From a virus (Duplodnaviria > Caudoviricetes): 64,000 nucleotides of DNA. The stretch spans positions 86,989 through 150,988 of the IMG/VR virus record IMGVR_UViG_3300014205_000180. One strand, written 5' to 3'. Shown piece after piece: positions 1-64,000 of the stretch (position 1 is its first letter; each line of letters starts with the position of its first letter). A model generated the notes under the pieces. That model saw nothing but the letters and a program-made list of their open reading frames with translations. It had not been told where the DNA came from and ran no database searches. The translations under genes were made by a program, and so were the position numbers.

Positions 1-716
1 CAATAGATATGATTAGATTAACTGAATTGTCACTAAAATATGGATTTAAAATAATTGAAGATGGATGCGAGGCATTAACATCAATTGCTAATTATAAGCC
101 AGTAGGAAGTTTTGGTGAAGCATCTGTATTTAGCATGTATGGAAATAAATTAATAAGCTGCGGTGAAGGTGGAATGATATTAACAAATGATGATAAAATA
201 GCTGACAGATGCAGATTGTTAAGAGGTCAAGCGCAACAACCTGGAAAAAGATTTTGGCATTGTGATATTGGATATAATTATAGAATGACTGGAATGCAGG
301 CAGCACTTGCCAATTCACAAATTAAAAGAATAAAAAATACTTCATTTAAATTAATACAAATAGCAGAAACATACGCTAGATTATTTGGCGATAAATTCAT
401 AACACAAAAAACTCCATTCTTTGGTCATTTTAATTCATGGTGGATGTTTTCGATATTTAATAAATCAGATAGTGATTATTATGAAAAAACGTCCAAACGG
501 CTTAGTGCATGCGGATATGATTCAAGACCGATATTCCCGCCAATTCCACTAATGCCGCCATGGAGCCATCACGAATTGACAGAAAATGATTTTCCTGTAG
601 CTGTGAAATTATGGAAGCAGGGAATAACTCTTCCTGGCGGTCCAGGCATAGAAATAACAGAAGTTGAAAAAATTGCTAAAATTATCCTAAATGATTATTC
701 TTCCTCTTATAAATAA
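1..716 (+). CDS. DegT/DnrJ/EryC1/StrS PLP aminotransferase, perosamine-synthase-like (5' end cut by window)
   Basis: IIEDGCEA, SMYGNKLISCGEGGM (PLP lysine), GYNYRMTGMQAAL; frame open to position 1 and the N-terminal part of the fold is missing. Confidence 0.88.
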   Translation, partial: IDMIRLTELSLKYGFKIIEDGCEALTSIANYKPVGSFGEASVFSMYGNKLISCGEGGMILTNDDKIADRCRLLRGQAQQPGKRFWHCDIGYNYRMTGMQAALANSQIKRIKNTSFKLIQIAETYARLFGDKFITQKTPFFGHFNSWWMFSIFNKSDSDYYEKTSKRLSACGYDSRPIFPPIPLMPPWSHHELTENDFPVAVKLWKQGITLPGGPGIEITEVEKIAKIILNDYSSSYK

Positions 717-1302
717 ATATTGGCCTATTTTGTGGTTTAACACTTGAAGCTTCACCAGCAAATTTTTTCTCAAAATATTCAATGTATCCATGGAAGAATT
801 TTGGACCTTTAAGTATTATATAATCAGTTTCAATCTTCGTTCTAGTAAAATTAATTATTTTATTTTCAAGATTATTTTTATTAAAATCAACAAATATCAT
901 TTGATGTGGTAATAGCATCAATCCAGGTTTATAAATTTGAAATACTTTATGATAATTTAGTTCTTCTAATGTCACAATTATTTCTGGTTTAACCTCCTTT
1001 ACTACAGTGTTTTCTTTTCCTTGATTTGATGGTTTAACAGGTGCGCGATTAACATTTTCATTATCGAATATTAACATATGCGGATAACGTTCTTTTAAAA
1101 ATTGAATTAACAGTCCAGATTTTCCTGCTTTAGATAATTTGCCATATATTTCTTCCATTTTTACTTTATTATCACCACAAGATTTACCAAGTTTTAAAAA
1201 ATTTATTAATTCATCGTGATATTCAATAGATATAGATTTTAACCATTCTTGAAAATCATCACGTCTTGATAATCCGCAGAATCTTGTAACGTCTATTTTC
1301 AT
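682..1302 (-). CDS. hypothetical protein
   Basis: 206-aa ORF ending the minus-strand run; converges on and overlaps the DegT gene. Confidence 0.6.
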   Translation of the reverse strand: MKIDVTRFCGLSRRDDFQEWLKSISIEYHDELINFLKLGKSCGDNKVKMEEIYGKLSKAGKSGLLIQFLKERYPHMLIFDNENVNRAPVKPSNQGKENTVVKEVKPEIIVTLEELNYHKVFQIYKPGLMLLPHQMIFVDFNKNNLENKIINFTRTKIETDYIILKGPKFFHGYIEYFEKKFAGEASSVKPQNRPIFIYKRKNNHLG

Positions 1303-1315
1303 TTAAAATTATCTA

Positions 1316-3376
1316 CTAGTCAGTAACAGGATCAGTCGGATCTAAAATTGGCACAACGACTTTTTTAATTGAAGATTTTGGATCGCCTATTGTTTTAAAT
1401 GCAATATCGTTATTAATATTACTAATTATAAGATCTGAAAGATCCTTATCATAAACTAATCTTATCTTAGTATTTCCATCATCTCTAGGCAGTCCGAAGA
1501 ATCCATCACCATCAACAGTCGGCCAAGCTATTGCAACTTGCTCTCCTAGTACATTCTTGAAATATGCAATGAATGGTGTTGTATCATATTCACCACCACC
1601 ACAGGTTACATCAGTACCAATGCTTCTGAACACCACTATGAACTGAGTTCCAAATATCGATGTGTGAGCAGCGCAAGCTTTACCTATTCTCCATCCACGC
1701 TCATAAAATGCGGCATGTGACGCTCTGATGATTGATGATGGAAGATCTGCTATGGTTGGATCAATTACTACTTCTGTTGTAGCTGTTGGTTCAACATTAT
1801 CACATTTTTCAAAACATTTAGTTGGCTGTATGCACAATCTGACCTTACCATCAATACTTATTATGCTACCATTAGGCGGTGGCGGATTTAAATAAAATGA
1901 TGCTACTCCACCGTAATGCTTAAATCCAATAACATCACCAACATAAGAAGCATTCGCTAATGGTTGATTGAAATAACCTCTATTTTCAGATGTATAAAGT
2001 CTACTGATCTTATTATCATCTTGGTCTTTATCAACAAATTTAACACTATATCTTCCAGAATATCCTAATTTGTCATATTGCGGGCAGCATTCAACTATTG
2101 TTGAAACATAATCGCCAGCAGGTAAATTGACACTTATAGCTCTTTGTTGATTAACATTGTAACTCTTTAAGTCAACAATTAAGAAACAATCTTTGCAATC
2201 GTAAGTGTCTGGATTTGTACCATTAAATCTTGCTTCTCCTTCAGCTTTACCAATATCACCTGGCAAAAAATCATATGGATTTTGTTGTGGATTTGCTCTT
2301 GGATATTTAGTATCATCATCACTTGTTAATTTGAAAGCATACATCGCCTGTGCCGCTGCGTACCTAGCCATTGACCAGCTATTTCTTATCGTCTGATTCT
2401 TTTCTTTACTGTCTATTGCTTCAATCGCGCAGCATAAAGCTTGTTTCTGCGAATTAAACATCTCCATCATTGCATTCAGCCATTTTCTAACAAGATTTTC
2501 TCTCTCAACTTTTGCAATATTTAATAATTCAATAAATCTCTCTTTTATTTGTTCCTGAATCGTAAATGTATCAATATAGAATATTTCAGTTGAACACACA
2601 TTTCTATAACATCCAGATTTACATGGAGCAATACGCTCTTTTAATGCTGTAAGCCACGTAGTCTTTTTATTGACCCAATGTACTCTATTGGGGCATGCTG
2701 TAACATTTCCAACGTTCCCAAGAACAACTATTAATTTTCTTGGATCTTCCGGATCATTTTTTATATCAACAACAACTTTTTTAATTCTTGATTGATCAAC
2801 TAGTGCATAATCCTGTACTAAAGTTCCAACATATGGAGCGTTGTTTCCATCTGCCCCTTTAGGTCCTCTTGGGCCAGTTTCTATATTATCACGTCCTGGC
2901 TTGCCTCTTTCTCCCTGGTCGCCATCATCTCCAGGCATTGATCTGTATTTTATCTTACCGCGTAATTCAAGTTCTTCAACTAAACGACTAATATTTATTG
3001 AAAAGTCTATTCCAGACGTATTTTCATGAATAATAAAATCGACTTTTTCTTTTTCTGATTTATTAATCACATCAAGACTACTTAAAATATTTAAATCATT
3101 CTTTGAACTTTCTATTTTTACAATTCCTTCTCTATAAACAGTATTACATTCATCAGATGTTAAAGTAGTCTGCGGTGGTGGTATCAATAATGAGTTTAAT
3201 TTATTAAAGTCTTCACTAGACATTAATCCATCATTATTAACACTTGCTAATGGAACATTTGATAATCCGATTATTCTTTTCCATGAATTAGTAGGTTTTT
3301 GATATTGATAGTATATGCCACTTGAATATTCAAAAACATCACCATCAGTAGGATCGTCAGGAAACTTTATATTCAT
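1316..3376 (-). CDS. collagen-like, Cys-rich fibre/virion protein
   Basis: PLASVNNDGLMSSEDFNKLNSL fibre motif; Gly-X-Y run GDDGDQGERGKPG...GPRGPKGADGNN; coiled coil; paralogous to 3373-5283. Confidence 0.65.
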   Translation of the reverse strand: MNIKFPDDPTDGDVFEYSSGIYYQYQKPTNSWKRIIGLSNVPLASVNNDGLMSSEDFNKLNSLLIPPPQTTLTSDECNTVYREGIVKIESSKNDLNILSSLDVINKSEKEKVDFIIHENTSGIDFSINISRLVEELELRGKIKYRSMPGDDGDQGERGKPGRDNIETGPRGPKGADGNNAPYVGTLVQDYALVDQSRIKKVVVDIKNDPEDPRKLIVVLGNVGNVTACPNRVHWVNKKTTWLTALKERIAPCKSGCYRNVCSTEIFYIDTFTIQEQIKERFIELLNIAKVERENLVRKWLNAMMEMFNSQKQALCCAIEAIDSKEKNQTIRNSWSMARYAAAQAMYAFKLTSDDDTKYPRANPQQNPYDFLPGDIGKAEGEARFNGTNPDTYDCKDCFLIVDLKSYNVNQQRAISVNLPAGDYVSTIVECCPQYDKLGYSGRYSVKFVDKDQDDNKISRLYTSENRGYFNQPLANASYVGDVIGFKHYGGVASFYLNPPPPNGSIISIDGKVRLCIQPTKCFEKCDNVEPTATTEVVIDPTIADLPSSIIRASHAAFYERGWRIGKACAAHTSIFGTQFIVVFRSIGTDVTCGGGEYDTTPFIAYFKNVLGEQVAIAWPTVDGDGFFGLPRDDGNTKIRLVYDKDLSDLIISNINNDIAFKTIGDPKSSIKKVVVPILDPTDPVTD

Positions 3377-5283
3377 TGGTCACACCTTGCGCAATATTTA
3401 ATGTACACGCTTATCGAACCAGCTAAGTCATCCTTATCGCCAGCTATCTCTAAGTAGATTTTATCATTATCATCAGCAAAAGCTCCAATAGCCATTTCTG
3501 TTATTGGACCAGTTAAATAAGCATTTATTACACCATTTTTATTGTGTGGATCAGTTATCTGGGAAGACATTGGCATTGGTACTTTAACTATTGATTCACT
3601 ATTTTCTATATTCATAACTAATCCTCTATCAGAAACACCAGAACCTACAATATAACCACAATCTGGCTGTGATTTATTATAAACAGTTCCATCTTTATAT
3701 TGAATTATATAAGCGCCACGTGGTAATTCAACACCACCAACGCCATTTTTAATATAGTATTTTGTTCCAGGTACTATTTCAACTTTAGCTAATAACTTAC
3801 TTTGAATTCCTGGGCAGACATCACCATATGTCACTTCACCGCTAGCTTCCAATATTTGTTTAGCATAATTACAAATATCTGATGTATAATTGAAAGAAGC
3901 AGTTGTTATAACTACATTCTGTTCTGCATTATATTCATAGCCATTTGAATTTGTTTTCTTCTGAATTGTATCGCTTATCTTAGCAGCAATTTGTTCATAG
4001 TTATTAAAATCTTCAATTGCGACAGGTGTTACATTACCTCCACCTCCACCTTCCTCAATATTTTCACTAATTCTGCATACACAATCTGCAATAGCGCTAG
4101 TATTAAGTGCAATAGCAGCAAGCTCAGTGGCTATCTTACCATCAATTAAAACTATTAATGAATTAAAAGCATCAAGAAGTTGTTGGCCACAAACACCATT
4201 ATCAGCCAAACCCATGCAATATTCAAAAGTTTCACTAAATTGTTTAGCAGCAAGTTGGGCGACAAGCGAATCTAAAACTTTTCTAGCTTCGTCATCTTTT
4301 TTAAATATGAAATCTTTTATTTCTTGATCATATTCTAATAAATATTTATCAAATATTATTTTATAGCTTCCGATAATTTGATTAACAAAATCTGATAATG
4401 CCTTCCTTGAGATCTCAGTATCACCATCAACCAATTCAGGATTAAAATCTATTGGATAAGCTAAAACACCAACATCAGGTTCTAAATCCATGTTTTCATT
4501 ATCTGGTGCTATTATTTCATAATTAAGCCCATCATTCCATTTTAACGATCTAACTATTGGCATAACAACTAATCTGTCTGCTGGCGTACTATCATCTGGT
4601 ACAGCTAACTTAGCTTTTGTGACAGATAAAATTGATTTTTGCTGATCTAATTCAACACCAACTACTGCTGTATCATAGAATGATTCATCTATCTCAACAA
4701 CTAATTGATCAACAACAGATATTCCTGTAGCATCATTGCCAGGTTTTCCAGACTTACCTTGCGGGCCATCTCCAAACCCATCATCACCATCAGGGCCATC
4801 AGGTCCAGTTACTCCTTTTGGTCCCTTACTTCCCGGCACCTCTATACATAAAGTATCAAGAAACAGTTCACTGAAATTTATGTCTATTGATGGTATCTTA
4901 TCTATTTCTGGAGAGCTTGTAGCTACAGGACATGTTTTAGTTATCAGTTTACCATTCAAATCTCTGCATTTTATATCTAACGTATTAGATTTTAAAACTA
5001 TATCGCCAGTCATTAACCCACTTATTCCATAGCCAGACACTTTTCCAAATGAAAATTTTGTCAATATTCCAAATCCACCAGCTTTCTCAGGGACAGAATT
5101 TAACAAACTTTTAAGTTCAGAACTTAAAAGACCAATTGTGCTTTCATCAGCTAATGGAACATTAGGAACAAACCCTTTAAATATCCAAGTGATAGTTTCA
5201 GCGCTGTATTCCCATTGACGCCTCCATGAATCAGTAAATTTCATCCCGTCAAACGGGACTATTGGTAATTCAGGAGTGCTCAT
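3373..5283 (-). CDS. collagen-like, Cys-rich fibre/virion protein (paralogue of 1316-3376)
   Basis: PLADESTIGLLSSELKSLL motif; Gly-X-Y GSKGPKGVTGPDGPDGDDG..GPQGKSGKPGND; late-type box at 5289-5296. Confidence 0.65.
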   Translation of the reverse strand: MSTPELPIVPFDGMKFTDSWRRQWEYSAETITWIFKGFVPNVPLADESTIGLLSSELKSLLNSVPEKAGGFGILTKFSFGKVSGYGISGLMTGDIVLKSNTLDIKCRDLNGKLITKTCPVATSSPEIDKIPSIDINFSELFLDTLCIEVPGSKGPKGVTGPDGPDGDDGFGDGPQGKSGKPGNDATGISVVDQLVVEIDESFYDTAVVGVELDQQKSILSVTKAKLAVPDDSTPADRLVVMPIVRSLKWNDGLNYEIIAPDNENMDLEPDVGVLAYPIDFNPELVDGDTEISRKALSDFVNQIIGSYKIIFDKYLLEYDQEIKDFIFKKDDEARKVLDSLVAQLAAKQFSETFEYCMGLADNGVCGQQLLDAFNSLIVLIDGKIATELAAIALNTSAIADCVCRISENIEEGGGGGNVTPVAIEDFNNYEQIAAKISDTIQKKTNSNGYEYNAEQNVVITTASFNYTSDICNYAKQILEASGEVTYGDVCPGIQSKLLAKVEIVPGTKYYIKNGVGGVELPRGAYIIQYKDGTVYNKSQPDCGYIVGSGVSDRGLVMNIENSESIVKVPMPMSSQITDPHNKNGVINAYLTGPITEMAIGAFADDNDKIYLEIAGDKDDLAGSISVYIKYCARCDQ

Positions 5284-5312
5284 TTTTATATATTTGAGGT
5301 ATAAACTAAATA

Positions 5313-6140
5313 CTAATTTTCTGGCATCTTAAAAGGAACTGGTGTTCTAAATGATCTTGAACTAATTTCACTTTTATCTAAAAGATTTTCTTCTTTTATT
5401 TCAGATGTTATTGTATTAACATAATCCTTAATTATATTAAATAATTTTAACGAACATTCTTCAACTCTTTGTTCATATTTCAGCTGTGAAACGAAATAAT
5501 CCTTTATTTCTGACCATATAATATCAACCAAAATATACCTCTCAACTGATTCTGATGAGCTTAATCTGAAAAATAGATTATAATTTACTGATAATTCAAA
5601 TTCTGATAATGTTCCTTTATATCTATTTAATATTTCTCCAATATTGGTCCTAATACTATTCGCTATAAATTGTTCTCTATGTTTAAAGTCTGATTCTTTT
5701 ATAATAAGCCATTCGTTTAATGAATCTCTTACTTCAAAATACACAGCTTTAAGAAATACTAATTTAATTAAATTAATACTGTCAGCACTATTTGTTGTGC
5801 CAGTTACTTTCTGAGTAAGCACATTAATCTTAGAATTTAATTCATTAATATTTGATAAACCATTCATGAACAGATTTAACTTAGTAATTTCATCTTTCAA
5901 TGAACTAATGCTATCAGAAATTTTCGAATTAGATGACGCTATCTTGGTAGCTCTATTATTTTTTGCATCTTGATACGATTTAGCTTTTTTGTATTGAACA
6001 ACATAATAAACAACTATACAAATTGCGGCTACTATGCCTAGGACAACAGATGCCCAAATCGCGCTATCGCGTAATTCACCAAAAGTTCTAATTAATGCGG
6101 CGTAATCTTGATCAGCCATGTAATAAATTTGATAAATCAA
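5313..6140 (-). CDS. single-pass membrane protein (holin-like topology possible); probable start at 6119
   Basis: one hydrophobic helix AIWASVVLGIVAAICIVVYYVV followed by basic residues and a soluble helical domain. Confidence 0.55.
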   Translation of the reverse strand: MIYQIYYMADQDYAALIRTFGELRDSAIWASVVLGIVAAICIVVYYVVQYKKAKSYQDAKNNRATKIASSNSKISDSISSLKDEITKLNLFMNGLSNINELNSKINVLTQKVTGTTNSADSINLIKLVFLKAVYFEVRDSLNEWLIIKESDFKHREQFIANSIRTNIGEILNRYKGTLSEFELSVNYNLFFRLSSSESVERYILVDIIWSEIKDYFVSQLKYEQRVEECSLKLFNIIKDYVNTITSEIKEENLLDKSEISSRSFRTPVPFKMPEN

Positions 6141-6153
6141 TAATCATCATATA

Positions 6154-7908
6154 TTAACCTATCCAAGTACCACTTGTTCCGTCGAATCTCTTCCAAACAG
6201 TTCCATCAAACCATTCGTCGCCATGTATTGGATCTCTACCCATAATCTTACGCAGTCTTGGCAGTATGTCATTATCATAATCAAAATTAGCATCATTTGC
6301 TGAATTTACTTTCAATGTAACACTTCTGCACAATAATGATCCAGTATATCCATACTGGTCAATGTCATCATTTTGAGCAAATCCAGATTCAAGAAGATCT
6401 ATTTTGTCACCAAGTCCGATATCAGATTCACAAACATATCTGTTTTTATCAGACGGCTTGATAGGATTGACTCTTCTGGCGGTCGATCCAAGAGAAGCAT
6501 ATGCTTCTCCCATTGTCGGAATCTGCATTGGCGAACGATGTAATGCAAAATCACCAAGCTGAGCATTGAACATTCTATCAGGCGGTTCATTGATTATTTG
6601 CAAGAATGTATCAAAGAATGATTCTATTTCATTGCTTGAATACCACGAATTATTAAGTATTACATATCCAGATCCAAAATTCTGGAAGTTTAACTGCCAA
6701 TCGCTTTCAGAATTTGTCTTTAAAGTATTGAGTGGTGTTATTTCTACCAATGTTCCAGGAGCACTGCCACGAACTAATACTAATGAAGCGAATTCAATTA
6801 ATTCTTTGCTGTTGCTGCCTAATATCGTATTATATGTAGAAAATACAAACTGCAGTTGATTTGCAGCAGGATCTAATCTACGAACTCTGGTGCAAAACAC
6901 TGGATAGTTGTCTTCTAACTCATTACTCCTATCACCAACAGGAGCAGCCATCATAAAGCTATCAAACATGCTTGCTGGAATATAAACAGTTCCAGTAGAT
7001 GAACCTTCAATAGATCCAAGATTTGCGCCTATTCTCCATGGATAATTTAAAGCACTTAATACAGAAGAATAATCAACTCCAATTGGCGGTATTAAATTAT
7101 ATGCACTAGCCACTAACATTCCAGTTCCATGAATTACAGCAGGTAATGAATAATCACCTTCAATTTCAGCGCCACCAATTACAGTATCTGATATTTCATA
7201 AATAGCATAGTCACCAGTAGTTGCAGATGAAGATCCGACAACTGGCGGTAATGCATTAATAAAGTCAGCCTCAGTTTCAACATTTAATGTTCTGAATATG
7301 ATATCTCCAGATATTCCCTGATGTTCACTTGTTGGAATAGCTGGATTAAATTCAGTCGCTGTGCATGGAGTAATATAAACTATTTGGAATGAAAGAGTGC
7401 TATCTATTTTATAATCAACATAGAAGATTCCAACTTCAGAAGATCCGCCAACTGGTATTCCAGTAAATACTAATCTGAATGTTCCAGTTGGAGTTCCGCC
7501 GCCAGTACCACCAGTGCCGCCACTGCCAGTACCACCAGTACCACTATCACCATCAAGTCTAATTATTCTAGCTAATCTTAATGATCTATAAGAAGATTTC
7601 AGAGATACGTGACAATCCCATAGCCATGAAATAGGTAACGAAATCTTAGAAGTTCCAACGTTAACTGTAGGATTGATTAAAAATGGGAACAAACCCTGAT
7701 GACTTAATCTTAAACCAACTTGATCAAGAGTTTTTGCTATGATTAATTGACGTACTGTTAAATCAGCTAATGGTCTATTATAAACATCAAAATAATGCGG
7801 ATCATTTGCAGTTAACCATCTAATCGCAATACTTTCATTTGTAGTCATCAAATGAAATAGTGATCCTGGATTCACTGTAGGAATAAGATTAGGATTAATA
7901 GTTGGCAT
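6154..7908 (-). CDS. putative virion structural protein
   Basis: 584 aa, beta-rich, GTGGTGSGGTGGTGGG linker, in the fibre cluster. Confidence 0.55.
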   Translation of the reverse strand: MPTINPNLIPTVNPGSLFHLMTTNESIAIRWLTANDPHYFDVYNRPLADLTVRQLIIAKTLDQVGLRLSHQGLFPFLINPTVNVGTSKISLPISWLWDCHVSLKSSYRSLRLARIIRLDGDSGTGGTGSGGTGGTGGGTPTGTFRLVFTGIPVGGSSEVGIFYVDYKIDSTLSFQIVYITPCTATEFNPAIPTSEHQGISGDIIFRTLNVETEADFINALPPVVGSSSATTGDYAIYEISDTVIGGAEIEGDYSLPAVIHGTGMLVASAYNLIPPIGVDYSSVLSALNYPWRIGANLGSIEGSSTGTVYIPASMFDSFMMAAPVGDRSNELEDNYPVFCTRVRRLDPAANQLQFVFSTYNTILGSNSKELIEFASLVLVRGSAPGTLVEITPLNTLKTNSESDWQLNFQNFGSGYVILNNSWYSSNEIESFFDTFLQIINEPPDRMFNAQLGDFALHRSPMQIPTMGEAYASLGSTARRVNPIKPSDKNRYVCESDIGLGDKIDLLESGFAQNDDIDQYGYTGSLLCRSVTLKVNSANDANFDYDNDILPRLRKIMGRDPIHGDEWFDGTVWKRFDGTSGTWIG

Positions 7909-7929
7909 GTTAGTTATCCAATTCCTTTG

Positions 7930-8157
7930 TTATATTTTACTAGTAGTAGATTTTGCAGGTGGCTTTATGGCAGATTTTAATAGCTCTGTCCGTAACTTAT
8001 TTTCTTTATCAATTTTAGACCATATATCAACTGATCTTTTAACATCCCTATTAATTTGATTCCATATGACGTTTCTGTCTTTTACTGGTACACCACTCAA
8101 CAATTTTAATAAATATTCAGAAGTAGAACTGGTCAAATCAAGAGTAGTATTAGTCAT
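7930..8157 (-). CDS. hypothetical protein
   Basis: overlap-coupled to the upstream ORF. Confidence 0.55.
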   Translation of the reverse strand: MTNTTLDLTSSTSEYLLKLLSGVPVKDRNVIWNQINRDVKRSVDIWSKIDKENKLRTELLKSAIKPPAKSTTSKI

Positions 8158-8632
8158 CTAATGGTTCTTCTTTTTTCTTTTTTGGATTTTTTCTTGCACA
8201 AATATTGCCATTATATATACCATCCTCGCACTTAGTCAATTCTAAATATTTTGCCGGACCCTTAGTTGATACTAATAAATTTAAAAATTCGTCCAAATCA
8301 ATCAAAAGATCTGTTATTTTTTCAATTGTTGACTGTTTGAAACTTGGTAGCACTAGTGATTTAATATCACTTATCAATACTTCTGTTTTTTTAACTGCTT
8401 CACCACTTGTGATATAATATTTATGTGGATTTATAATTATACCATTATCACATTCTATTGATTTAAATGATCTGGCAATATCTGGAAATATCCAAATCTT
8501 TTTTACATCACTAGTATCTAAACTAGTTCCTAATTTAGTATATGGGATTTTGGCATCCTCATCATCAGCATCTATTTCAATCAATTGTTTTTCTAAAAGC
8601 TCTTCAGCTTCTTGTGAATAAACTAGATTCAT
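8150..8632 (-). CDS. hypothetical protein
   Basis: ATGA overlap with the upstream glycosyltransferase-like gene. Confidence 0.6.
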   Translation of the reverse strand: MNLVYSQEAEELLEKQLIEIDADDEDAKIPYTKLGTSLDTSDVKKIWIFPDIARSFKSIECDNGIIINPHKYYITSGEAVKKTEVLISDIKSLVLPSFKQSTIEKITDLLIDLDEFLNLLVSTKGPAKYLELTKCEDGIYNGNICARKNPKKKKEEPLDD

Positions 8633-9654
8633 TTTGTTCCTATATTATTCTCGGCGTTCATGATATATTCAGCAACATTTATCGGATCGCACTTTAAAAC
8701 ATGGCTATTGGCGTATCCACATGATTTCATTGAAATTGAGTCTGATACTCCAATTTCAATAATTGTTGGTGTCGGTCTGGCAGCAGTTGCAAGCATTGTT
8801 ATTCCAGAACCTATTCCTATAACATATCTACATTTTGATAAAACTGCAACTGTCCTTCTCCATGTCATTCCATTAGCTCCAATAGTTCCTTTTATTATCG
8901 ATTCATTTGGACCAGCGAAAGAAATTAACTCAAAACCACGATTTTTCATCAACTTAGCAAATTCAGTGAATTTATCAATATTCCAGTAAGGTTCATGTGA
9001 ATAACTTATATATTCAAGACCTATACATTTTTTATTATTAATAAACTTATTGGCGTATTCAATATCATCATCTGACACAGGAATATTCAGTTTTCTATCA
9101 CCAAGCATTTCACCAATATTTATTTTAGCATTATGAAAAAATTGATGTGAAATAACTGGAAAAGACCAAACATGAGTTTTCCATACTGCACTATAAGGAA
9201 AAACAGATGGACAAAGCTTTAAGTTTATATCATTATAATTATTCATTATATGTTCACCAATTTTAATTCTTTCTTGAGGATTTAAATCAGATGGAAGACC
9301 AAAAACTTTATCAAAATCTTTATTAAGTTCGTAAGCATTTAAATAGTAATTTTTTGTTAAAAAGACAACACAACTATCTGGATATTTTATTTTGTAATGT
9401 TTTACTATAGCTGTTGAATTTGTACTATCGCCAAGATTTCCATAGATTTCTATTAATATTTTTATAGATTTATTTGATGACCTTAAAAATTCAACAGCTT
9501 TATCAACTATTGACAAAGATTCTGACAATTTATCTTTTTTATCATTCATTTTAATGATTACTTGCGATTTCTTATTTCTAGAAATATTTGTTGACTTCTG
9601 CAATGATCTCGTCATATTTTTTAGCGTTGACAGACTTTGCGTTTTGTTTGCCAT
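8629..9654 (-). CDS. GT9/heptosyltransferase-like glycosyltransferase
   Basis: GNLGDS near the N-terminus, W(N)IDKF, TWRRTVAVLSKCRYVIGIGSGITMLATA (GT9 C-terminal signature). Confidence 0.7.
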   Translation of the reverse strand: MANKTQSLSTLKNMTRSLQKSTNISRNKKSQVIIKMNDKKDKLSESLSIVDKAVEFLRSSNKSIKILIEIYGNLGDSTNSTAIVKHYKIKYPDSCVVFLTKNYYLNAYELNKDFDKVFGLPSDLNPQERIKIGEHIMNNYNDINLKLCPSVFPYSAVWKTHVWSFPVISHQFFHNAKINIGEMLGDRKLNIPVSDDDIEYANKFINNKKCIGLEYISYSHEPYWNIDKFTEFAKLMKNRGFELISFAGPNESIIKGTIGANGMTWRRTVAVLSKCRYVIGIGSGITMLATAARPTPTIIEIGVSDSISMKSCGYANSHVLKCDPINVAEYIMNAENNIGTK

Positions 9655-10471
9655 AGCAGTTTCTCATGTTTATTGGATCACCTATATTTATCTCAATTAA
9701 AGGAGTCTTAATATCATCACATGCTGATAAAACTGATAAACCACTACCACAACCTATCATTAGTTTAGCTCTTTGTATTACCACTTTAGCTTGTTTCCAT
9801 GTGCAGCCACGAGCATCAAATCCATAGTTTAGTTTTGGGTCAGCATTTGATCCCATATATATAACTGGAACACTAAATTTAGATAACATCTCATTATAAA
9901 CATCGATCGACCAAGTTGAATTATGTGGAGGTTTTGATAAAGTATAGCTATTGTATTCTAATGCTATGTATGGCCTATTTAATAAGCCATTTTTAATAAT
10001 AAAATTATCATGCCACTGATAATCAGTTATTTCGTGCGGAAGAACTGGTTTTCTTGGAACTCTTAACGTTTTTATATCAGCATTAAATAATACGTTATCT
10101 ATAATATTTCCGCTTTGTGTCCATCCACTAACAGCAACACATGGAAACAATACTTTTTTAAATCCTAATCCATTAACCCATTTCTTTAATTCTTGACGAT
10201 CAGATGGTTCAAGACCATGCGGTAATGGAAATATTACGCACGGAATTAAAGCAGCAAATGAATCAAATTGTTCATAATATTTTTCACTAACTGCCCATAT
10301 TATATTACTTTTTGGATATTCATTTCTATAATGATTAACAATCATGCTAACATGTAAACAATCTCCAAAATTTTTATGACCTTCAATGAATATAGTATCA
10401 CCGATTGGCCATTTATAATTGGCAATAACTTGTTTAATTATTTCTTTTGATCTTTCTAAACTCATTTCCAT
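9578..10471 (-). CDS. GT9/heptosyltransferase-like glycosyltransferase (tandem paralogue); probable start at 10465
   Basis: KNFGDCLH, TWKQAKVVIQRAKLMIGCGSGLSVLSA. Confidence 0.7.
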   Translation of the reverse strand: MEMSLERSKEIIKQVIANYKWPIGDTIFIEGHKNFGDCLHVSMIVNHYRNEYPKSNIIWAVSEKYYEQFDSFAALIPCVIFPLPHGLEPSDRQELKKWVNGLGFKKVLFPCVAVSGWTQSGNIIDNVLFNADIKTLRVPRKPVLPHEITDYQWHDNFIIKNGLLNRPYIALEYNSYTLSKPPHNSTWSIDVYNEMLSKFSVPVIYMGSNADPKLNYGFDARGCTWKQAKVVIQRAKLMIGCGSGLSVLSACDDIKTPLIEINIGDPINMRNCYGKQNAKSVNAKKYDEIIAEVNKYF

Positions 10472-11154
10472 TTGCCTTTAATTTTAGTTTCACGTGCAGG
10501 AACACCAACAACCACTGCGTTATCTGGGACATTTGATGTTACTACTGCACCCATTCCAACAATTGCATTTTCACCTATCGTCAATTTTTCTCTAATGCAC
10601 GCACCAGATCCTATATAAGCACCTTTCTTAATCAAACATGATCCACCAATTGCAGAATTCGGACCAACACAAGCAAAATCTTGAATTACACAATGATGTC
10701 CAATAGTTGCGCCATAATTTACAAGTACATGTGATCCTATTTTAGACATCGGCGCAATTACAGCATTTGGCGCTATTACTGTTCCATTTCCAACATGATT
10801 CGAAAGTATAACAGCGCCAGGAGTTATTATTGGTCTGCCATACTTTACAGGATTAGTAATTGAATTATATAATTTAATAGCATCAGTTACTTCTATATCC
10901 ATTCTAATTTTTACATCTGATTTACCAGATCCTAAATATAAATTGCAATAATCATTTAAATGATCAAAGAAATCGTAGATCTTATGATAAAATTTCACTT
11001 CACAAGAGTCTTTATCTATATCATTAAACGAATCGTCAAAGTTTTCAGAAATTACAGCATACTTACGATTTTGTAGTAACGATATTGAATCTAATTCGAT
11101 TAAATAAGTTAACAATTCACAGGCAAATGGACCACCACCTATTATTACGTTCAT
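10462..11154 (-). CDS. NeuD/PglD/PerB-type left-handed beta-helix sugar acetyltransferase
   Basis: N-terminal IIGGGPFA, hexapeptide repeats, IGHHC, C-terminal VVGVPAR. Confidence 0.88.
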   Translation of the reverse strand: MNVIIGGGPFACELLTYLIELDSISLLQNRKYAVISENFDDSFNDIDKDSCEVKFYHKIYDFFDHLNDYCNLYLGSGKSDVKIRMDIEVTDAIKLYNSITNPVKYGRPIITPGAVILSNHVGNGTVIAPNAVIAPMSKIGSHVLVNYGATIGHHCVIQDFACVGPNSAIGGSCLIKKGAYIGSGACIREKLTIGENAIVGMGAVVTSNVPDNAVVVGVPARETKIKGKWK

Positions 11155-12380
11155 TTCACAATCCCCCAGATTTTATTTTTTTCGACTTCAGTATCTTTAA
11201 ATATCTTTCTAATTTTTTCTTCTTCGATTCTTAAGTTATAAGCTTCTGTATACTTAGGATCAATCGGTTTGGCTTTTGTCCATGTTTTAGTAAATTCCCT
11301 GACATCATCTTCTGATAAAATATTATTATTAACTTTCATCAATGCTACTTTAGTTCTATCCTTAGCATCTTTTAATTCTTTTCTTCTAACATCTAATAAT
11401 GCTTTTATTTTAGCCCTATCATCTTCAGTATATGCTTGTGCGATCTTTTTAGCTTCAACTACTTTTACCTCATTTTCAGCATCGACTTTCCTTGTGTACA
11501 TTCCTAAAGTTTTTTCAATCTTAACTCTTGGAAAGCCTTTTAAAGAATTATCAATAGCTTCATTTATGTCAATCATTGGAAATACTGTTAGTCTACTTTT
11601 CGGATTACAATTGTAAACTTTAAATCCTACTTCACTGAATATCGTCCGCATTTCACCAAACCATTTCATCATACTACTATAAGTAGAATTATTTCCATTA
11701 ATACTTCCAGTCGATCTAGGCTGTTTAAAACTATAATTTCCACCAGTCCCGTCTTTTGCTTCTTTTGCTTTATCCATATAAAAATCAACACCTAATAAAT
11801 AAAGATTTCTTATTCCAAGAAGATATAATATTCTTACAGCAGCTAAAAATACTGATCTGCCGCCACCAATTTTAGAATGATTTCCCCAATTTATTTTATC
11901 TTCAAATAAATAACAATCAGTACGAACAACTTCGTTTCTTCTGTAATAAAAAACATTTGGACAATCACCAACTTCTTTCTTAGTCTCAATTATTTTATCA
12001 CCAGTGCTGTCTGATAGTTTTTTATGAATATGAGAAATTGGAACTATTTTTTCAATTTTTGGGTCCATCCAAATAGATTGTAAAAAACTAGCCGGATCAT
12101 CAACACATGTCCATAGATTAGGTCTGAAAACTGCTGGGCTATTGTTCAACCCCATTGTCAATATTCCAGGCTCCATCAACAATTCTTTATTGACGTCTTT
12201 AAAACTTGGACCACTAGCTATTAAAAATGCTGATCCTCCGTTATATCTGTTAATAAATGGAACTTCTTGGAAATGTTTAGTAAAAAACATCGGAGGAATA
12301 GCATAATAATCCTCAAACTTAAAATTTTTACCTTTAAAACTATCTACATTTATCTCTAATTTATTGTAATCATCGTTCAT
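11151..12380 (-). CDS. DUF115/Maf-like (sialyltransferase-fold) glycosyltransferase with coiled-coil tail
   Basis: FLIASGPS, GLNN, WTCVD, YLLGIRNLYLLGVDF, VYNCNPKS. Confidence 0.65.
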   Translation of the reverse strand: MNDDYNKLEINVDSFKGKNFKFEDYYAIPPMFFTKHFQEVPFINRYNGGSAFLIASGPSFKDVNKELLMEPGILTMGLNNSPAVFRPNLWTCVDDPASFLQSIWMDPKIEKIVPISHIHKKLSDSTGDKIIETKKEVGDCPNVFYYRRNEVVRTDCYLFEDKINWGNHSKIGGGRSVFLAAVRILYLLGIRNLYLLGVDFYMDKAKEAKDGTGGNYSFKQPRSTGSINGNNSTYSSMMKWFGEMRTIFSEVGFKVYNCNPKSRLTVFPMIDINEAIDNSLKGFPRVKIEKTLGMYTRKVDAENEVKVVEAKKIAQAYTEDDRAKIKALLDVRRKELKDAKDRTKVALMKVNNNILSEDDVREFTKTWTKAKPIDPKYTEAYNLRIEEEKIRKIFKDTEVEKNKIWGIVK

Positions 12381-12411
12381 TCTTTAAATACGAACAAAAA
12401 TTAAATAAAAA

Positions 12412-15087
12412 TTAATTTACCATAAATTGATTAAAATGTTTAAGCTGATCACTGACTGACATTTCTTTAACAATCGCCCCAGGCCATAATCTTAATCCAA
12501 CTTTACCAATTATATGTCTATTTACAGGCCAGTATGGTGAATTAACTGCTACTGGAGTTGGTAACTTACTCGACAACTCAGGATCTGGTGATATTAATAA
12601 TCCATTCCACCAAACCCATAACTGAGTATCTATCGCCATTATTGTTAAATCATTCCATTGCTCAGTTTGTCCATTTACAACTGATGGCAATAAACCGCCA
12701 TCATAGACTTTGAATCCATCAACATCAGCAGTAGCGCCTGTTCCAACTCCATCAGAAATAAATCCTACTTGAGTATAAATCTTGCTTACAGTAAACTCAC
12801 CTGGAGCAAATCCACGGACGAAATCATCATATGGGTACGGTTTACCATCAAGTGCAAGTCTATCAAGATTATAAGGAGTCTTCATGCTCAATTTGCCAGC
12901 AGACATCTGTAGCTGTACTGACTGAGATTCTGTAGTAGCATTAACGCTAAATTCTAATCTAAGAGCAGGAGAAGTATAATCAGCATGCATTATCTGACAC
13001 ATTACTGTATTGACAGATGACTCAGCGATCGGATTGGTACCAGTTGTACCACCACTTAGATAATCTTCATCAAACGGGAACATCGAATCAGTTCCTATTA
13101 AAATAACATTTCCTCCATCATAAATCTTATGTCCATATTTCCAGAAGATATCACGATAAACACCAGTTAAAATTCTTAAGGTGCCAGTTTGTGGAATTGT
13201 CTTAAAATCAAGACCATTAACCATTATGTATGGAAGATTATTATACGTTCCAGCACCTATGACGCCACGTTTAGAAACCTTTAAGAAAATATCGTCAATA
13301 CTGTCTATCGGAGCACCAAGTAATATATCAATTGGTGGGAAATCACTGGTTGGCGGTCTGCCAATCTTGAAATTAACAAGCACATTCTTGTGATTAGCTC
13401 TATTCCAAATAAATACTGGTTGATCACTATATTGTTTAGCATAGATATTATAATTTGTTCCAAATATTCCTAAATCACGAACATCAACCTTTCCATCTTT
13501 ATTAAGGTCAGCGTCAGGATTAAAAGCAGTCTCTCCAACTGTCGTATTCATTGATGCCATTAATAATGCCAAGTCAGCATCATCTATCTTACCATCTTTA
13601 TTTATGTCTCCACGATTATCATTAGCCATCTTTTGAACTTTTAATGCTGGAATACTATAATCAATAACTGCTTGATATCTTCCATTTACTGGGAATCCGC
13701 TAGGCTCATATGTATCATAAATAGCATTATAATCGCCATCATTAGTTAATAACAAAGGATCTTCAAATCCAGTTATGCCCCACATGCTTCTTTCATAAAC
13801 GCGAAGATCACTTACATCATCAATACTTGCAGTAAGTTCAGTTCCGGTATTTCCTGTACCAGTTCCAGCATTATGATTTGTATCATCTCTCTGCTCATAT
13901 AATTCACCAAACCTGATCGAATTAGACAACGACCATAAATGAGAAGGATTAATCATTGGACGCTTATTGCAGTAATAAGCGTATTTTCTAATATTATTGA
14001 CTCTCGAAATTTCAAATGCCCAAATATCAACAAGTTCTCCAACTTCAAGTAACTGAGCTACACTGTCTTTTACCAAAGTTGAGTTTTCATACTTCCATAT
14101 ATTAGTAGCAACAAATTCATTTCCGACAGTCTTAGCCTCTTGAATTGACCACATCTTCATCAAGTATTGGTTGGTCGATAAAACTGTACTTGTATATCCA
14201 GTAACAATAGCCATCTGCTTAGTAATGGTATTACCATTATAAAGCAGTGCACCAAGTAAGCCAGGTTCACTCGCTCTAGATAACTCAAAAGTTACTTGAC
14301 GACCATCCTTATCAGAACCCATATACCAAACGCATTCTGGAACTTCGGCAGGTCCAGGAGTAAATGCCCAGCCAACATTCGTAGTGCCGTCATTGCGACG
14401 ACGCATTACCATATTCAATTCAGCTAAGTTCTGTACATTGCCATTCTTATAACGCTTAAATTGGATTGTTGGAACATTATTCTTCTGTTTGAAGAAATCA
14501 TCTGGTTTATTAGCATTAAATAATTGATTTTCTGGATAGACATAAATCTTAAGTTCACCATATGAATTAACACCCGGCATTATACCATTGCAACTAGGCG
14601 GTCTTACTGAACGAAGGTCTGACTCATCTTGAATCCAATAAATCTGAGCGCATTCTTCGCAACCACAAGAAAGAGGTATTGGTGTATCAGCAGTAAAACG
14701 AATTATATTACCAACACGTTCCAAGCTAATAAATTCACTTCCCGCAGCTAAAATAATATCACCCTGCATCCAACCGCCATCATCTGGCATGCCAGCGCCC
14801 ATAAATCCAAGAACACCAAGTCTGGTCTGAGTCAGTGAATCAAGTTTGGCCTTGTCAGCGGCACTTATAAGACCACGAAGCCATGGTGTTGCTTCAGGAA
14901 TTGGATCTTCAGATACGTGAGTCATACCATGAAATGATGGTATGATTATTTGATTCTGTTTGGCAAATAAAGTATTTGTTTCTTTATCGTATTGGAAGCC
15001 ATGGACATTTCCATCTGCACCAGGTATTTCAACATATTCACGATCAACAAGATCGTCTTTGTTAGGAACACCTATTTTTATGGTCAT
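12412..15087 (-). CDS. large virion protein with fibre-type N-terminus, internal dockerin domain and beta-sandwich C-terminus
   Basis: HGMTH..DPIPEATPWLRGLISAADKAKLD; duplicated Ca-binding loops GDINKDGKIDDADL and ADLNKDGKVDVRDL; SD GAGG and late-type box. Confidence 0.7.
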   Translation of the reverse strand: MTIKIGVPNKDDLVDREYVEIPGADGNVHGFQYDKETNTLFAKQNQIIIPSFHGMTHVSEDPIPEATPWLRGLISAADKAKLDSLTQTRLGVLGFMGAGMPDDGGWMQGDIILAAGSEFISLERVGNIIRFTADTPIPLSCGCEECAQIYWIQDESDLRSVRPPSCNGIMPGVNSYGELKIYVYPENQLFNANKPDDFFKQKNNVPTIQFKRYKNGNVQNLAELNMVMRRRNDGTTNVGWAFTPGPAEVPECVWYMGSDKDGRQVTFELSRASEPGLLGALLYNGNTITKQMAIVTGYTSTVLSTNQYLMKMWSIQEAKTVGNEFVATNIWKYENSTLVKDSVAQLLEVGELVDIWAFEISRVNNIRKYAYYCNKRPMINPSHLWSLSNSIRFGELYEQRDDTNHNAGTGTGNTGTELTASIDDVSDLRVYERSMWGITGFEDPLLLTNDGDYNAIYDTYEPSGFPVNGRYQAVIDYSIPALKVQKMANDNRGDINKDGKIDDADLALLMASMNTTVGETAFNPDADLNKDGKVDVRDLGIFGTNYNIYAKQYSDQPVFIWNRANHKNVLVNFKIGRPPTSDFPPIDILLGAPIDSIDDIFLKVSKRGVIGAGTYNNLPYIMVNGLDFKTIPQTGTLRILTGVYRDIFWKYGHKIYDGGNVILIGTDSMFPFDEDYLSGGTTGTNPIAESSVNTVMCQIMHADYTSPALRLEFSVNATTESQSVQLQMSAGKLSMKTPYNLDRLALDGKPYPYDDFVRGFAPGEFTVSKIYTQVGFISDGVGTGATADVDGFKVYDGGLLPSVVNGQTEQWNDLTIMAIDTQLWVWWNGLLISPDPELSSKLPTPVAVNSPYWPVNRHIIGKVGLRLWPGAIVKEMSVSDQLKHFNQFMVN

Positions 15088-15121
15088 TCTTGTTTCCTCT
15101 TAATCTAATTATATATTTGAG

Positions 15122-15343
15122 TTAAACTAAAGATACCGGTTCCCAGATAGCATAAGTCTTAGATAACATTTTCTTTCTATATAAAACATTATGTCTTGTA
15201 TTGTAAAAATGTTCTGTTCTTGATGTCAATGGGTCAATATTATAAAAAGACATTGTTATATGCTGACTATTTAAGAAATGATAACTCAATCCACCTACGC
15301 TTGGATAGCCTCGTTTTTGAAATAAATCATCTAAAAAACTCAT
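15122..15343 (-). CDS. hypothetical protein
   Basis: 73-aa ORF closely packed in the operon. Confidence 0.55.
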   Translation of the reverse strand: MSFLDDLFQKRGYPSVGGLSYHFLNSQHITMSFYNIDPLTSRTEHFYNTRHNVLYRKKMLSKTYAIWEPVSLV

Positions 15344-15348
15344 ATAAA

Positions 15349-16401
15349 TTAGATTTTATTATGGTACTTTAATTCCATACTCATCATATTAGCTACCAAT
15401 GAATTAAAATCATATTTTGGTTTCCAGCCAAGTTTTGATCTAATTTTCGATGAGTCACCAAGGAGGACATCTACTTCAGAAGGTCTAAAGAATTTTTCAT
15501 TTACTTGAATTATTACTCTACCATTAAGAAATGCTACTTCATTAAGACCTTTACCAGACCATTCAATTTTACCAATATCCATCCACTCAAAGCATTTATT
15601 AATAAATTCTTTAACAGTATGGGTTTCACCAGTTGCGACAACCCAATCGTCAGGTTTATCATGATCCATGATAAGCATCATAGCTCTACAAAAATCTTCA
15701 GCATGGCCCCAATCTCTAAAAGCATTGAGATTTCCAAGCTGTAATGGCTTTATCGATCTATCATTGTGAAATTTAGCACACCATTTTGTTATTTTACGAG
15801 TGACGAATGTTTCGCCTCGATAATATGACTCATGATTGAAAAGTATTCCATTAGATCCAAATAAATTATAAGCTTCTCTATAATTCTTGGTTATCCAATA
15901 ACCATAAAGTTTAGCTGCGCCATATGGCGATCTTGGATGAAACGGAGTTGATTCAACATATCCATTTTTTGGCATTTCATTTGATAAGCCACCAAACATT
16001 TCACTAGTTGAGGCTTGATAGAATCGTGTTTTTGGACTGTGCTTTATGATAGCATCAAGCAGTCTTAAAACACCAACACCATCGACATCAGCAGTATATT
16101 CTGGAACTTCAAATGATACCTTAACATGACTTTGTGCGCCAAGATTATAACAAACATCTGGTTTGATTGTTGATACCAAACTTCCCAAATTACTTGAATC
16201 AGTTAAATCGCCATGGTGGAGAAATAGTTTCTTGTTATATATTAATCCATCATCCATCAAATCATCAATTCTTGAAGTATTAAAAGTTGACGATCTACGT
16301 ATAATCCCATGAACTTCATAATCCTGTTCAAGTAATAGCCTAGTCAAAATTGACCCATCTTGGCCTGTACACCCGCTTATAAGAGCGACTTTCTTTTTCA
16401 T
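15349..16401 (-). CDS. gmd: GDP-mannose 4,6-dehydratase
   Basis: ALISGCTGQDGS, GAQSHVKVSF, QASTSEMFG, PRSPYGAAK, GILFNHES, FVTRKIT, RDWGHA; start at MKKKVAL after GAGG SD. Confidence 0.96.
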   Translation of the reverse strand: MKKKVALISGCTGQDGSILTRLLLEQDYEVHGIIRRSSTFNTSRIDDLMDDGLIYNKKLFLHHGDLTDSSNLGSLVSTIKPDVCYNLGAQSHVKVSFEVPEYTADVDGVGVLRLLDAIIKHSPKTRFYQASTSEMFGGLSNEMPKNGYVESTPFHPRSPYGAAKLYGYWITKNYREAYNLFGSNGILFNHESYYRGETFVTRKITKWCAKFHNDRSIKPLQLGNLNAFRDWGHAEDFCRAMMLIMDHDKPDDWVVATGETHTVKEFINKCFEWMDIGKIEWSGKGLNEVAFLNGRVIIQVNEKFFRPSEVDVLLGDSSKIRSKLGWKPKYDFNSLVANMMSMELKYHNKI

Positions 16402-16402
16402 T

Positions 16403-17329
16403 TTATTCCTCGTGAAATCTGTCGAATTTATATTTAAACTCTTGTGCAATGCTATTATTATTTTCTATGATATTAATAAATTTAATACTAGAATCGCGAC
16501 TTAGCTTTAGCCTATTTCTAACAGTAATTGATGAATCATAGCCTAAACAATTTAGTTTCGATTTTAATTTGTTAATACTGTCATTATCAAAACAATCAGT
16601 ACAAAGTGCGACACACTTACGCATTGTGTAACCATCACCAATAAACCACCAATAAAAAGATTTTGGTGTTAAGTTAATGTCATTTGGAATAATTTTAACA
16701 TTTTTATACCATCTATTTCTATGAAATAAAAGATCATTATAAAATGATGATTTAAAATGCCAATATTTATTTTTAGTTCTCCATGAATTATCTGAAATTT
16801 TTGAACCCCATGGATTACTAAAATGAAGCTGACTGAATTCTTTACTGATATCAATTAAAGTGTTTTTAAATTTACATCCATATGTTATTCTAGCTGATAC
16901 GTTCGAGTAATCCAAGTGACCATCACCTAACATTAAGCCATCTAGAACTTCTACCTGAATATTGGTTAAATTACATAATTTTTGTTGCCATATAGAAGCT
17001 TCAGATATAGATCTAGTTTTAATATCATATTTTAAAAAATTATTTTCTATAGAAGTTACATGAACATCTAACTTATCTGCTATTTTTTGTTGTGACAAAT
17101 TATCATCCCAATATAATTTATTTAATAATTTAACATATTCATCTTCTGATATTTTAAGTCTCTTGTATATTAATTCAGAGTTATTGATTTTATTTCTCTT
17201 TATTCCTTTTTTAATGTTTCTTATAATTCGTTGTATTGATCCCCTAGATATTCCTAAAGTTATTTGTATTTGCTTATTTGTATACCCATTAACACGCAAT
17301 TCTTTAACTTTATTCCAATCTATCATCAT
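16403..17329 (-). mobile_element. free-standing LAGLIDADG homing endonuclease with N-terminal HTH repeats
   Basis: EVLDGLMLGDGHL and FYWWFIGDGY, LCTDCF; two HTH segments in the N-terminal part. Confidence 0.85.
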
Positions 17330-17359
17330 GTATTTTTGACTGGAACAACAGGTCAGAAG

Positions 17360-17599
17360 TTATATCTTTGCAACAGCTATATCTTCAACAACACCCTGCC
17401 AATCATAATTAGTTGAAGCATCAGCTGATACCTCAGGAAACTGAATAAAAGTCATGTTTCTAGTAACACCAAAAATGAAAGTATCGAATGGAACTTCATC
17501 TGGATTAACTCTTGGAAGATTGCTATTATCACGTGGTATTTTTACAAACCCGCCAACTACTGGAAGAGTTCTAACTATTTTAATTTCATTAAGGCTCAT
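17360..17599 (-). CDS. hypothetical small (virion?) protein
   Basis: 79-aa ORF starting MSLNE. Confidence 0.55.
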   Translation of the reverse strand: MSLNEIKIVRTLPVVGGFVKIPRDNSNLPRVNPDEVPFDTFIFGVTRNMTFIQFPEVSADASTNYDWQGVVEDIAVAKI

Positions 17600-17611
17600 A
17601 AATTAAATTTG

Positions 17612-18814
17612 CTATTCATAAACAAATAGATATCCATTAAGGCCCGGAAATTGAGAAGTAATCATCGGTATTTTTCTTGATGGCTTAAACTCCTGTTCAA
17701 TACTTTCAACAAATGGATTGCTGACGAATATTATATTAACATCAACTTTTTTGAAGTGATTTTTCATATAGTAATCAAACATTTGTCTAGTAAACTTAAA
17801 ATCAAAATCAACTATTGCAAAGTCATACTGATCATTGTCATTATATTCACCAATATTATCATAATCAATAAATTTAGATATTTCTTTATAATAAGTATCA
17901 AATGGACATGTTGGTCTAAAACGATAAGAACACTCTTCTGCTGCAGCAGCTAAAAACTTTTCTCCATATCTCGGCTCAAAATCAAAAAAAGTCTTCCCAG
18001 ATAATCCAAGATCTTTAATTATTAAACGATAAAGACATGTTGGTCTGAATTTACATAATTTAAAAAAGCTTTGTTTATAATTCGATACTTTTATGGCTTT
18101 AATGATGTTTTTATAATCAAGATCGATCGTTTTACGAATTCCATCCTTTTTAAATCTTTTATTTTGCCTTAATATTCTCAAAATTGCGCGGTACCATTTA
18201 TGAATTGTATACTTATGTTTAAAATTAAAGATCAATTTAGTGCTACTTAAATTATAATAACCATTTGGCATAAAATGTTCAAGAATCAAATCTCCAGGTC
18301 TGTCAGTATTTCTAAACGTACTCTTCTGCAATCTATAACCATTAGCCCGTTTATGTGAATTGATGTTTTCATTAAGTACATCATGATAATTTTTTATCAA
18401 TACTTCATTAGGATATTTAAATGGCTTCCATCCATGTTCAGTTATAAAATCTAACAAACTATGAACAAATAAATAACGATCAAAGAATTTTAATTTAGCA
18501 TAATCATCATATGACCATTTTGATAAGTTAAAGTATTCATCATCTGATTCAATCTCATTAATGCCATATTTATTAAATCTTGGAACTGATTTATTTTCAC
18601 TTAATTCATCAAACCACCTAACATCTGGGGCAATCCATAAAAAGTGTTTTTTCTTAAATTGGAGGCCCTTACCATAAAGCTTTCTATTTATGCTTATCGT
18701 ATCCTTTATAAAATTGTTCCATATAACTTTAAACCCATAATAATTAATATTAGACTTTTTTACCCTATTGTTTAAATCTAGGGACTTCTTTAAAGCTCTG
18801 TATGCTTGTTCCAT
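17612..18814 (-). CDS. degenerate DNA-methyltransferase-like protein
   Basis: KFRPT...TFFDFEPRYGEKFLAA mirrors FKPW...VIDPSMGWGGRLIG of 47155-49221; no SPPY/DPPY motif. Confidence 0.5.
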   Translation of the reverse strand: MEQAYRALKKSLDLNNRVKKSNINYYGFKVIWNNFIKDTISINRKLYGKGLQFKKKHFLWIAPDVRWFDELSENKSVPRFNKYGINEIESDDEYFNLSKWSYDDYAKLKFFDRYLFVHSLLDFITEHGWKPFKYPNEVLIKNYHDVLNENINSHKRANGYRLQKSTFRNTDRPGDLILEHFMPNGYYNLSSTKLIFNFKHKYTIHKWYRAILRILRQNKRFKKDGIRKTIDLDYKNIIKAIKVSNYKQSFFKLCKFRPTCLYRLIIKDLGLSGKTFFDFEPRYGEKFLAAAAEECSYRFRPTCPFDTYYKEISKFIDYDNIGEYNDNDQYDFAIVDFDFKFTRQMFDYYMKNHFKKVDVNIIFVSNPFVESIEQEFKPSRKIPMITSQFPGLNGYLFVYE

Positions 18815-19412
18815 GAATTTTATTATAATTATCTATCTTAGCTAATCTTTCTGCATTTCTTATCTTCCATCTCTTCATAGCACTAGCACAATTCCTTGTT
18901 CTTGGATATATATCATTATTAATTAACCAATCATAAATAGTGTAAACACTAACACCAGCAATTGAAGCCATTTTTCTTATACCAAGTTTATCATCAAAAT
19001 AACTTTTTATTAACCACTCTCTGTTATTATATTGATTCTTACTCTTAACTGATTCCTCTAAAGATTTTGTTTTTATACCATACCTTTTAAATCTCTTTTC
19101 AACTGTCCTTATCGTTCTGCTAATTATTCTAGCTATAGTTTTTATGCCATATTTTGAATAAGCTTCACGAAACCATGCTTCATTATCCCAAATATCTTGC
19201 GAGTTAACTTTAACTATATTAACACTCTTACGTTTTCTATGTGCTCTCAAAAATGGTGCTTGTTCAGTATCTGATTTAATATCAGCATCAATTCGCCACT
19301 GTCTTATAATATGAACTGGAATTTTTGTCTTTAAAGAGATTTCATAAACAGTATAATCTTTATAATCATCAAAAAATTGCTTTTTCTCATCAACGTTTTT
19401 CGGCCTTATCAC
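18765..19412 (-). CDS. multi-HTH DNA-binding protein
   Basis: repeats DNEAWFREAY..YGIKTIARII and NNREWLIKSY..LGIRKMASIAGVS. Confidence 0.7.
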   Translation of the reverse strand: MIRPKNVDEKKQFFDDYKDYTVYEISLKTKIPVHIIRQWRIDADIKSDTEQAPFLRAHRKRKSVNIVKVNSQDIWDNEAWFREAYSKYGIKTIARIISRTIRTVEKRFKRYGIKTKSLEESVKSKNQYNNREWLIKSYFDDKLGIRKMASIAGVSVYTIYDWLINNDIYPRTRNCASAMKRWKIRNAERLAKIDNYNKIHGTSIQSFKEVPRFKQ

Positions 19413-19415
19413 ATC

Positions 19416-20171
19416 CTATTTACTAGGAATACCAGAATCCTGTTCTTCTTCACCTTCTTCAAAATCAAGATCTTCTGGCTTAATCTCCTGATCATCTAGT
19501 CCAGGGTCAGACTTTCCAAAATTCTTATCTTTTTCAACTTCGCCTTTTTGTTTTGGCTTAATCTGCTTAATTTTATCATGTGCTATCTTGCTATCGATTT
19601 TTTGATCATCAACATCTTTTATTTCTTTATCTAATGTTTCTTTACCATCACGATCTGGTTCGTCTCGATCAAGATCAAGACTCTGCTTATCCTTATCAAT
19701 ATTATCTATTTCTTTATCAGCGTCTTCTGGCTTTTTAATTTCTGGTTTATCAGTCTTAACATCTGGTCTGACAAATTGCTTAGGCGTAACAGCTTTAGTA
19801 AGAGGATCTTTAATATCTTGAGGCTTTGGCTCTCTGAAGAATTTGAGAGTTCCTGGTGCAATTATTCTAACATGATCCTGATCATATGTTCTATAAGCAC
19901 GATCAAATATCTGCGGTGCTAATCCGCGCAGTTTTCTAACTCTGCGCCTTAAATTTCTATCACCAAGAATTGTCGGCAGATTCTTTTGAAGATCGACTAC
20001 CTGATCATCAGAAAGATAATTTAAATTAATACCACATAATAATTTCGTACCTCTATGATTAACCCATCTTCCAAGAGCTAAAACATTCGGTCTGGGATCA
20101 ATATTGAACCGGTCGTAACTTAAATCGTAACGACGACCGTAGCCTTCACAAAGAACTAATGATAGTTTCAA
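19416..20171 (-). CDS. T4 gp2-like DNA end protector with acidic tail
   Basis: DPRPNVLAL...LCGINLNYL...YRTYDQDHVR recalls gp2 D.FPLV..GLNLHYL..KRYL..HV; MKLSLVLCE leader. Confidence 0.45.
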   Translation of the reverse strand: MKLSLVLCEGYGRRYDLSYDRFNIDPRPNVLALGRWVNHRGTKLLCGINLNYLSDDQVVDLQKNLPTILGDRNLRRRVRKLRGLAPQIFDRAYRTYDQDHVRIIAPGTLKFFREPKPQDIKDPLTKAVTPKQFVRPDVKTDKPEIKKPEDADKEIDNIDKDKQSLDLDRDEPDRDGKETLDKEIKDVDDQKIDSKIAHDKIKQIKPKQKGEVEKDKNFGKSDPGLDDQEIKPEDLDFEEGEEEQDSGIPSK

Positions 20172-21096
20172 ACTTATTTCTCTTTCTCTTCATTGACCTT
20201 ACATTATTTTTGTACATGTATTCCATTATTTTGATTCCTTTTTTCTTTTTAGCTACTAACACATAAATTGTTTTAGAATTATAAACATTTAAGTTACTTA
20301 TGCCAACATTTTTTGAAATTATTTGACCAATATATTCAAGCTGATTCATAAATGGATCTACTAATCTCCATGTTGGATATTGTTTACCTTTTTCATTAAT
20401 GATGCTTATTGTCCCATCTCCATCTGTCATTCCTCTTAACCAATGACTAAATAAATCATCTGGTATCAATTTAATTAATTCAATACCGCCTTTTTTGAAT
20501 TCATTAAATTTTAAATTAATTAATGAATTTTTAATTTTGGCAGAATTTATATTAACGTATTTCTGGATAGTTCCAGGGCTGAATGATTTTTCATTTCTAA
20601 TATTTTGCTTAATTTTATAATCAGATTCTAAATCATTTATAAAATTAAGCAAAACATCTTCATCTTTTGATGATAAACTAATCATTTGATTGTCTTTACT
20701 GACACATCCATCAGCACATAAATATCCAAGCCAATAAGCCATTAATGGCGTCCACTCTTCAAAAAACTCTTCATTTAATGAATGTTCTCTATGATTTATT
20801 CCTTTTGTTACACTAACACCCATTTCATGTAAAACTTCATAAATAGTACCAACATTAGAATTATGTGATTTTGCTATATCAATAACACTGATATTATTAT
20901 TATACATATCAACAACTTTTTGTTTATCAAAAATTTTTTGTTCACGTTCAAATGGTTTTCTTGGAGTCCAACCATTATTTTTAAATATTTTACCAATTGT
21001 TACATCACTAACACCATAAATATCACCTATTAATTTAAACGATTTATTTTTATCATAATATAAACTTTTTATATTTAATTCAATATCGCTATTCAT
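20146..21096 (-). mobile_element. free-standing LAGLIDADG (DOD-type) homing endonuclease with N-terminal HTHs
   Basis: AYWLGYLCADGCV and SHWLRGMTDGDGTI; LNEEFF; no intein termini. Confidence 0.85.
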
Positions 21097-21113
21097 ATCC
21101 TATATTTGACTAC

Positions 21114-21284
21114 TTAACTACTTAATAATTTACGTATACGCTTTCTGATTTTTATCTCTTTAAGATGCTTCAGATCAATATTGCAAACATAAAGATTACC
21201 TTTCTTATTCATATTAATATAAATAATATCATCTAAATCTACATTGGTTGTTTCATGATATTGATCAATATTTGAAGTATTCAT
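21114..21284 (-). CDS. small hypothetical protein (56 aa, not in the ORF track)
   Basis: MNTSNIDQYHETT...IRKLLSS; ATGA overlap with the deaminase stop codon. Confidence 0.5.
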   Translation of the reverse strand: MNTSNIDQYHETTNVDLDDIIYINMNKKGNLYVCNIDLKHLKEIKIRKRIRKLLSS

Positions 21285-22234
21285 TTCATTTTTCTCTTGA
21301 TTATTGCCTGAGCGGAAAAATTATAAGCATTGTTCTTGATCTTTTCAATGTCATTATTTGATAACCCAGTTTCATTCTTTAATACATCGTATTCATTACT
21401 AATGTTTGAACATATTATTGCCGGGTCGTCTGTACCAACATTTATAATGAAGCCATTCTTGATCATTTCATTTACAGGGTGTTTGCCTCTCTTTGCTACA
21501 CCAGTACAAAAATTACTAGTTAGACATACATCAAAAGAAATCAATCTATCACTAGTCATTTTAGCTAATTCTTTATTATCTGCCACAGCTATGCCATGAC
21601 ATACTCTATCTAAATTAAGAATATTAATAGCATCAATAACATGTTGTGATTTGTCTATTTCACCAACATGTGCCATACAAACACGTTTAGCACTATGCCA
21701 TCTTTTATAAATCGGCTTATAAAAATCAACATCAAAATAATTCTCATCACCAACTATATCAATACCAGCAATGCATTCAGCAACTAAATCATTATTAATT
21801 ATATCACTAATCTTTAATTGTACATCTTTGTCCATATCATGCTTCAATGATAATACTAAATCTACAGTTATTCCTAAATTAGATGAATGAATTTCAAATT
21901 CAGAAATAAACCACAAAACAAATTTTGTAATTGATTCATTTTTGCTTTTTAAATATTTTAGGTATTTGTTAATAGAAAATTTTATTTCAGCATAATCAAT
22001 ACCTTCCTTCTTTAAACCCCAAACAACATCTTGAATGGTCAATGATATATTATCATGATTCCATTCAATATTATCTAATATTTTAAATTTATTAAAGAAT
22101 GATTTATAGGACAATTTTTCATTCTTACCAAAGGTCATCAGTTTATTAACTTTTTTGATATCAATACCAGATATCTTACTGACAGTATCAACGCTAATTG
22201 AACCGCCCATATGGCGGTGAGTCTCACATAGCAT
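21281..22234 (-). CDS. add: adenosine deaminase family (amidohydrolase) protein
   Basis: ETHRHMGGS, GIDIVGDE, AHVGE, RVCHG, CLTSN, GTDDP: all metal and catalytic motifs present. Confidence 0.9.
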   Translation of the reverse strand: MLCETHRHMGGSISVDTVSKISGIDIKKVNKLMTFGKNEKLSYKSFFNKFKILDNIEWNHDNISLTIQDVVWGLKKEGIDYAEIKFSINKYLKYLKSKNESITKFVLWFISEFEIHSSNLGITVDLVLSLKHDMDKDVQLKISDIINNDLVAECIAGIDIVGDENYFDVDFYKPIYKRWHSAKRVCMAHVGEIDKSQHVIDAINILNLDRVCHGIAVADNKELAKMTSDRLISFDVCLTSNFCTGVAKRGKHPVNEMIKNGFIINVGTDDPAIICSNISNEYDVLKNETGLSNNDIEKIKNNAYNFSAQAIIKRKMK

Positions 22235-22253
22235 TAATTTTAAATACTATAAT

Positions 22254-22766
22254 TTAGAAAGTACGACCACGATATCCAAATATCGATCCTGCAACATCAA
22301 TACTCATAACTTCAGCATCAGCAACAGATGAATCAAGAAGAGCAAGTAAATCATTAGCAAATTGCACAAAATATGGATCTACCACTCTATTTGCAGAGTT
22401 AACGCATCCAAATCCGGTAACACCACTATTAGTATTAAGGACTGTTACCGCTTCAGTTGGGCTTTTTGGAACTTCACTATGAGTCTTTTTTATGTTACCA
22501 TTAATAGTCAATCTGGCAACGAAATTACCAAATGCCAATGTTGCTTTCACTGGACTAGAAAATTCATCAATATAGCCAGCAGTACCAAGAGCTTCATTTA
22601 ATGCAGCTTCAGCATTATTAGCAATTTTTTCCATTTCAAACTTCTTTTCCATCCTCTTACCATATCCGGCAGGAAAATTGATTTGCATTTTAGCGATAAA
22701 TGGAATAAAAACGTTACTCTGGGTGAATGGACTCTGACTTAAAGCGCCGGTTGATAATGCAGTCAT
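22254..22766 (-). CDS. hypothetical (virion?) protein
   Basis: 170-aa ORF with AGGA SD. Confidence 0.65.
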   Translation of the reverse strand: MTALSTGALSQSPFTQSNVFIPFIAKMQINFPAGYGKRMEKKFEMEKIANNAEAALNEALGTAGYIDEFSSPVKATLAFGNFVARLTINGNIKKTHSEVPKSPTEAVTVLNTNSGVTGFGCVNSANRVVDPYFVQFANDLLALLDSSVADAEVMSIDVAGSIFGYRGRTF

Positions 22767-22804
22767 TTGTTTGTCCTAGGTTATATTTTCCAGATTGAAA
22801 CAAC

Positions 22805-22834
22805 GACACCCGCCCACAAAGTAGGCGGGTGTCG
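22805..22834 (-). terminator. intrinsic terminator
   Basis: CGACACCCGCC-N8-GGCGGGTGTCG inverted repeat after 22857-23285, U-rich tail on the minus strand. Confidence 0.85.
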
Positions 22835-22856
22835 CTTTGCTATCTTGCAAACCCGA

Positions 22857-23285
22857 TTAGATCGGGCGGAAGAGGCCGCGAGGCAGCGGGGAAGCTGCGC
22901 GGACTTCGGCGTGCAGATCTTCAGTCAGATGGCCATCGGCCTTCTGGATGAAGAGGTCGTGGCGGGTGCCGACCAGCTGAGCCGGGAATGCCAGGTTGGC
23001 AACGCCAGCGGCCACATCAGCCACCGTAGCACGCTCGCGGGTCTCAAGCACAACGGGCATGCCGTAGCGCCAAGCCGGATTCGGGCCAGGAACGCCAGCA
23101 GCAGCCGCTGCAGCAGCGGTATCAGCCAGGGCGTAGAAGGCGTCGATTTCCTCGCCGGGGGCGATCACGACCACTGGGCCGAGGCGCTGAGCCATCTGCT
23201 TGATGGACGAGTTGCGGGGGACATCGGTACGGGTACGGACGGTACGACGTACTGAGATGAGAGCATTGGCGGGCTGGTCTGCCAT
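22857..23285 (-). CDS. GC-rich, probably very abundant virion protein (capsid decoration-like?)
   Basis: codon usage like the MCP, TAAGGA SD, own promoter-like AAAAATA and own terminator. Confidence 0.7.
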   Translation of the reverse strand: MADQPANALISVRRTVRTRTDVPRNSSIKQMAQRLGPVVVIAPGEEIDAFYALADTAAAAAAAGVPGPNPAWRYGMPVVLETRERATVADVAAGVANLAFPAQLVGTRHDLFIQKADGHLTEDLHAEVRAASPLPRGLFRPI

Positions 23286-23347
23286 GGGAGTAGTTCCTTA
23301 TGAGGTCTACAATATTTTTGCTCGAAATTATTTATTTCTAATAAATT

Positions 23348-24337
23348 TTAATTAAAATCTGGATGAGGTTTCATTTTACTATCATTGATAATCCATCTTT
23401 TACTATAACATCTGTGTTCATTTCTGCATGGTCCAATATAATCAAGGAATCTACGTCTCTCTCTTCTTTTTATAATATTAATCATAGGACCTTGAGTAGT
23501 GTAATAATTACATTCAATTGGCATCTTACTAACCAAAAATTTAACATCATTTTCAGTAAATCCATTAGTACACAGTCTCAAACTACTATTTCCTGACGTT
23601 CCATCACCAAGATACCACCAATAACAAGTTTCTGATGTTAATATTAAATCTTTTGGAACAATTTTTATTCCATTAGGATACCATTTATTTCTTAATATAG
23701 TTAAATCTGGATATGAATGTGACATAATGGCATAATTCGTATATCTTTTATTAGTTCTTTTATCTAAATAAGAATTTGTTTTTAAATGCCAGCCAAGTCT
23801 TTCTAAAACTTTATATCTAACATCATTAAGAACTTCCATATAATGACAAGTATACTGCAGGCTTGCATTTCTAAATTCATATCGATTGCTAACATATAGA
23901 TTACCATCACCTAAAAGCATTCCGTTTATTATTTCAAATTCTAAACTAGTAAGATTAGCTGGCTTGGTCTTTAAATATAAAGATTCACCAGATGATCTCT
24001 TTTTTATTCCATATTTAGGAAAATAATGTTCTTGTACTGTTTCTGTGCTTACACCTAATTTTATAGCTATTTCTGGAATAGTATTTGTTTTATATTCTTC
24101 AATTAAATAATTTGAAAATTCTTGTTCTGTTTTAAACCCATGATTAATAAATCCATGGCCAACAATAACGTTTATATTAAATTTATCAATGACCCTACGT
24201 ATTGATGAATATCCAATTTTAAGTTCATGTTGTAACTGACGTAAATTTTTACCAATTTTATTTTGTGATTCAATATAACAAGCTAATTCACTTTCAGATG
24301 AAAATCCGCATTTTTGATAAACTTTTAATATTGGCAT
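23348..24337 (-). mobile_element. free-standing LAGLIDADG homing endonuclease with N-terminal HTH repeats
   Basis: EIINGMLLGDGNL, KWYPNGIKIVP, CYWWYLGDG, LCTNGF; paralogue of 16403-17329. Confidence 0.87.
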
Positions 24338-24380
24338 GTTTTATATTTGAACAACAACACTATACATGCACAATTCAGAA

Positions 24381-25619
24381 TCAACGCTTTTGAGAAGCAG
24401 CATCGAAATCGCCGCGATAAATATAAAGATCTGTAACCCACATTCCTGCATGAATTGTATGTTCAAAACCATACACTAACCATTTTCCATTTCCGCCATA
24501 TGGGGCACCATTAACATCAACCCAAGTTAAATTTATTGTGTATCCACCTAAATTACTACTATCATGAACTTTATGATTTCCTAAAACTCTTAATTTTATT
24601 CTATATAGTCCATTTAGCATATTCAAAAACATAGCTCTAGCTCTTCCATCAATATAATCTTGATATTTTATACCAACCTCGCCAGCACTAAGTTCTGGTA
24701 CTGCCATTATTTGAGTCCAGCCACGATCTTCATCAGTCGGCTTAGTAAAACTCTGATCCTGTTTTAAATCAACATTTAATTTATTGCCAGTATTAGAATC
24801 TTTTACTTTTATTTTATCCTTTGTAATACTATTACTTTTATCACAATAAAGGCCAGATATCGCTGATATTCCAGCAGTACCAAGAACAGTTTGTAAATTA
24901 GATAAGTAATTGTTCTCCAAAACTTGCCATGATATCACATTTTGAGCACCTGATGGATTAGCATTTACTACATAATCGCCAAAAGTTCCGTTCGACAATT
25001 CAGCTTGTTCTTTTATAATGATTTTTTCATCAACACTTGCTACAACCCATTGAGTTTTTTTATTAGTTATTGATGATGACCAATCAACTAATGACATTAT
25101 AAAAGATTTAGGATCTTGTCTCATCATCCACCATTTATTTTCTTGATTGTCTACTGTTACACCAATATCAACTGATATACCAGGAGCATAGTCTCCAACA
25201 ACTTTTTTAATAACATCAGAAACTTTTCCTTTATAAACTTTACCCTCTGCATCTCCCCAATTAAGATACCATGTTGGAGGATCAATAGCTATAAATTGAA
25301 AAAATCCAGATGATTGACCACCCTCAGGGGTCATAGCATCCAAATCAGTCATGTATGCAATTCGTTCATCAGTTTCTTTACCACTGATGTTCCATTTAAT
25401 TTTCCATTTTACTTTAGTAGGCTTCTTTCTAGCATCTTGTAGATATTTTTCATTAGCAATTTCTTGAAATTTTGCTAAATGTGGATCATTAAACAAAACA
25501 TATATTGAATATCCACCATTTATTAATGATCTCCATTGAAATCTGTTTACAAAACGACTTAAGTTAGGTCCATCATCAATAGATATGGTAATTACTACAT
25601 CTGCACCAGCTTTTTCCAT
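24381..25619 (-). CDS. baseplate hub protein (gp27/gpD/VgrG-like)
   Basis: GKVSDVIKKV, VLGNH..., GKWLVYGFEHTI; position after the tube and LysM-like genes. Confidence 0.65.
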   Translation of the reverse strand: MEKAGADVVITISIDDGPNLSRFVNRFQWRSLINGGYSIYVLFNDPHLAKFQEIANEKYLQDARKKPTKVKWKIKWNISGKETDERIAYMTDLDAMTPEGGQSSGFFQFIAIDPPTWYLNWGDAEGKVYKGKVSDVIKKVVGDYAPGISVDIGVTVDNQENKWWMMRQDPKSFIMSLVDWSSSITNKKTQWVVASVDEKIIIKEQAELSNGTFGDYVVNANPSGAQNVISWQVLENNYLSNLQTVLGTAGISAISGLYCDKSNSITKDKIKVKDSNTGNKLNVDLKQDQSFTKPTDEDRGWTQIMAVPELSAGEVGIKYQDYIDGRARAMFLNMLNGLYRIKLRVLGNHKVHDSSNLGGYTINLTWVDVNGAPYGGNGKWLVYGFEHTIHAGMWVTDLYIYRGDFDAASQKR

Positions 25620-26119
25620 TATTTAACCTCATACCATGAAAATTTTACAGTAGCTGTAACTGATAATATTTCGGAAGATCCATATGATAGTTGACTTTTT
25701 GCTATATTACTAACCCAACAATTTTTAAATGAATATGTGACCAATTTAGACCCTTTACTATCGTTTAAATCAATTATTACATCATTAACATAATCGTCAA
25801 AATCACCTATACCTTGATCGGCAGTATGAACAAGATCAAGGTATGTTTCTAATTCACTCAATAAATCTTTTGGTGTGTAAAAAACTAATTTTAAATCAGA
25901 ATAATTGGCAGATTTTCCAAATTTATAAGTTGATCCAGGCGTTTTGATTTGTAATTCTTCTATAATTCTTTCCGGCAGATCAACATCTTTTAATAAATTT
26001 AATGGTGGATTATGCCCAGGTTGACCCATAAATATTGACATCGAAAAACGATGAGCACGCAAAGTCTCAGTTTTTGAATCTGGACCATCACCTTCACCAT
26101 TTATTTTAAATCCAGGCAT
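25619..26119 (-). CDS. gp19/gp54-like tail tube family protein
   Basis: RAHRF, VDLPE, YSDLKLVFY, YSFKNCWVSNI..LSYGSSE..VTATVKFSW. Confidence 0.75.
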   Translation of the reverse strand: MPGFKINGEGDGPDSKTETLRAHRFSMSIFMGQPGHNPPLNLLKDVDLPERIIEELQIKTPGSTYKFGKSANYSDLKLVFYTPKDLLSELETYLDLVHTADQGIGDFDDYVNDVIIDLNDSKGSKLVTYSFKNCWVSNIAKSQLSYGSSEILSVTATVKFSWYEVK

Positions 26120-26439
26120 TATAGTCCTAATGTCCTTACAAAACTCATCCTTGGTATCTTAATAACTTCACCAGATTTTGGCCAATTAATAGTATTTTTG
26201 GGCCTATTTCCCATAACGATTACCCAATCATAAAATGATAAATTATAAAACTTTAAAGAAATTAGATCTGGTCTTCCATCATATCCATTTTCAGTTGACC
26301 ATTCATCATATTGATCACCATTCATATTTTTTAATGCATCAAAACCCTCCATAAGCCCATATGTTTCAGCACCATTTCTAGTTCTGATTAAATCAGTGTT
26401 TCTAAATCTACTATAACTTAATGCCATGATTAATACCAC
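26119..26439 (-). CDS. baseplate wedge gp53/LysM-like protein; probable start at 26427
   Basis: GRPDLISLKFY...WVIVMGN...GEVIKIP. Confidence 0.75.
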   Translation of the reverse strand: MVLIMALSYSRFRNTDLIRTRNGAETYGLMEGFDALKNMNGDQYDEWSTENGYDGRPDLISLKFYNLSFYDWVIVMGNRPKNTINWPKSGEVIKIPRMSFVRTLGL

Positions 26440-27008
26440 CCAGGTGTTGGTTTTTCTTCTAATGTCTTAAGTTCTTGCATTGGCGTGTCACCACCGCCAC
26501 CATCTCCGACAGGTTTTAGCTGAGTAACAGACAATAGATCCATTGATAATTTAACATGTAATGGATACCATGCTCCGCCAATATTAATTAATTCAGGACT
26601 ATATATAACATTTACACTGTTCAACCTCCAAGTAGTCCTTTTCTTAATTAAATTATATAGTTTATTAATTTCAACAATAGGATAATCAACCATATTTCCA
26701 CCTTGATAACAAGTATAAAAATATGATTTAACTTTGTCTGTTATTTCATGTACAAAATCTGGTGTCCACTTACCACCAATAACCCACTGAAATTCCAAGC
26801 CAAGATCTCTTGGATTGCCAGATTTAAAAAATGCTATTGGTTCATATGACATTGCATCAATAGTATTCCAATTAGCACTTTTGGAATCTTTAGTAATAGT
26901 TGGTGGAAATTGCAAATTACTACTATTTAAAATAAATCCAGATGGATTTCCTTTTATTGAAACATTTCCAATAGCATTTTGATCAGCTTTAGTTAAAACA
27001 AATGCCAT
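26430..27008 (-). CDS. tail tube initiator / contractile-system tube-like protein
   Basis: QFPPTITKDSKSANW, PRDLGLEF, LNSVNVIYS, PLHVKLSMDL; directly after the tape measure gene. Confidence 0.6.
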   Translation of the reverse strand: MAFVLTKADQNAIGNVSIKGNPSGFILNSSNLQFPPTITKDSKSANWNTIDAMSYEPIAFFKSGNPRDLGLEFQWVIGGKWTPDFVHEITDKVKSYFYTCYQGGNMVDYPIVEINKLYNLIKKRTTWRLNSVNVIYSPELINIGGAWYPLHVKLSMDLLSVTQLKPVGDGGGGDTPMQELKTLEEKPTPGWY

Positions 27009-27043
27009 ATTTTATATTTACATTAAATCAATATTTAAACATT

Positions 27044-30000
27044 TTAAGCAGCATAATCTCCATTAGCTGATGTGGTTCCAAAACCACCACCCATAACCAT
27101 TTCATTAAGTATTTTCTTGAGAACCTCAACAGATTGATCAAGTTTAGGACCAACGCTATCATCAGAATTATCAGCAAGTAATGCCTTTATTTCTTTTAAT
27201 TCTTTGATAATTTCTTTATTTGAATTATTAGATGCTTCTATTGTAAGAGCAAAACTCTTTTTAATTTCTTCTGAATGATTCGGTTGTTGCGGATCAACAG
27301 AATTAATAGCTTGCATATCTTGCATCGGTTTAGCTATTTTACTAATAGCTGATGCAACTCTTTCAGCCTTACCTTCAAATGAAGAGAACCAACCAGAACT
27401 ATCATTAATGGCTTCAACAAATACTTTAAGTCCATCAGCGATAGAAACAAATGACTTACCAACTTGATCACCAACACCACCAAGTGCTGTTATTGGACCA
27501 AGTAATGTATTCATTGCAACAGCCATTTTTTCAGCATTTGCCACAATACCACCAGTAAAGAATGACATTATTGCACCACCAGCTAAAGCGGCAGCAAATG
27601 CAGCAAGCCCAGCAGCCATTCCAATTAATGCTGGTCCAGCACTTAATGGAACACTAGAAAGAGCCTCAAATAATTTTGCTATTTGACTTGGATCTATTAA
27701 AGAAATTGCAGATCCTAATGCAGCAACGCCAATTGCTAGCAATGCTCCAACAGCTGCTAAGCCAGCTGCGCCAATTAATGCAGGAACAATAAGTGGTGCC
27801 ATTAAAGCTAGTATACCCATTGTAACTAACAATCCTCCAACCATTATTCCAAGAACTCCTGTCTGTTCTAAAGTAATTCCTTCAGAAGCCATCCCTAATA
27901 ATCCAACACCAACAGCTAAAGAAGCTCCCACTAAGCCAACAAGGGCAGCGCCAATTAATGCTTTTGGACCTATTGATGTCATCTTTGATAATATCCATGA
28001 AGCAGCAACTATTCCGCCAACAGTTATGGCCAATTGTGCAGCTTTATCTGGCGGTAACAAATTAGCCGCTAATCCAAGTGCAGCGACACCAACACTAAGA
28101 GAAACTCCGACTAAAGCAATAACACCAACAGTCTTTAATACTCCACCCATTTTAATTCTAGCCATTGTATCAAAAAACCCTTTCAATTCTAATGCAAACC
28201 CTCTTAAGCCACCACTTTTTACACCACTTAATGATTTGCTATTTTCACCAGCTGCTTTTAGTGATTCTCCAGTTTTATCAACTACTTTGCTGCCAGATTT
28301 GAAATAATTGACCATACTTTTAAAAGTACCAGTAATAGATGATAGACTATCTTTAAACATTGAAAGAGACTTTCCTACCGCAAAAACTGATACACCAAGT
28401 GCAGTCAATGACCCGGCTGCTAAAATAACCCATGGCGCTATATCATTATCAAGTAATGCAGCTAAAATATTTATAACAGGTTGTAACCCACTAGCTATTT
28501 GTCCAAAAATAACTCTCAATCTATCAAGAGCTTTAGTTAAATTATTATTTGCATCATTTTGAGCAATAGTAGCTTTAGCTTCAGCCTCTTTTCTACTAGT
28601 CATTTCTTTCGTGATTGCAACTCTTTTTGCATCTTCTGACAAATTACCATATTTCTTATCCATTTCCTCTCTCAAACCTTTACTAGCTGCAGCCATGGAA
28701 TTAAGCTCAGCAACTGGCTTACCAGTTAATTGCATAGACATCATATTTTGTAATGCTGGCGGCATCTTGCTTATTTGAGTAGCATATTTTTCTGCATTTT
28801 TACCAATTTCGGCCATTTGAGCACTTGGATCAGTGCTCATTAAAGTCTTACCTAATAATAATATATTATCCATTGGTTTAGCCATAGAATCGGCAAATGA
28901 ATCCATAGCAGCGTTTGAATCATATCCGGCATCTTTGGCGGCCTTACCAAGTGATGATAACATTACAGTATATTGAGTTGTTAATGGTATTCCAGCCTTC
29001 AATAATTCAGCGTTTCCTTTATATGATGATCTTAATAAATTCATATTTTTATTGAGAATTTGTGCTACATGCGACACTTCGTTAACGCTCATGCCATATT
29101 TTTCAGTAATATTAGTTAAAACTGAATTTAATTGAATTGAAGCTTTAAGTCCATCACGATGTTTTTCTTCAATATCAATAGCACTACTAGTAGCAATTCC
29201 TAAAGATCCAACTCTTAACATTAATTCAGTAGTTTGATTAGATGCCATACCAGTTGATCTTGAAGTATGAGCTATTATCGATGCATATAATGACAATTCG
29301 CCAGCAGCATCTTTACTGCCTTTAGCAACAGACTTAAATGAAGATGCTAATACTGAACCAATAGCTTCATCAGCTTGATCAGCTGTGATAGTAACATTAC
29401 CAAGTCCACTATCTAATTTTTCAAATTCTTTGGAAAGACCGCCGCCAGCAGAAGCGATATTATTGCGCATATCTATCATTGACTGAGATAAAGTTTGTGT
29501 CTTTCCATTTGCATTAACTAAAAAATTATTAGAAACTTGATTATTCTTCTTCCACATATTATGCATTTCAGACAATGAATCTTTTATTCCGCTTAATGGT
29601 CCTTTTAACGCTGATATTAATATACCAGCAGTAGGCAATAAAACCAAAAATCCAGTAAATACACTCGATATTTTATTCCAAATATCAATATGTTTAGTAG
29701 ATTCAACATTTATATCATTGATAGCCGCCCGCATCTTCTTTACTTCATCAACATTTTTCCCGAGCATTGTTAGATGTACACCGCCACGTTGTTCAGCAGT
29801 CTTTAAAGCAGATATATATTTATCGAATTCTATTTTCTGAGATTTAGTAAGTTTCAATTCAGTAACTCTACCCTTTAATATATTATCTAATAGATCTTTA
29901 TGATCTTTTTGGAACTTGTTTACATCCTTGTAATATTTAGTAAATTCAGTATTTTGTTCAAGTTGCTTTTTTAATGCCACATTATACATCGTCAATTCTT

Positions 30001-30313
30001 CACCTTGAAGCTTCGACACATTAACTAACGCTATTGCTTCATCAAGTATTCTTTTTCTATTAGCAATATCAGACATATTTTGAGCATCAATTGATAATCC
30101 AGCTTTATTAATGTCTTTAATAGCATCAAGTAAATTATTAGCAATCGTATTTTGTTGTGGTTGAATTATGTTTACAGGATTATTACTAAAAAACTGACTA
30201 AATTGCTGAAGTTTATTAACTATCTTATCAACACTAGACTCAATAGCATTCAATGCAGTGATAGCCGCACCAGTTTGAAGATCAAGATTAATTTGAAGTA
30301 ATAGTGCTGACAT
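27044..30313 (-). CDS. tail tape measure protein
   Basis: 1089 aa, helical, Ala/Gly-rich hydrophobic repeats, upstream of the baseplate genes. Confidence 0.8.
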   Translation of the reverse strand: MSALLLQINLDLQTGAAITALNAIESSVDKIVNKLQQFSQFFSNNPVNIIQPQQNTIANNLLDAIKDINKAGLSIDAQNMSDIANRKRILDEAIALVNVSKLQGEELTMYNVALKKQLEQNTEFTKYYKDVNKFQKDHKDLLDNILKGRVTELKLTKSQKIEFDKYISALKTAEQRGGVHLTMLGKNVDEVKKMRAAINDINVESTKHIDIWNKISSVFTGFLVLLPTAGILISALKGPLSGIKDSLSEMHNMWKKNNQVSNNFLVNANGKTQTLSQSMIDMRNNIASAGGGLSKEFEKLDSGLGNVTITADQADEAIGSVLASSFKSVAKGSKDAAGELSLYASIIAHTSRSTGMASNQTTELMLRVGSLGIATSSAIDIEEKHRDGLKASIQLNSVLTNITEKYGMSVNEVSHVAQILNKNMNLLRSSYKGNAELLKAGIPLTTQYTVMLSSLGKAAKDAGYDSNAAMDSFADSMAKPMDNILLLGKTLMSTDPSAQMAEIGKNAEKYATQISKMPPALQNMMSMQLTGKPVAELNSMAAASKGLREEMDKKYGNLSEDAKRVAITKEMTSRKEAEAKATIAQNDANNNLTKALDRLRVIFGQIASGLQPVINILAALLDNDIAPWVILAAGSLTALGVSVFAVGKSLSMFKDSLSSITGTFKSMVNYFKSGSKVVDKTGESLKAAGENSKSLSGVKSGGLRGFALELKGFFDTMARIKMGGVLKTVGVIALVGVSLSVGVAALGLAANLLPPDKAAQLAITVGGIVAASWILSKMTSIGPKALIGAALVGLVGASLAVGVGLLGMASEGITLEQTGVLGIMVGGLLVTMGILALMAPLIVPALIGAAGLAAVGALLAIGVAALGSAISLIDPSQIAKLFEALSSVPLSAGPALIGMAAGLAAFAAALAGGAIMSFFTGGIVANAEKMAVAMNTLLGPITALGGVGDQVGKSFVSIADGLKVFVEAINDSSGWFSSFEGKAERVASAISKIAKPMQDMQAINSVDPQQPNHSEEIKKSFALTIEASNNSNKEIIKELKEIKALLADNSDDSVGPKLDQSVEVLKKILNEMVMGGGFGTTSANGDYAA

Positions 30314-30392
30314 CTAATTTTATATTTAACCAAAACTATTTACTAGTATTAATAATTTACAAATTCTTGTTATAAAATAGCAGGAGAAAGAT

Positions 30393-30929
30393 ATGAGTGA
30401 TGACGAAAAAGATAATGGAATGGGAACTTTTGCAATTTTTATTATATTTGGATTTATTTGTGGAATTTTGACCAATTTATTCATTATTTTACCAATTAAA
30501 CATTATATTTGGATCAAGTTACCACCAGATGAAAGAGGATCATGGTTAAAAACTATGACTCCATATGGTGAAGGAATTAGCATGCGTGGGATTTTGACAT
30601 GTCTTTATTATGGACTTTTTTGGATCTTTTTTGCAATTATAGCTGCAAATATCGGAGAACGTGGATTTTATGATTTCGTTCACGCAACTGGTGTAATGAT
30701 CATGTTTTCAGTATTCATGCTGACATACTTAGGAACATCAATTTGGATAGCCCATCATGATATAACAAGCACAATTTATGACAATGGAAACAAAGATTGC
30801 AAAAGGCTTTTGGCGGAACGTATTGAAGATGAACGAATCAAAAAAACTACCCATACCAAGTGGGCAACTGAGGAAGACACTAAATTAGACTCTGATCTGG
30901 CTGAATTAAAAACAAGAGGAACAATTTAA
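30393..30929 (+). CDS. multi-pass membrane protein, opposite strand to the late genes
   Basis: three hydrophobic helices; AGGAG SD. Confidence 0.75.
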   Translation: MSDDEKDNGMGTFAIFIIFGFICGILTNLFIILPIKHYIWIKLPPDERGSWLKTMTPYGEGISMRGILTCLYYGLFWIFFAIIAANIGERGFYDFVHATGVMIMFSVFMLTYLGTSIWIAHHDITSTIYDNGNKDCKRLLAERIEDERIKKTTHTKWATEEDTKLDSDLAELKTRGTI

Positions 30930-31282
30930 ATTATCTTAATACTTCTTCCATAAGCTACCATATCCTTATGCAATGAATTAGTTAAATCTAAGATATGTCT
31001 AGAAGTTTTTAGTGCATCAACAGAAAATAGATCGTCAGGATCTAGCTTAGCAATAGCTTTTTTAATTCTTCCGAATTCTTCAACCAAAGCTTTATACATT
31101 GCATTTAAATATTCTTTAAAAATATCATCAGTTTTACATCTTTGTAATTTTTCAATAGTTGTTTGGTATATTGCTTCATCATAATCATTTTTAGCACTAT
31201 CTCTTAACTTTACATACTTTGCGATTAACGGGTCTAATTTACCCGTTATATCAACCGATTCGTTAATTAAACTTAATTTCAT
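30926..31282 (-). CDS. putative internal head protein
   Basis: MKLSLINE-S leader resembling a gp21 cleavage site. Confidence 0.55.
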   Translation of the reverse strand: MKLSLINESVDITGKLDPLIAKYVKLRDSAKNDYDEAIYQTTIEKLQRCKTDDIFKEYLNAMYKALVEEFGRIKKAIAKLDPDDLFSVDALKTSRHILDLTNSLHKDMVAYGRSIKII

Positions 31283-32382
31283 TTTGTGAATGTAAAGTAA
31301 GTTACTAATCCGTCTTCTCTGCGTTCTGGTATACCAAATTTAGGAGATTTATTATATCCATGGTTTCTAGCTATCCGTATAGCTGCCTCCATGGCGTCCT
31401 TTAAAGCGCCATCATCATAAAGAACACCTACTTGATAGTGCCTTCCTGGACTATTCACAACTACTCCAGTTTCTTCAGCAGATAATATTCTAACACTTTC
31501 GATAATTATCTTAGAACCAGCATTTATAACGAACATTCCATTACTTGATTCAATTACCAAATCCTTAACCAATTTAGCTTCATATACTTTCTTAATACTT
31601 GGATTTCTTACCGGATCATCGACCAATGAATTTTTATCAGATGTCGGGTAAGTAGTCTCCCGTGGCTCTTCTGAGGTCAAAATTTCAACAATATGTTCTC
31701 TAACATCATGAGGTAAATCTTTGAGGTCTTCTATGGCATCAATATAAAATGGCTGCCAAGCTCCATCATAAAAAGGTGTTGGCTTACCAGCCTTATCTTT
31801 AGACATTTTTAAAATATTCCATACATCACTATCGGTATAATTAGATGGGAGGGTTCCAAAACCTGCCCCCTCAATAAGTTCACTATCAATACCCAATCTT
31901 GCAGCTATGACTATGGCTTTATCCCTGCCCATCGGTCCAAGATTAACTGCAAGTAATTTCAAAGCATCAATCACTGATTCATCGCGTATCGGCTTCTCTT
32001 TTGGTCCAGAGCCAATTTCTGAATCTTTAAACTGATCAGCAGGTATATGTCCTGGAATATCTACATCAGTTATTTCTGAAGTATCACTAAGATCAATTGT
32101 TTCTTTTGGCTTATATTTTTCAGCCTCAGCCCTTAATAATTCAAGATATATATCTCCGGTAGTCTTCTTGCTTTTCTCTTGAGATTGTCCAAAAGATGGA
32201 CGTAACCCACCATGTCCTTGGTTTGACTGTTGCTCTTTGTTTTTCTTTGAAGCTAAATCAAACAATTCATTAAATTTACGATTATCCCATCCATTATCCT
32301 TTAGAACTTTCTCTAATTGAGCCACAGCCTCTCTGTTTACTTCAAACGAACTTTCGAATATGAGCAATAGTTTTCTAGCCAT
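31279..32382 (-). CDS. putative internal head protein
   Basis: LIFE-S leader; carries the shared KDLVIE..G...INAGSK motif. Confidence 0.55.
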   Translation of the reverse strand: MARKLLLIFESSFEVNREAVAQLEKVLKDNGWDNRKFNELFDLASKKNKEQQSNQGHGGLRPSFGQSQEKSKKTTGDIYLELLRAEAEKYKPKETIDLSDTSEITDVDIPGHIPADQFKDSEIGSGPKEKPIRDESVIDALKLLAVNLGPMGRDKAIVIAARLGIDSELIEGAGFGTLPSNYTDSDVWNILKMSKDKAGKPTPFYDGAWQPFYIDAIEDLKDLPHDVREHIVEILTSEEPRETTYPTSDKNSLVDDPVRNPSIKKVYEAKLVKDLVIESSNGMFVINAGSKIIIESVRILSAEETGVVVNSPGRHYQVGVLYDDGALKDAMEAAIRIARNHGYNKSPKFGIPERREDGLVTYFTFTK

Positions 32383-32397
32383 ATTCTAAATTTGATA

Positions 32398-32778
32398 TCA
32401 ACAACCATCAAATAATTTCTTTGCCTCTATATACATATCATTAAGCTTTTTATTAGTCCAGCCATATTCTTTAAGCTTATCTTCAATAGCAAATCCGCCA
32501 CCAGACAACAGTTTTACTTTGTTATTGTCTTCCTTTTCCAAATTAATTCCAGTAACTGTGTCATTGTTTGATTCTAGCCATGCAATGGTTTCTTCTGAAA
32601 CATAAATTACCTTAAGTTCGCCATTAATCATGGCGAATAACGACTTGCTAACCAGAACAGCTTCAAACCCATTGCTGTATTTATCTGATTGGTCACAGAC
32701 TGTTACTTCATAGCTATCATTATCGACCAGAATTTTAATCCCAGTCTCTGCCTCTTTGGCAAAGCAGATCATAGTCAT
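32398..32778 (-). CDS. hypothetical protein
   Basis: 126-aa ORF with GGGG SD-like sequence. Confidence 0.6.
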   Translation of the reverse strand: MTMICFAKEAETGIKILVDNDSYEVTVCDQSDKYSNGFEAVLVSKSLFAMINGELKVIYVSEETIAWLESNNDTVTGINLEKEDNNKVKLLSGGGFAIEDKLKEYGWTNKKLNDMYIEAKKLFDGC

Positions 32779-32804
32779 AATACACCCCTACTAATTTATA
32801 ACAG

Positions 32805-33299
32805 TCAAGATGGTTCCATTAATATTCTAGCATCTGGTTTACAGCTATGAGTCCAACATTTATTAACATCATCATATCTAAATGAATAATCCTTTTCTCG
32901 CATCACTACATCACAATGAGGACAAGCTAGATCGAAATGATTAAGAGGTATTTTCTTAAAATATGGAATACCAGCTTCTGGTTTTTTGGCCAATAAAATG
33001 GCTGCGATATCTGAGATATGACTTTCTGCTAACATATTCTTTTTAGCTTCACGTATTACCATATATCCATGATCGGCTAAATAATCTATAACTTCATCTG
33101 ATTGACCAGATAATGCAGCCAAAATTGAGTCTTCTTCAGAAAGACATAATTTATATCCATTTTTTGAACAATATTCTTTAACTATTTTAAGCTTAATATC
33201 TTTAATATCTGAGGTAACTTGATATTTAGATTCGCATATCTGATTTATTTTAGATATTGAATTTAAGGCAAGAAGTTGTTTTAATGTGAGAAGGTCCAT
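32805..33299 (-). CDS. hypothetical protein with C-terminal Zn-ribbon
   Basis: CPHC...CWTHSC; late-type box at 33304-33311. Confidence 0.6.
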   Translation of the reverse strand: MDLLTLKQLLALNSISKINQICESKYQVTSDIKDIKLKIVKEYCSKNGYKLCLSEEDSILAALSGQSDEVIDYLADHGYMVIREAKKNMLAESHISDIAAILLAKKPEAGIPYFKKIPLNHFDLACPHCDVVMREKDYSFRYDDVNKCWTHSCKPDARILMEPS

Positions 33300-33353
33300 A
33301 TTCTATATTTACACCAAAATCTGGTGTATCACAATCTAAGGTATTTAAATAAC

Positions 33354-34007
33354 ATGCTAGGCCACGACATCTTCAAGTTCCAAAAAACAAACTTCAAAGA
33401 AGAAATATCAATTAAAGATGAAATTCCTAACGATCTTTTATTATATGAGCATCTTGATTATTTTGACCGTGATGGTTATGAGCTTACGGTTCTTGAACGC
33501 TCTATACACAATCATTTTGAAATTCCGCTTGGTTATTGTCTCAATCACATCAGCGTATGCGAAAGATGGGTACACCAAACAAATAAATGTTCAATAGTCC
33601 TCGATCATAGTTTACTATCACATCGTTATTCATATGAAGGAAAAGCCAGGACACAAATAGAAGGTTTATGTAAGAAACGGCCAGAATTAAGAAAGTTATT
33701 AGCAATTAAACCAAAATGGGGAATAGATTTCTCAGTTGATTTCATAGATGAAAATAATTGTTTTGAATTAGTTCACATAGAACATGATGCTTATAAATAT
33801 GAAGAAATTCACGCAGCGGCTGGAAAATTATCATCTTTAATAATGAATACAGATTTTAAACAGTTAGCCTTAAAAATGATAGATGAACAGGAAAAATGGT
33901 CCAAATTGAATTCTGATGACCAAAGCGACTATAAAGCTAAAGCTTTTGGCTTCAAGAGAGCTTTCAACACTCAAAAAGCAATATCTGGAAGATTAGTCTC
34001 TCAATAA
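33354..34007 (+). CDS. phage hypothetical protein
   Basis: FDRDGYELTVLE, PKWGIDFSVD; ATG at 33354 lies 4 nt after GTATTTAAA. Confidence 0.65.
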   Translation: MLGHDIFKFQKTNFKEEISIKDEIPNDLLLYEHLDYFDRDGYELTVLERSIHNHFEIPLGYCLNHISVCERWVHQTNKCSIVLDHSLLSHRYSYEGKARTQIEGLCKKRPELRKLLAIKPKWGIDFSVDFIDENNCFELVHIEHDAYKYEEIHAAAGKLSSLIMNTDFKQLALKMIDEQEKWSKLNSDDQSDYKAKAFGFKRAFNTQKAISGRLVSQ

Positions 34008-34016
34008 ATATAAGTG

Positions 34017-34733
34017 ATGAATGTTACTAAAAAATTATTATTAAGATATAAGTCATTAGGGTTAAAAGTAAACGAAAGAGAAGCTTGCGATTTTACAATT
34101 TATGATTTTGCGGCATATGGATTAGGCGATCAATGCAGACTAGTTAATTATTTGTTGATGAACAATTATAAAAATATCAAACTACAAGTAAGAAGGCCAA
34201 AATTAGTAAACGAAATGTTGTCTCTATTTGATTCTTATCCAAATAATATAATTGCGCCACTAAATTTTAAAGAGCATGGCAAACGAATAGATTTAAAACA
34301 TTATCACTTAGGAAAATATTTAAAATTCAAAAAACATTGGACTCCAAATAATAGTAAAATGATATTGACGCAGCTTAAAGGCTCCCATGCAAGATCGTGG
34401 ATGAAAAACACGCCAGAAGAAGGAATTAACAAACTAAAGTTATTCATGAATAATCTTGGATTTAGAATAGAAGAAATTAATCATGATAACAAATTACCAT
34501 TACAATATACTGTTGATATAATGAATAATTCAAGATTATTTATAGGAATTGAAAGTGGATGGTCACACATAGCTCATAGTAGCGGTATTCCATGTATAAT
34601 TATTAAAAACAATCAAATTGGGAAATTTATATATAATTATCACGTTGGTAACGAATACACAGTTTACAATAATGTAAATGAATTAATATCAAAATTCGAT
34701 ATTACTTTAAAAAGTTATAAGGATAATTTATAA
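34017..34733 (+). CDS. GT9-like glycosyltransferase
   Basis: GLGD near the N-terminus; FIGIESGWSHIAHSSGIP. Confidence 0.7.
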   Translation: MNVTKKLLLRYKSLGLKVNEREACDFTIYDFAAYGLGDQCRLVNYLLMNNYKNIKLQVRRPKLVNEMLSLFDSYPNNIIAPLNFKEHGKRIDLKHYHLGKYLKFKKHWTPNNSKMILTQLKGSHARSWMKNTPEEGINKLKLFMNNLGFRIEEINHDNKLPLQYTVDIMNNSRLFIGIESGWSHIAHSSGIPCIIIKNNQIGKFIYNYHVGNEYTVYNNVNELISKFDITLKSYKDNL

Positions 34734-35395
34734 TGGATATTGCTTTAAAATATTTAAATTCGATTAATAAGAAAATTAATAAAAATGAAAGAAACATAGA
34801 CAAATTCAAAATATTCAATGACGCATTTTTGATAAATCTAGATAATAGAATTGATAGATTAAAACATTCAATCATGCAGACAAGTAAAGTCGATATAAAA
34901 TTTAATAGGTTTAAAGCTTTATCTTTCACTGATAAAGGAAAATATTGGTCAACTGGCGTACGTGGATGTGCAGAATCACATATTAAAATAATGAAAGAAA
35001 ATATTGATAATAAATTTCCAATTTTAATAATGGAAGACGATTTAGTATTTACAAATAATTTTAATAAATTCATCGAATTCATTAAAATATTGCCGCCAAA
35101 ATGGGATTTATTATTTTTTCATAATAATTCTGGTAATAGTCTCAAAATAGAATGGCATGACAAGCCAGTGCTTGATACTCAATTTTATATAGCCAACAAC
35201 CAATCATTACAGAAGATAATTGAACTATCGAACAAAAATTGTGATCCAATAGACAGATTTTTTGTTCGTAGTAATCAAATAAAGAAATACTGTACATCAA
35301 TTAATTTAGTAATACAATCAACAAATTTAGGAACTAATATAAAAGAAAATGAAAGATACTTAGCACGTAGATCAAAAAGAAACAGAGGTTTATGA
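34733..35395 (+). CDS. GT25 (LPS biosynthesis type) glycosyltransferase
   Basis: INLDNRIDR, GCAESH, LIMEDD, WDLLF, PIDRF. Confidence 0.85.
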   Translation: MDIALKYLNSINKKINKNERNIDKFKIFNDAFLINLDNRIDRLKHSIMQTSKVDIKFNRFKALSFTDKGKYWSTGVRGCAESHIKIMKENIDNKFPILIMEDDLVFTNNFNKFIEFIKILPPKWDLLFFHNNSGNSLKIEWHDKPVLDTQFYIANNQSLQKIIELSNKNCDPIDRFFVRSNQIKKYCTSINLVIQSTNLGTNIKENERYLARRSKRNRGL

Positions 35396-36147
35396 AAATA
35401 ACTATAAATTATTTAAAAAAAATAAACCGCATCATTTCGAATGATAATAATGGTAACATCATAAAAACTAATGTATTGATTTTCATAGTAGCATTTGGAC
35501 CTGAATATCAAAAACAAGCGTTAATGCTTATCAAATCTTTAAAAATCCATGGCTTGTTTAATGGTGAAATAATATGCTTAATTGATAAATGTCATATTGA
35601 TTTAAATGTTAAAACAATAAAAGTAAATGGTATAGAACCAATGAAATTAAGAATGTATGCAGATTATTTTATTGATTTTTGTAAATATGATAAAATAATT
35701 TATCTTGATGCCGACATAATATGTGTCAATAGATTAGATAAATTATTAATTAGTGACAAATTGTTATATACAGAAGAGCAGTGGAATAATGAAGGCAACT
35801 TAACTTTTTTTAATGACAATGAAAAACATTTATTCAGAAATGGCAATGGAATTAATTCTGGAATATTTTGTATAAATAGTAATATGATAATAAAATTATT
35901 AAAATTATGGAGAGAAATACATGATCAACTGAAATTTAAAAAATTAAGCCGTTTTTTAAAATATTTTTCGGACCAAGCTGCGTTTAATTACATAATAAGA
36001 AAACAATTAATAGAAAACGAAGCACTAAATTTTGGGATAATCGATTTTCCACACAATAAAATAAAAAACAAAGATAGAATATTAATTCACTATACTTCAA
36101 ATAAAAAATTGATGGAAGATGATTATAAACGTTATAACCTTATTTGA
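35392..36147 (+). CDS. GT8-like glycosyltransferase
   Basis: YDKIIYLDADI, INSGIF, SDQAAFN, LIHY. Confidence 0.85.
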   Translation: MKITINYLKKINRIISNDNNGNIIKTNVLIFIVAFGPEYQKQALMLIKSLKIHGLFNGEIICLIDKCHIDLNVKTIKVNGIEPMKLRMYADYFIDFCKYDKIIYLDADIICVNRLDKLLISDKLLYTEEQWNNEGNLTFFNDNEKHLFRNGNGINSGIFCINSNMIIKLLKLWREIHDQLKFKKLSRFLKYFSDQAAFNYIIRKQLIENEALNFGIIDFPHNKIKNKDRILIHYTSNKKLMEDDYKRYNLI

Positions 36148-36655
36148 ATTCAATAATATCATCTTGACCAAACTTCTTTTCAACAACTCTATTATTGATT
36201 TTATATTTCACAAAAAAGAATTTTGGTACAGTTGGCGTGCTAATTGATGGATGGCCGATAACCTTCCATGCTTCATCTTTGTCAATATATGGCTTAGTCC
36301 CATTTTCAGTCTTTTCTAAGATATACTTTATTGCGTCAATTCCATTCTTACCGTTTGGAACATCATATATAGCTGAAATAATTTCAACTCCACCAAGCAA
36401 ATTCGGAGTAAGCTCTTCAATACGCTTCTTGATCGCAAGAGCGCCCTCAAGATTACCAGCCTTGGTTTCGGCATCCTGGGACTTCTTGAGTGCCACGACG
36501 AGTACCTTCTTGGCCGCTTCGTCACGCTTGTCATATTCTGCCTTGGCCTTGGCCATTTCGGCATCATACGCCTTTACAGCATTAGCGGTCGAAGCCGGAA
36601 GGGCTTCGCCAGCGAAGCAGATGGCAGAGATTGCGAGGATTAGAGCGATCTTCAT
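36140..36655 (-). CDS. secreted protein: signal peptide, coiled coil, DUF3395/SUEL-lectin-like C-terminal domain
   Basis: MKIALILAISAICFA signal; AGNLEGALAIKKRIEEL; VEIISAIY..GHP..PK...VKY. Confidence 0.6.
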   Translation of the reverse strand: MKIALILAISAICFAGEALPASTANAVKAYDAEMAKAKAEYDKRDEAAKKVLVVALKKSQDAETKAGNLEGALAIKKRIEELTPNLLGGVEIISAIYDVPNGKNGIDAIKYILEKTENGTKPYIDKDEAWKVIGHPSISTPTVPKFFFVKYKINNRVVEKKFGQDDIIEFK

Positions 36656-36702
36656 GATTATTTCCCTACTATTTTGTAACAATTCAAACCAATCTATTAA
36701 TA

Positions 36703-37656
36703 TTATGGCAGAGTAGATTCCGACGATAGGGTAGATTCTGACGATAGGGTAGATTCTGAAGATTCCGACGATGGGGTTGATTCTGAAGATGTTGATTCAG
36801 TAGATGCTGATGACGGTGATGAATCAGTAGATGCTGTCGATAACGATTCAGTAGATGCTGATGACGGTGATGAATCAGTAGATGCTGTCGATAACGATTC
36901 AGTAGATGCTGATGATGGTGATGAATCAGTAGATGCTGTCGATAACGATTCAGTAGATGCTGATGATGGTGATGAATCAGTAGACGCTGTTGATACCGAT
37001 TCAGTAGACGCTGATGATGGTGATGAATCAGTAGACGCTGTTGATATCGATTCAGTTGATTGTGATGATGGAGATGAATCAGTAGATGCTGTCGATAGCG
37101 ATTCAGTAGACGCTGATGATGGTGATGAATCAGTAGATGCTGTCGATAGCGATTCAGTAGACGCTGATGATGGTGATGAATCAGTAGATGCTGTCGATTG
37201 TGATGAATTAGATACCGATTCAGTTGAATCAGATGTTACCTCAGAAATAATAGATGAATCAGATGTTACCTCAGAAATAATAGATGAATCAGATGTTACT
37301 TCAGAAATAATAGATGAATCAGATGTTACCTCAGAAATAATTGACGAATCAGATGATAATCCTGATACATCAGATACCTCAGATGTCTCTGATGTTAATT
37401 CAGAGATAATATCTTCTGATTCATCAAGCAGTGCTGATGAAATAGCTCCTAAATTAGGATTATCACTAGTATTAGCTATCTTTAGGTAAAATCTTATAAA
37501 CTCTTCATTTTTAACTTTAATGATATTTCTATTTATGCCTAAAATAGCACATACATCACTAATTTTCATCTTAGTGGTGTTAGATAATATGGCCTTATTA
37601 TCAATCACTCTTAAAGTTATTATATCATATGTAGGCGTTTTAATTCTTATAAACAT
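36703..37656 (-). CDS. Ser/Thr-rich mucin-like repeat protein
   Basis: about two thirds of the protein is S/T/D/E repeats; late-type box 4 nt upstream of ATG. Confidence 0.75.
   Translation of the reverse strand: MFIRIKTPTYDIITLRVIDNKAILSNTTKMKISDVCAILGINRNIIKVKNEEFIRFYLKIANTSDNPNLGAISSALLDESEDIISELTSETSEVSDVSGLSSDSSIISEVTSDSSIISEVTSDSSIISEVTSDSSIISEVTSDSTESVSNSSQSTASTDSSPSSASTESLSTASTDSSPSSASTESLSTASTDSSPSSQSTESISTASTDSSPSSASTESVSTASTDSSPSSASTESLSTASTDSSPSSASTESLSTASTDSSPSSASTESLSTASTDSSPSSASTESTSSESTPSSESSESTLSSESTLSSESTLP
36790..37197 (-). repeat. 8 x 51-bp coding tandem repeat (STASTDSSPSSASTESL)
   Basis: near-identical units seen directly in DNA and protein. Confidence 0.9.
37227..37352 (-). 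repeat. 4 x 30-bp coding tandem repeat (SDSSIISEVT)
   Basis: gaatcagatgttacctcagaaataatagat repeated. Confidence 0.9.
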
Positions 37657-37717
37657 ACAGTATATTTGAGTTTAAAAAAATAATGTTTGTTCATAAAAAT
37701 ATCAAAATTAAACGAAT

Positions 37718-38326
37718 TTATTTAATATTATATTTATATATAACTGATCCAACATTGTTCTTGAATTTGCTATCGCTGTTCATATTGACAACTATTTCGC
37801 CACCTTCAACGACAGTAATAGACCATGGACTTGCTGATGTATTTGTGCCTATCCTACCAATTTCAACATTTTTACCATCCTTGCGAATACATACACTAGG
37901 AGTCGGACAGTTTAAATCAGCATTATTTTCCTTAACATCTGGATTCTTTTCCTTAGATGGTGGATATGCAGTCCAACCACCAGACACGTATTGAAAAGAT
38001 AATACCGATCCTGCTTTCACTACTCCAATTGAAACATCAGTTGAATCTTTACCATTTGTACTATTAATAGTAATAGAGGTCCAATCAGTAATAACTGGAA
38101 CAGTCCATCCAGTTGTAGTATTGCCATTGTTTCCATTATTACCATTGTTTCCATTACTGCCATCGCCATTACCATTATTACCAGCATTGCCAGTATTTCC
38201 TGTACTTCCAGTTACTCCATCACCATTATTTCCCTTACCATTATTACCAGTAGTCCCATTGCCATTTGAATCGGCTGAACTGATAATTGAAGCGATTAAC
38301 AATAGTATTACTGGAATATGTAACAT
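37718..38326 (-). CDS. secreted protein: signal peptide, G-N-N repeat linker, LecA/PA-IL-like domain
   Basis: AGSVLSFQYVSGGWTAYP and GEIVVNMNSD..FKNNVGSV recall LecA PGDVITIVAAGWASYGP and GAITLIYND..YGNNSGSF; GGAG SD. Confidence 0.6.
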   Translation of the reverse strand: MLHIPVILLLIASIISSADSNGNGTTGNNGKGNNGDGVTGSTGNTGNAGNNGNGDGSNGNNGNNGNNGNTTTGWTVPVITDWTSITINSTNGKDSTDVSIGVVKAGSVLSFQYVSGGWTAYPPSKEKNPDVKENNADLNCPTPSVCIRKDGKNVEIGRIGTNTSASPWSITVVEGGEIVVNMNSDSKFKNNVGSVIYKYNIK

Positions 38327-38378
38327 GATATATCTCCATTATTTTATAACATGTTCAATAAGTTTATTAATATAAACA

Positions 38379-38408
38379 GTTTAGCCGTGGCTATTAACCA
38401 CGGCTAAA
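38379..38408. terminator. intrinsic terminator downstream of the cold-shock gene
   Basis: TTTAGCCGTGG-loop-CCACGGCTAAA. Confidence 0.85.
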
Positions 38409-38427
38409 CGATCACACGCGAGGGGAT

Positions 38428-38877
38428 TTAGCGGGCTGAGATAGCAGTGTAGATTTCCTGGATATCGCCAGCAGAAAGAACCACATCACCTTCAACATCC
38501 CTAGCAAGGATTTCGACCAGTTTCTTAAACTGGCATTCAAGACGTTCAACACGTACCAGTGCACGCTGACCAGCATCGACAAGTGGTGTCCTGGGACCCT
38601 GACTACCACCTGCACTCCCGCCAGTATACGGCTCACGCTTGCTCAGAAGCTTGACGTGACGAGCCTTAAGCTCATTGCTTGCAGTGATTTCCAATTCCAA
38701 CTCAACCTCTTCACCAACATTGAGCGATCGGAACCCCTCAATATCAATGTCGGATTGGTGGACGAACACGTCATCATCTTCGCTTGATTCACCAGTGATC
38801 TGGATGAATCCATACCCACGCTTCGGATTGAAGCGCTTGACTGTTCCACGGACGACATCGCCATTCACGAGAGACAT
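38428..38877 (-). CDS. cold-shock domain protein with C-terminal extension
   Basis: GTVKRFNPKRGYGFI (RNP1), DVFVHQSDI (RNP2), GFRSLNVGEEV; AGGAGG SD. Confidence 0.92.
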   Translation of the reverse strand: MSLVNGDVVRGTVKRFNPKRGYGFIQITGESSEDDDVFVHQSDIDIEGFRSLNVGEEVELELEITASNELKARHVKLLSKREPYTGGSAGGSQGPRTPLVDAGQRALVRVERLECQFKKLVEILARDVEGDVVLSAGDIQEIYTAISAR

Positions 38878-38966
38878 TTTTACCTCCTGGGTGTTATAGT
38901 CTCTATTATTGCATCAGCGAAGTGCTGATACTAATTTGTAACAAGAATCCTCTGTTAGTTAATATA

Positions 38967-39206
38967 TTATTTTGGATCAGCTTCAGCCGCACCTTCAATT
39001 GGCGCAGTTGACTTATTAAAATTAACTATCATACTATTAACAGTATTGCTAATATTTGTATATGCATCGGTTCTGTCCTTCGGCATCACTCTATCAAGAG
39101 CATTCTTTAAGACAAGAATTTCATTCTTGTTTAAAAATTGAAGATTAAATAATGGTACTTTCGACTTATTATCGAGTTCGATGATATGGACATGACCATG
39201 TGCCAT
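38967..39206 (-). CDS. hypothetical protein
   Basis: AGGAG SD, operon packing. Confidence 0.6.
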   Translation of the reverse strand: MAHGHVHIIELDNKSKVPLFNLQFLNKNEILVLKNALDRVMPKDRTDAYTNISNTVNSMIVNFNKSTAPIEGAAEADPK

Positions 39207-39220
39207 GATTTTCTCCTATC

Positions 39221-39505
39221 TTAGGTACTTATTCTATCTGACTTTGCATCAATGAATCTAATTTCACCACCCAATCTAATACCTTTATCTTTAGCCAATC
39301 TCATAAATCTATTATATGTTAACACATCATATCCATATTTGCTAACTGTCTTAGTATTTCTTAATTCTTCCGCTACAGGAGAAGAATCATTTGATTTTTT
39401 GTTATTAACTTTATAATCTATAATCATGGTCAATAATTTTATAAGATCACATTCATTATGATCATCTGGAAGTTTAAAATATAAATCAATGTGAGCTATT
39501 TTCAT
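39221..39505 (-). CDS. hypothetical protein
   Basis: TAATG coupling with the upstream ORF. Confidence 0.6.
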   Translation of the reverse strand: MKIAHIDLYFKLPDDHNECDLIKLLTMIIDYKVNNKKSNDSSPVAEELRNTKTVSKYGYDVLTYNRFMRLAKDKGIRLGGEIRFIDAKSDRIST

Positions 39506-39861
39506 TAAATTTTAATAATTGCATCTAATCTTGGTTTAACACGTTTACGAACACCATCTAATTGAGAGCTAGTAAATTTAATAATAGCATTAGCAGTCAA
39601 TTGCTTTGTCAATTTACCCATACTACCGCCTTTAGCAATGATATTATCATCTATAAATTTATAGACTGCTGCATGAACATCGCGACCACCAACATCAAGT
39701 CTAATAAAACTCTTAATATTCTTAGCGTCATCTTTGATCTTTTTTATTTGAGAGAAACGAGTTATTACTGCTGTCATAGTCATAGACTTACAAAAATCAG
39801 GCGCTCTTACCTTCGTCTTCTCCAGTTTGTGGTGACGGGCTGGATTGTTGATCTTTTTCAT
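39505..39861 (-). CDS. hypothetical basic protein
   Basis: operon packing. Confidence 0.55.
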   Translation of the reverse strand: MKKINNPARHHKLEKTKVRAPDFCKSMTMTAVITRFSQIKKIKDDAKNIKSFIRLDVGGRDVHAAVYKFIDDNIIAKGGSMGKLTKQLTANAIIKFTSSQLDGVRKRVKPRLDAIIKI

Positions 39862-40255
39862 ATATTAATCCTTTTGTAGCATCATAAACATCGGTGTAAA
39901 TTTCTCTAATTTTAGTTACTGGAAGGCCATGTTTTTTAGATATCTCTTCAAGAGCCTTCTCAATATTTATAGATTTTTCTTTGATATTGTCAGTTATTTT
40001 TTGAATACTATTATTGAATAATTCAAATGCTTTTTTAGCTGCCGGATCTTCTGTTAATTCTATTGATGATTCAGGTACAGGACCATTACCTAATGGCGTT
40101 CCATCCTCATCTAAAATAATGATTATCCAATTTTTCACCCCAGCAATATAAGATTCAGAATCTTCAATAAATCCGAACTTACCAACTAATTCACTTGGTG
40201 CACCATTAATTGGACGGACAACTTTGATAAGGCTATTAATTTCAAATTTTGACAT
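39797..40255 (-). CDS. hypothetical protein (SH3/KOW-like N-terminus)
   Basis: FEINSLIKVV...VGKFGFI. Confidence 0.55.
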   Translation of the reverse strand: MSKFEINSLIKVVRPINGAPSELVGKFGFIEDSESYIAGVKNWIIIILDEDGTPLGNGPVPESSIELTEDPAAKKAFELFNNSIQKITDNIKEKSINIEKALEEISKKHGLPVTKIREIYTDVYDATKGLIYEKDQQSSPSPQTGEDEGKSA

Positions 40256-41006
40256 GTGTTATTCCTGTGGCTTCTGAGCCGATTGAGTTAATGAGGACCA
40301 AGAATGCAACTCTGGCCACTAATCCACTTTCAATATGAACTTTATTAAGACGATTTAATTCTCTATAAACTTCTTCTCTATCTTCATTTATCTTATATCC
40401 ATAATTATTTAACATTTCATTAATCTTAAATAAAATATGCTCTGGCAAGCCAGATTTTGATTGTGAAATAGTTGAACTATTAGAATAGAATTTATTAGCC
40501 CATTCTTCTATTTCTTCATCTTTTAATTTAGCTGATTCTAAATCACCGTCATAAACTGTTTCTTCGCCAATAACTTTAGTTTTTTCGTGAAATAAAAGAT
40601 GACCAGACTTGTTTTTAAATATTTTAATATCACCAGAGATTGCTTCTTTACCAATAACAAGCGCATAATTCATTCTCAAACATAAAAGATTAAATAAATC
40701 TTTATCCAATTTCAAACTATTGTTTAATAATTCTAAATATAAATCTTTGTGCGGTAATTTTCTAATCCAATCGCCAAGATGTTGATCTATAAAAGATTCA
40801 GGATTTCCACCTAATTCAAATGACCACCTATTAAGATGAACACGATAATAAACAGATAACATGAATTTCGGATAAAGTACAAAATATCTTCCACCAAGTT
40901 TATCAGCTTCCTCTTCCAATTCTTCAAAAAAAGTCTTTTTAACAGGCGGCGATTGTTGCTGCGGTAAACTAGGCTGCAGGTCAGATAATAGATCGTAATC
41001 TGACAT
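40242..41006 (-). CDS. hypothetical protein
   Basis: 254-aa ORF in the operon. Confidence 0.65.
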   Translation of the reverse strand: MSDYDLLSDLQPSLPQQQSPPVKKTFFEELEEEADKLGGRYFVLYPKFMLSVYYRVHLNRWSFELGGNPESFIDQHLGDWIRKLPHKDLYLELLNNSLKLDKDLFNLLCLRMNYALVIGKEAISGDIKIFKNKSGHLLFHEKTKVIGEETVYDGDLESAKLKDEEIEEWANKFYSNSSTISQSKSGLPEHILFKINEMLNNYGYKINEDREEVYRELNRLNKVHIESGLVARVAFLVLINSIGSEATGITHVKI

Positions 41007-41007
41007 A

Positions 41008-41457
41008 TTAACTATTCATTATTTTATCATGCAATTCAGTGACTAAACCCATAGATTGACCTTTATTAGATTCCCAGTGCATTAAGTATACTTCGTGATT
41101 ATCTTTAAATACTGCACCAAATACCCCAGCACCAGATCTCTTTTTTAAAGAATCAAGTATTTCTTTACCTTCTTTATTATCAATCTCCTTAAATTCTTTA
41201 CCAAATTCCTGACTTAGTATAGGATCATCAGGATCAGCTTTTTTAGCGTTTATTCTAGACCTGGACCATAAATACATTTTTGCCACAAGGCCAAATATCT
41301 GCATTTTTGACGTTTCATAACAATTAATATTAGTTTTTATTGCGTTTGGGCCAGTATCCTCATCATGCTTAATTAATATTAAAGCATATGCGCTGGTATA
41401 CTTCCTGAGTTCTTCGATTAAATCGGAAGTAGTATAAAGCGAATAATCAGTAGCCAT
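41008..41457 (-). CDS. hypothetical protein with an internal duplication
   Basis: LIEELRK..SKMQIFGLV and ILDSLKK..NKGQSMGLV. Confidence 0.6.
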   Translation of the reverse strand: MATDYSLYTTSDLIEELRKYTSAYALILIKHDEDTGPNAIKTNINCYETSKMQIFGLVAKMYLWSRSRINAKKADPDDPILSQEFGKEFKEIDNKEGKEILDSLKKRSGAGVFGAVFKDNHEVYLMHWESNKGQSMGLVTELHDKIMNS

Positions 41458-41482
41458 GTGTTTATCAAATACGCGTTGTATA

Positions 41483-42361
41483 TTAGCGCAAATTATTAAT
41501 GCCGTAGTTGTTTACTATTTTTTGACTTATCGACACAGTATTAATCTTTTTTAATAAGATATCAGAAGCAACATCAGGTCTAAAATAATTTTCCCAAATA
41601 AATTTTGAATGCTTATGATATTTTTCAACATTTTCAGTCAACAAACGTGATAAATCGCCAATTTCCTTCATGTATAAAAAATGTTCATTTGGCACGAAAT
41701 CAAATTCAAATTCTGGAATATAATTAAGCGCTAACGGCATTTCATTCGATATGAACTCATATTCTCTAGTATTCTTTTCATTCCTTATTGATAAAATTAC
41801 TCCAAAACGAGATTTTTTAAGTAACTCAAGATAATCACTGTGCTTTATTGCTATACGAGTATCAATACCCAATGTTTTTGCATGTTCAAACCACGGCACT
41901 CTTCTCATTATTCTGAGACTATTTTGGCCTGATGCCATTACATTATATTTAGACTCATGTGAATTATATTTAAACTTATCAACTAAATCCCATCCGGCAG
42001 GAAACATCGCCCAAACTACAAGCTTGCACCCTAAATGTTTTTGAACTTCTTTATTTTGTTTATATTTAACATACGCTGAAGGATTTATTCCACTAAATAA
42101 CCCAGCTTTTAAATAATTTATAGTAAACCCATCATCAAATTGAGTATCAAATACGACTAATTTTCCATCAATTTTTGCAAACGATATTTGTCCATGTTTA
42201 GGTCTTCTGCCGCCAGGATATACTACTTTATCAATTTCCAGCATCCTATCATGCTCAGGCATTTTCTCATATTTAACAACGAATTTTCCTGATCTTATCA
42301 AGATTTCGTGATACCATTTATTAAAATCGTGCTGTGGTCTATGGTCTAGAATTAAATCCAT
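41483..42361 (-). CDS. GT-B (CgeB/Glyco_trans_1_2-like) glycosyltransferase
   Basis: DYLELLKKSRFGVIL..KNTREYE..FVPNEHFL. Confidence 0.6.
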   Translation of the reverse strand: MDLILDHRPQHDFNKWYHEILIRSGKFVVKYEKMPEHDRMLEIDKVVYPGGRRPKHGQISFAKIDGKLVVFDTQFDDGFTINYLKAGLFSGINPSAYVKYKQNKEVQKHLGCKLVVWAMFPAGWDLVDKFKYNSHESKYNVMASGQNSLRIMRRVPWFEHAKTLGIDTRIAIKHSDYLELLKKSRFGVILSIRNEKNTREYEFISNEMPLALNYIPEFEFDFVPNEHFLYMKEIGDLSRLLTENVEKYHKHSKFIWENYFRPDVASDILLKKINTVSISQKIVNNYGINNLR

Positions 42362-42374
42362 AGACTATTTACCA

Positions 42375-43073
42375 TTATGCGTCTGGATAATTTCCGCCTC
42401 TGCTATATCCACCACGATGAGAAAGTGTCGAATCCTCACCACCATCACTTGTCTTACCTAATAAGCTAAATTCCCAAATTACTCCCATTACGATAGCCTC
42501 ATCAGTTGTTTCAACACTAATATAGTATTGCAAGTCAGATTCACTAGAATCTTTATCGTATTCACTCCAAAGTTTCTTAGAAAGGCCAGCTTTTTCAGCT
42601 AACGCATAATCTAAATCATCAATATCTAACGATTCAACAAATTGAACTAATGCAGAATCATCATTTAATACATCATCTTTGACAAATTGAACTGGAACTA
42701 ATTCTTTTGGAATAGTGACTTTCGCAAAAATTTCACCAGTTGCTGTTTCAACTACATGCTCATCAAAATCATCTACATCAGTTTGCCTTCCTTCGACAGT
42801 ATCAGTTCCAGATTTAAATTCTTTTTTAGTTATAACTAAATTATTTGTAAAATAATCATCAAACTTGCCATGCGCTGCGTTCTGCTCAGGGCTTAGATTG
42901 GTATATCTATTTTTACGAAGCAATTCAAAACGCTGTTGTCTTTCCTTAGCAAAATTGGCCGCTCTAGCCGTATCTTCTGGAGTCCAAGCTTCTAAGATAG
43001 TGCCTTTTGGCAGTATTGCTATGCCGCCATTATTTTCAACAACTATATCTTGTTTAGTAATCGCTTTAAGCAT
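42375..43073 (-). CDS. acidic putative internal head protein
   Basis: start MLKAITKQD after GAGG SD; shared N-terminal motif ending ILE-A. Confidence 0.6.
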   Translation of the reverse strand: MLKAITKQDIVVENNGGIAILPKGTILEAWTPEDTARAANFAKERQQRFELLRKNRYTNLSPEQNAAHGKFDDYFTNNLVITKKEFKSGTDTVEGRQTDVDDFDEHVVETATGEIFAKVTIPKELVPVQFVKDDVLNDDSALVQFVESLDIDDLDYALAEKAGLSKKLWSEYDKDSSESDLQYYISVETTDEAIVMGVIWEFSLLGKTSDGGEDSTLSHRGGYSRGGNYPDA

Positions 43074-43105
43074 AAAACCTCTGTTTATATATTTTACCAA
43101 AACAT

Positions 43106-43136
43106 GACAAACCCCAGCCATAAGCTGGGGTTTGTT
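43106..43136 (-). terminator. intrinsic terminator
   Basis: ACAAACCCCAGC-CATAA-GCTGGGGTTTGT. Confidence 0.85.
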
Positions 43137-43157
43137 ACTATCAAACTGTCAACTATA

Positions 43158-43697
43158 TTACGGGGTACTCTCAGAAGTATCTGAAGTAGCCGAACTAACT
43201 GAACTGGCCGATTCTGACGATGACGAATCATCATCCGGATCACCAGATTCACTCATAGCGGTAACAGTAGTATCAACCAGATCTTCAAACATCTCAAGAA
43301 TTATAGCTTTCGCAGCAGGATCACGCATCAGTGAATCATAGACCATATTACTACCAGCGATATGCTCAGTAACAGTATCATCATCACGAATTTCAAACGA
43401 GAAAGGCGACACCGTATTATCTTCGTATGCCACCACACCTGTCATGGTCAGTGTGAATGACTTTACTACTTTAGTCGTGGTTGGAAATACAAACGACATA
43501 ACAGTTGGAAGTAATTTATTGAGTAACTCAGTTATAACTGCCGATTTAGTTCCAAAAACTGAAATAAAAGCCTCATCACTACCTACCAGTAAAGCTTTAG
43601 CCTGAGAATCAAACCAAACCCCGAATGAACTGACAACATTGTTGCTCTCGGCAACAACACCCGACATGTTCATTGTGAAATTCTTTACAGCAGTCAT
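43158..43697 (-). CDS. two-repeat protein with Ser-rich tail (virion?)
   Basis: VKNFTMNMSGVVA and VKSFTLTMTGVVA duplication; ends SESTP like 36703-37656 (SESTLP); late-type box and AGGAG. Confidence 0.7.
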   Translation of the reverse strand: MTAVKNFTMNMSGVVAESNNVVSSFGVWFDSQAKALLVGSDEAFISVFGTKSAVITELLNKLLPTVMSFVFPTTTKVVKSFTLTMTGVVAYEDNTVSPFSFEIRDDDTVTEHIAGSNMVYDSLMRDPAAKAIILEMFEDLVDTTVTAMSESGDPDDDSSSSESASSVSSATSDTSESTP

Positions 43698-43724
43698 GAC
43701 TAATTTCTCCTGTTGGTATATTTG

Positions 43725-44183
43725 CTAAAATTGTTTGCTTATATCAATATCGTCAGCTTTATGAATAATTTCATCATCATTACCAATACCAATTTTTGCA
43801 ACCTTGAATTTATTATTTCTCATATAATTATTTGCAGCAGACATTATCATCTGATTATTACCAGTAGATTTCTTAATTGCTCCTAATATATCGTATGGAT
43901 CAATATCATATTCAATAGAATTTTTTATGAATTCTCCGATTGAAGTCTTAAATATTACTCTAACTAATCCATCTTCATCAACATTTTCAAGATCAACATC
44001 TATTACTTTAGCATTTATTGGTGATATTCCAGGCGGTGGATTAGTAGTAAATTGTTCAGTAAACACATTAAAAATTTCATCCTTCGACATATCTTTAAAT
44101 TCAGGTTCATATATTAACTTAGTCTCAAAATTAGCCTGATTAGATAATAAATCAGAATTCTCATTAATCAATGACAAACGCAT
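43725..44183 (-). CDS. putative internal head protein
   Basis: MRLSLINE leader; late-type box 4 nt upstream of ATG. Confidence 0.55.
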   Translation of the reverse strand: MRLSLINENSDLLSNQANFETKLIYEPEFKDMSKDEIFNVFTEQFTTNPPPGISPINAKVIDVDLENVDEDGLVRVIFKTSIGEFIKNSIEYDIDPYDILGAIKKSTGNNQMIMSAANNYMRNNKFKVAKIGIGNDDEIIHKADDIDISKQF

Positions 44184-44195
44184 GTATTATATTTG

Positions 44196-44525
44196 TTAAA
44201 ATAACAATTTCTTAATTTTAGACCAGTCAACAGAATGATCATCAGTTAACGGTGTTCCTATATTTCTATCATCAATACAGAAATTGAAAAACGGCTTATT
44301 CTTCTCAACTCTATCATATGGAATATCATATAACTTAAGATAATCTTCCATTTCATGAGTCATTCCAACAGCGTCATCAACACAATCAGGATTTGAACGA
44401 CAAGAATAAATTACTATAGTATGATTACATTCCTTTAATCTTTTTAACACCTCACGACATTCTTTTTGTGGAGGTGAATCACTATTAGGACAAATAGAAC
44501 CATCGAAATCAATAAAGTAAATCAT
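44196..44525 (-). CDS. small HAD-family phosphatase
   Basis: IDFDGSI, IYSCR, KP...IDDR. Confidence 0.85.
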   Translation of the reverse strand: MIYFIDFDGSICPNSDSPPQKECREVLKRLKECNHTIVIYSCRSNPDCVDDAVGMTHEMEDYLKLYDIPYDRVEKNKPFFNFCIDDRNIGTPLTDDHSVDWSKIKKLLF

Positions 44526-44830
44526 TTATTTAAATCTCTTTCCATCTTCCTCAGTCTAGTTGCTATATCTAACAATTTATTTTGGTTAGTCTTTATTTTA
44601 AAATATCCATATAGTGCATATGCATAGAATAACACTACTGAAATAGTTTTAATCGTTTCATTATTTTTATTAATAAAATTAAGATAAACAACAGTCGCAC
44701 TAACAATTAAAAAAGCACCAAAATAAATATAAGTATCGTTCATTACTTTACTTGACTCTGAAACTAATTTATCTAATGGATTTTCATTCTCACGTACTGT
44801 TTTAACAGGTGAAATTTGAGGCTTTTCCAT
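44522..44830 (-). CDS. two-TM membrane protein
   Basis: two hydrophobic helices. Confidence 0.65.
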   Translation of the reverse strand: MEKPQISPVKTVRENENPLDKLVSESSKVMNDTYIYFGAFLIVSATVVYLNFINKNNETIKTISVVLFYAYALYGYFKIKTNQNKLLDIATRLRKMERDLNK

Positions 44831-44836
44831 ATTTTA

Positions 44837-45118
44837 TCAAATACTTTTCTTTTTCTTTGCTAAATCAGCTATTTCATCTAAAGTCATAGTTGCGAAATTC
44901 AACTCTGACTTAATTGGCTGTTTAATTTTAAACGATTTTACTTTTTTAATCTGACCAGCTTTTTTACGCAGCCATGCCATTATTTCTTTATGAACTTTAT
45001 CAGCCAATTCACATTCTTTATCATTGGTTGTATCAACATATCCGCTGCCAAAAGTTGAATCATAGTCTTGCCCCTCAAGACAAGCTGCTGCCATAGCGAA
45101 TAAGTCTTTTTTATTCAT
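44837..45118 (-). CDS. hypothetical protein
   Basis: ATGA coupling to 45115-46512. Confidence 0.6.
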   Translation of the reverse strand: MNKKDLFAMAAACLEGQDYDSTFGSGYVDTTNDKECELADKVHKEIMAWLRKKAGQIKKVKSFKIKQPIKSELNFATMTLDEIADLAKKKKSI

Positions 45119-46512
45119 ATCTTACCACACAACTTATCAACATTATGAGCATAGTCTTCACCTTTAACCCTATATAGTTTCTGTTTTTCAGCAGAAACTA
45201 ATTCTAGTTTATAAGTTGGCGTATATCCATCATATGCAATACCAAAATCAACAATTTCCCATACTGCATTGCCATCACTATATCTTTCACCAATCTTTAA
45301 TTTTCTAACGTATTTGCATAGACATTCACCATATTTCTGTTCATATTCTTTATACGTATCTTTTGATAAAGTCTTGCATGGGCAATTGCCATTGGTCCCA
45401 ACAGCTTTCTTTTTATAATGTTCAACATTAATCATTTCATCAGCATTGTCCTTCATCATTCCATCCATGATCTGTTTATCAAGAGTCCTCTTATAAATCC
45501 ACAGTCTTATATTCTGCAGATATTCAATAATAACCTTATCATCTTCATTATGCACATTCTTAATAAAACGATCCATCAATAAAGCTAGCAATATTTCATT
45601 AGTGAAACCATTAACTCCATGATCCTTTGCTGAACCATTTTGAAATGATAAGTGATGAGCCTTATAGAATGATAAACTAGTTCCACCATTATCAGGATTA
45701 GTAATTGTTACTATCCCTATCAACTCATTTTTGTACCAAAATACCTGGAGCTTCCTATTGCCGCTTATCTCCCAAGTCCCATCAGCTACTTCAAAAATGA
45801 TTTTTTTAGCGTCTTTCCTTTTGCATTCAAAAGGCAACAATATCATATAGTTATTATCATTCCATTGAACTTTAAATGATCTTGAAGATTGATCAGATAA
45901 TGCAAAAACTTCAATGCGCTTGTTAAGTCCATTAATACGATGCCATACTATTTCGCCTGCATAACCGTTATCAGGGAATATCTTCGGCTTATCTTCTATG
46001 CCAAAATCTTTTTTAACAGTCTCCCATTTATTGACTTTACTTAATTGGAAATCCTCAGATGCAACTATGGCTGATTCATTCATCTTGTTGACAGTTTTTA
46101 AATCATTATAAAGAGAGCCTAAAATTTTAATAGATTCAGTTAATTCTTCAACAGTTGGATCACTAACTATATCAATTGTACCATCTTTTTTATCAATTGT
46201 AACAACTCTGCGTCCAGGAGTAAATGGTTTAATAGTAATAAGATAATTTGAATCAATTACTCTACTAATTAATACATATTCAATACTAAAATTTTCACAG
46301 TGTTTATCAAAACCAATTATATTAGAAACATAAATATCAGAAAGTTTAACACCCTTCGAAATTAATTGATCAAAATGATTCTTTAAAATTATCTCAGCAC
46401 AAGGTCCATTTGGAAGGTGATAAATTCTAGATTCTGATGTTGGTTCAGAAGTTACATTAATTTCTTTGTATGGTAATAACTTGCGAATTAATTCAGTAGA
46501 AAGATTAGGCAT
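45115..46512 (-). CDS. multidomain protein containing a divergent Tad1-like domain
   Basis: LSFQNGSAKDHGVNGFTNEILLALLMDRF...LWIYKRTLDK matches the recalled Tad1-family pattern FQxG...GVNGxTxExLLx..xDRL...WxxxRTxDR; start ATG 46512 after GAGGA. Confidence 0.6.
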   Translation of the reverse strand: MPNLSTELIRKLLPYKEINVTSEPTSESRIYHLPNGPCAEIILKNHFDQLISKGVKLSDIYVSNIIGFDKHCENFSIEYVLISRVIDSNYLITIKPFTPGRRVVTIDKKDGTIDIVSDPTVEELTESIKILGSLYNDLKTVNKMNESAIVASEDFQLSKVNKWETVKKDFGIEDKPKIFPDNGYAGEIVWHRINGLNKRIEVFALSDQSSRSFKVQWNDNNYMILLPFECKRKDAKKIIFEVADGTWEISGNRKLQVFWYKNELIGIVTITNPDNGGTSLSFYKAHHLSFQNGSAKDHGVNGFTNEILLALLMDRFIKNVHNEDDKVIIEYLQNIRLWIYKRTLDKQIMDGMMKDNADEMINVEHYKKKAVGTNGNCPCKTLSKDTYKEYEQKYGECLCKYVRKLKIGERYSDGNAVWEIVDFGIAYDGYTPTYKLELVSAEKQKLYRVKGEDYAHNVDKLCGKI

Positions 46513-46610
46513 GGCGTCCTCATGAGACGCCACAGGCGGTTAGGATTTATTTCCCGTCGCTACTCTCCACACTTGGGATTGTAGCTATGCCGACCTGCGG
46601 CTGATGCTCT
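46510..46610 (-). ncRNA. structured 5' leader RNA, candidate riboswitch/translational switch
   Basis: P1 46590-46601 pairs with 46529-46539, enclosing two hairpins; alternative 9-bp stem 46510-46534 covers SD and AUG; GTATTTAAA box at 46614-46622. Confidence 0.6.
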
Positions 46611-46613
46611 AAC

Positions 46614-46622
46614 TTTAAATAC
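46614..46622 (-). promoter_or_regulatory. representative second promoter-like box GTATWTAAA
   Basis: copies at 12383, 22239, 47154, 49226 (minus) and 33341 (plus), mostly 4 nt before an ATG. Confidence 0.6.
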
Positions 46623-46634
46623 ATCGGAGAAAAC

Positions 46635-46796
46635 TTAACAACGCCGCCTATGTTCCCTGTTTAGTCTGCGAACCTCTTCCTTGATTTTTGGTGAATACTC
46701 ACGCAACCGTACCATTACTGCAGCTATTCCAGGATCAGGCTTATCAGCCACCTTTGGCTTTGAAGATTCAGCCAATTCAGTAAGGAAATCAATCAT
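46635..46796 (-). CDS. small hypothetical protein (53 aa, not in the ORF track)
   Basis: MIDFLTELAESSKPKVADKPDPG...HRRRC. Confidence 0.5.
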   Translation of the reverse strand: MIDFLTELAESSKPKVADKPDPGIAAVMVRLREYSPKIKEEVRRLNREHRRRC

Positions 46797-46804
46797 ATTA
46801 TTTA

Positions 46805-47149
46805 TTATCGATCAACCCAGGTTCCATTATTTTTAGCTTGTCTAATCTCCTGTTCTGCAGTAGTATTTTCAGATATAGAATCTTTTTCATATTCAATATA
46901 ATCAATACGAACTCTTGCTAATTCAGGAGATTCATAATTCATATCAAATGAAATTCCTGAAACAACCATACTATGGATTTCTTTTGTAAACACCTTAAAA
47001 AGATTAGATCTTTGCAAATCAAACGGGCTTAATGACGATTTACCATCAGGTGAATAATATATTATAGTAACATCTTTAAACAGGACACTAATATAACCAC
47101 GTTTAAGTTCACCGTTTGGATGGCGTAGCGGAGTAAAAATCTTATTCAT
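46805..47149 (-). CDS. hypothetical protein
   Basis: 114 aa; GTATTTAAA box 4 nt upstream of ATG. Confidence 0.65.
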   Translation of the reverse strand: MNKIFTPLRHPNGELKRGYISVLFKDVTIIYYSPDGKSSLSPFDLQRSNLFKVFTKEIHSMVVSGISFDMNYESPELARVRIDYIEYEKDSISENTTAEQEIRQAKNNGTWVDR

Positions 47150-47154
47150 ATAAT

Positions 47155-49221
47155 TTAAATACTTAGCTTCTTAAACACTAAAATTGGTTCATATGTCTTA
47201 TCTCTACCCATAAACGATGCCGTTTTCATCTCATGTTTATTAATAAGTTTGTATCCAAATTTTTCACCAATTGATTTACATAATTCTTCATGCCTTAACG
47301 GAATATTCAGAACAATTATCCCGCTAAATTTACTAAAAATATTGTTATATATTGGTTCAGTGACAGTATTTTTTGAATCTACCCCATGATATAATTCAGT
47401 TCCATCATATGGCGGAGATGTGAATAATAAATCACCTTGTTTAAAATCAACAGTAGATGAATCTGCTTGAATAAATTCACATTCACACTTTCCTAAACTA
47501 AAATTAATAAATTTCTTTAATTCATTATGAGATTCTATTACATTTTTGTTTAAGTCATATCCAATATATTTAATATTTTTATTCATGCATCCAATAAGTC
47601 TTCCTCCCCAGCCCATACTTGGATCAATAACTGTTCCACCATTAGGAAGATATAATTCATATATTTTGTGAGCTATCCATGGTTTAAATATAGAAACAGT
47701 AGTAAAATCCTTAAATTTCCTATTAATTAATTTCACCAAATTGTGAATATTAACATCTTTATCTTTCTCCCATAAATATTCAACTGCTTTTCTTAATACA
47801 GAAATATTTCCAGGTTCCCACGCTTGAGCAATATAATTATATTTATGATGGGTTGAATAATAAAAATGTTTAGAAAAATTCTTAATCAGTGATAATAACG
47901 GTTCTGCTTCAATATTAGAATTAAACAAATCTTTATCAGATTTTATTATTTCTTCATATCTTGATAAACCTTTTAATAATTTATGTCTTGAGCATTCTGG
48001 ATGAATAAATCCAAACTTTATTAAAAAATCAAAGCATTCATCACTTGTATTAAATAGTAACTTCCAGTTTAAACAATAATATTTATCAATATCTTCAATC
48101 GCAAGATCATAAAATTTACCATTCCAAACTTTAATGTCTCTATTATGTTTTTTAGCCACTAGAATTTGTTTAATTAATCTTGACCTATTTGGTCCAGGGA
48201 CAGTTGATTCTGATTTTGATTTAGCCTCAACTAAAGTATCGCCATTAATCATAAAATCAATGTTAGCACATACTCCAAGATATTTATATATTACAGGATT
48301 CTTTTCTAATGACTTTACATTTTCGTCTTTTGACATGTTTTCAATAAATGCAGTTTCAAGGATACTATCACATTCAATTCTTCCAAATTTTGAATCAATA
48401 ATCTTCTTATGGCCATGACCATCAAGTTTAGCTAACATTTCTTCTTTAGTCCTGAGTTCTATACTATTTCGTTTTAAAAAATATACGACATTTGCAACAT
48501 AAACATTTAATTCATCAGCTATAGAAGAAGCTGATCTATTATTTATGATATATTCATTATATAACCACACTCTATCATTTAATTCATTAATTTTTGAATC
48601 TCTCTTAACGTGTGTGCTTCTAATTTTTATGCCATGTTCCACTAATAATCCATAAATTAATGACATTGAACAATTTTTAATTTCACTAATTTTTTCTATG
48701 GTCAGTTTTTGTACAGAATACAAATCTTCCAATTCAGGTTTTAAAATAATTGGTTTATATTCATTAATATATCTTTTTACATTTAATCTGTCATAGGCAT
48801 CGTACACTGTTTGCTCTTTTACGTCTAAAATTCTTGATATTTCTCTACATGTCAAATTCTTATCAGCAAATTCTTTTAGTTTTACAGGATCGTTAAGATC
48901 AGGTGGCCTTTTTGCATCATTCATGGTTCTAAAAATAATATCCGGATAATTTTTAAGTAACTGCCTTTTTATTCTAGCAATTGGTGCTGAATATTCTTTA
49001 TGAAGAGCATCAAGGCTAATCCCAGATATATATTTATTATAAATATCAATAATAGGCAAAGGTTTCTCAACTGCTTTATTCATATGACCACTAATAATTT
49101 CAAATTTTTTAGCTAATGTTGATATTGTCCCAACATTTTTACCAGTCATCTTAGCAACTTGTGAGTAACTTAAACCTTGATCAGAAATAAGCGATTTAAG
49201 TAGTTCTTGAGTTATTTCCAT
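47155..49221 (-). CDS. multi-HTH + PD-(D/E)XK nuclease + amino (N4-C/N6-A) DNA methyltransferase fusion
   Basis: about five HTH repeats; CDSILE...IDF..LVEAK; VIDPSMGWGGRLIG (motif I) and LFTSPPY (motif IV). Confidence 0.8.
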   Translation of the reverse strand: MEITQELLKSLISDQGLSYSQVAKMTGKNVGTISTLAKKFEIISGHMNKAVEKPLPIIDIYNKYISGISLDALHKEYSAPIARIKRQLLKNYPDIIFRTMNDAKRPPDLNDPVKLKEFADKNLTCREISRILDVKEQTVYDAYDRLNVKRYINEYKPIILKPELEDLYSVQKLTIEKISEIKNCSMSLIYGLLVEHGIKIRSTHVKRDSKINELNDRVWLYNEYIINNRSASSIADELNVYVANVVYFLKRNSIELRTKEEMLAKLDGHGHKKIIDSKFGRIECDSILETAFIENMSKDENVKSLEKNPVIYKYLGVCANIDFMINGDTLVEAKSKSESTVPGPNRSRLIKQILVAKKHNRDIKVWNGKFYDLAIEDIDKYYCLNWKLLFNTSDECFDFLIKFGFIHPECSRHKLLKGLSRYEEIIKSDKDLFNSNIEAEPLLSLIKNFSKHFYYSTHHKYNYIAQAWEPGNISVLRKAVEYLWEKDKDVNIHNLVKLINRKFKDFTTVSIFKPWIAHKIYELYLPNGGTVIDPSMGWGGRLIGCMNKNIKYIGYDLNKNVIESHNELKKFINFSLGKCECEFIQADSSTVDFKQGDLLFTSPPYDGTELYHGVDSKNTVTEPIYNNIFSKFSGIIVLNIPLRHEELCKSIGEKFGYKLINKHEMKTASFMGRDKTYEPILVFKKLSI

Positions 49222-49278
49222 ACACTTTATATACTTACAAAATTATTATAAAATCGTGTCATTACATCTTTAAAACAG

Positions 49279-49329
49279 TTCTCCCGGTGGGGTTGCCACC
49301 GGGAGAAGTGCGCGAGAAGTGGTTCTCGC
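49279..49329 (-). terminator. tandem hairpins/terminator after the MCP gene
   Basis: GCGAGAA-N4-TTCTCGC then TTCTCCCGGTGG-N5-CCACCGGGAGAA followed by TGTTTT on the minus strand. Confidence 0.85.
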
Positions 49330-49345
49330 CGGATTGTCACCCAAC

Positions 49346-50827
49346 TCAGAGGTTGGAGACGTTGATCGTGCCGTAGAAAAGGCCGCCATCTTCGATAAGC
49401 TTCTTGCCGTAGCGGGTCATCACGCCCTTCGACGGGGTGTAGCTGTTCGGGTCGAGCACGGTCGGAGTGCTGAGCAGCGGGATGTACGGGGCGTAGAAGT
49501 AGCCGCTGTCCAGAGCACTGTTGCCCTTGAAGCCCATCAGGATCTTGCAATTCGGGAAGAGGGGATCCTTGTAGAGCTTCAGCTTGCCCTGGATGGTACC
49601 GGCATTGGTGATGCCAATGTCGATTCCATCGGTGGCGAGGACGTCCGAACCACGGAAGTCGTTCAGCTGCTCGAACTTGCTGGAGATATCCGCCGAAGTG
49701 ACCATCCAGTTGGCCGGTCCGCGCAGCGTGGTCCGGTGGATGACGTTGGCGACTTCCAGGGTCTTGTAGAGCAACGCGATGTTGCGGTCGATGAAGTTCA
49801 CCGAAGCGCCAGCAGCCGTTGCGAAGTTGTGGGTCGCACGGATACTGGAGGCGATGATCAGGTCGTTGATGATTTCACGGTCGATCTCAGCGACGATCTC
49901 ATCACCCATCAGGTCGGTCAGGGTGGCCTCAGCGTCCATGTTGTGCACGGACTTGAGATCCTGAGCCGCCTCAAGGCTCCACGAGGTCTTCAGTTTGCGG
50001 GTGATAGCCGAAACTGAGTCACTGTCGATTGACAGGGTGACTTCTGGCTGGAACGGGTTGTTCTCCAGATCGAACTCGTAGTCCACAGTCGCGTAGGCAC
50101 CAGTCGGGAGCGAGCCGGTGTAGGTCACAACGACCTGAGCCGTGTCGTGGTTGAACGACGTGCTGCCAGTGGTGTCGACCGACAGGCCGGTCACGTCACC
50201 AACCAGGACGGTATCAGGGTTGCCCTTGCTGTCGAAGCTGACCTGGAGCAGCGGGGTCGGGGTGTCGCAGGAGTTCGAATCAGCAGCGTGGACGTTGACG
50301 ACCACGGTTCCGGCCAGGACCGGCTTGTGGGCCAGCTGTCCACTGATCACGCCGCCAGCGATGGTGAGGTTCTCGTCCTTGACAGTCTGTGAACTGTAGT
50401 AGGGGTCGAGCGCCCAGCCGTTCTGACGAGCGTAAGCCTGCGAGGTGTTCTGGCGCATGATCTGCGTGCCAGCGACGGTCTGCCCCTTGGAGATGCCGTA
50501 GCGGTAGCGCACGTAGAAGATCAGCGAGGCGGGCTGGCTCATCGGCTGGACGCCAACGAGATTGTCCGCGATCAGCTTGGGGTAGCTCTTGCGCAGGAGC
50601 GGCAGAGCAAAGCGGGTGAAGTCCGCGATGTTGTTGGTGGTTGTTGCATCCTCGAAGAGAACCTTGCCACCCTTCATGTGGTTGTACTGGTTCTCCATGA
50701 CCGCAGCCATCAGTCCCATCTTGCGATTGGACTTGACTTCGGGCATCTTGTTGAGGACTTTGGCCCACTTGCGGACCTGTTCGTTCTTCTTGGCCTCGGT
50801 TAAGAGGATCTCTTGGCGCTTATTCAC
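49346..50827 (-). CDS. major capsid protein (T4 gp23-like)
   Basis: LVGVQPMSQP, TRKLKTSWSLEAAQDL, EIVAEIDREII, GYFYAPYIPL, KGVMTRYG. Confidence 0.97.
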   Translation of the reverse strand: MNKRQEILLTEAKKNEQVRKWAKVLNKMPEVKSNRKMGLMAAVMENQYNHMKGGKVLFEDATTTNNIADFTRFALPLLRKSYPKLIADNLVGVQPMSQPASLIFYVRYRYGISKGQTVAGTQIMRQNTSQAYARQNGWALDPYYSSQTVKDENLTIAGGVISGQLAHKPVLAGTVVVNVHAADSNSCDTPTPLLQVSFDSKGNPDTVLVGDVTGLSVDTTGSTSFNHDTAQVVVTYTGSLPTGAYATVDYEFDLENNPFQPEVTLSIDSDSVSAITRKLKTSWSLEAAQDLKSVHNMDAEATLTDLMGDEIVAEIDREIINDLIIASSIRATHNFATAAGASVNFIDRNIALLYKTLEVANVIHRTTLRGPANWMVTSADISSKFEQLNDFRGSDVLATDGIDIGITNAGTIQGKLKLYKDPLFPNCKILMGFKGNSALDSGYFYAPYIPLLSTPTVLDPNSYTPSKGVMTRYGKKLIEDGGLFYGTINVSNL

Positions 50828-50856
50828 GGGATATCTCCGGTTGGATGGATGGTTGA

Positions 50857-51582
50857 TTAGGCGGTCAGCGATTCAGCGATGACGTCCATCTCTGATGCTG
50901 GCTGTGTTTCTTTGGCAGCAGCGACAGGCTGTTTCTTAGCAGCGTTCTGCTTGTCTTCAGAAACCACAGTCTTTGGTTCGGCTGCGGCTTGCTTCTCATC
51001 AGCGAGAGTGGTCTTCTTCTCGGTTACCTTGCTCTCTTCGATTGTCTTCTCAAGGGTCTTGACCTGACCTTCCATGACCTTTTGACGGTGCATGGATTTC
51101 TCAGCTATCTCTGAGAGCTTGGCGGACTTAGCCTTCTCACGCTGGAGGGAAGCATTGGACTCGGCCAATTGCTTCTCAACAGCAGCCTTCTGTTCCATGG
51201 CAGCCTGGAGAGCCTGATCGTTTTTAGCGCCGTCCAAATTGATGCCTTCAAGCAATGCTTTGAGATGCTTGAGCTTTGTTACGGCTTCAGACTCTTCAAT
51301 CGCGTGCTTCTTGGAAGCAGCCTTTTCGATCGCAGTGACCTTCGACTCGATGAATCTCTGGACACCACGTGCGAGAGCGGATTTGTGAGCTTCGGTTTCT
51401 TCGACGCAGATCTGCTTGGCCTTATTCAGGCGCTGAGTGAACTCTTCCTTAAGAGCTTTCTCTTTAGCGGCGAAGTGCTCATTAACAATGCCAGAAAATT
51501 CTTTAATAGCTGCCTCAGAGATATTCATCTTCTTGAGGATTGATTCGATTTTGCTGAGATCCATCTTTTGTTCCTTTGTCAT
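50857..51582 (-). CDS. prohead scaffold/core protein (gp22-like)
   Basis: charged coiled coil directly upstream of the MCP, many I/L-x-E-S sites. Confidence 0.75.
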   Translation of the reverse strand: MTKEQKMDLSKIESILKKMNISEAAIKEFSGIVNEHFAAKEKALKEEFTQRLNKAKQICVEETEAHKSALARGVQRFIESKVTAIEKAASKKHAIEESEAVTKLKHLKALLEGINLDGAKNDQALQAAMEQKAAVEKQLAESNASLQREKAKSAKLSEIAEKSMHRQKVMEGQVKTLEKTIEESKVTEKKTTLADEKQAAAEPKTVVSEDKQNAAKKQPVAAAKETQPASEMDVIAESLTA

Positions 51583-51610
51583 TAGGTGACGGGAATCGAG
51601 CTAGTTATTA

Positions 51611-51669
51611 GGTTAATTAACCCGATAAAGTAATTTTGTTGATCAACAAGTAATTCAGGATAATTATCC
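51611..51669. promoter_or_regulatory. cluster of three perfect palindromes in a divergent intergenic region
   Basis: GGTTAATTAACC (51611-22), TTGTTGATCAACAA (51636-49), GGATAATTATCC (51658-69). Confidence 0.55.
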
Positions 51670-51707
51670 ATGTATTTTATTATAAGTAAATAATTTCACA
51701 CACTAAT

Positions 51708-52349
51708 ATGAAAAAAATAAAAATCATATGTGTAGATTGTGGTTTAAAATATGAATTCCTACCAAGATGGACGATAAAGAACGATCCAAAAAAATTCGTC
51801 TGCAGAAATTGTAAAATTAAAAAGACTACTCAGTCTAAGAAGTTTAAGGATGAATCACGTGAAAGATCTATAAAGAATTTATCTAATGAAATAACAAAAT
51901 CGAAGATGAGTATAATTGCAACTATAAATAATGCTAAAAATGCTGCTAAGATAAGTGAATCATTAAGGAAATTTTATCAAAATTCTAAGAATAAATCTAA
52001 TAGTAGTGATAATATTAAAAAATTATGGAAGTCTAAGAATTATAGGGATAGGATAACCGATAAGATTAGAGAAAAATGGCAGCAAGATGAATATAGATCA
52101 AAAGTGCTAGCTTCTAAAGATAAAATTGATATGAATATGAAATTCAGTTCAAAAGACCATAATGATCTTAAAAAGAGATTAATAAAATCTGGAATTAAAT
52201 TCGAAGAGAATTTTTATCTTGGCATACATAAGTTCGATTTCTTAATAAATGATAAGGTAATTGTAGATCTTGAAGCAGATGATGTTAAAAAATTATTTGC
52301 TGAACACTATTTTAAACAATATAAATATCAGACTATTTATAATGTCTGA
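51708..52349 (+). CDS. homing-endonuclease-like basic protein (Zn ribbon, NUMOD-like helices, degenerate DUF559/Vsr-like C-terminus)
   Basis: CVDC..CRNC; KISESLRK and KKLWKSKNYR repeats; HKFDFLI..VIVDLEAD truncated nuclease. Confidence 0.6.
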   Translation: MKKIKIICVDCGLKYEFLPRWTIKNDPKKFVCRNCKIKKTTQSKKFKDESRERSIKNLSNEITKSKMSIIATINNAKNAAKISESLRKFYQNSKNKSNSSDNIKKLWKSKNYRDRITDKIREKWQQDEYRSKVLASKDKIDMNMKFSSKDHNDLKKRLIKSGIKFEENFYLGIHKFDFLINDKVIVDLEADDVKKLFAEHYFKQYKYQTIYNV

Positions 52350-52527
52350 TATTCTGCCAATTCCTGCCCAAGCCATCATCTTTATTATCTGGTGCTGTCG
52401 CATCAATTACTTCATCTTCTAAACCAACTTCTTTTGGTTCTATTGGCTTATTATTTGGTTTAGCATCACCAACAGTTGTACTTCTTATTTTTACTAATTC
52501 TTTTTCAAATTGAGAATCACCCATATC
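52333..52527 (-). CDS. small hypothetical protein
   Basis: MGDSQFEK start after CAAAAATAC box. Confidence 0.5.
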   Translation of the reverse strand, partial: DMGDSQFEKELVKIRSTTVGDAKPNNKPIEPKEVGLEDEVIDATAPDNKDDGLGRNWQNIRHYK

Positions 52528-52543
52528 GTATTTTTGAAAACAG

Positions 52544-52573
52544 TTCACCCCAGGATTTTGGTCCTGGGGTGAA
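52544..52573 (-). terminator. intrinsic terminator
   Basis: TTCACCCCAGGA-N6-TCCTGGGGTGAA, TGTTTT tail on the minus strand. Confidence 0.85.
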
Positions 52574-52594
52574 TTACTTCCATCTATCAGATTC

Positions 52595-53686
52595 TTATTT
52601 AACTAACTTGCCTTTTTTCTGGATCGATTCAAGTCTGGCCATGAATCCAGCATCTTCTTTCGCTTCTACTTCCTGAACCCCAGGCTCTTCAGCTTTTTCA
52701 ACTTCTATCTCAACCTCAGCACCTTCACCGCCATGTTCCTCTTCGCCTTGCTCTTCCTTGGCGAATTCTTTAAATCCAGTGGCAAGATCGTCAAGTGAAT
52801 TTACGATCTTATCGAGAGCAGTTGGTTCTATTTCGCCACCAACTTCAAGTTCTGGCGGTAAAGCTCCTAAGCCTTTTCCGCCATCTGGCATATCAGCGCC
52901 AGTGAACTCACCGTCTCCCTCGGCACCAACTTCAGATTCGCCGCCTTCAACTTCGGCACCTTCAACTTCGGCACCTTCGGCACCTTCGTCTTCACCTTCC
53001 TCTTCTTTGTCTTCCTCTTCACCACCTTCATCCTTGAGGAAATCAGGAGTCTCTTCTTTAACAACTTTCTTTTTCTTGTCCTTCTTATCATCACATTTCT
53101 CATCATCCTTATCGCACTTCTCTTCTTCTTTAACAACAGTCACTTTTGTACCAGCTTTCAATGTGGTTGTTTTGCCGTCCATCTCGACAAGTACATCATG
53201 AGGAAGAACGATACTCTCTCCAACAGTATTATCACCCTTAAGATCCGGACTGGCTTTAACGGTCGAGGCGGCAACACCCTTGCCATCAGCCTTTTCCATG
53301 GCCTTGCCATCAGTTCCGCCGCCAAATTTGGCCTTACCAGTCGTGGCAGATTCTACCGATTTACCATCAGCTTTTTCAATTGCTTTACCATCAGTTCCAC
53401 CAGTGACTTTGGCTTCACCAACCTTGGCTGAGGCTACCGACTTGCCATCAGCTTTTTCGATTGCTGGTTTATCAGCGCCTTCAGCGGCCTTACCGCCCTT
53501 CTCGACGCCACCACCATCGCCGCCGACTGTCTTGCCGCCGCCGTCCAATTTGACCTTCTCGGTCTTGGTAGCATCGCTAGGAGTCTTCATTTCTTTAGGC
53601 TCCTTGGCAGCAACGCCTTTTCCATCGGCGCTGTCAACAGCTTCGATCTCTTCTTTGAGAGCTTTGATAATATCTTCGCGATCCAT
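52595..53686 (-). CDS. low-complexity prohead core/internal protein
   Basis: repeats of GGTDGKAIEKADGKSV, acidic tracts, head-gene position, shared motif. Confidence 0.7.
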   Translation of the reverse strand: MDREDIIKALKEEIEAVDSADGKGVAAKEPKEMKTPSDATKTEKVKLDGGGKTVGGDGGGVEKGGKAAEGADKPAIEKADGKSVASAKVGEAKVTGGTDGKAIEKADGKSVESATTGKAKFGGGTDGKAMEKADGKGVAASTVKASPDLKGDNTVGESIVLPHDVLVEMDGKTTTLKAGTKVTVVKEEEKCDKDDEKCDDKKDKKKKVVKEETPDFLKDEGGEEEDKEEEGEDEGAEGAEVEGAEVEGGESEVGAEGDGEFTGADMPDGGKGLGALPPELEVGGEIEPTALDKIVNSLDDLATGFKEFAKEEQGEEEHGGEGAEVEIEVEKAEEPGVQEVEAKEDAGFMARLESIQKKGKLVK

Positions 53687-53727
53687 TGGGTATTCCTTAG
53701 AATGAAGGTCGGTGATTTAAATTTGAT

Positions 53728-54309
53728 TTACTTCTGTACTGGCTTAATCTTAGACAGAGCACGTTCGAAATCAGTAGATTCTGAAACTACCTTATCTGAT
53801 TTGCTGTGAGATTCACCAATATTTTTTGATTGTAACTTATCAATTAAATCTGATCCTTTGAATTTTCCTGATATATTATCAATTGGAACAAATAAATTTT
53901 CCATACTTTCATCTTCATATAATCCGTCATCATTTCTTGAATAATTTGGTTCGCCACACGCTGTAAACTTATCTACGACACCTTTGATTATCCATCCTGA
54001 ACCATCATTAAAAATATTTATATATCCATCTTTAGAAAGTGATCCATCTATTGGAACATAAATATTTTCTTCATCACTATCAAAAATTATTCCATCATCA
54101 CTTTGTGTAAATTTAGGATAATTTTTATCAGCTTTTATCATACTCAAATCTACAACACTGCGCAAAGTCCATCCATTAGAGCCATCAAAACGTAAATTAC
54201 GATATTTAGATATGATATTTTCTTTTATCATTCTTAACGTTGATCCAGCAGGAAGCTTGATCCGCTTACCATCATTTTCAATAATAGTATCTTTAGTAAG
54301 CTTGATCAT
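53728..54309 (-). CDS. putative internal head protein with a tandem duplicated domain
   Basis: DGSNGWTLRSVVD..DDG..ENIYVPID and DGSGWIIKGVVD..DDG..ENLFVPID; shared N-terminal motif. Confidence 0.65.
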   Translation of the reverse strand: MIKLTKDTIIENDGKRIKLPAGSTLRMIKENIISKYRNLRFDGSNGWTLRSVVDLSMIKADKNYPKFTQSDDGIIFDSDEENIYVPIDGSLSKDGYINIFNDGSGWIIKGVVDKFTACGEPNYSRNDDGLYEDESMENLFVPIDNISGKFKGSDLIDKLQSKNIGESHSKSDKVVSESTDFERALSKIKPVQK

Positions 54310-54310
54310 T

Positions 54311-54970
54311 TTATTTTCTAAAAGTAAGCTTGGTTTCAGCTAAGAATTGCTTTTCAAGATCAATACGTGACTTATCACGAGCAACGCGAATCTTGCTCTC
54401 CATAACATTTAGTTGAGTACCGCTAACTGATGGCTCGTTAACCGCATCAAAAGTTACGAACTTAAATCCTGGCAGAACTCTATTGAATTCATTGCCGTCT
54501 TCATTGAGGTATGATTCAAGATCACCAACACCACGACTACTTATGCAAACTCTAACATCCTGATCGATGAGAGCCTTGACCATCTGACCTTTAGGCATCC
54601 CTTCAAGAATTTCAAACTGACCATAAACATTCTTGCCTTCCATCCACAGCTTGGTCAGAAGGATAGCTGCATTCTCAGTATGGATCTTAGCATCATCTGG
54701 GTGATCAAGTTCACCAAGAACCATTCTCTCTTTAATTGATGGTTGGAGAGCTTCGATGGACTCTACCATTACATCCATTGGATAGAAACGACCATTTTCG
54801 TTCGGAGTATCGGCTTTTTGGACAAGACTGATTAACCGTGTTACAGGACGCTTACCAGATCCGTTTGCCGACTCGGCAAGAATCGAGTCTTGCTTAATCA
54901 CCTTAAGAGGGTAATAATCTCTAATTACCTGATTCTTGGTGATTATACGGTTAGTCATGACTTGGGGCAT
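54311..54970 (-). CDS. prohead protease (T4 gp21-like)
   Basis: NENGRFYP, LGELDHP, ISSRGVG, FDAVNEPS. Confidence 0.95.
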   Translation of the reverse strand: MPQVMTNRIITKNQVIRDYYPLKVIKQDSILAESANGSGKRPVTRLISLVQKADTPNENGRFYPMDVMVESIEALQPSIKERMVLGELDHPDDAKIHTENAAILLTKLWMEGKNVYGQFEILEGMPKGQMVKALIDQDVRVCISSRGVGDLESYLNEDGNEFNRVLPGFKFVTFDAVNEPSVSGTQLNVMESKIRVARDKSRIDLEKQFLAETKLTFRK

Positions 54971-55007
54971 TTTATACCTTCAATTTGCCTTTGGTTATGT
55001 GCTAACC

Positions 55008-57254
55008 TTATTCCTTAGTCGCACTTGGGAGGCCAGCATCCGGCTTCTCTTTGCCAGTTTTGGCTTTGCCAGTGCCGTCATAATCTTCATCACTGAACTT
55101 AGGAGGATCATTCCTCTTCTTGCCTTCATGATCCTTCTTATCATCCTGATGGCCAGCAAAGCTCTTACTCTCTGGGTCAGTTATATCGTTATCTTCCTTG
55201 ACCATAGGATTATCGCATTCTTCAACTTTCTTTTCTGTATCAACAATCAATTCGCCTTCATCTTTCTTTGGTTCAACATCTGAACCAGTCTTATCATCTG
55301 CGTCCATCGCAGCACTGATAAGCTCGATGAGCTTGTCGTCAGTATCAGCAACAGCAATCATCGACTCTTCAACTTTCTTCTCTTCCTTCTTCTCCTTCTT
55401 CTCTTCCTTTACTTCCTCAGCCTTCTTCTCTTCCTTTTTCTCTTCCTTCTTCTCTTTCGCTTCATCTACCTTTTTCTCTTCTTTATCATCTACCTTTTTC
55501 TCATCTTTTTTATCGTCCTTCTCATCCTTCTCATCCTTCTTTTCCCATGGCTTTTCACCTTCGCCATAGGACTCATTGACTTTTAATTTGTCATCAATCG
55601 CTGGTGTTTTATAGTCACTCTCGGCAACGACTGATCCTTCAGTCTTTTTGCTGTCAAGAACAGGCTCTTCCTCTTCTTCAGCGCCAGGAACCGGAATAGG
55701 TTCAGCGCCAGGAGCAGGCTCAGCGCCTAAATCGGCAGGTGCGCCACCAGCGGCACCAATATCACCACCAGCGCCGCCCATATCACCACCAGCAGCGCCA
55801 ACATCCGCGCCCATATCACCACCAGCACCTCCAATATCGCCAACATCACCACCAACGCCGCCCATTGAAGGAGCGGTGAAATCTTCGCCCATGTCGCCAG
55901 CGAAATCACCTTCTAAGTCTTCAGGAGCGCCAAATGCATCGGCTGCTTGTGGCTCAGGAACTTTATCGAAATCACCAAGCGTTTGAACGTCACTGATCAG
56001 ATCAGAACCAACTGTTGCAAGAAGATCTTCGACCTCATAGAGAGTTGCATCATCAATGCTATTAATATCACTCTCAAGACGTATTACGAGGTCATCAACA
56101 GCGCCCTGTACTGCAGCGTCTGCATCAGATCCGCTAACAACATTCTTGACCAGTTTCAGCATATTGAGATATGCCTGAGCCTTGACGGCTTTCGATGACA
56201 TATCCTCAACAAGGATTGACTTTATGAACGAATCATAAGCTTCTGAGAATTTCTTCGGATTCGCAGAAACCTCTTCGAGCAATTTAACATTATTAGAAAG
56301 ATTCTTCGACTTGGCATCATCAGCAGCAATCTTCCATTCTTTAATTATTGAATCTTTATTAACGAAGCAATTGGTTTCCCATAATACTGCAGAGGTATCA
56401 TCAACAATCTTGTGATTGAAAATGCCATTAGAATACAGTGTATTCTCAATCAGTTGCTTGAACTCGCCCTTACTAAGCAAGGTGAATTCTTGCTCTTCAG
56501 CGAAGAAATCCTTCGAAAGCTTCACCGATTCACGTACATTACTATTTGAAATATGGGCAGCACACGCTTTGATTAATCTGCCGAAATTTTCACTCTTATA
56601 GGCATTTTCAGCCACATTCTTCATGTGGCGAGCATTAACCTGTCTAAGAGTTAATTTAGTAATTGGCATCTTAACATTTTTATCACTATAGCTAACAACA
56701 CCTTCTTTGATAGTAATTTTAGACGATATGATTGATTCCTTAATAACTTTAACAACTACTGGGAATATCGACTCTGAAATTATAGAACTGCTGACACAGA
56801 TCTTATGAATTAAGCCATCACGTGTCTTTACTATACCACTCTCTGGTATTACTTTAGGGGTGCAGTAACCCTTTTCGATTTGATTGAAAATTTTATCAGC
56901 TTTTGATAAGTCTTCATCTTCAATTGCTTCAATTATTTCTGAGCATGCTTTGTTGAATATTTCTGGTTTCTTTTCATCAACAACGATTATTTGTTTGATA
57001 TCGCTTAACGAAATCTGATGATCGGCCATTTTATAATCAGCACGATAATAGTTATTAGACTTTATATCTTCAAACATTAATGATCCTGCATTAACAGATA
57101 CTAGTCTGAATTTTCTATCAAATTCTGTGCCAAGCTTATTCAGCTTACTCTCCATCATCGATACTTGGCCAGAGAAGCCCTGGTTAATGGTGCTCAGCAA
57201 CTTGCGAGCATCCATTTTAACCTTGGAGATGGACAGACTCTTGGGATTACTCAT
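55008..57254 (-). CDS. large prohead core/scaffold-associated protein
   Basis: between portal and protease; many I/V-x-E-S sites; Gly/Ala and Lys/Glu low-complexity tail. Confidence 0.65.
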   Translation of the reverse strand: MSNPKSLSISKVKMDARKLLSTINQGFSGQVSMMESKLNKLGTEFDRKFRLVSVNAGSLMFEDIKSNNYYRADYKMADHQISLSDIKQIIVVDEKKPEIFNKACSEIIEAIEDEDLSKADKIFNQIEKGYCTPKVIPESGIVKTRDGLIHKICVSSSIISESIFPVVVKVIKESIISSKITIKEGVVSYSDKNVKMPITKLTLRQVNARHMKNVAENAYKSENFGRLIKACAAHISNSNVRESVKLSKDFFAEEQEFTLLSKGEFKQLIENTLYSNGIFNHKIVDDTSAVLWETNCFVNKDSIIKEWKIAADDAKSKNLSNNVKLLEEVSANPKKFSEAYDSFIKSILVEDMSSKAVKAQAYLNMLKLVKNVVSGSDADAAVQGAVDDLVIRLESDINSIDDATLYEVEDLLATVGSDLISDVQTLGDFDKVPEPQAADAFGAPEDLEGDFAGDMGEDFTAPSMGGVGGDVGDIGGAGGDMGADVGAAGGDMGGAGGDIGAAGGAPADLGAEPAPGAEPIPVPGAEEEEEPVLDSKKTEGSVVAESDYKTPAIDDKLKVNESYGEGEKPWEKKDEKDEKDDKKDEKKVDDKEEKKVDEAKEKKEEKKEEKKAEEVKEEKKEKKEEKKVEESMIAVADTDDKLIELISAAMDADDKTGSDVEPKKDEGELIVDTEKKVEECDNPMVKEDNDITDPESKSFAGHQDDKKDHEGKKRNDPPKFSDEDYDGTGKAKTGKEKPDAGLPSATKE

Positions 57255-57294
57255 GCTTATTACCTTAATTTAGGGTATTTTTGCGTTGATATAC

Positions 57295-58995
57295 TCAACC
57301 TGGGATATCTGACATTTTGACATCAGTATCCTCTTCAGTAATATTAGATTCAACTGATTCAAGGAATAATTTCATTTCAGCTATAACACTCTCTGATCCA
57401 CTCTTTTGGTTAAGCTTCCTGTTCTTATATAAGATACCATCAAGTTCATTTTCATTTAATAATTTATTAAATGATGCATGCGGACCAAACTTTATTCTTG
57501 ATTCTTCTACTTTTTCTAGAGCTTCCTTAAGAAGCATTTTATTATTTTCTTTAATCAATGATTCAAAGAAGTCTTCTTCACCCTCTCCACCACCTTCTTC
57601 GCCACCCTCTTTACCTTTTTTCTTCTTATTAATTTCCATAGTTCTCTTAATCACTTCAAGTTCATCTTTAGTAAGATCAGTGAATTTCTCTACTATCCAT
57701 TCATCTGGGAATATCCCAAGTTCTTTTAATCCTCCCATTATATCAACTCTACTAGCCCAAGTTTCTATTCTATATAATTCATCAATAGCACTGGCAGAAG
57801 TCATACTTAATTCAAAATCTTTCATATCATCAATACTAAACCCCTTCAGAGCCAGATGCACAAGAACTATCTTTTTAATACCAACTATTAATTGATCTTG
57901 TATCCATTGGATAGCTTTTGCAAATTCTGGAGATTGCTGAGCTACGGTCTTCGTCGAATCTGATCCTTCTTGTGCAAGGCCAACACGATTGAACGGTATC
58001 TTTAATGCTGATATTACTTTCTTCTTAAAGTATTCAATATCAGCTATCTCGCCAAGATTTTCAGCGCCCTTAAGGGTATCTATTTCAACACCAGAGCCAT
58101 CAGCAGCCATTGGTACCCAATAATCATCATCTTGGATATGCGGAGCATATTTTTCATTCATTGCACCGGTTGCTGGATCAATAAATTTATGTTTCTTAAA
58201 TCTTCTAGCTATAATTTGAATATACTGTTCGCGTTCTTTGGGAGGCAAATTACCAACAGGTACTTTGAATATTCTCTTCTCAGGAGCACGCACCAAACGA
58301 TAGATTAATGCAGCATCTTCCATCAATCTCAGTCTGCGCCAATCTCTACGAGCACCATCAAGTATTGATCTACCATATGGAACATATAATTGTTCAAAAT
58401 TTAACAGTCTAATATGAGAAACTTGCCATGGATTATAGTATACAGGTTGCTGGCCTGGAAGCTGGTAAAAGAATCCAACCAGATCGCCAAATTTTGTTTC
58501 AACTCTGGTAAAATTATACATGTACATCGTTTTAATAGATGCAACACCATCACGATTAGATGTTGGAACTATTTCACAAGCATAATCACCATATTTAGTA
58601 AGATATCTCGCTATCGGTCTGATCTGGGCATCTATATTAAGAACATTATATAATAAATCTTCAACTTCCTTTTTCAGTCTTATACTAGAAGTTTTTACAA
58701 ATATAGAGTGATTTCTTTCTGGATCTCTTAAAGAGCATTCATCTGCGTAAAGATCTAAAGCTAGCGATATTTCACCAACTTCATCCATCTGGTCATAATC
58801 TTTCATCCTCTCAAGTCTATTAATCTGAACGTTACTTTGTTCTATAAAGAAAGCTGGATCATTTATATCAATTATACCATTAGGATTAGTATAAACTTTC
58901 GCTGCATCTGGCTGATTTTGTAATATATTCTCGTGGGAAAATATATTAGCCCTCTTAAACAATAATCGGACCTTATCAAATAAAACAAAACTCAT
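57295..58995 (-). CDS. portal protein (T4 gp20-like)
   Basis: PYGRSILD, LMEDAALIYRLVRAPEKRIF.VPVGNLP, IDTLKGAENLGEIADIEYF. Confidence 0.96.
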   Translation of the reverse strand: MSFVLFDKVRLLFKRANIFSHENILQNQPDAAKVYTNPNGIIDINDPAFFIEQSNVQINRLERMKDYDQMDEVGEISLALDLYADECSLRDPERNHSIFVKTSSIRLKKEVEDLLYNVLNIDAQIRPIARYLTKYGDYACEIVPTSNRDGVASIKTMYMYNFTRVETKFGDLVGFFYQLPGQQPVYYNPWQVSHIRLLNFEQLYVPYGRSILDGARRDWRRLRLMEDAALIYRLVRAPEKRIFKVPVGNLPPKEREQYIQIIARRFKKHKFIDPATGAMNEKYAPHIQDDDYWVPMAADGSGVEIDTLKGAENLGEIADIEYFKKKVISALKIPFNRVGLAQEGSDSTKTVAQQSPEFAKAIQWIQDQLIVGIKKIVLVHLALKGFSIDDMKDFELSMTSASAIDELYRIETWASRVDIMGGLKELGIFPDEWIVEKFTDLTKDELEVIKRTMEINKKKKGKEGGEEGGGEGEEDFFESLIKENNKMLLKEALEKVEESRIKFGPHASFNKLLNENELDGILYKNRKLNQKSGSESVIAEMKLFLESVESNITEEDTDVKMSDIPG

Positions 58996-58999
58996 GTTT

Positions 59000-59007
59000 T
59001 ATATTTA
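59000..59007 (-). promoter_or_regulatory. representative late-promoter-like box YAAATATA, 4 nt before the portal ATG (at least 10 copies in the window)
   Basis: copies at 5289, 21101, 24342, 27013, 30321, 33304, 37661, 44188, 59000 and 62146 (AAAATATA); resembles T4 TATAAATA. Confidence 0.75.
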
Positions 59008-59035
59008 CTTTAACAATATTCAAACGGAATCTTGA

Positions 59036-60955
59036 TCAGAAATACTGTTTTTTATTTTTTGTAGGCAATAGTGCTCTTTTCTTATCAACCATATCAGCAG
59101 TCAATCCACCAAGCTGAGTTGTAAACTGCATTATTGTTTCTTCAACAGTTTTTTCGATAGTTGTCTCAGTAGTGGTCATAATCGGATACATCAAATTATG
59201 ACCACCCTTCTGGATTATTTCCTCTAAACTTATATCTATTTTATCATCCATTGAATCATTAATGCTCTGTGAACTCATTGGTAACAAACCATCAGGAGTT
59301 TGTAGGGCATCAATAATACCCATGCAAGCTAATCCAGCAGCTATAACCAAGTCGTCATTATTACCAGATCCAGGTTCATTTCCAACTCTACTATTACCAA
59401 GATGTATAAAGCAATTGAGTTCTCTAACAAGCCTAGACGATTTCATTTTAATTCCACGATCACCAACCCCAATACTTTCAGTTATTGATTTTACAATGTG
59501 TCCTTTAGTAGTTGGTCCAGTTGGAAATCCAGGTTTTTTATCTTTTTTACCATTAGATAATCTTCTATAAAACATATTCGGATAAAATAATTGGTTCTTC
59601 AAGTCTTGAACAACAGCTTCACCAATACCTGTTCTTTCCACAACTATTAACGCATCATTGTAAAATCTGCCGAGATAATCGAGCATTTTTGAAAATTCAT
59701 CAATCGGGCATTTAATTTTTAATTCTGCAACTTGTTCAGAATCAGTTACGTCAATTATTTCTGCAGCGTGAAAGTCTGTTGATTCACCGGTTGATACGTC
59801 AGCACCTATTGCGTATCTATGGCCACCATCTCCTGGCTTTATTATCCTATTAACAGTATCAGTAATAGCAGCAACTCTTCTGATAGGCATATTCCAAATC
59901 CATAAATGCTTATTGAAATTTAAAACATATTTGTCATTAAGATTAGGGTTCATATAAGTAATCGGTTTACTGATTACTTTAAAATTAGTATCAACTTCTT
60001 CTGATACTTTAGTGATAGCGTCTTTATCAAGTACAGTATTTCCGGCACCAATAAATTCCATCAATATTTCTTGTCTAAACTTCCAAGATTCTCCCTTTTC
60101 TTGAAGTTCTCTATATTGAGTTTCTAACCAAGGACTCTTAAATTCACCATATCTTGCTTTATCTTCTTCAGTTTCACATTTGACTATGTTATCGCATGGA
60201 GCGATTCTAACTTTACGCTTAGTAATATCATCAGTAAATTCAATAGACCAATTCATCTTAAACCATGGAATCTCTATAACCTTAAACGAATTCTTCCCTT
60301 CTTTAGCGTCTTCAATAGTATTAAAGTACCAACCACCACGTCCATTGGTTGTACTGATTACGATAACACTACCACCATGCATCAAAGTCGGTTGACCAGC
60401 AAGCCACATTGCTTCCATATCTGCAATGAATGCAGCCTCATCTATGATAACTAATGAAGCAGTATTAGAACGAAGAGTATCTTTTGAACTTGTTAAAGAC
60501 TTTATTTCTGAGCCTTGAAAGAAACCAACTGTATGTTCATTCCACAATTTAGGAGGAGCATATCTCTTGTTCATCCCAGAACGTGGATCACCAAAAACGC
60601 AATGGAATATTTCTGATGGTAGATTCTCGTAAACGAATTTTACGTTTCTATCAAGATAGCCAATAGCATCTTCATCTCTCTTGCTGACAATCAAAATTTT
60701 CTTGTTTGGATGGAACATTGCCACCCATAAAACATAAGCGCCAGTTAATGTAGAAATACCAGATTGACGGCATTTTAAATAAACTATTCTATCACTGCTT
60801 TGAAATTCTCTTACCGATTCTTTTTGATATTCAAATAGTTTAAATGGAATAATACCAGCATTTGGATGCTTAATTTTACAAAAGTTTTCACAAAAATATA
60901 AAAACGATTCTTTACATCTTCGTAATATTTCTTTCTTTTGTTCTTTTGTAATCAT
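59036..60955 (-). CDS. terL: terminase large subunit (T4 gp17-like)
   Basis: LFEYQ, KCRQSGIST (Walker A), IIDEAAFI (Walker B), ISTTNG, FRQE, GADVSTG, NDDLVIA. Confidence 0.96.
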   Translation of the reverse strand: MITKEQKKEILRRCKESFLYFCENFCKIKHPNAGIIPFKLFEYQKESVREFQSSDRIVYLKCRQSGISTLTGAYVLWVAMFHPNKKILIVSKRDEDAIGYLDRNVKFVYENLPSEIFHCVFGDPRSGMNKRYAPPKLWNEHTVGFFQGSEIKSLTSSKDTLRSNTASLVIIDEAAFIADMEAMWLAGQPTLMHGGSVIVISTTNGRGGWYFNTIEDAKEGKNSFKVIEIPWFKMNWSIEFTDDITKRKVRIAPCDNIVKCETEEDKARYGEFKSPWLETQYRELQEKGESWKFRQEILMEFIGAGNTVLDKDAITKVSEEVDTNFKVISKPITYMNPNLNDKYVLNFNKHLWIWNMPIRRVAAITDTVNRIIKPGDGGHRYAIGADVSTGESTDFHAAEIIDVTDSEQVAELKIKCPIDEFSKMLDYLGRFYNDALIVVERTGIGEAVVQDLKNQLFYPNMFYRRLSNGKKDKKPGFPTGPTTKGHIVKSITESIGVGDRGIKMKSSRLVRELNCFIHLGNSRVGNEPGSGNNDDLVIAAGLACMGIIDALQTPDGLLPMSSQSINDSMDDKIDISLEEIIQKGGHNLMYPIMTTTETTIEKTVEETIMQFTTQLGGLTADMVDKKRALLPTKNKKQYF

Positions 60956-60961
60956 CTAAAA

Positions 60962-61540
60962 TCATTTCTTAAGCAAATCATCAATTTCTTTTTGTGACAT
61001 CCCACTATCAGCGCCATCATCTGGATTAACAGCATTATTATTCTTTAAAGCAGCTAACAATTTTGCGACAGAATCCATCATATCCGCTCTTGTCTTTGTT
61101 ATATCAGCTTTGGTTTGCAATGTTGCAACTATTGCGGCAACATCTGATGCTCTATAATCATTAGCCTGTAATTTTGTGAATAATATACTATAAACATCAT
61201 TGCATTTATTTCTATCAGATTCTACATCTTCTATAATTCTTAATGCGCTATTACAATGAGTGTCAACTAAATCAATCAACTTATTGCGTATTTGCGCTCT
61301 TTTTTCTTCAAATTCATCAAACTTAACAACATCAGACACTTTTTGAACAGCAACTGACTTCAAATCTTCAAGAACAGGTTCTTCTGATTTTTGAGTTTCA
61401 ACAGGCTTATCAGCCTCAACAGGTTTATCGATAGGCTTATCAGCCTCAACAGGTTTATCGATAGGCTTTTGCTCGCCTTCAACTTTTTCTAACTCGTCCA
61501 TTAGGACTTTTAAATCTGGATCTAATTCTTTATCGGCCAT
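60962..61540 (-). CDS. hypothetical protein, possible terminase small subunit
   Basis: helical, directly upstream of terL; short DKPIDKPVEA tandem repeat. Confidence 0.4.
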   Translation of the reverse strand: MADKELDPDLKVLMDELEKVEGEQKPIDKPVEADKPIDKPVEADKPVETQKSEEPVLEDLKSVAVQKVSDVVKFDEFEEKRAQIRNKLIDLVDTHCNSALRIIEDVESDRNKCNDVYSILFTKLQANDYRASDVAAIVATLQTKADITKTRADMMDSVAKLLAALKNNNAVNPDDGADSGMSQKEIDDLLKK

Positions 61541-61550
61541 ATCCTATATA

Positions 61551-62141
61551 CTAACCAAATGAACAAATATCAATAGTATCTTTATCAGTATTAGTTTCTA
61601 TTTCTTTTAGTTCAGCACCGGTTGCAGAAAATTCAACAATCTTAAATCTATTATGACCATCACCATCAAAATATACCTTTACTTCCCTACTGCATCCAGC
61701 ATTACCAAGATGAGATAACACATGTACAAGATCCTTCAGACCTTGAGCAGTTGATTTATCTTTAGTAGTTATTTTAAAATTTAGCTCTATTTCTGGTTTA
61801 TCGGTTGATTCTTGAATAGTTTCTAATTTACCTTTAATAATATCTTTCATCTCAGAAAGACGCTCTATTTTAAATGGCGATCTTCCATCTGAAGAGATTG
61901 ATTCATCAATTAATAAATCTATAAATCCAATCATATCTTCATCAATAATTGGTTCACCACCTTTATAAAATTTAACAACATCCTCAGCGAATTTTTTCTT
62001 ATCTAATTCACTATTGCCAGGATCATTATCAGCAGTCTTTTTTACAGCAATTCTTCCTGCCATATCGACACCATCTGGAGAAACTTTTTTACCCCTTGTT
62101 TTCCTACGGACTCTTTCACGTACTGACTTAGGAATGGCCAT
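61551..62141 (-). CDS. hypothetical protein
   Basis: 196 aa; late-type box 4 nt upstream of ATG. Confidence 0.65.
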   Translation of the reverse strand: MAIPKSVRERVRRKTRGKKVSPDGVDMAGRIAVKKTADNDPGNSELDKKKFAEDVVKFYKGGEPIIDEDMIGFIDLLIDESISSDGRSPFKIERLSEMKDIIKGKLETIQESTDKPEIELNFKITTKDKSTAQGLKDLVHVLSHLGNAGCSREVKVYFDGDGHNRFKIVEFSATGAELKEIETNTDKDTIDICSFG

Positions 62142-62151
62142 AAACTATATT

Positions 62152-62907
62152 TTATTGATCATGATCAACATAAAAGAATTCTTCAGATTCACCAATATCA
62201 ACCTCTTTATGATCTTTAGTCTCAAGAAGATTAACTGTAAATTCATCTCTCCGTAATCGTAAAGTCTTAAAGAAATGGCTTATTATATTTCTATTCTTAC
62301 CACTATGCTTTTCTATCTTGGATATCAAACCATCATAAGGCTTATCATCGTTAAACCAGATATATTCTATTGAATTTAATATTTCAAGAAAGTCTTCATT
62401 GTAAATTAATATTTCTCTAGCTTCTTTTAACCATAGGTCAACATCTGCCGAATTTCTCAATTTAGTTTTTTGTCTTCTACTTAAAAAATCTCTATAATTA
62501 ACAACATTCTTTTTATCTCGTTTTTCCTTTTTCAAATAAGCGAGGATTCTAGTCTTACTAATCTGCGACCAAAGGTTGAATAATTTTGGCGACCCAGGTA
62601 ATGGATCATATTTATAAAGAGTTTTTTCAATTTGAACGTATGCTACTTGAAATAATTCTAAAGCTGATGAACTATCTCTATTTGGAAAAATATGTTCAAA
62701 ATTATGTGCTCTAATCACTTGCCTAATTAGTTCTTCTGAATGCTTCATTATTTCATCACGTAATTCAATATCAACACATCCACGTGCCACATATCTTTTT
62801 AATAAATCTTGTACTAATTCATTGTCAAAATAGTGATTTTTTGGTTTTACTTTAACTTCTGTTACTACAGGAATTTCTTCCTTAGGTTTCTTATCTAAGG
62901 TAGCCAT
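62152..62907 (-). CDS. T4 gp55-like late sigma factor
   Basis: KNHYFDN...HNF...KYDPLPGSPKLFNLWSQISKTRILAYLKKEKR recalls gp55 HYVNN..NF..FDPEKS.NPFAYFTQI....RRI.KEKK. Confidence 0.65.
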   Translation of the reverse strand: MATLDKKPKEEIPVVTEVKVKPKNHYFDNELVQDLLKRYVARGCVDIELRDEIMKHSEELIRQVIRAHNFEHIFPNRDSSSALELFQVAYVQIEKTLYKYDPLPGSPKLFNLWSQISKTRILAYLKKEKRDKKNVVNYRDFLSRRQKTKLRNSADVDLWLKEAREILIYNEDFLEILNSIEYIWFNDDKPYDGLISKIEKHSGKNRNIISHFFKTLRLRRDEFTVNLLETKDHKEVDIGESEEFFYVDHDQ

Positions 62908-62938
62908 ATATTATTTACGTTCATAATTAATTAACAAA

Positions 62939-64000
62939 TTATTTGCACATTTTGATTTTATATCTCCTTTTAATAAATTCCTCGCCAGACGTTTGTTTAT
63001 TACCATATATAATATTAACTGGATATTCCTTCAATCCGACTATAAATTTAAGTTGTTTTCTTGAGTGAGTTAATAAATAATAATTTCCAGTCATATAAAA
63101 CCCAAAAATTTTACTATATCCATTTTTTGTTTTTCTAACTGCTCTACCTATTATTTGGTCAAAATTCGATTCTTTTTTACCAGCACCTAAAACAATAACA
63201 TTATCTGTGCCGCCAGATAGGTCTAATCCTCTTTTCAAAATTTTACTGCCAATTAAAACTCTAATTTCTTTGTTTTCATATGCTCTTAAGGCTTTATTTC
63301 TTTTCGGTCTTGCTGTTTTTCCAGATATAAAGACCGATCCAGCTATTTTCTGTTCAAGAATAAGTCCGAATTCTTCTACAGCACCAGTATCAACCAAAAT
63401 TAAAAAATTCTCTTCGGGGAATGAATTTATAATTGTAATTATTTTTTTATGGAAAACATCATTATCAATCATTTCTCTTTTTTCAGCTACATCAAATGCT
63501 GTTTTATCAAGAGGATCTTCTTTACCAAACTGTAACATATAATATTTAATAGGCTGAATAGCTCCTATTTCAGTCATATCTTTTCTACTAGCAGTTGACA
63601 ATATTGATCCAAGTCTTTCTCTCAATATTAGTTTCTCTACAGGCTTATCTCTATCATATGGTGTTCCACTAAATCCATAAATGTACCTACCATTAAACCA
63701 ATTATTAAATAATGGAAGATAATATTTTGATGAAGCTTTATCAGCCTCATCTATCATTAATAATTCGCATTTACTAACTAGCTTTTGAATAAGTTGTGAT
63801 TTTTCAAATCTTGAATGATAACCTTTCATAGCAATCTCAAAATATTTAGCTTTAACAATTGGTTCGAACATTAATAATGATTTTTTAACACAATCTGCAA
63901 AATCACAGTCTCCCAATGGCTTTTTAAATATACTTATTTCTTCATCATCAAAATCTTCTAAAAGATGTTCATTAGCTAACATTACACCAAAAATTTCTAA
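62939..64000 (-). CDS. uvsW: UvsW-like SF2 helicase (N-terminus beyond the window)
   Basis: LMIDEAD, GFSGTP, RGLDL, QIIGRAVR; frame open to 64000. Confidence 0.85.
   Translation of the reverse strand, partial: LEIFGVMLANEHLLEDFDDEEISIFKKPLGDCDFADCVKKSLLMFEPIVKAKYFEIAMKGYHSRFEKSQLIQKLVSKCELLMIDEADKASSKYYLPLFNNWFNGRYIYGFSGTPYDRDKPVEKLILRERLGSILSTASRKDMTEIGAIQPIKYYMLQFGKEDPLDKTAFDVAEKREMIDNDVFHKKIITIINSFPEENFLILVDTGAVEEFGLILEQKIAGSVFISGKTARPKRNKALRAYENKEIRVLIGSKILKRGLDLSGGTDNVIVLGAGKKESNFDQIIGRAVRKTKNGYSKIFGFYMTGNYYLLTHSRKQLKFIVGLKEYPVNIIYGNKQTSGEEFIKRRYKIKMCK

Follow-up and report, generated by a model that had tools for sequence, protein, structure and literature searches.

In the purine-type aptamer, a three-way junction, strands J1/2, J2/3 and J3/1 measure about 7-8, 8 and 3 nt, respectively, and loops L2 and L3 kiss. 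T4-type phages carry hairpins that sequester the Shine-Dalgarno (SD) sequence in the e, soc and I-TevI leaders, and this sequestration is relieved by transcription from an internal late promoter. Autogenous operators include the T4 gp32 pseudoknot, the gp43 hairpin, the RegA sites, which are AU-rich and unstructured, and the leaders of ribosomal-protein genes. Tad1 sponges soak up bacterial immune signals, and because sponges act stoichiometrically, their amount and timing decide whether a phage escapes Thoeris or CBASS. To our knowledge, nothing is known about how the expression of Tad1-type sponges is controlled.

The window analyzed here (the whole 64,000-nt stretch, positions 86,989 to 150,988 of IMG/VR virus record IMGVR_UViG_3300014205_000180) encodes a Tad1-like protein of 465 aa behind a structured leader on the minus strand (46510-46622). 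The leader is non-coding and has a GC content of about 53%, versus roughly 30% for the genome (0.49-0.53 across the leader versus 0.2-0.35 in the flanking sequence). Helices P1, P2 and P3 form a three-way junction domain of 73 nt, and a hairpin containing the SD comes next, ending at the start codon of the 465-aa gene. In P1, 46590-46601 pairs with 46529-46539, giving 11 bp and one bulged U. All of the sequence features described in the first-pass annotation, which was made from the letters alone, are present at the coordinates it gave; the features are as follows.

46614..46622, minus strand: box GTATTTAAA, a promoter-like or initiation-region motif
46602..46613, minus strand: 5' tail GUUAGAGCAUCA, single-stranded and conserved
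46590..46601, minus strand: 5' strand of P1, GCCGCAGG-U-CGG, with the core CGCAGG(U/A)CG invariant in 12/12 loci
46586..46589, minus strand: J1/2, CAUA, A/C-rich and unpaired in every lineage
46559..46585, minus strand: P2, with a GC/GC base, a tandem purine-purine 2x2 internal loop, a CC/GG apex and a CAAGUGU loop, and a length of 27-28 nt across the four lineages (A-D) in the model alignment
46556..46558, minus strand: J2/3, GAC
46542..46555, minus strand: P3 hairpin, GGGA-AAUAAA-UCCU, varying in sequence and length by lineage but a hairpin in all
46529..46541, minus strand: J3/1 (AA) and the 3' strand of P1, CCG-CCUGUGGC, the final 3-6 nt being common to the SD/AUG hairpin
46510..46534, minus strand: alternative hairpin UGUGGCGUC-UCAUGAG-GACGCCAUG, covering the SD GAGGA and the ATG
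46517..46521, minus strand: SD, GAGGA
46510..46512, minus strand: start ATG of the 465-aa gene
45115..46512, minus strand: Tad1-like gene, 465 aa
44837..45118, minus strand: gene of 93 aa, with an ATGA overlap with the stop codon of the Tad1-like gene

The box GTATTTAAA is positioned 13 nt upstream of P1 and is conserved in 6/6 AT-rich relatives. It had been said to precede start codons elsewhere, and it does, with a spacing of 2-6 nt: GTATTTAAA or its close variants GTATATAAA and GTATTTGAT were identified 5' of the ATG at six other minus-strand starts in the window, the same type of box precedes the ATG at 33341 (plus strand), and more cases occur elsewhere in the genome. The exact 9-mer GTATTTAAA alone is mildly enriched (6 observed vs 2.15 expected). 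The 5' end of the leader is predicted to lie near 46608-46609.

The leader was identified in 12 loci belonging to six independent lineages (with L207 and L208 recognized partly by eye), and every time it ends at the ATG of the Tad1-like gene. The carrier loci span AT-rich to 65% GC (genomes of 30% to 65% GC), and those with readable context are all from T4-like phages, to which the family seems confined. Within the clade of the window (L002, L003, L004 and L005), the leader is 80-97% identical, whereas identity is 48-59% for the proteins and mostly 50-80% for the coding sequence, and the upstream DNA is unalignable; the conserved tract runs from the box to the ATG. In this clade, 3/54 paired columns vary (all of them wobble-compatible), compared with 13/43 unpaired columns (Fisher p = 0.0018). 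The junction strands differ among its members (CAUA/CUUA; GAC/GUC/AAC; AA/AU/AG), and the stems are invariant. Covariance models matched divergent copies at the ATGs of Tad1-like genes (L036, 80 bits; L038, 69; L206, 67), with further copies in L037 (61 bits) and L205 (35.5 bits); the L208 copy, at 12 bits, is backed by reading of the sequence, and the L207 copy was identified by eye only.

Across nine sequences, 88.6% of cells are paired, compared with 36-47% in slid controls; pairs changed on both sides number 9, compared with 4.8 +/- 1.5 in shuffles (3/500 as high), although these alignments were fitted to the model structure and the pair counts are biased towards it. The covariation score for the same nine sequences is 0.230 versus 0.135 (0/500 as high). 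Compensatory changes include U-A to G-C at the apex of P2, U-A to C-G at its base, and C-G to U-A in outer P1, and the position of the window's bulged U in P1 is A-U, U-A or U-G in other lineages; the helix that the first-pass annotation had called P1 is thus kept in homologs, with compensatory changes. P3 sequences are unrelated among lineages, yet each forms a hairpin. The conserved unpaired bases are those of the A/C-rich J1/2, the C before P3, the A that opens J3/1, and the P2 apical loop.

Minimum-energy and centroid folds from RNAfold both correspond to the three-way junction with an 11-bp P1 that had been proposed from the letters. The aptamer alone is predicted to fold at -31.7 kcal/mol (z = -4.1; 0/200 shuffles equally good), and its 136-nt context gives z = -3.1. 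The alternative hairpin, with two outer G-C pairs, would reach -15 kcal/mol once P1 has opened; for the window, the P1 state is favored in silico without ligand by about 7 kcal/mol, and predicted energies favor this state without effector by 4-19 kcal/mol in every lineage. The two folds had been described as mutually exclusive. They do contest the GGC (or UGUGGC, counting weak outer pairs), but exclusivity was overstated: even when P1 is fully formed, 4 bp of the SD hairpin are predicted to persist in the window, and the folds differ by a mere 3-6-nt strand exchange or branch migration. Because this 4-bp hairpin stays on part of the SD in the P1 state, the predicted change in accessibility is modest. 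In the window clade and in L206, L207 and L208, opening of P1 would free its 3' strand to extend the hairpin over the SD and/or AUG (-11 to -15 kcal/mol), with the alternative pairing in L208 being the 7-bp GUGGCCU/AGGCCAC. In L036, L037 and L205, the SD hairpin barely overlaps P1, and the strand-exchange switch is therefore not universal. The layout resembles that of translational ON riboswitches, a likeness drawn in the first-pass annotation.

An intrinsic terminator at 46534-46510 was rejected, as its tail CCUAAUCUUU lies within coding sequence and is conserved in neither L003 nor L005. Translation from the upstream GTG at 46533, a start that the first-pass annotation had itself set against its model, was likewise rejected: relatives have this GTG out of frame or lack it, which leaves the model intact. 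No consistent complementarity across lineages was found for loop-loop or J1/2-L2 pseudoknots, and CsrA-type GGA sites in P1 were seen in L036 only.

The aptamer had not been recognized as a known class, and Rfam bears this out. Against Rfam 15 (4227 families, including the purine, c-di-GMP, cGAMP, NAD+, PRPP/ppGpp and ZTP riboswitches and self-cleaving ribozymes), the leader was unmatched in the window and nine related loci, even at E <= 1 to 10; no aptamer class, ribozyme or sRNA model matched any lineage. A tRNA or tRNA-like element was also rejected, as neither ARAGORN nor the Rfam tRNA model reported a cloverleaf. GenBank phages yielded no BLAST match to the region or the leader, and a protein-pattern search with the 465-aa protein gave no match in IMG/VR either. 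In IMG/VR, JGI metagenomes and GTDB genomes, strict two-block DNA patterns yielded L006, L007 and otherwise chance matches, of which the model confirmed none, and an AT-rich P1 pattern returned only L006, L007 and false positives. A loose P1 pattern gave at least 118 matches in IMG/VR, all of them chance according to nhmmer; one of these, L296, was rejected on inspection. L337 was set aside as a different motif, a long hairpin between convergent genes.

The carriers are 12 among roughly 170 Tad1-like loci examined, with one leader copy per genome; in the 159 other Tad1-like loci, no credible leader match was found (E <= 1, none adjoining the gene). One gene of this kind (P0060-type), with a 32-nt gap to a divergent NUDIX gene, was rejected as a carrier. 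The L038 copy is located in a divergent intergenic region, and in L208 a terminator and then TTGACA lie 5' of the RNA.

The first-pass annotation had assigned a Tad1-like domain to the downstream ORF, and profile searches agree: residues 286-349 match PDB 8kbb (Thoeris anti-defense 1; phmmer E = 3e-5), and the family profile matches Tad1 structures at E = 8e-29 (8kbb) and about 1e-17 (7uav, 8kbe and 8kbg). The 465-aa protein comprises an uncharacterized N-terminal part, a Tad1-like domain at about residues 185-350 (with its core, residues 286-349, encoded at 45466-45657), and a Cys-rich C-terminal domain; an AlphaFold model of the whole protein had a pLDDT of 35, too low for use. The conserved core pattern is FQxGxxKxxGxNG..NE..L ... 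RLW..KRT. In the protein library, 462 entries match the Tad1 family, mostly of 110-135 aa, and the 465-aa protein is without the C-terminal RGVEGT motif of its long-form relatives. The genes downstream of the leader encode 172 to 465 aa in varied architectures, the Tad1-like domain being the only part common to all. Tad1 is a sponge that binds gcADPR and cyclic oligonucleotides (PMC10680739); it is a small stand-alone hexamer (PMC10680739), unlike the 465-aa protein with its extra N- and C-terminal domains.

Control by the leader had been extended to three close downstream genes, which holds in part. The 93-aa gene overlaps by ATGA and is therefore probably translationally coupled to the Tad1-like gene; the genes occupying this position in relatives are not its homologs, and no homology was found among the small genes downstream of the Tad1-like gene in relatives. 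The next gene, by contrast, has its own GTATTTGAT box (44836-44844), and it is with this gene, rather than with the Tad1-like gene, that the HAD-like gene (44196-44525) is coupled. The HAD-like gene is nonetheless a conserved neighbor, 68% identical to the gene directly downstream in L003.

The structure of the leader is conserved and its helices have undergone compensatory changes; it is associated exclusively with Tad1-like genes and ends at their start codon. Judged by sequence comparison, it is a new cis-regulatory leader RNA family, absent from Rfam. We put a probability of roughly 0.6 on the window leader being a member of an uncatalogued cis-acting 5'-leader RNA family on Tad1-like sponge genes of T4-like phages, with a mechanism that gates the ribosome-binding site. 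Transcription would start a few bases past the GTATTTAAA box, and the RNA would fold into a sequence-conserved P1, a P2 with a purine-rich internal loop and conserved apical loop, and a variable P3. This three-way junction would abut the SD-bearing hairpin, the end of which is the AUG, with the 3' strand of P1 alternatively able to extend that hairpin across the SD and start codon. The junction domain would then set the accessibility of the ribosome-binding site by strand exchange or stacking, and thereby the amount of sponge protein; an effector bound to the junction domain would shift the balance. Most likely the leader gates the start of translation; its 5' end, switching as such, the way in which control runs, and the kind of effector involved are inferences, and candidates for the effector include a small molecule, the sponge protein, and some other phage factor.

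Four rivals to this reading were weighed. Tentatively, the leader could be a protein-bound translational operator, in which the Tad1-like protein (autogenously, and possibly relieved by ligand loading), a T4-type regulator, or a nuclease such as RNase III recognizes P1 and the junction and thereby governs translation or processing. Not only the pairing but also the sequence of the P1 core is unchanged among genomes that differ widely in base composition, which suggests sequence-specific recognition or a dual constraint; the Tad1-like domain is the sole protein part common to all downstream genes, and carriers of known context are all T4-like phages. T4 has autogenous translational operators in gp32, gp43 and RegA, and dosage control is plausible for sponges because they act stoichiometrically. 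However, Tad1 is not known to bind RNA, for RNase III these helices are short, and most Tad1-like genes lack the leader, including the long form that adjoins a NUDIX gene in L210. A true riboswitch, in which the junction binds an immune messenger (gcADPR or a cyclic oligonucleotide) or a metabolite (NAD+ or ADP-ribose) so that P1 is stabilized and sponge translation is turned on, is unlikely. It would account for the P1 3' strand being common to the hairpin that sequesters the SD and AUG, as in translational ON riboswitches, and for unpaired junction and loop bases conserved beside a freely varying P3. The RNA is also kept in genomes of 30% to 65% GC, whose hosts probably differ, which favors a universal ligand over a host protein, and it occurs only before Tad1-like genes, the products of which bind such molecules (PMC10680739). 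Against this, P1 is predicted to be stable without ligand, no Rfam class matched, and in the window clade it is the junction strands that vary and the stems that are invariant, the reverse of most riboswitch classes; moreover, the few carriers (12 of roughly 170 loci) and known contexts that are all T4-like fit a lineage-specific factor or plain vertical descent.

It is doubtful that the leader is a constitutive structural element, without switching, whose stable fold does no more than shield the mRNA or hold translation at a set level. In most lineages a single fold prevails in silico, and P1 can form while the 3' arm of the hairpin has yet to be transcribed; the other leaders of this phage are very short, and a long structured leader could therefore simply alter the stability of this mRNA. 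Yet a stabilizer needs neither an invariant P1, nor conserved loop and junction bases, nor an SD hairpin ending at the AUG, and a 5' end near 46609 would leave about 8 unpaired nucleotides before P1, which would do little to shield the mRNA from 5'-end-dependent decay. It is very improbable that the element acts as DNA (for example, as a homing-endonuclease target or co-conversion tract at a site used by selfish genes), and this reading is disfavored: different selfish-looking genes do lie just upstream in relatives (HTH/HNH/methylase in the window, LAGLIDADG in L004, and a 749-aa HTH protein in L036), but conservation runs from the box to exactly the ATG, substitutions avoid paired positions, compensatory changes keep the helices, and the element accompanies the Tad1-like gene where that gene occupies another part of the genome (in G001, beside tRNA genes and about 100 kb away from gp23). 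The RBS-gating leader RNA family remains our preferred reading.

As an element exclusive to Tad1-like genes across 30% to 65% GC, the leader offers a concrete handle on the control of sponge expression, and it is a well-defined orphan riboswitch candidate with an obvious short ligand list. Even if it proved to be a protein-bound operator or a fixed stabilizer, it would add an RNA family to databases such as Rfam, and it marks a subgroup of Tad1-like genes in T4-like phages. A bolder reading, to which we give little credence, is that the leader senses the immune alarm, in that the junction binds a nucleotide signal (gcADPR, cA3 or cGAMP-type) or binds empty Tad1-like protein and is freed on signal loading of that protein. 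If true, more sponge would be made exactly when Thoeris or CBASS fires, and this would be the first case of a bacterial immune messenger acting through a riboswitch or operator, and of an anti-defense gene under RNA-level control.

Among known systems, the add adenine riboswitch (purine class, RF00167) is likewise a 5'-leader three-way junction in which the 3' strand of P1 is common to the SD/start hairpin, and in both, the P1 state would favor initiation. The leader differs from it in having no Rfam match at any threshold, much shorter junction strands (4, 3 and 2 nt), no complementarity between L2 and L3, with L3 varying freely, an invariant P1 sequence, a P1/hairpin overlap of only 3-6 nt in the window, and only putative ligands; a purine-type three-way-junction aptamer was rejected on the junction lengths and the L3 loop. 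As in the e, soc and I-TevI leaders, a hairpin of a T4-like phage pairs the SD and start region of one gene, which would tie translation to the form of the RNA produced; those leaders, however, are simple hairpins that use an internal late promoter, whereas this hairpin follows a conserved junction domain of 73 nt, and the promoter-like box is upstream of the whole structure. Like autogenous operators, the leader is structured and sequence-conserved 5' of a single gene family, which fits dosage control of an abundant binding protein; it does not resemble any of these operators, and its binding by a protein is putative. A literature search found no orphan riboswitch or phage cis-regulatory RNA linked to an anti-defense sponge gene. 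The leader is like the orphan riboswitch candidates and phage cis-regulatory motifs of Rfam in being a structured, GC-rich island between genes in AT-rich sequence, in showing covariation, and in having the same gene family downstream each time; unlike them, it is tied to an anti-defense sponge gene.

We read the minus-strand structured RNA at 46510-46622, upstream of the 465-aa Tad1-like gene (45115-46512, minus strand), as a member of a new cis-regulatory family of leader RNAs, one that would gate translation initiation on Tad1-like genes of T4-like phages, and assign this reading a probability of about 60%. The record that contains the window (151 kb, IMG/VR; estimated completeness ~60%) encodes a T4-type major head protein, portal and terminase.

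Elements of the leader, from reading of the sequence
46614-46622, minus strand: box GTATTTAAA
Next 12 nt, minus strand: tail between the GTATTTAAA box and the junction segment
46529-46601, minus strand: junction segment of 73 nt, GCCGCAGG-U-CGG / CAUA / P2 / GAC / P3 / AA / CCG-CCUGUGGC
Between junction segment and ATG, minus strand: GUCUCAUGAGGACGCC
46510-46512, minus strand: ATG of the 465-aa gene

RNAfold reproduced the three-way junction of helices P1, P2 and P3 described in the first-pass annotation, in its minimum-energy structure and in its centroid structure alike; for the aptamer by itself the predicted energy is -31.7 kcal/mol (z = -4.1; equally stable shuffles 0/200), and the leader in its 136-nt context has z = -3.1. 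GC content is 0.49-0.53 in the leader vs 0.2-0.35 in adjoining sequence. No terminator was found between the leader and the Tad1-like gene, the closest strong terminators being at 49279-49307 (3' of the head gene) and 43107-43135. A 53-aa ORF (46635-46796; GC 0.43-0.46, higher than its surroundings) adjoins the leader upstream and has no alignable counterpart in the relatives.

Boxes of the form GTATTTAA(A/T), with close variants, lie 2-6 nt 5' of the ATG at ~10 other genes of the window genome, and the same placement is seen in relatives; the Tad1-like gene is the exception, its box-to-ATG distance being filled by ~100 nt of structured RNA. A second box, AAATATAAA, has the same placement. The former stands ahead of accessory genes and the latter ahead of structural genes, the portal gene among them, so the GTATTTAAA class probably represents a different temporal class. 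The two boxes may be two promoter classes with near-leaderless mRNAs.

Window positions of the two A/T boxes
49234, 47162, 44844, 41472, 33341 (plus strand), 22247 and 12391
58995, 30313, 24337 and 5283

All four close relatives (L002, L003, L004 and L005, which form a clade with the window) have a gap of 103-130 nt 5' of the Tad1-like gene. Within this clade the alignment from box to ATG is near identical (mean column identity 93%); outside the leader, the upstream flanks are unalignable and the coding sequence is only ~50-80% identical. Variation affects 3 of 54 paired columns (all C/U opposite G) vs 13 of the 43 unpaired ones (p = 0.0018); in P2 of L002, U-G and G-U pairs take the place of the 2x2 purine loop. 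GTG 46533 is in frame in the window, but relatives either lack it or have it out of frame; thus the start is the ATG with Shine-Dalgarno (SD) sequence GAGGA.

Loci of more distant Tad1-like proteins were scanned with a covariance model of the leader, which was then rebuilt twice. Copies were recovered at L036 (80 bits; AT-rich T4-like phage sharing the gp23 neighbourhood), L038 (69 bits; GC-rich phage, complete at 220 kb, that has a Gp23 gene), L206 (67 bits), L037 (61 bits), L205 (35.5 bits) and, weakly, L208 (12 bits); in L207, inspection by eye showed the same P1 and P2, P1 carrying a CCAUG bulge and P3 being expanded. All copies run up to the ATG of a Tad1-like ORF (172 to 465 aa) and end there, the Tad1-like domain being the sole common part of these ORFs, and genomes searchable whole carry one copy each. 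In the two GC-rich phages (L037:3147-4640, L038:1978-2864), leader and gene are directly followed by a same-strand array of 9 to 15 tRNA genes. The model gave no credible match among 159 other Tad1-like loci in IMG/VR, none at E <= 1, the single partial match lying at the end of L146 (E = 7.4); nor did a strict pattern find a copy in 185,579 prokaryote genomes and JGI metagenomes. One long-form Tad1-like gene without a leader (L210:626-1728; ENA sample shared with L002) has an upstream gap of only 32 nt, beyond which lies a divergent NUDIX hydrolase gene. Rfam returned no match to the leader from any lineage, in keeping with the initial remark that the aptamer was not recognised as a known class.

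In nine model-aligned sequences, standard pairs occupy 88.6% of cells vs 36-47% with partners slid, 9 pairs have changed on both sides vs 4.8 +/- 1.5 in shuffles, and the covariation score is 0.230 vs 0.135 (0 of 500 shuffles reaching 0.230); these counts lend the structure moderate weight only, because an alignment fitted to the model favours it. The CC/GG apex of P2 is invariant, as is the P1 core, CGCAGG(U/A)CG with CG(N)CCUG. All lineages but L208 have the GC/GC base of P2, and most sequences have purine-purine mismatches in mid-P2. The bulged U of the window is a U-A, A-U or U-G pair in other lineages, and P3 is wholly changeable in sequence and length but retained as a hairpin.

A hairpin that carries the SD in its loop or 3' arm lies directly 3' of P1 in all lineages and ends at the AUG. 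With P1 forbidden, the 3' strand of P1 lengthens this hairpin so that it covers the SD and/or start codon; this holds for the window clade (-14 to -15 kcal/mol), L206, L207 and L208 (5-nt overlap). Overlap is slight in L036, L037 and L205. In all lineages a P1-containing fold is lower in energy than one with the P1 5' strand kept unpaired; migration of three G-C pairs separates the two states in the window, and in L003 and L005 the minimum-energy fold combines a shortened P1 with the full hairpin. This layout thus fits a translational switch, though one that is weak in silico and differs across the family.

What the leader might respond to is a matter of lower probabilities. An operator bound by a protein, perhaps the sponge itself, is a tentative proposal, about as likely as a small-molecule riboswitch or slightly more so, and agrees with the invariant P1 sequence, the one protein domain common to all downstream genes and the confinement to T4-like phages. 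A riboswitch, which we consider unlikely, would accord with conserved unpaired bases, a variable P3 and a wide host range, but the predicted stability of apo P1, the way its junction strands vary within the window clade and the small range of phages that carry it speak against this. A fixed stabiliser fits the data less well and is a little more doubtful still, and a DNA-level element, also a poorer fit, is very improbable. In the open papers searched, no leader RNA or riboswitch is reported for Tad1 genes.

What lies between the major head gene and the Tad1-like gene changes from one relative to another, this slot being occupied by various selfish-looking genes.

Occupants of the slot
Window 47155-49221: 688-aa HTH/HNH/methylase-like protein, 5' of the Tad1-like gene
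L004:1173-2897: LAGLIDADG protein
L036:647-2896: 749-aa HTH protein
L003:1655-2871: two small ORFs

In a 170-kb relative (G002:C1:98135-99362; L200, L201) the Gp23 major head gene reads as two neighbouring pieces, matching profile positions 1-167 and 164-347, which could reflect a frameshift, intron or assembly error. The HAD-like gene at 44196-44525 (109 aa, DxDG motif, phrog_1238) shares 68% identity with the gene directly 3' of the Tad1-like gene in L003, which on sequence identity makes it a conserved neighbour in the AT-rich clade.

Among 5.8 billion proteins, only four are closely related to the 465-aa product (48-59% identity). Its residues 286-349 match the solved Tad1 8kbb (E = 3e-5); a family profile matched 462 library proteins, mostly Tad1-sized (110-135 aa), and a profile including relatives matched Tad1 chains of six distinct sequences in the PDB (E = 8e-29 to 6e-17). 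The Tad1-like domain first assigned to this ORF is therefore upheld. The Cys-rich C-terminal domain (45115-45390, residues ~375-465; CPCKT...GEC.CKY) is kept in the clade and may bind metal; it resembles the ferredoxin-thioredoxin reductase beta chain only faintly (E = 0.03). The ligands of Tad1 are described in PMC10680739; judged by its sequence, the 465-aa protein, a putative sponge, is not a typical Tad1, having ~180 extra N-terminal residues in addition to the Cys-rich domain and lacking the RGVEGT end present in long-form relatives.

What the first reader, a model, noticed from the sequence alone, without database searches (positions are those of the whole stretch)
45465..45705. Tad1-like sponge domain embedded in a 465-aa multidomain protein
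Seen: NPDNGGTSLSFY..HHLSFQNGSAKDHGVNGFTNEILLALLMDRF...LQNIRLWIYKRTLDK. Established: Tad1 proteins are small stand-alone sponges for Thoeris gcADPR and CBASS cyclic oligonucleotides, with a pattern like GPGGA.H.Y...FQxG...GV...LL....DRL...RENA.A...EEAL.W...R..DR. Here the REN segment and the C-terminal Arg-rich end have diverged, and the domain is fused to about 270 aa of unknown N-terminal sequence and a Cys-containing tail. Inference: it is a multi-domain anti-defence protein, a sponge with altered ligand, or a signal-sensing domain controlling the fused parts.
Basis: partly seen in the sequence, partly recalled or inferred. Interest (0 to 1): 0.72.

Follow-up and report, generated by a model that had tools for sequence, protein, structure and literature searches.

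The report
Multidomain Tad1-like protein beside capsid gene
An uncultivated T4-like phage from landfill metagenomes encodes, right after its capsid gene, a 465-residue protein built around a real but heavily remodelled copy of the Tad1 "sponge" fold that phages use to soak up bacterial alarm molecules, so it is probably an anti-defence protein with a changed ligand and added modules.

Summary
Window 45115-46512 (minus strand) encodes a 465-aa protein (472 aa from an upstream GTG). Residues 293-356 match CmTad1 directly (phmmer E 3e-5). The AlphaFold2 model of residues 190-359 superposes on CbTad1 and CmTad1 (Z 7.0-7.5, about 110 residues, rmsd about 3 A).

It is a derived Tad1. The FQxG / GxNG / DR / W / KRTLD core is kept. 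The GPGGA loop, the FQxGPF loop, the C-terminal lid, six of eleven gcADPR contact residues and both cyclic-trinucleotide residues are lost or changed.

Only five relatives turned up in billions of proteins. The four with usable contigs lie in T4-like phages directly after the capsid gene gp23, each behind a conserved 105-nt structured leader.

Tad1 is not always small and stand-alone. PhiKZ gp184 is a 230-aa Tad1 that is packaged in the capsid and injected, and about a third of Tad1-type hits carry long N-terminal extensions.

Best reading: a multidomain sponge-type anti-defence protein with an altered ligand, possibly delivered in the virion. It is a new variant of a known kind.

The parts
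45115..46512 (-). Whole gene: 465 aa from the ATG at 46512 (472 aa if the GTG at 46533 is used); stop codon at 45115-45117.
   Evidence: ORF list and translation. The ATG start is supported by homologue P0003 and by GAGGA at 46517-46521.
46249..46512 (-). N-terminal domain 1 (residues 8-95), a small alpha/beta domain. It is optional in the family: absent from P0005, P0006 and P0007.
   Evidence: AF2 pLDDT is about 75-85 over residues 10-90. Family alignments. No Pfam or PHROG match, and no paralogue in the genome.
45967..46248 (-). Family-defining motif IKPxTPGRR..KDG..DIVSDPT..ELTE (residues about 100-136), followed by a helical linker (residues 137-189) that varies between strains.
   Evidence: Invariant columns in A1. 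The motif is also in the minimal 240-aa member P0007. AF2 confidence is low, pLDDT 39-63. Of the 14 amino-acid differences to a landfill strain variant, 10 fall in residues 143-167.
45457..45966 (-). Tad1-like module, residues 190-359: beta1-beta3, an insertion, beta4 with the FQNG loop, and a helical hairpin.
   Evidence: VIA-align Z 7.0-7.5 with rmsd 2.6-3.2 A over 109-112 residues, model 190-359 against Tad1 chain 2-119. Foldseek probability 1.00. pLDDT above 90. HMM matches.
45658..45828 (-). Insertion of 57 residues (236-292; one helix and three strands) between beta3 and beta4, marking the 'long Tad1' type.
   Evidence: Secondary structure of the model. Alignment with long stand-alone Tad1 proteins P0010, P0016 and P0009 and with short canonical ones.
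45465..45705 (-). The stretch named in the finding (residues 277-356): beta4, the FQNG/GVNG loop, helices alpha1 and alpha2.
45118..45393 (-). C-terminal Cys-containing domain (residues 381-472): CPC-x17-CxC, then a small beta unit and a helix. It is optional in the family: absent from P0005 and P0007.
   Evidence: Cys384, 386, 404 and 406 are invariant. Three homologues give consistent weak FeThRed_B matches, E 1e-3 to 6e-3, below the Pfam cut-off. The ESM Atlas model resembles DUF1653 at TM about 0.5, but that model is poor. AF2 of the domain alone reached only pLDDT 49.5.
46513..46622 (-). Conserved structured 5' leader: a GTATTTAA box, a three-way junction (P1 pairs 46593-46601 with 46529-46537), and a hairpin at 46513-46531 that holds the Shine-Dalgarno sequence.
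   Evidence: 82 invariant columns across four phages whose proteins are only 44-63% identical. RNAalifold finds 25 pairs. Fold z-score -2.84. No Rfam family matches. The covariance model finds it only upstream of this gene.

Best explanation
The gene encodes a multidomain, strongly derived member of the Tad1 sponge family from an uncultivated T4-like phage.

Shown:
- Residues 190-359 have the Tad1 fold (a four-stranded sheet plus a two-helix hairpin) of the 'long' type, with a three-strand insertion.
- The beta4-alpha1 loop (FQNG..K..GVNG), R322, W345 and K348-R349-T-L-D-K353 are invariant in the family.
- The family core is a conserved N-terminal motif plus the Tad1 module. N-terminal domain 1 and the Cys4 C-terminal domain are optional additions.
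- The gene sits directly after the capsid gene in the four related phages whose contigs could be examined, each time behind a conserved structured leader.

Inferred:
- The module still assembles through its helical hairpin into dimers or higher oligomers, and sequesters a nucleotide-derived immune signal in pockets lined by G300, K303, R322, R349 and K353.
- Because the GPGGA loop, the FQxGPF loop, the lid and the cyclic-trinucleotide residues are gone or changed, the ligand or binding mode differs from canonical 1''-2'/1''-3' gcADPR and cA3.

Inferred by analogy with PhiKZ gp184/Tad1 (about 35-40% likely): the N-terminal extension targets the protein to the prohead, the T4-type S77 protease releases the sponge part, and the sponge enters the next host cell with the DNA.
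For: Homology and fold.

Residues kept: F297, Q298, G300, K303, G306, G309, E313, R322, W345, K348, R349, D352 and K353 are invariant in the family. G300, R322 and R349 correspond to the CbTad1 ligand contacts G55, R78 and R109, with K353 a conservative replacement of R113. The contact list is from bioRxiv 10.1101/2022.05.03.490397.

Purifying selection: a strain variant in an independent landfill study has 14 amino-acid changes. One (W224L) lies in the replaced beta2-beta3 loop and none lies in residues 225-472.

Context: the phage has a T4-type terminase, portal, S77 prohead protease and gp23. The same gene order, gp23 then a mobile gene then this gene, is seen in L001, L002 and L005.

Precedent for large, virion-borne Tad1: PhiKZ gp184 matches the Tad1 profile at E 9e-27. 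It lies on the inner capsid surface and is cut by the head protease (PMC11297242). It is described as injected Tad1 (bioRxiv 10.1101/2025.11.23.690004; PMC13282480).

Sponge fusions are known for Tad2, Acb4 and Sequestin (bioRxiv 10.1101/2025.07.12.664507).
Against: - Six of the eleven CbTad1 gcADPR contacts have no equivalent: H29->N227, R57->A302, F82 and F87 in a loop shortened by 4-6 residues, G120 and N122 in a lid that is replaced. N92 is D332.
- Both cyclic-trinucleotide residues (CmTad1 R88 and T95) are acidic here, E330 and E337.
- No ligand, oligomer or anti-defence test was possible.
- For the packaging part there is no similarity to the gp184 N-terminus. No recognisable T4 capsid-targeting sequence was seen; this rests on my own reading of the N-terminus from memory of the T4 sequence, not on a tool.
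- The one family-conserved L-x-E site (L131-T-E133) is L-T-D in P0007.
- The gene has its own promoter-like box and leader. The genes downstream are small accessory genes, so the position after gp23 may only be the edge of a variable region.
Confidence: 0.5

Rival explanations
1. The Tad1 fold has been co-opted for a non-sponge role. The protein would be a minor head or assembly protein whose Tad1-derived module serves only as an oligomerisation or docking scaffold, with no small-molecule ligand.
For: - Four of the structural elements that enclose the ligand in Tad1 are lost or changed: the GPGGA loop, the FQxGPF loop, the lid and H29.
- The position in the head-gene module is conserved in four phages.
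- PhiKZ gp184 is physically part of a capsid vertex complex.
- Tad1 homologues of Lactococcus phage 1706 and several Bacillus phages are annotated as structural proteins.
Against: - The residues that remain invariant are exactly those of the beta4-alpha1 ligand loop and the Arg/Lys pair of helix alpha2. That pattern is not expected for a mere scaffold.
- The two domains that vary (N-terminal domain 1 and the C-terminal domain) can be lost, while the Tad1 module never is.
- The gp184 Tad1 part is reported to be released and injected, not structural.
Confidence: 0.2
2. It is a signal-sensing protein. The Tad1-derived pocket would detect a host nucleotide signal and switch the activity of the fused Cys4 C-terminal domain or the N-terminal domain, acting as a sensor-effector rather than a stoichiometric sponge.
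For: - The long helix alpha2 runs on without a break from the pocket residues (R349, K353) into the linker to the C-terminal domain in the model (H330-377).
- The canonical lid is replaced by this connection.
- The C-terminal domain has an invariant CPC-x17-CxC motif, weakly like the redox/FeS motif of ferredoxin-thioredoxin reductase.
Against: - P0005 and P0007 lack the C-terminal domain and end shortly after the pocket like ordinary Tad1, so the core function does not need an effector.
- The FeThRed_B matches are below the Pfam threshold and lack the third Cys pair.
- No enzymatic domain was detected.
Confidence: 0.1
3. It is an ordinary cytoplasmic Tad1 sponge with the canonical ligands (gcADPR and/or cyclic oligonucleotides), simply decorated with extra domains that add stability or a second binding specificity, as in the Tad2-Acb4 fusions.
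For: - Sponge-sponge fusions are documented.
- Tad1 homologues across the family tree inhibit Thoeris and CBASS (PMC12393519).
- R322, R349 and K353 are kept.
Against: - The adenine-stacking F82, the ribose-buttressing F87, H29 and the lid residues are missing, and N92 is Asp.
- The cyclic-trinucleotide site is acidic.
- The flanking domains match no known sponge family.
Confidence: 0.15

Closest known systems
Tad1 (Thoeris anti-defence 1; SBSphiJ7 Tad1, CbTad1 7UAV/7UAW, CmTad1 8KBB)
   Same: - Same fold (beta-sheet plus two-helix hairpin), with significant sequence homology.
- Shared motifs: FQxG, GxNG, E, DR, W and KRTxD(R/K).
- Phage-encoded.
   Different: - 465 aa against about 110-145 aa.
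- A 57-residue beta insertion.
- The GPGGAxH loop is replaced, the FQxGPF loop is shortened, there is no RGVEGT lid, N92 is Asp, R113 is Lys, and the cyclic-trinucleotide residues are acidic.
- Extra N- and C-terminal domains.
PhiKZ gp184 / Tad1 (PDB 8Y6V chain I)
   Same: A Tad1 domain at the end of a longer protein with an N-terminal extension, in a large myovirus. It is the precedent for a Tad1 that is built into the head, cut by the head protease and injected.
   Different: - gp184 keeps the canonical pocket (GYQAGPF, EEN, QR..RR, GTEGT).
- Its N-terminus is acidic and unrelated.
- It has no C-terminal domain.
- Its virion location is shown experimentally, whereas here it is only inferred.
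Long stand-alone Tad1 proteins from metagenomes (for example P0010, P0016, P0024; 170-200 aa)
   Same: Same N-terminal H-R-x-N-G-L-N strand and the same kind of insertion between beta3 and beta4. They are the closest non-family hits (E 2e-19 to 2e-13).
   Different: They keep all canonical ligand loops and the lid, and have no further domains.
Fused phage sponges (Tad2-Acb4, Tad2-Sequestin, Acb4-Sequestin)
   Same: One polypeptide that combines a sponge domain with other modules.
   Different: In those fusions both halves are recognisable sponge families. Here the added domains match nothing known, and Tad1 fusions of this kind turned up in none of the papers searched and read here.
T4 internal proteins (IPI*, Alt), as a functional analogue only
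   Same: In a T4-type phage, an anti-defence protein is packed into the head by an N-terminal targeting segment, trimmed by the gp21-type protease and injected with the DNA (from my own knowledge of T4 biology).
   Different: There is no sequence relationship, and no recognisable T4 capsid-targeting sequence in this protein. Packaging is not shown.

Membership tests
Tad1 family | Significant sequence homology to characterised Tad1 proteins | tested here: met
   phmmer hit to CmTad1 8kbb at E 3.2e-5. The family profile retrieves Tad1-type proteins, and their joint profile hits all Tad1 PDB entries at E 1e-33 to 1e-40.
Tad1 family | Fold: N-terminal antiparallel beta-sheet plus a C-terminal two-helix hairpin | tested here: met
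   AF2 pLDDT above 90 over residues 190-360. VIA Z 7.0-7.5 with rmsd 2.6-3.2 A over about 110 of 118-131 residues. Foldseek probability 1.00. Caveat: in the wide search, unrelated helical hairpins reach Z 6-7 over 55-70 residues.
Tad1 family | beta4-alpha1 ligand loop (FQxG..K..GxNG; backbone contact of G55) | tested here: met
   F297, Q298, G300, K303, G306 and G309 are invariant in the family, and these columns (apart from K303) are nearly invariant across 150 Tad1-type proteins.
Tad1 family | beta2-beta3 ligand loop GPGGAxH (H29 contacts the ribose-ribose linkage) | tested here: not met
   Replaced by a longer, unrelated loop (residues about 213-226). H29 aligns with N227.
Tad1 family | alpha1-alpha2 loop FQxGPF (F82 stacks on adenine, F87 buttresses the ribose) | tested here: not met
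   The loop is 4-6 residues shorter in all six family members and neither Phe is alignable. The invariant F323 sits three positions earlier and might substitute, but this was not tested.
Tad1 family | Helix alpha2 contacts N92, R109 and R113 (the REN...KRTxDR motif) | tested here: inconclusive
   R349 is kept. R113 is K353 (Arg only in P0007). N92 is D332 in four members and Asn in P0003 and P0007.
Tad1 family | C-terminal lid (R)GVEGT(N), which closes over the ligand (G120, N122) | tested here: not met
   After K353 the chain continues as QIMDGMM.. into a linker helix and the C-terminal domain. Short xEGx tails remain only in P0005 and P0007.
Tad1 family | Cyclic-trinucleotide site (CmTad1 R88 and T95) | tested here: not met
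   These align with E330 and E337; across the family the positions are E/D/T and E/N/D. This site is not universal in Tad1.
Tad1 family | Homodimer or hexamer with pockets at subunit interfaces | not testable with these tools
Of the CmTad1 hexamer-interface residues, Q98, W103 and K106 are kept as Q340, W345 and K348, and M102 is L344.
Tad1 family | Binds gcADPR or cyclic oligonucleotides and inhibits Thoeris or CBASS | not testable with these tools
   This needs biochemistry or a co-expression assay.
Virion-packaged Tad1 (PhiKZ gp184 type) | Tad1 domain preceded by an N-terminal extension | tested here: met
   About 180 residues precede the module. The extension is unrelated in sequence to that of gp184.
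Virion-packaged Tad1 (PhiKZ gp184 type) | Presence in the capsid, processing by the head protease, and injection | not testable with these tools
   Only circumstantial evidence exists: the gene follows gp23 in four phages, an S77 protease is present, and there is one conserved L-x-E site at residues 131-133.

The most novel reading that the evidence does not exclude
The Tad1-derived module has evolved a new pocket for an immune signal not yet assigned to any Tad1. Its synthesis is gated by a new riboswitch-like leader that frees the ribosome-binding site when a host nucleotide signal appears. The protein is also loaded into the T4-type head through its N-terminal motif and injected. It would then be a sponge that is both pre-delivered and inducible on demand.
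Probability: 0.1. Interest if true: 0.85.

Novelty: new variant of a known kind. Interest (0 to 1): 0.55.

Why it matters
Tad1 has served as a tool to discover immune signals, since gcADPR was identified in its pocket. A natural Tad1 whose fold and basic pocket residues are conserved, but whose ligand-enclosing loops have been rebuilt, is a good place to look for a new ligand or a new binding mode.

The family also extends the PhiKZ observation of large, head-associated Tad1 proteins to T4-like phages. It adds two orphan domains and a tightly conserved structured leader, the last of which would be a rare case of RNA-level control of a phage counter-defence gene. If the module turns out to be a pure scaffold, it would show how a sponge fold is recycled.

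Tried and rejected
- Known phage genomes: neither tblastn of the protein nor megablast of 12 kb of the window matched anything in the 50,697 phage records.
- Family libraries for the whole protein: Pfam gave only a sub-threshold FeThRed_B match; NCBIfam and PADLOC gave nothing.
- Flanking domains: Pfam and PHROGs at loose thresholds gave nothing usable. The exhaustive profile search listed no match outside the Tad1 part among its best 150 hits, so none stronger than E about 2e-5. There are no paralogues in the phage record.
- ESM Atlas: no feature hits. Its own model is poor (pLDDT 0.44), so the DUF1653-like and TriTu-like structural neighbours are only leads.
- The C-terminal domain folded alone gave pLDDT 49.5, so I did not search with it.
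- The wide fold search and BFVD showed nothing for the N- or C-terminal domains, but those lists were filled by the helical hairpin, so those parts are effectively untested.
- The T4 late-promoter consensus TATAAATA is not next to the gene and is not enriched in the window. GTATTTAA is not enriched either.
- I looked for L/I-x-E protease sites. Only four are present, about the number chance would give, and one is conserved. This is compatible with processing but is not evidence for it.
- Leader RNA: no Rfam family matched on the leader strand. A looser DNA pattern gave 17 further viral contigs, none of which matched the covariance model, so they are chance hits.
- Sequencing runs: the RNA-library contig covers only 46220-46466. 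The rest of the gene and the leader had no cover in that run, which shows nothing either way.
Full report
**What is there**

Window 45115-46533 on the minus strand is one open frame of 472 codons from a GTG. Homologue P0003 starts at the same MP.LST, and GAGGA lies 4 nt upstream. All strings quoted in the finding are present. Its coordinates, 45465-45705, cover residues 277-356.

**Genomic setting**

The window is the last 64 kb of a 150,988-bp IMG/VR virus record estimated at 60% complete. It is a T4-like phage. On the same strand lie:
- the large terminase (59036-60955),
- the gp20 portal (57295-58995),
- an S77 prohead protease (54311-54970),
- the gp23 major capsid protein (49346-50827).

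Downstream of gp23 come a 688-aa HTH-rich gene with weak HNH-family and methyltransferase matches (47155-49221), a 114-aa ORF, a conserved non-coding leader, and then this gene. No record in the phage collection resembles it. The DNA occurs in landfill metagenomes. A run from a second study holds the whole stretch at 97.8% identity.

**Is it Tad1?**

Yes.
- phmmer against every PDB sequence returns CmTad1 (8kbb) at E 3.2e-5, residues 293-356 against chain 57-124.
- PHROG 2428 matches at 3.5e-9.
- Only five relatives exist in the large protein collections: 457, 475, 410 and 297 aa and a 240-aa one, P0007.
- A profile of the five sequences of A1 finds 459 proteins at E<=1e-3 among 1.84 billion representatives. 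Every listed best stretch lies in profile positions 178-368.
- A profile of those hits matches all Tad1 crystal structures at 1e-33 to 1e-40.
- The AlphaFold2 model has mean pLDDT 75, and above 90 over residues 190-360.
- Foldseek puts Tad1 first with probability 1.00.
- VIA-align gives Z 7.0-7.5 and rmsd 2.6-3.2 A over 109-112 residues, aligning model 190-359 with chain 2-119.
- In the Foldseek-independent search Tad1 is again first (Z 7.3 and 7.2). Unrelated helical hairpins follow at Z 6-7 over only 55-70 residues, so the fold evidence leans on coverage and on the independent sequence evidence.

**Corrected anatomy**

The Tad1 module is residues 190-359, not 277-356.
- It starts with the conserved strand E-I-x-x-H-R-x-N-G-L-N (residues 194-204), the N-terminal motif of the family.
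- A helix and three strands (residues 236-292) are inserted between beta3 and beta4. The same is seen in 170-200-aa 'long' stand-alone Tad1 proteins, which are the closest non-family hits.
That loop's position is about residues 213-229, and the motif is gone.

**Residue map against the published pockets**

CbTad1 contacts 1''-2' gcADPR with F82, R109, N92, R57, R113, G120, F87, H29, G55, R78 and N122. Four loops enclose the ligand: beta2-beta3, beta4-alpha1, alpha1-alpha2 and the C-terminal lid (bioRxiv 10.1101/2022.05.03.490397). The equivalents here, are:

| CbTad1 contact | This protein |
|---|---|
| G55 | G300 (kept) |
| R78 | R322 (kept) |
| R109 | R349 (kept) |
| R113 | K353 (conservative) |
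| N92 | D332 (Asn in two relatives) |
| H29 | N227 |
| R57 | A302 |
| F82, F87 | fall in a loop that is 4-6 residues shorter |
| G120, N122 | belong to a lid that is replaced by a helix running into the C-terminal domain |

The cyclic-trinucleotide residues of CmTad1 (R88 and T95; PMC10680739) align with E330 and E337. Of the hexamer-interface residues, Q340, W345 and K348 are kept and M102 is L344.

So the fold, one ligand loop and the basic residues of helix alpha2 are under strict conservation (invariant columns). The rest of the enclosure has been rebuilt. The strain variant from the second landfill study carries 14 amino-acid changes. Ten are in the linker at residues 143-167, one (W224L) lies in the replaced beta2-beta3 loop, and none lies in residues 225-472.

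**Family architecture**

All members share the motif IKPxTPGRR..KDG..DIVSDPT..ELTE, a helix and the Tad1 module.
- N-terminal domain 1 (residues 8-95) is missing from P0005, P0006 and P0007.
- The C-terminal domain (residues 381-472, with invariant CPC-x17-CxC) is missing from P0005 and P0007, which end shortly after the pocket with short xEGx tails.

Neither added domain has relatives elsewhere. Three homologues give weak but consistent sub-threshold matches of the Cys motif to ferredoxin-thioredoxin reductase beta. A poor Atlas model resembles DUF1653. Both are leads only.

**Is a large Tad1 unusual?**

- The profile also hits PDB 8y6v chain I, PhiKZ gp184 (E 9e-27).
- It is treated in the literature as PhiKZ Tad1, whose C-terminal part is liberated and injected (bioRxiv 10.1101/2025.11.23.690004; PMC13282480).
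- Among 153 Tad1-type proteins, 57 have more than 100 residues before the FQxG core, and 10 have more than 60 residues after it. Four of those ten are this family, and the others keep the RGVEGT lid.
- Some Tad1 homologues are annotated as structural proteins, for example Lactococcus phage 1706 orf71.

**Conserved position and leader**

In the three relatives with usable contigs (L001, L002, L005) the gene again follows gp23, after a LAGLIDADG-type or HTH-rich mobile gene or two small genes of unknown function.

In all four loci it is preceded by a leader of about 105 nt that is far better conserved than the coding sequence: 82 invariant columns, while the proteins are 44-63% identical.
- It folds into a three-way junction with a 9-bp closing stem.
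- The 3' strand of that stem overlaps a hairpin that sequesters the Shine-Dalgarno sequence (z -2.84).
- It matches no Rfam family.
- It occurs nowhere else in the record or in the fetched loci.
- The three substitutions in the strain variant all fall at unpaired positions.

With four sequences, covariation support is minimal: one compensatory pair.

**Interpretation**

The most economical reading is an anti-defence protein of the sponge type whose pocket has been remodelled, hence an altered ligand or binding mode. It is built on a family-specific N-terminal motif and optionally carries two orphan domains.

Three things make delivery through the virion a serious sub-hypothesis, at about 35-40%: the head-module position, the T4-type protease, and the PhiKZ precedent. 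Nothing here shows it. The extension is unrelated to gp184. The one conserved L-x-E site (residues 131-133) is no more than chance would allow and is L-T-D in P0007.

A scaffold-only role and a sensor role cannot be excluded. An RNA-library contig identical to 46220-46466 is only a weak hint of transcription.

**Novelty**

The Tad1 family, long forms and a packaged form are known, so this is not a new kind. New here are:
- the combination of a rebuilt pocket (no GPGGA loop, no FQxGPF loop, no lid, an acidic cyclic-trinucleotide site),
- two orphan domains,
- a fixed position after gp23 in T4-like phages,
- a dedicated structured leader.

That makes it a new variant of a known kind and a reasonable target for ligand discovery.

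Noticed in passing
window 46513-46622 (-); also L001 9890-10003, L002 9890-10003, L005 7437-7551: A 5' leader of about 105 nt, much better conserved than the gene it precedes. It forms a three-way junction plus a hairpin that sequesters the Shine-Dalgarno sequence. It has no Rfam match and is unique in the genome. It is a candidate riboswitch or protein-binding operator for the Tad1-like gene. Only one compensatory pair is seen among four sequences. Three strain-variant changes all fall at unpaired positions.
   Followed up: partly
window 47155-49221 (-); L001 8173-9897; L005 5195-7444: The slot between gp23 and the Tad1-like gene holds a different large mobile-looking gene in each phage. Here it is an HTH array with weak HNH-family and N6/N4 methyltransferase matches. 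In L001 it is a LAGLIDADG-type gene, and in L005 an HTH-rich 749-aa gene.
   Followed up: partly
L001 6504-7998; L002 1-1095: In L001 the gp23 capsid gene is called as two ORFs (303 and 197 aa, both PF07068), directly before a LAGLIDADG-type gene. In L002 the portal product carries faint intein and LAGLIDADG hits. This suggests introns or inteins in head genes of this phage group.
   Followed up: no
window 49346-50827 (-): The capsid gene region is much richer in G+C (0.49 in the 2-kb bin 50001-52000) than the window average of about 0.32.
   Followed up: no
window 45115-46512, residues 143-167: A strain variant in an independent landfill metagenome differs at 28 nucleotides in the gene. Ten of the 14 amino-acid changes cluster in the helical linker at residues 143-167, and one hits the otherwise invariant K102.
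   Followed up: partly
window 44196-44525 (-): A 109-aa protein three genes downstream matches phrog_1238 (labelled phosphoheptose isomerase) and, weakly, HAD-type phosphatases. It may be a small nucleotide or sugar-phosphate phosphatase in the same accessory block.
   Followed up: no
L026 2372-2725 (Lactococcus phage 1706 orf71); L025 2354-2734 (Bacillus phage Bc431v3 orf166): Short canonical Tad1 homologues are annotated as structural proteins although they lie among replication genes. This hints that virion association of Tad1 may be wider than PhiKZ. I did not check the basis of these annotations.
   Followed up: partly
window 12384-12391, 22240-22247, 47155-47162 (-): The GTATTTAA box that opens the leader also sits 4-6 nt before the start codons of three other minus-strand genes. 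Its total count in the window is no higher than chance.
   Followed up: partly
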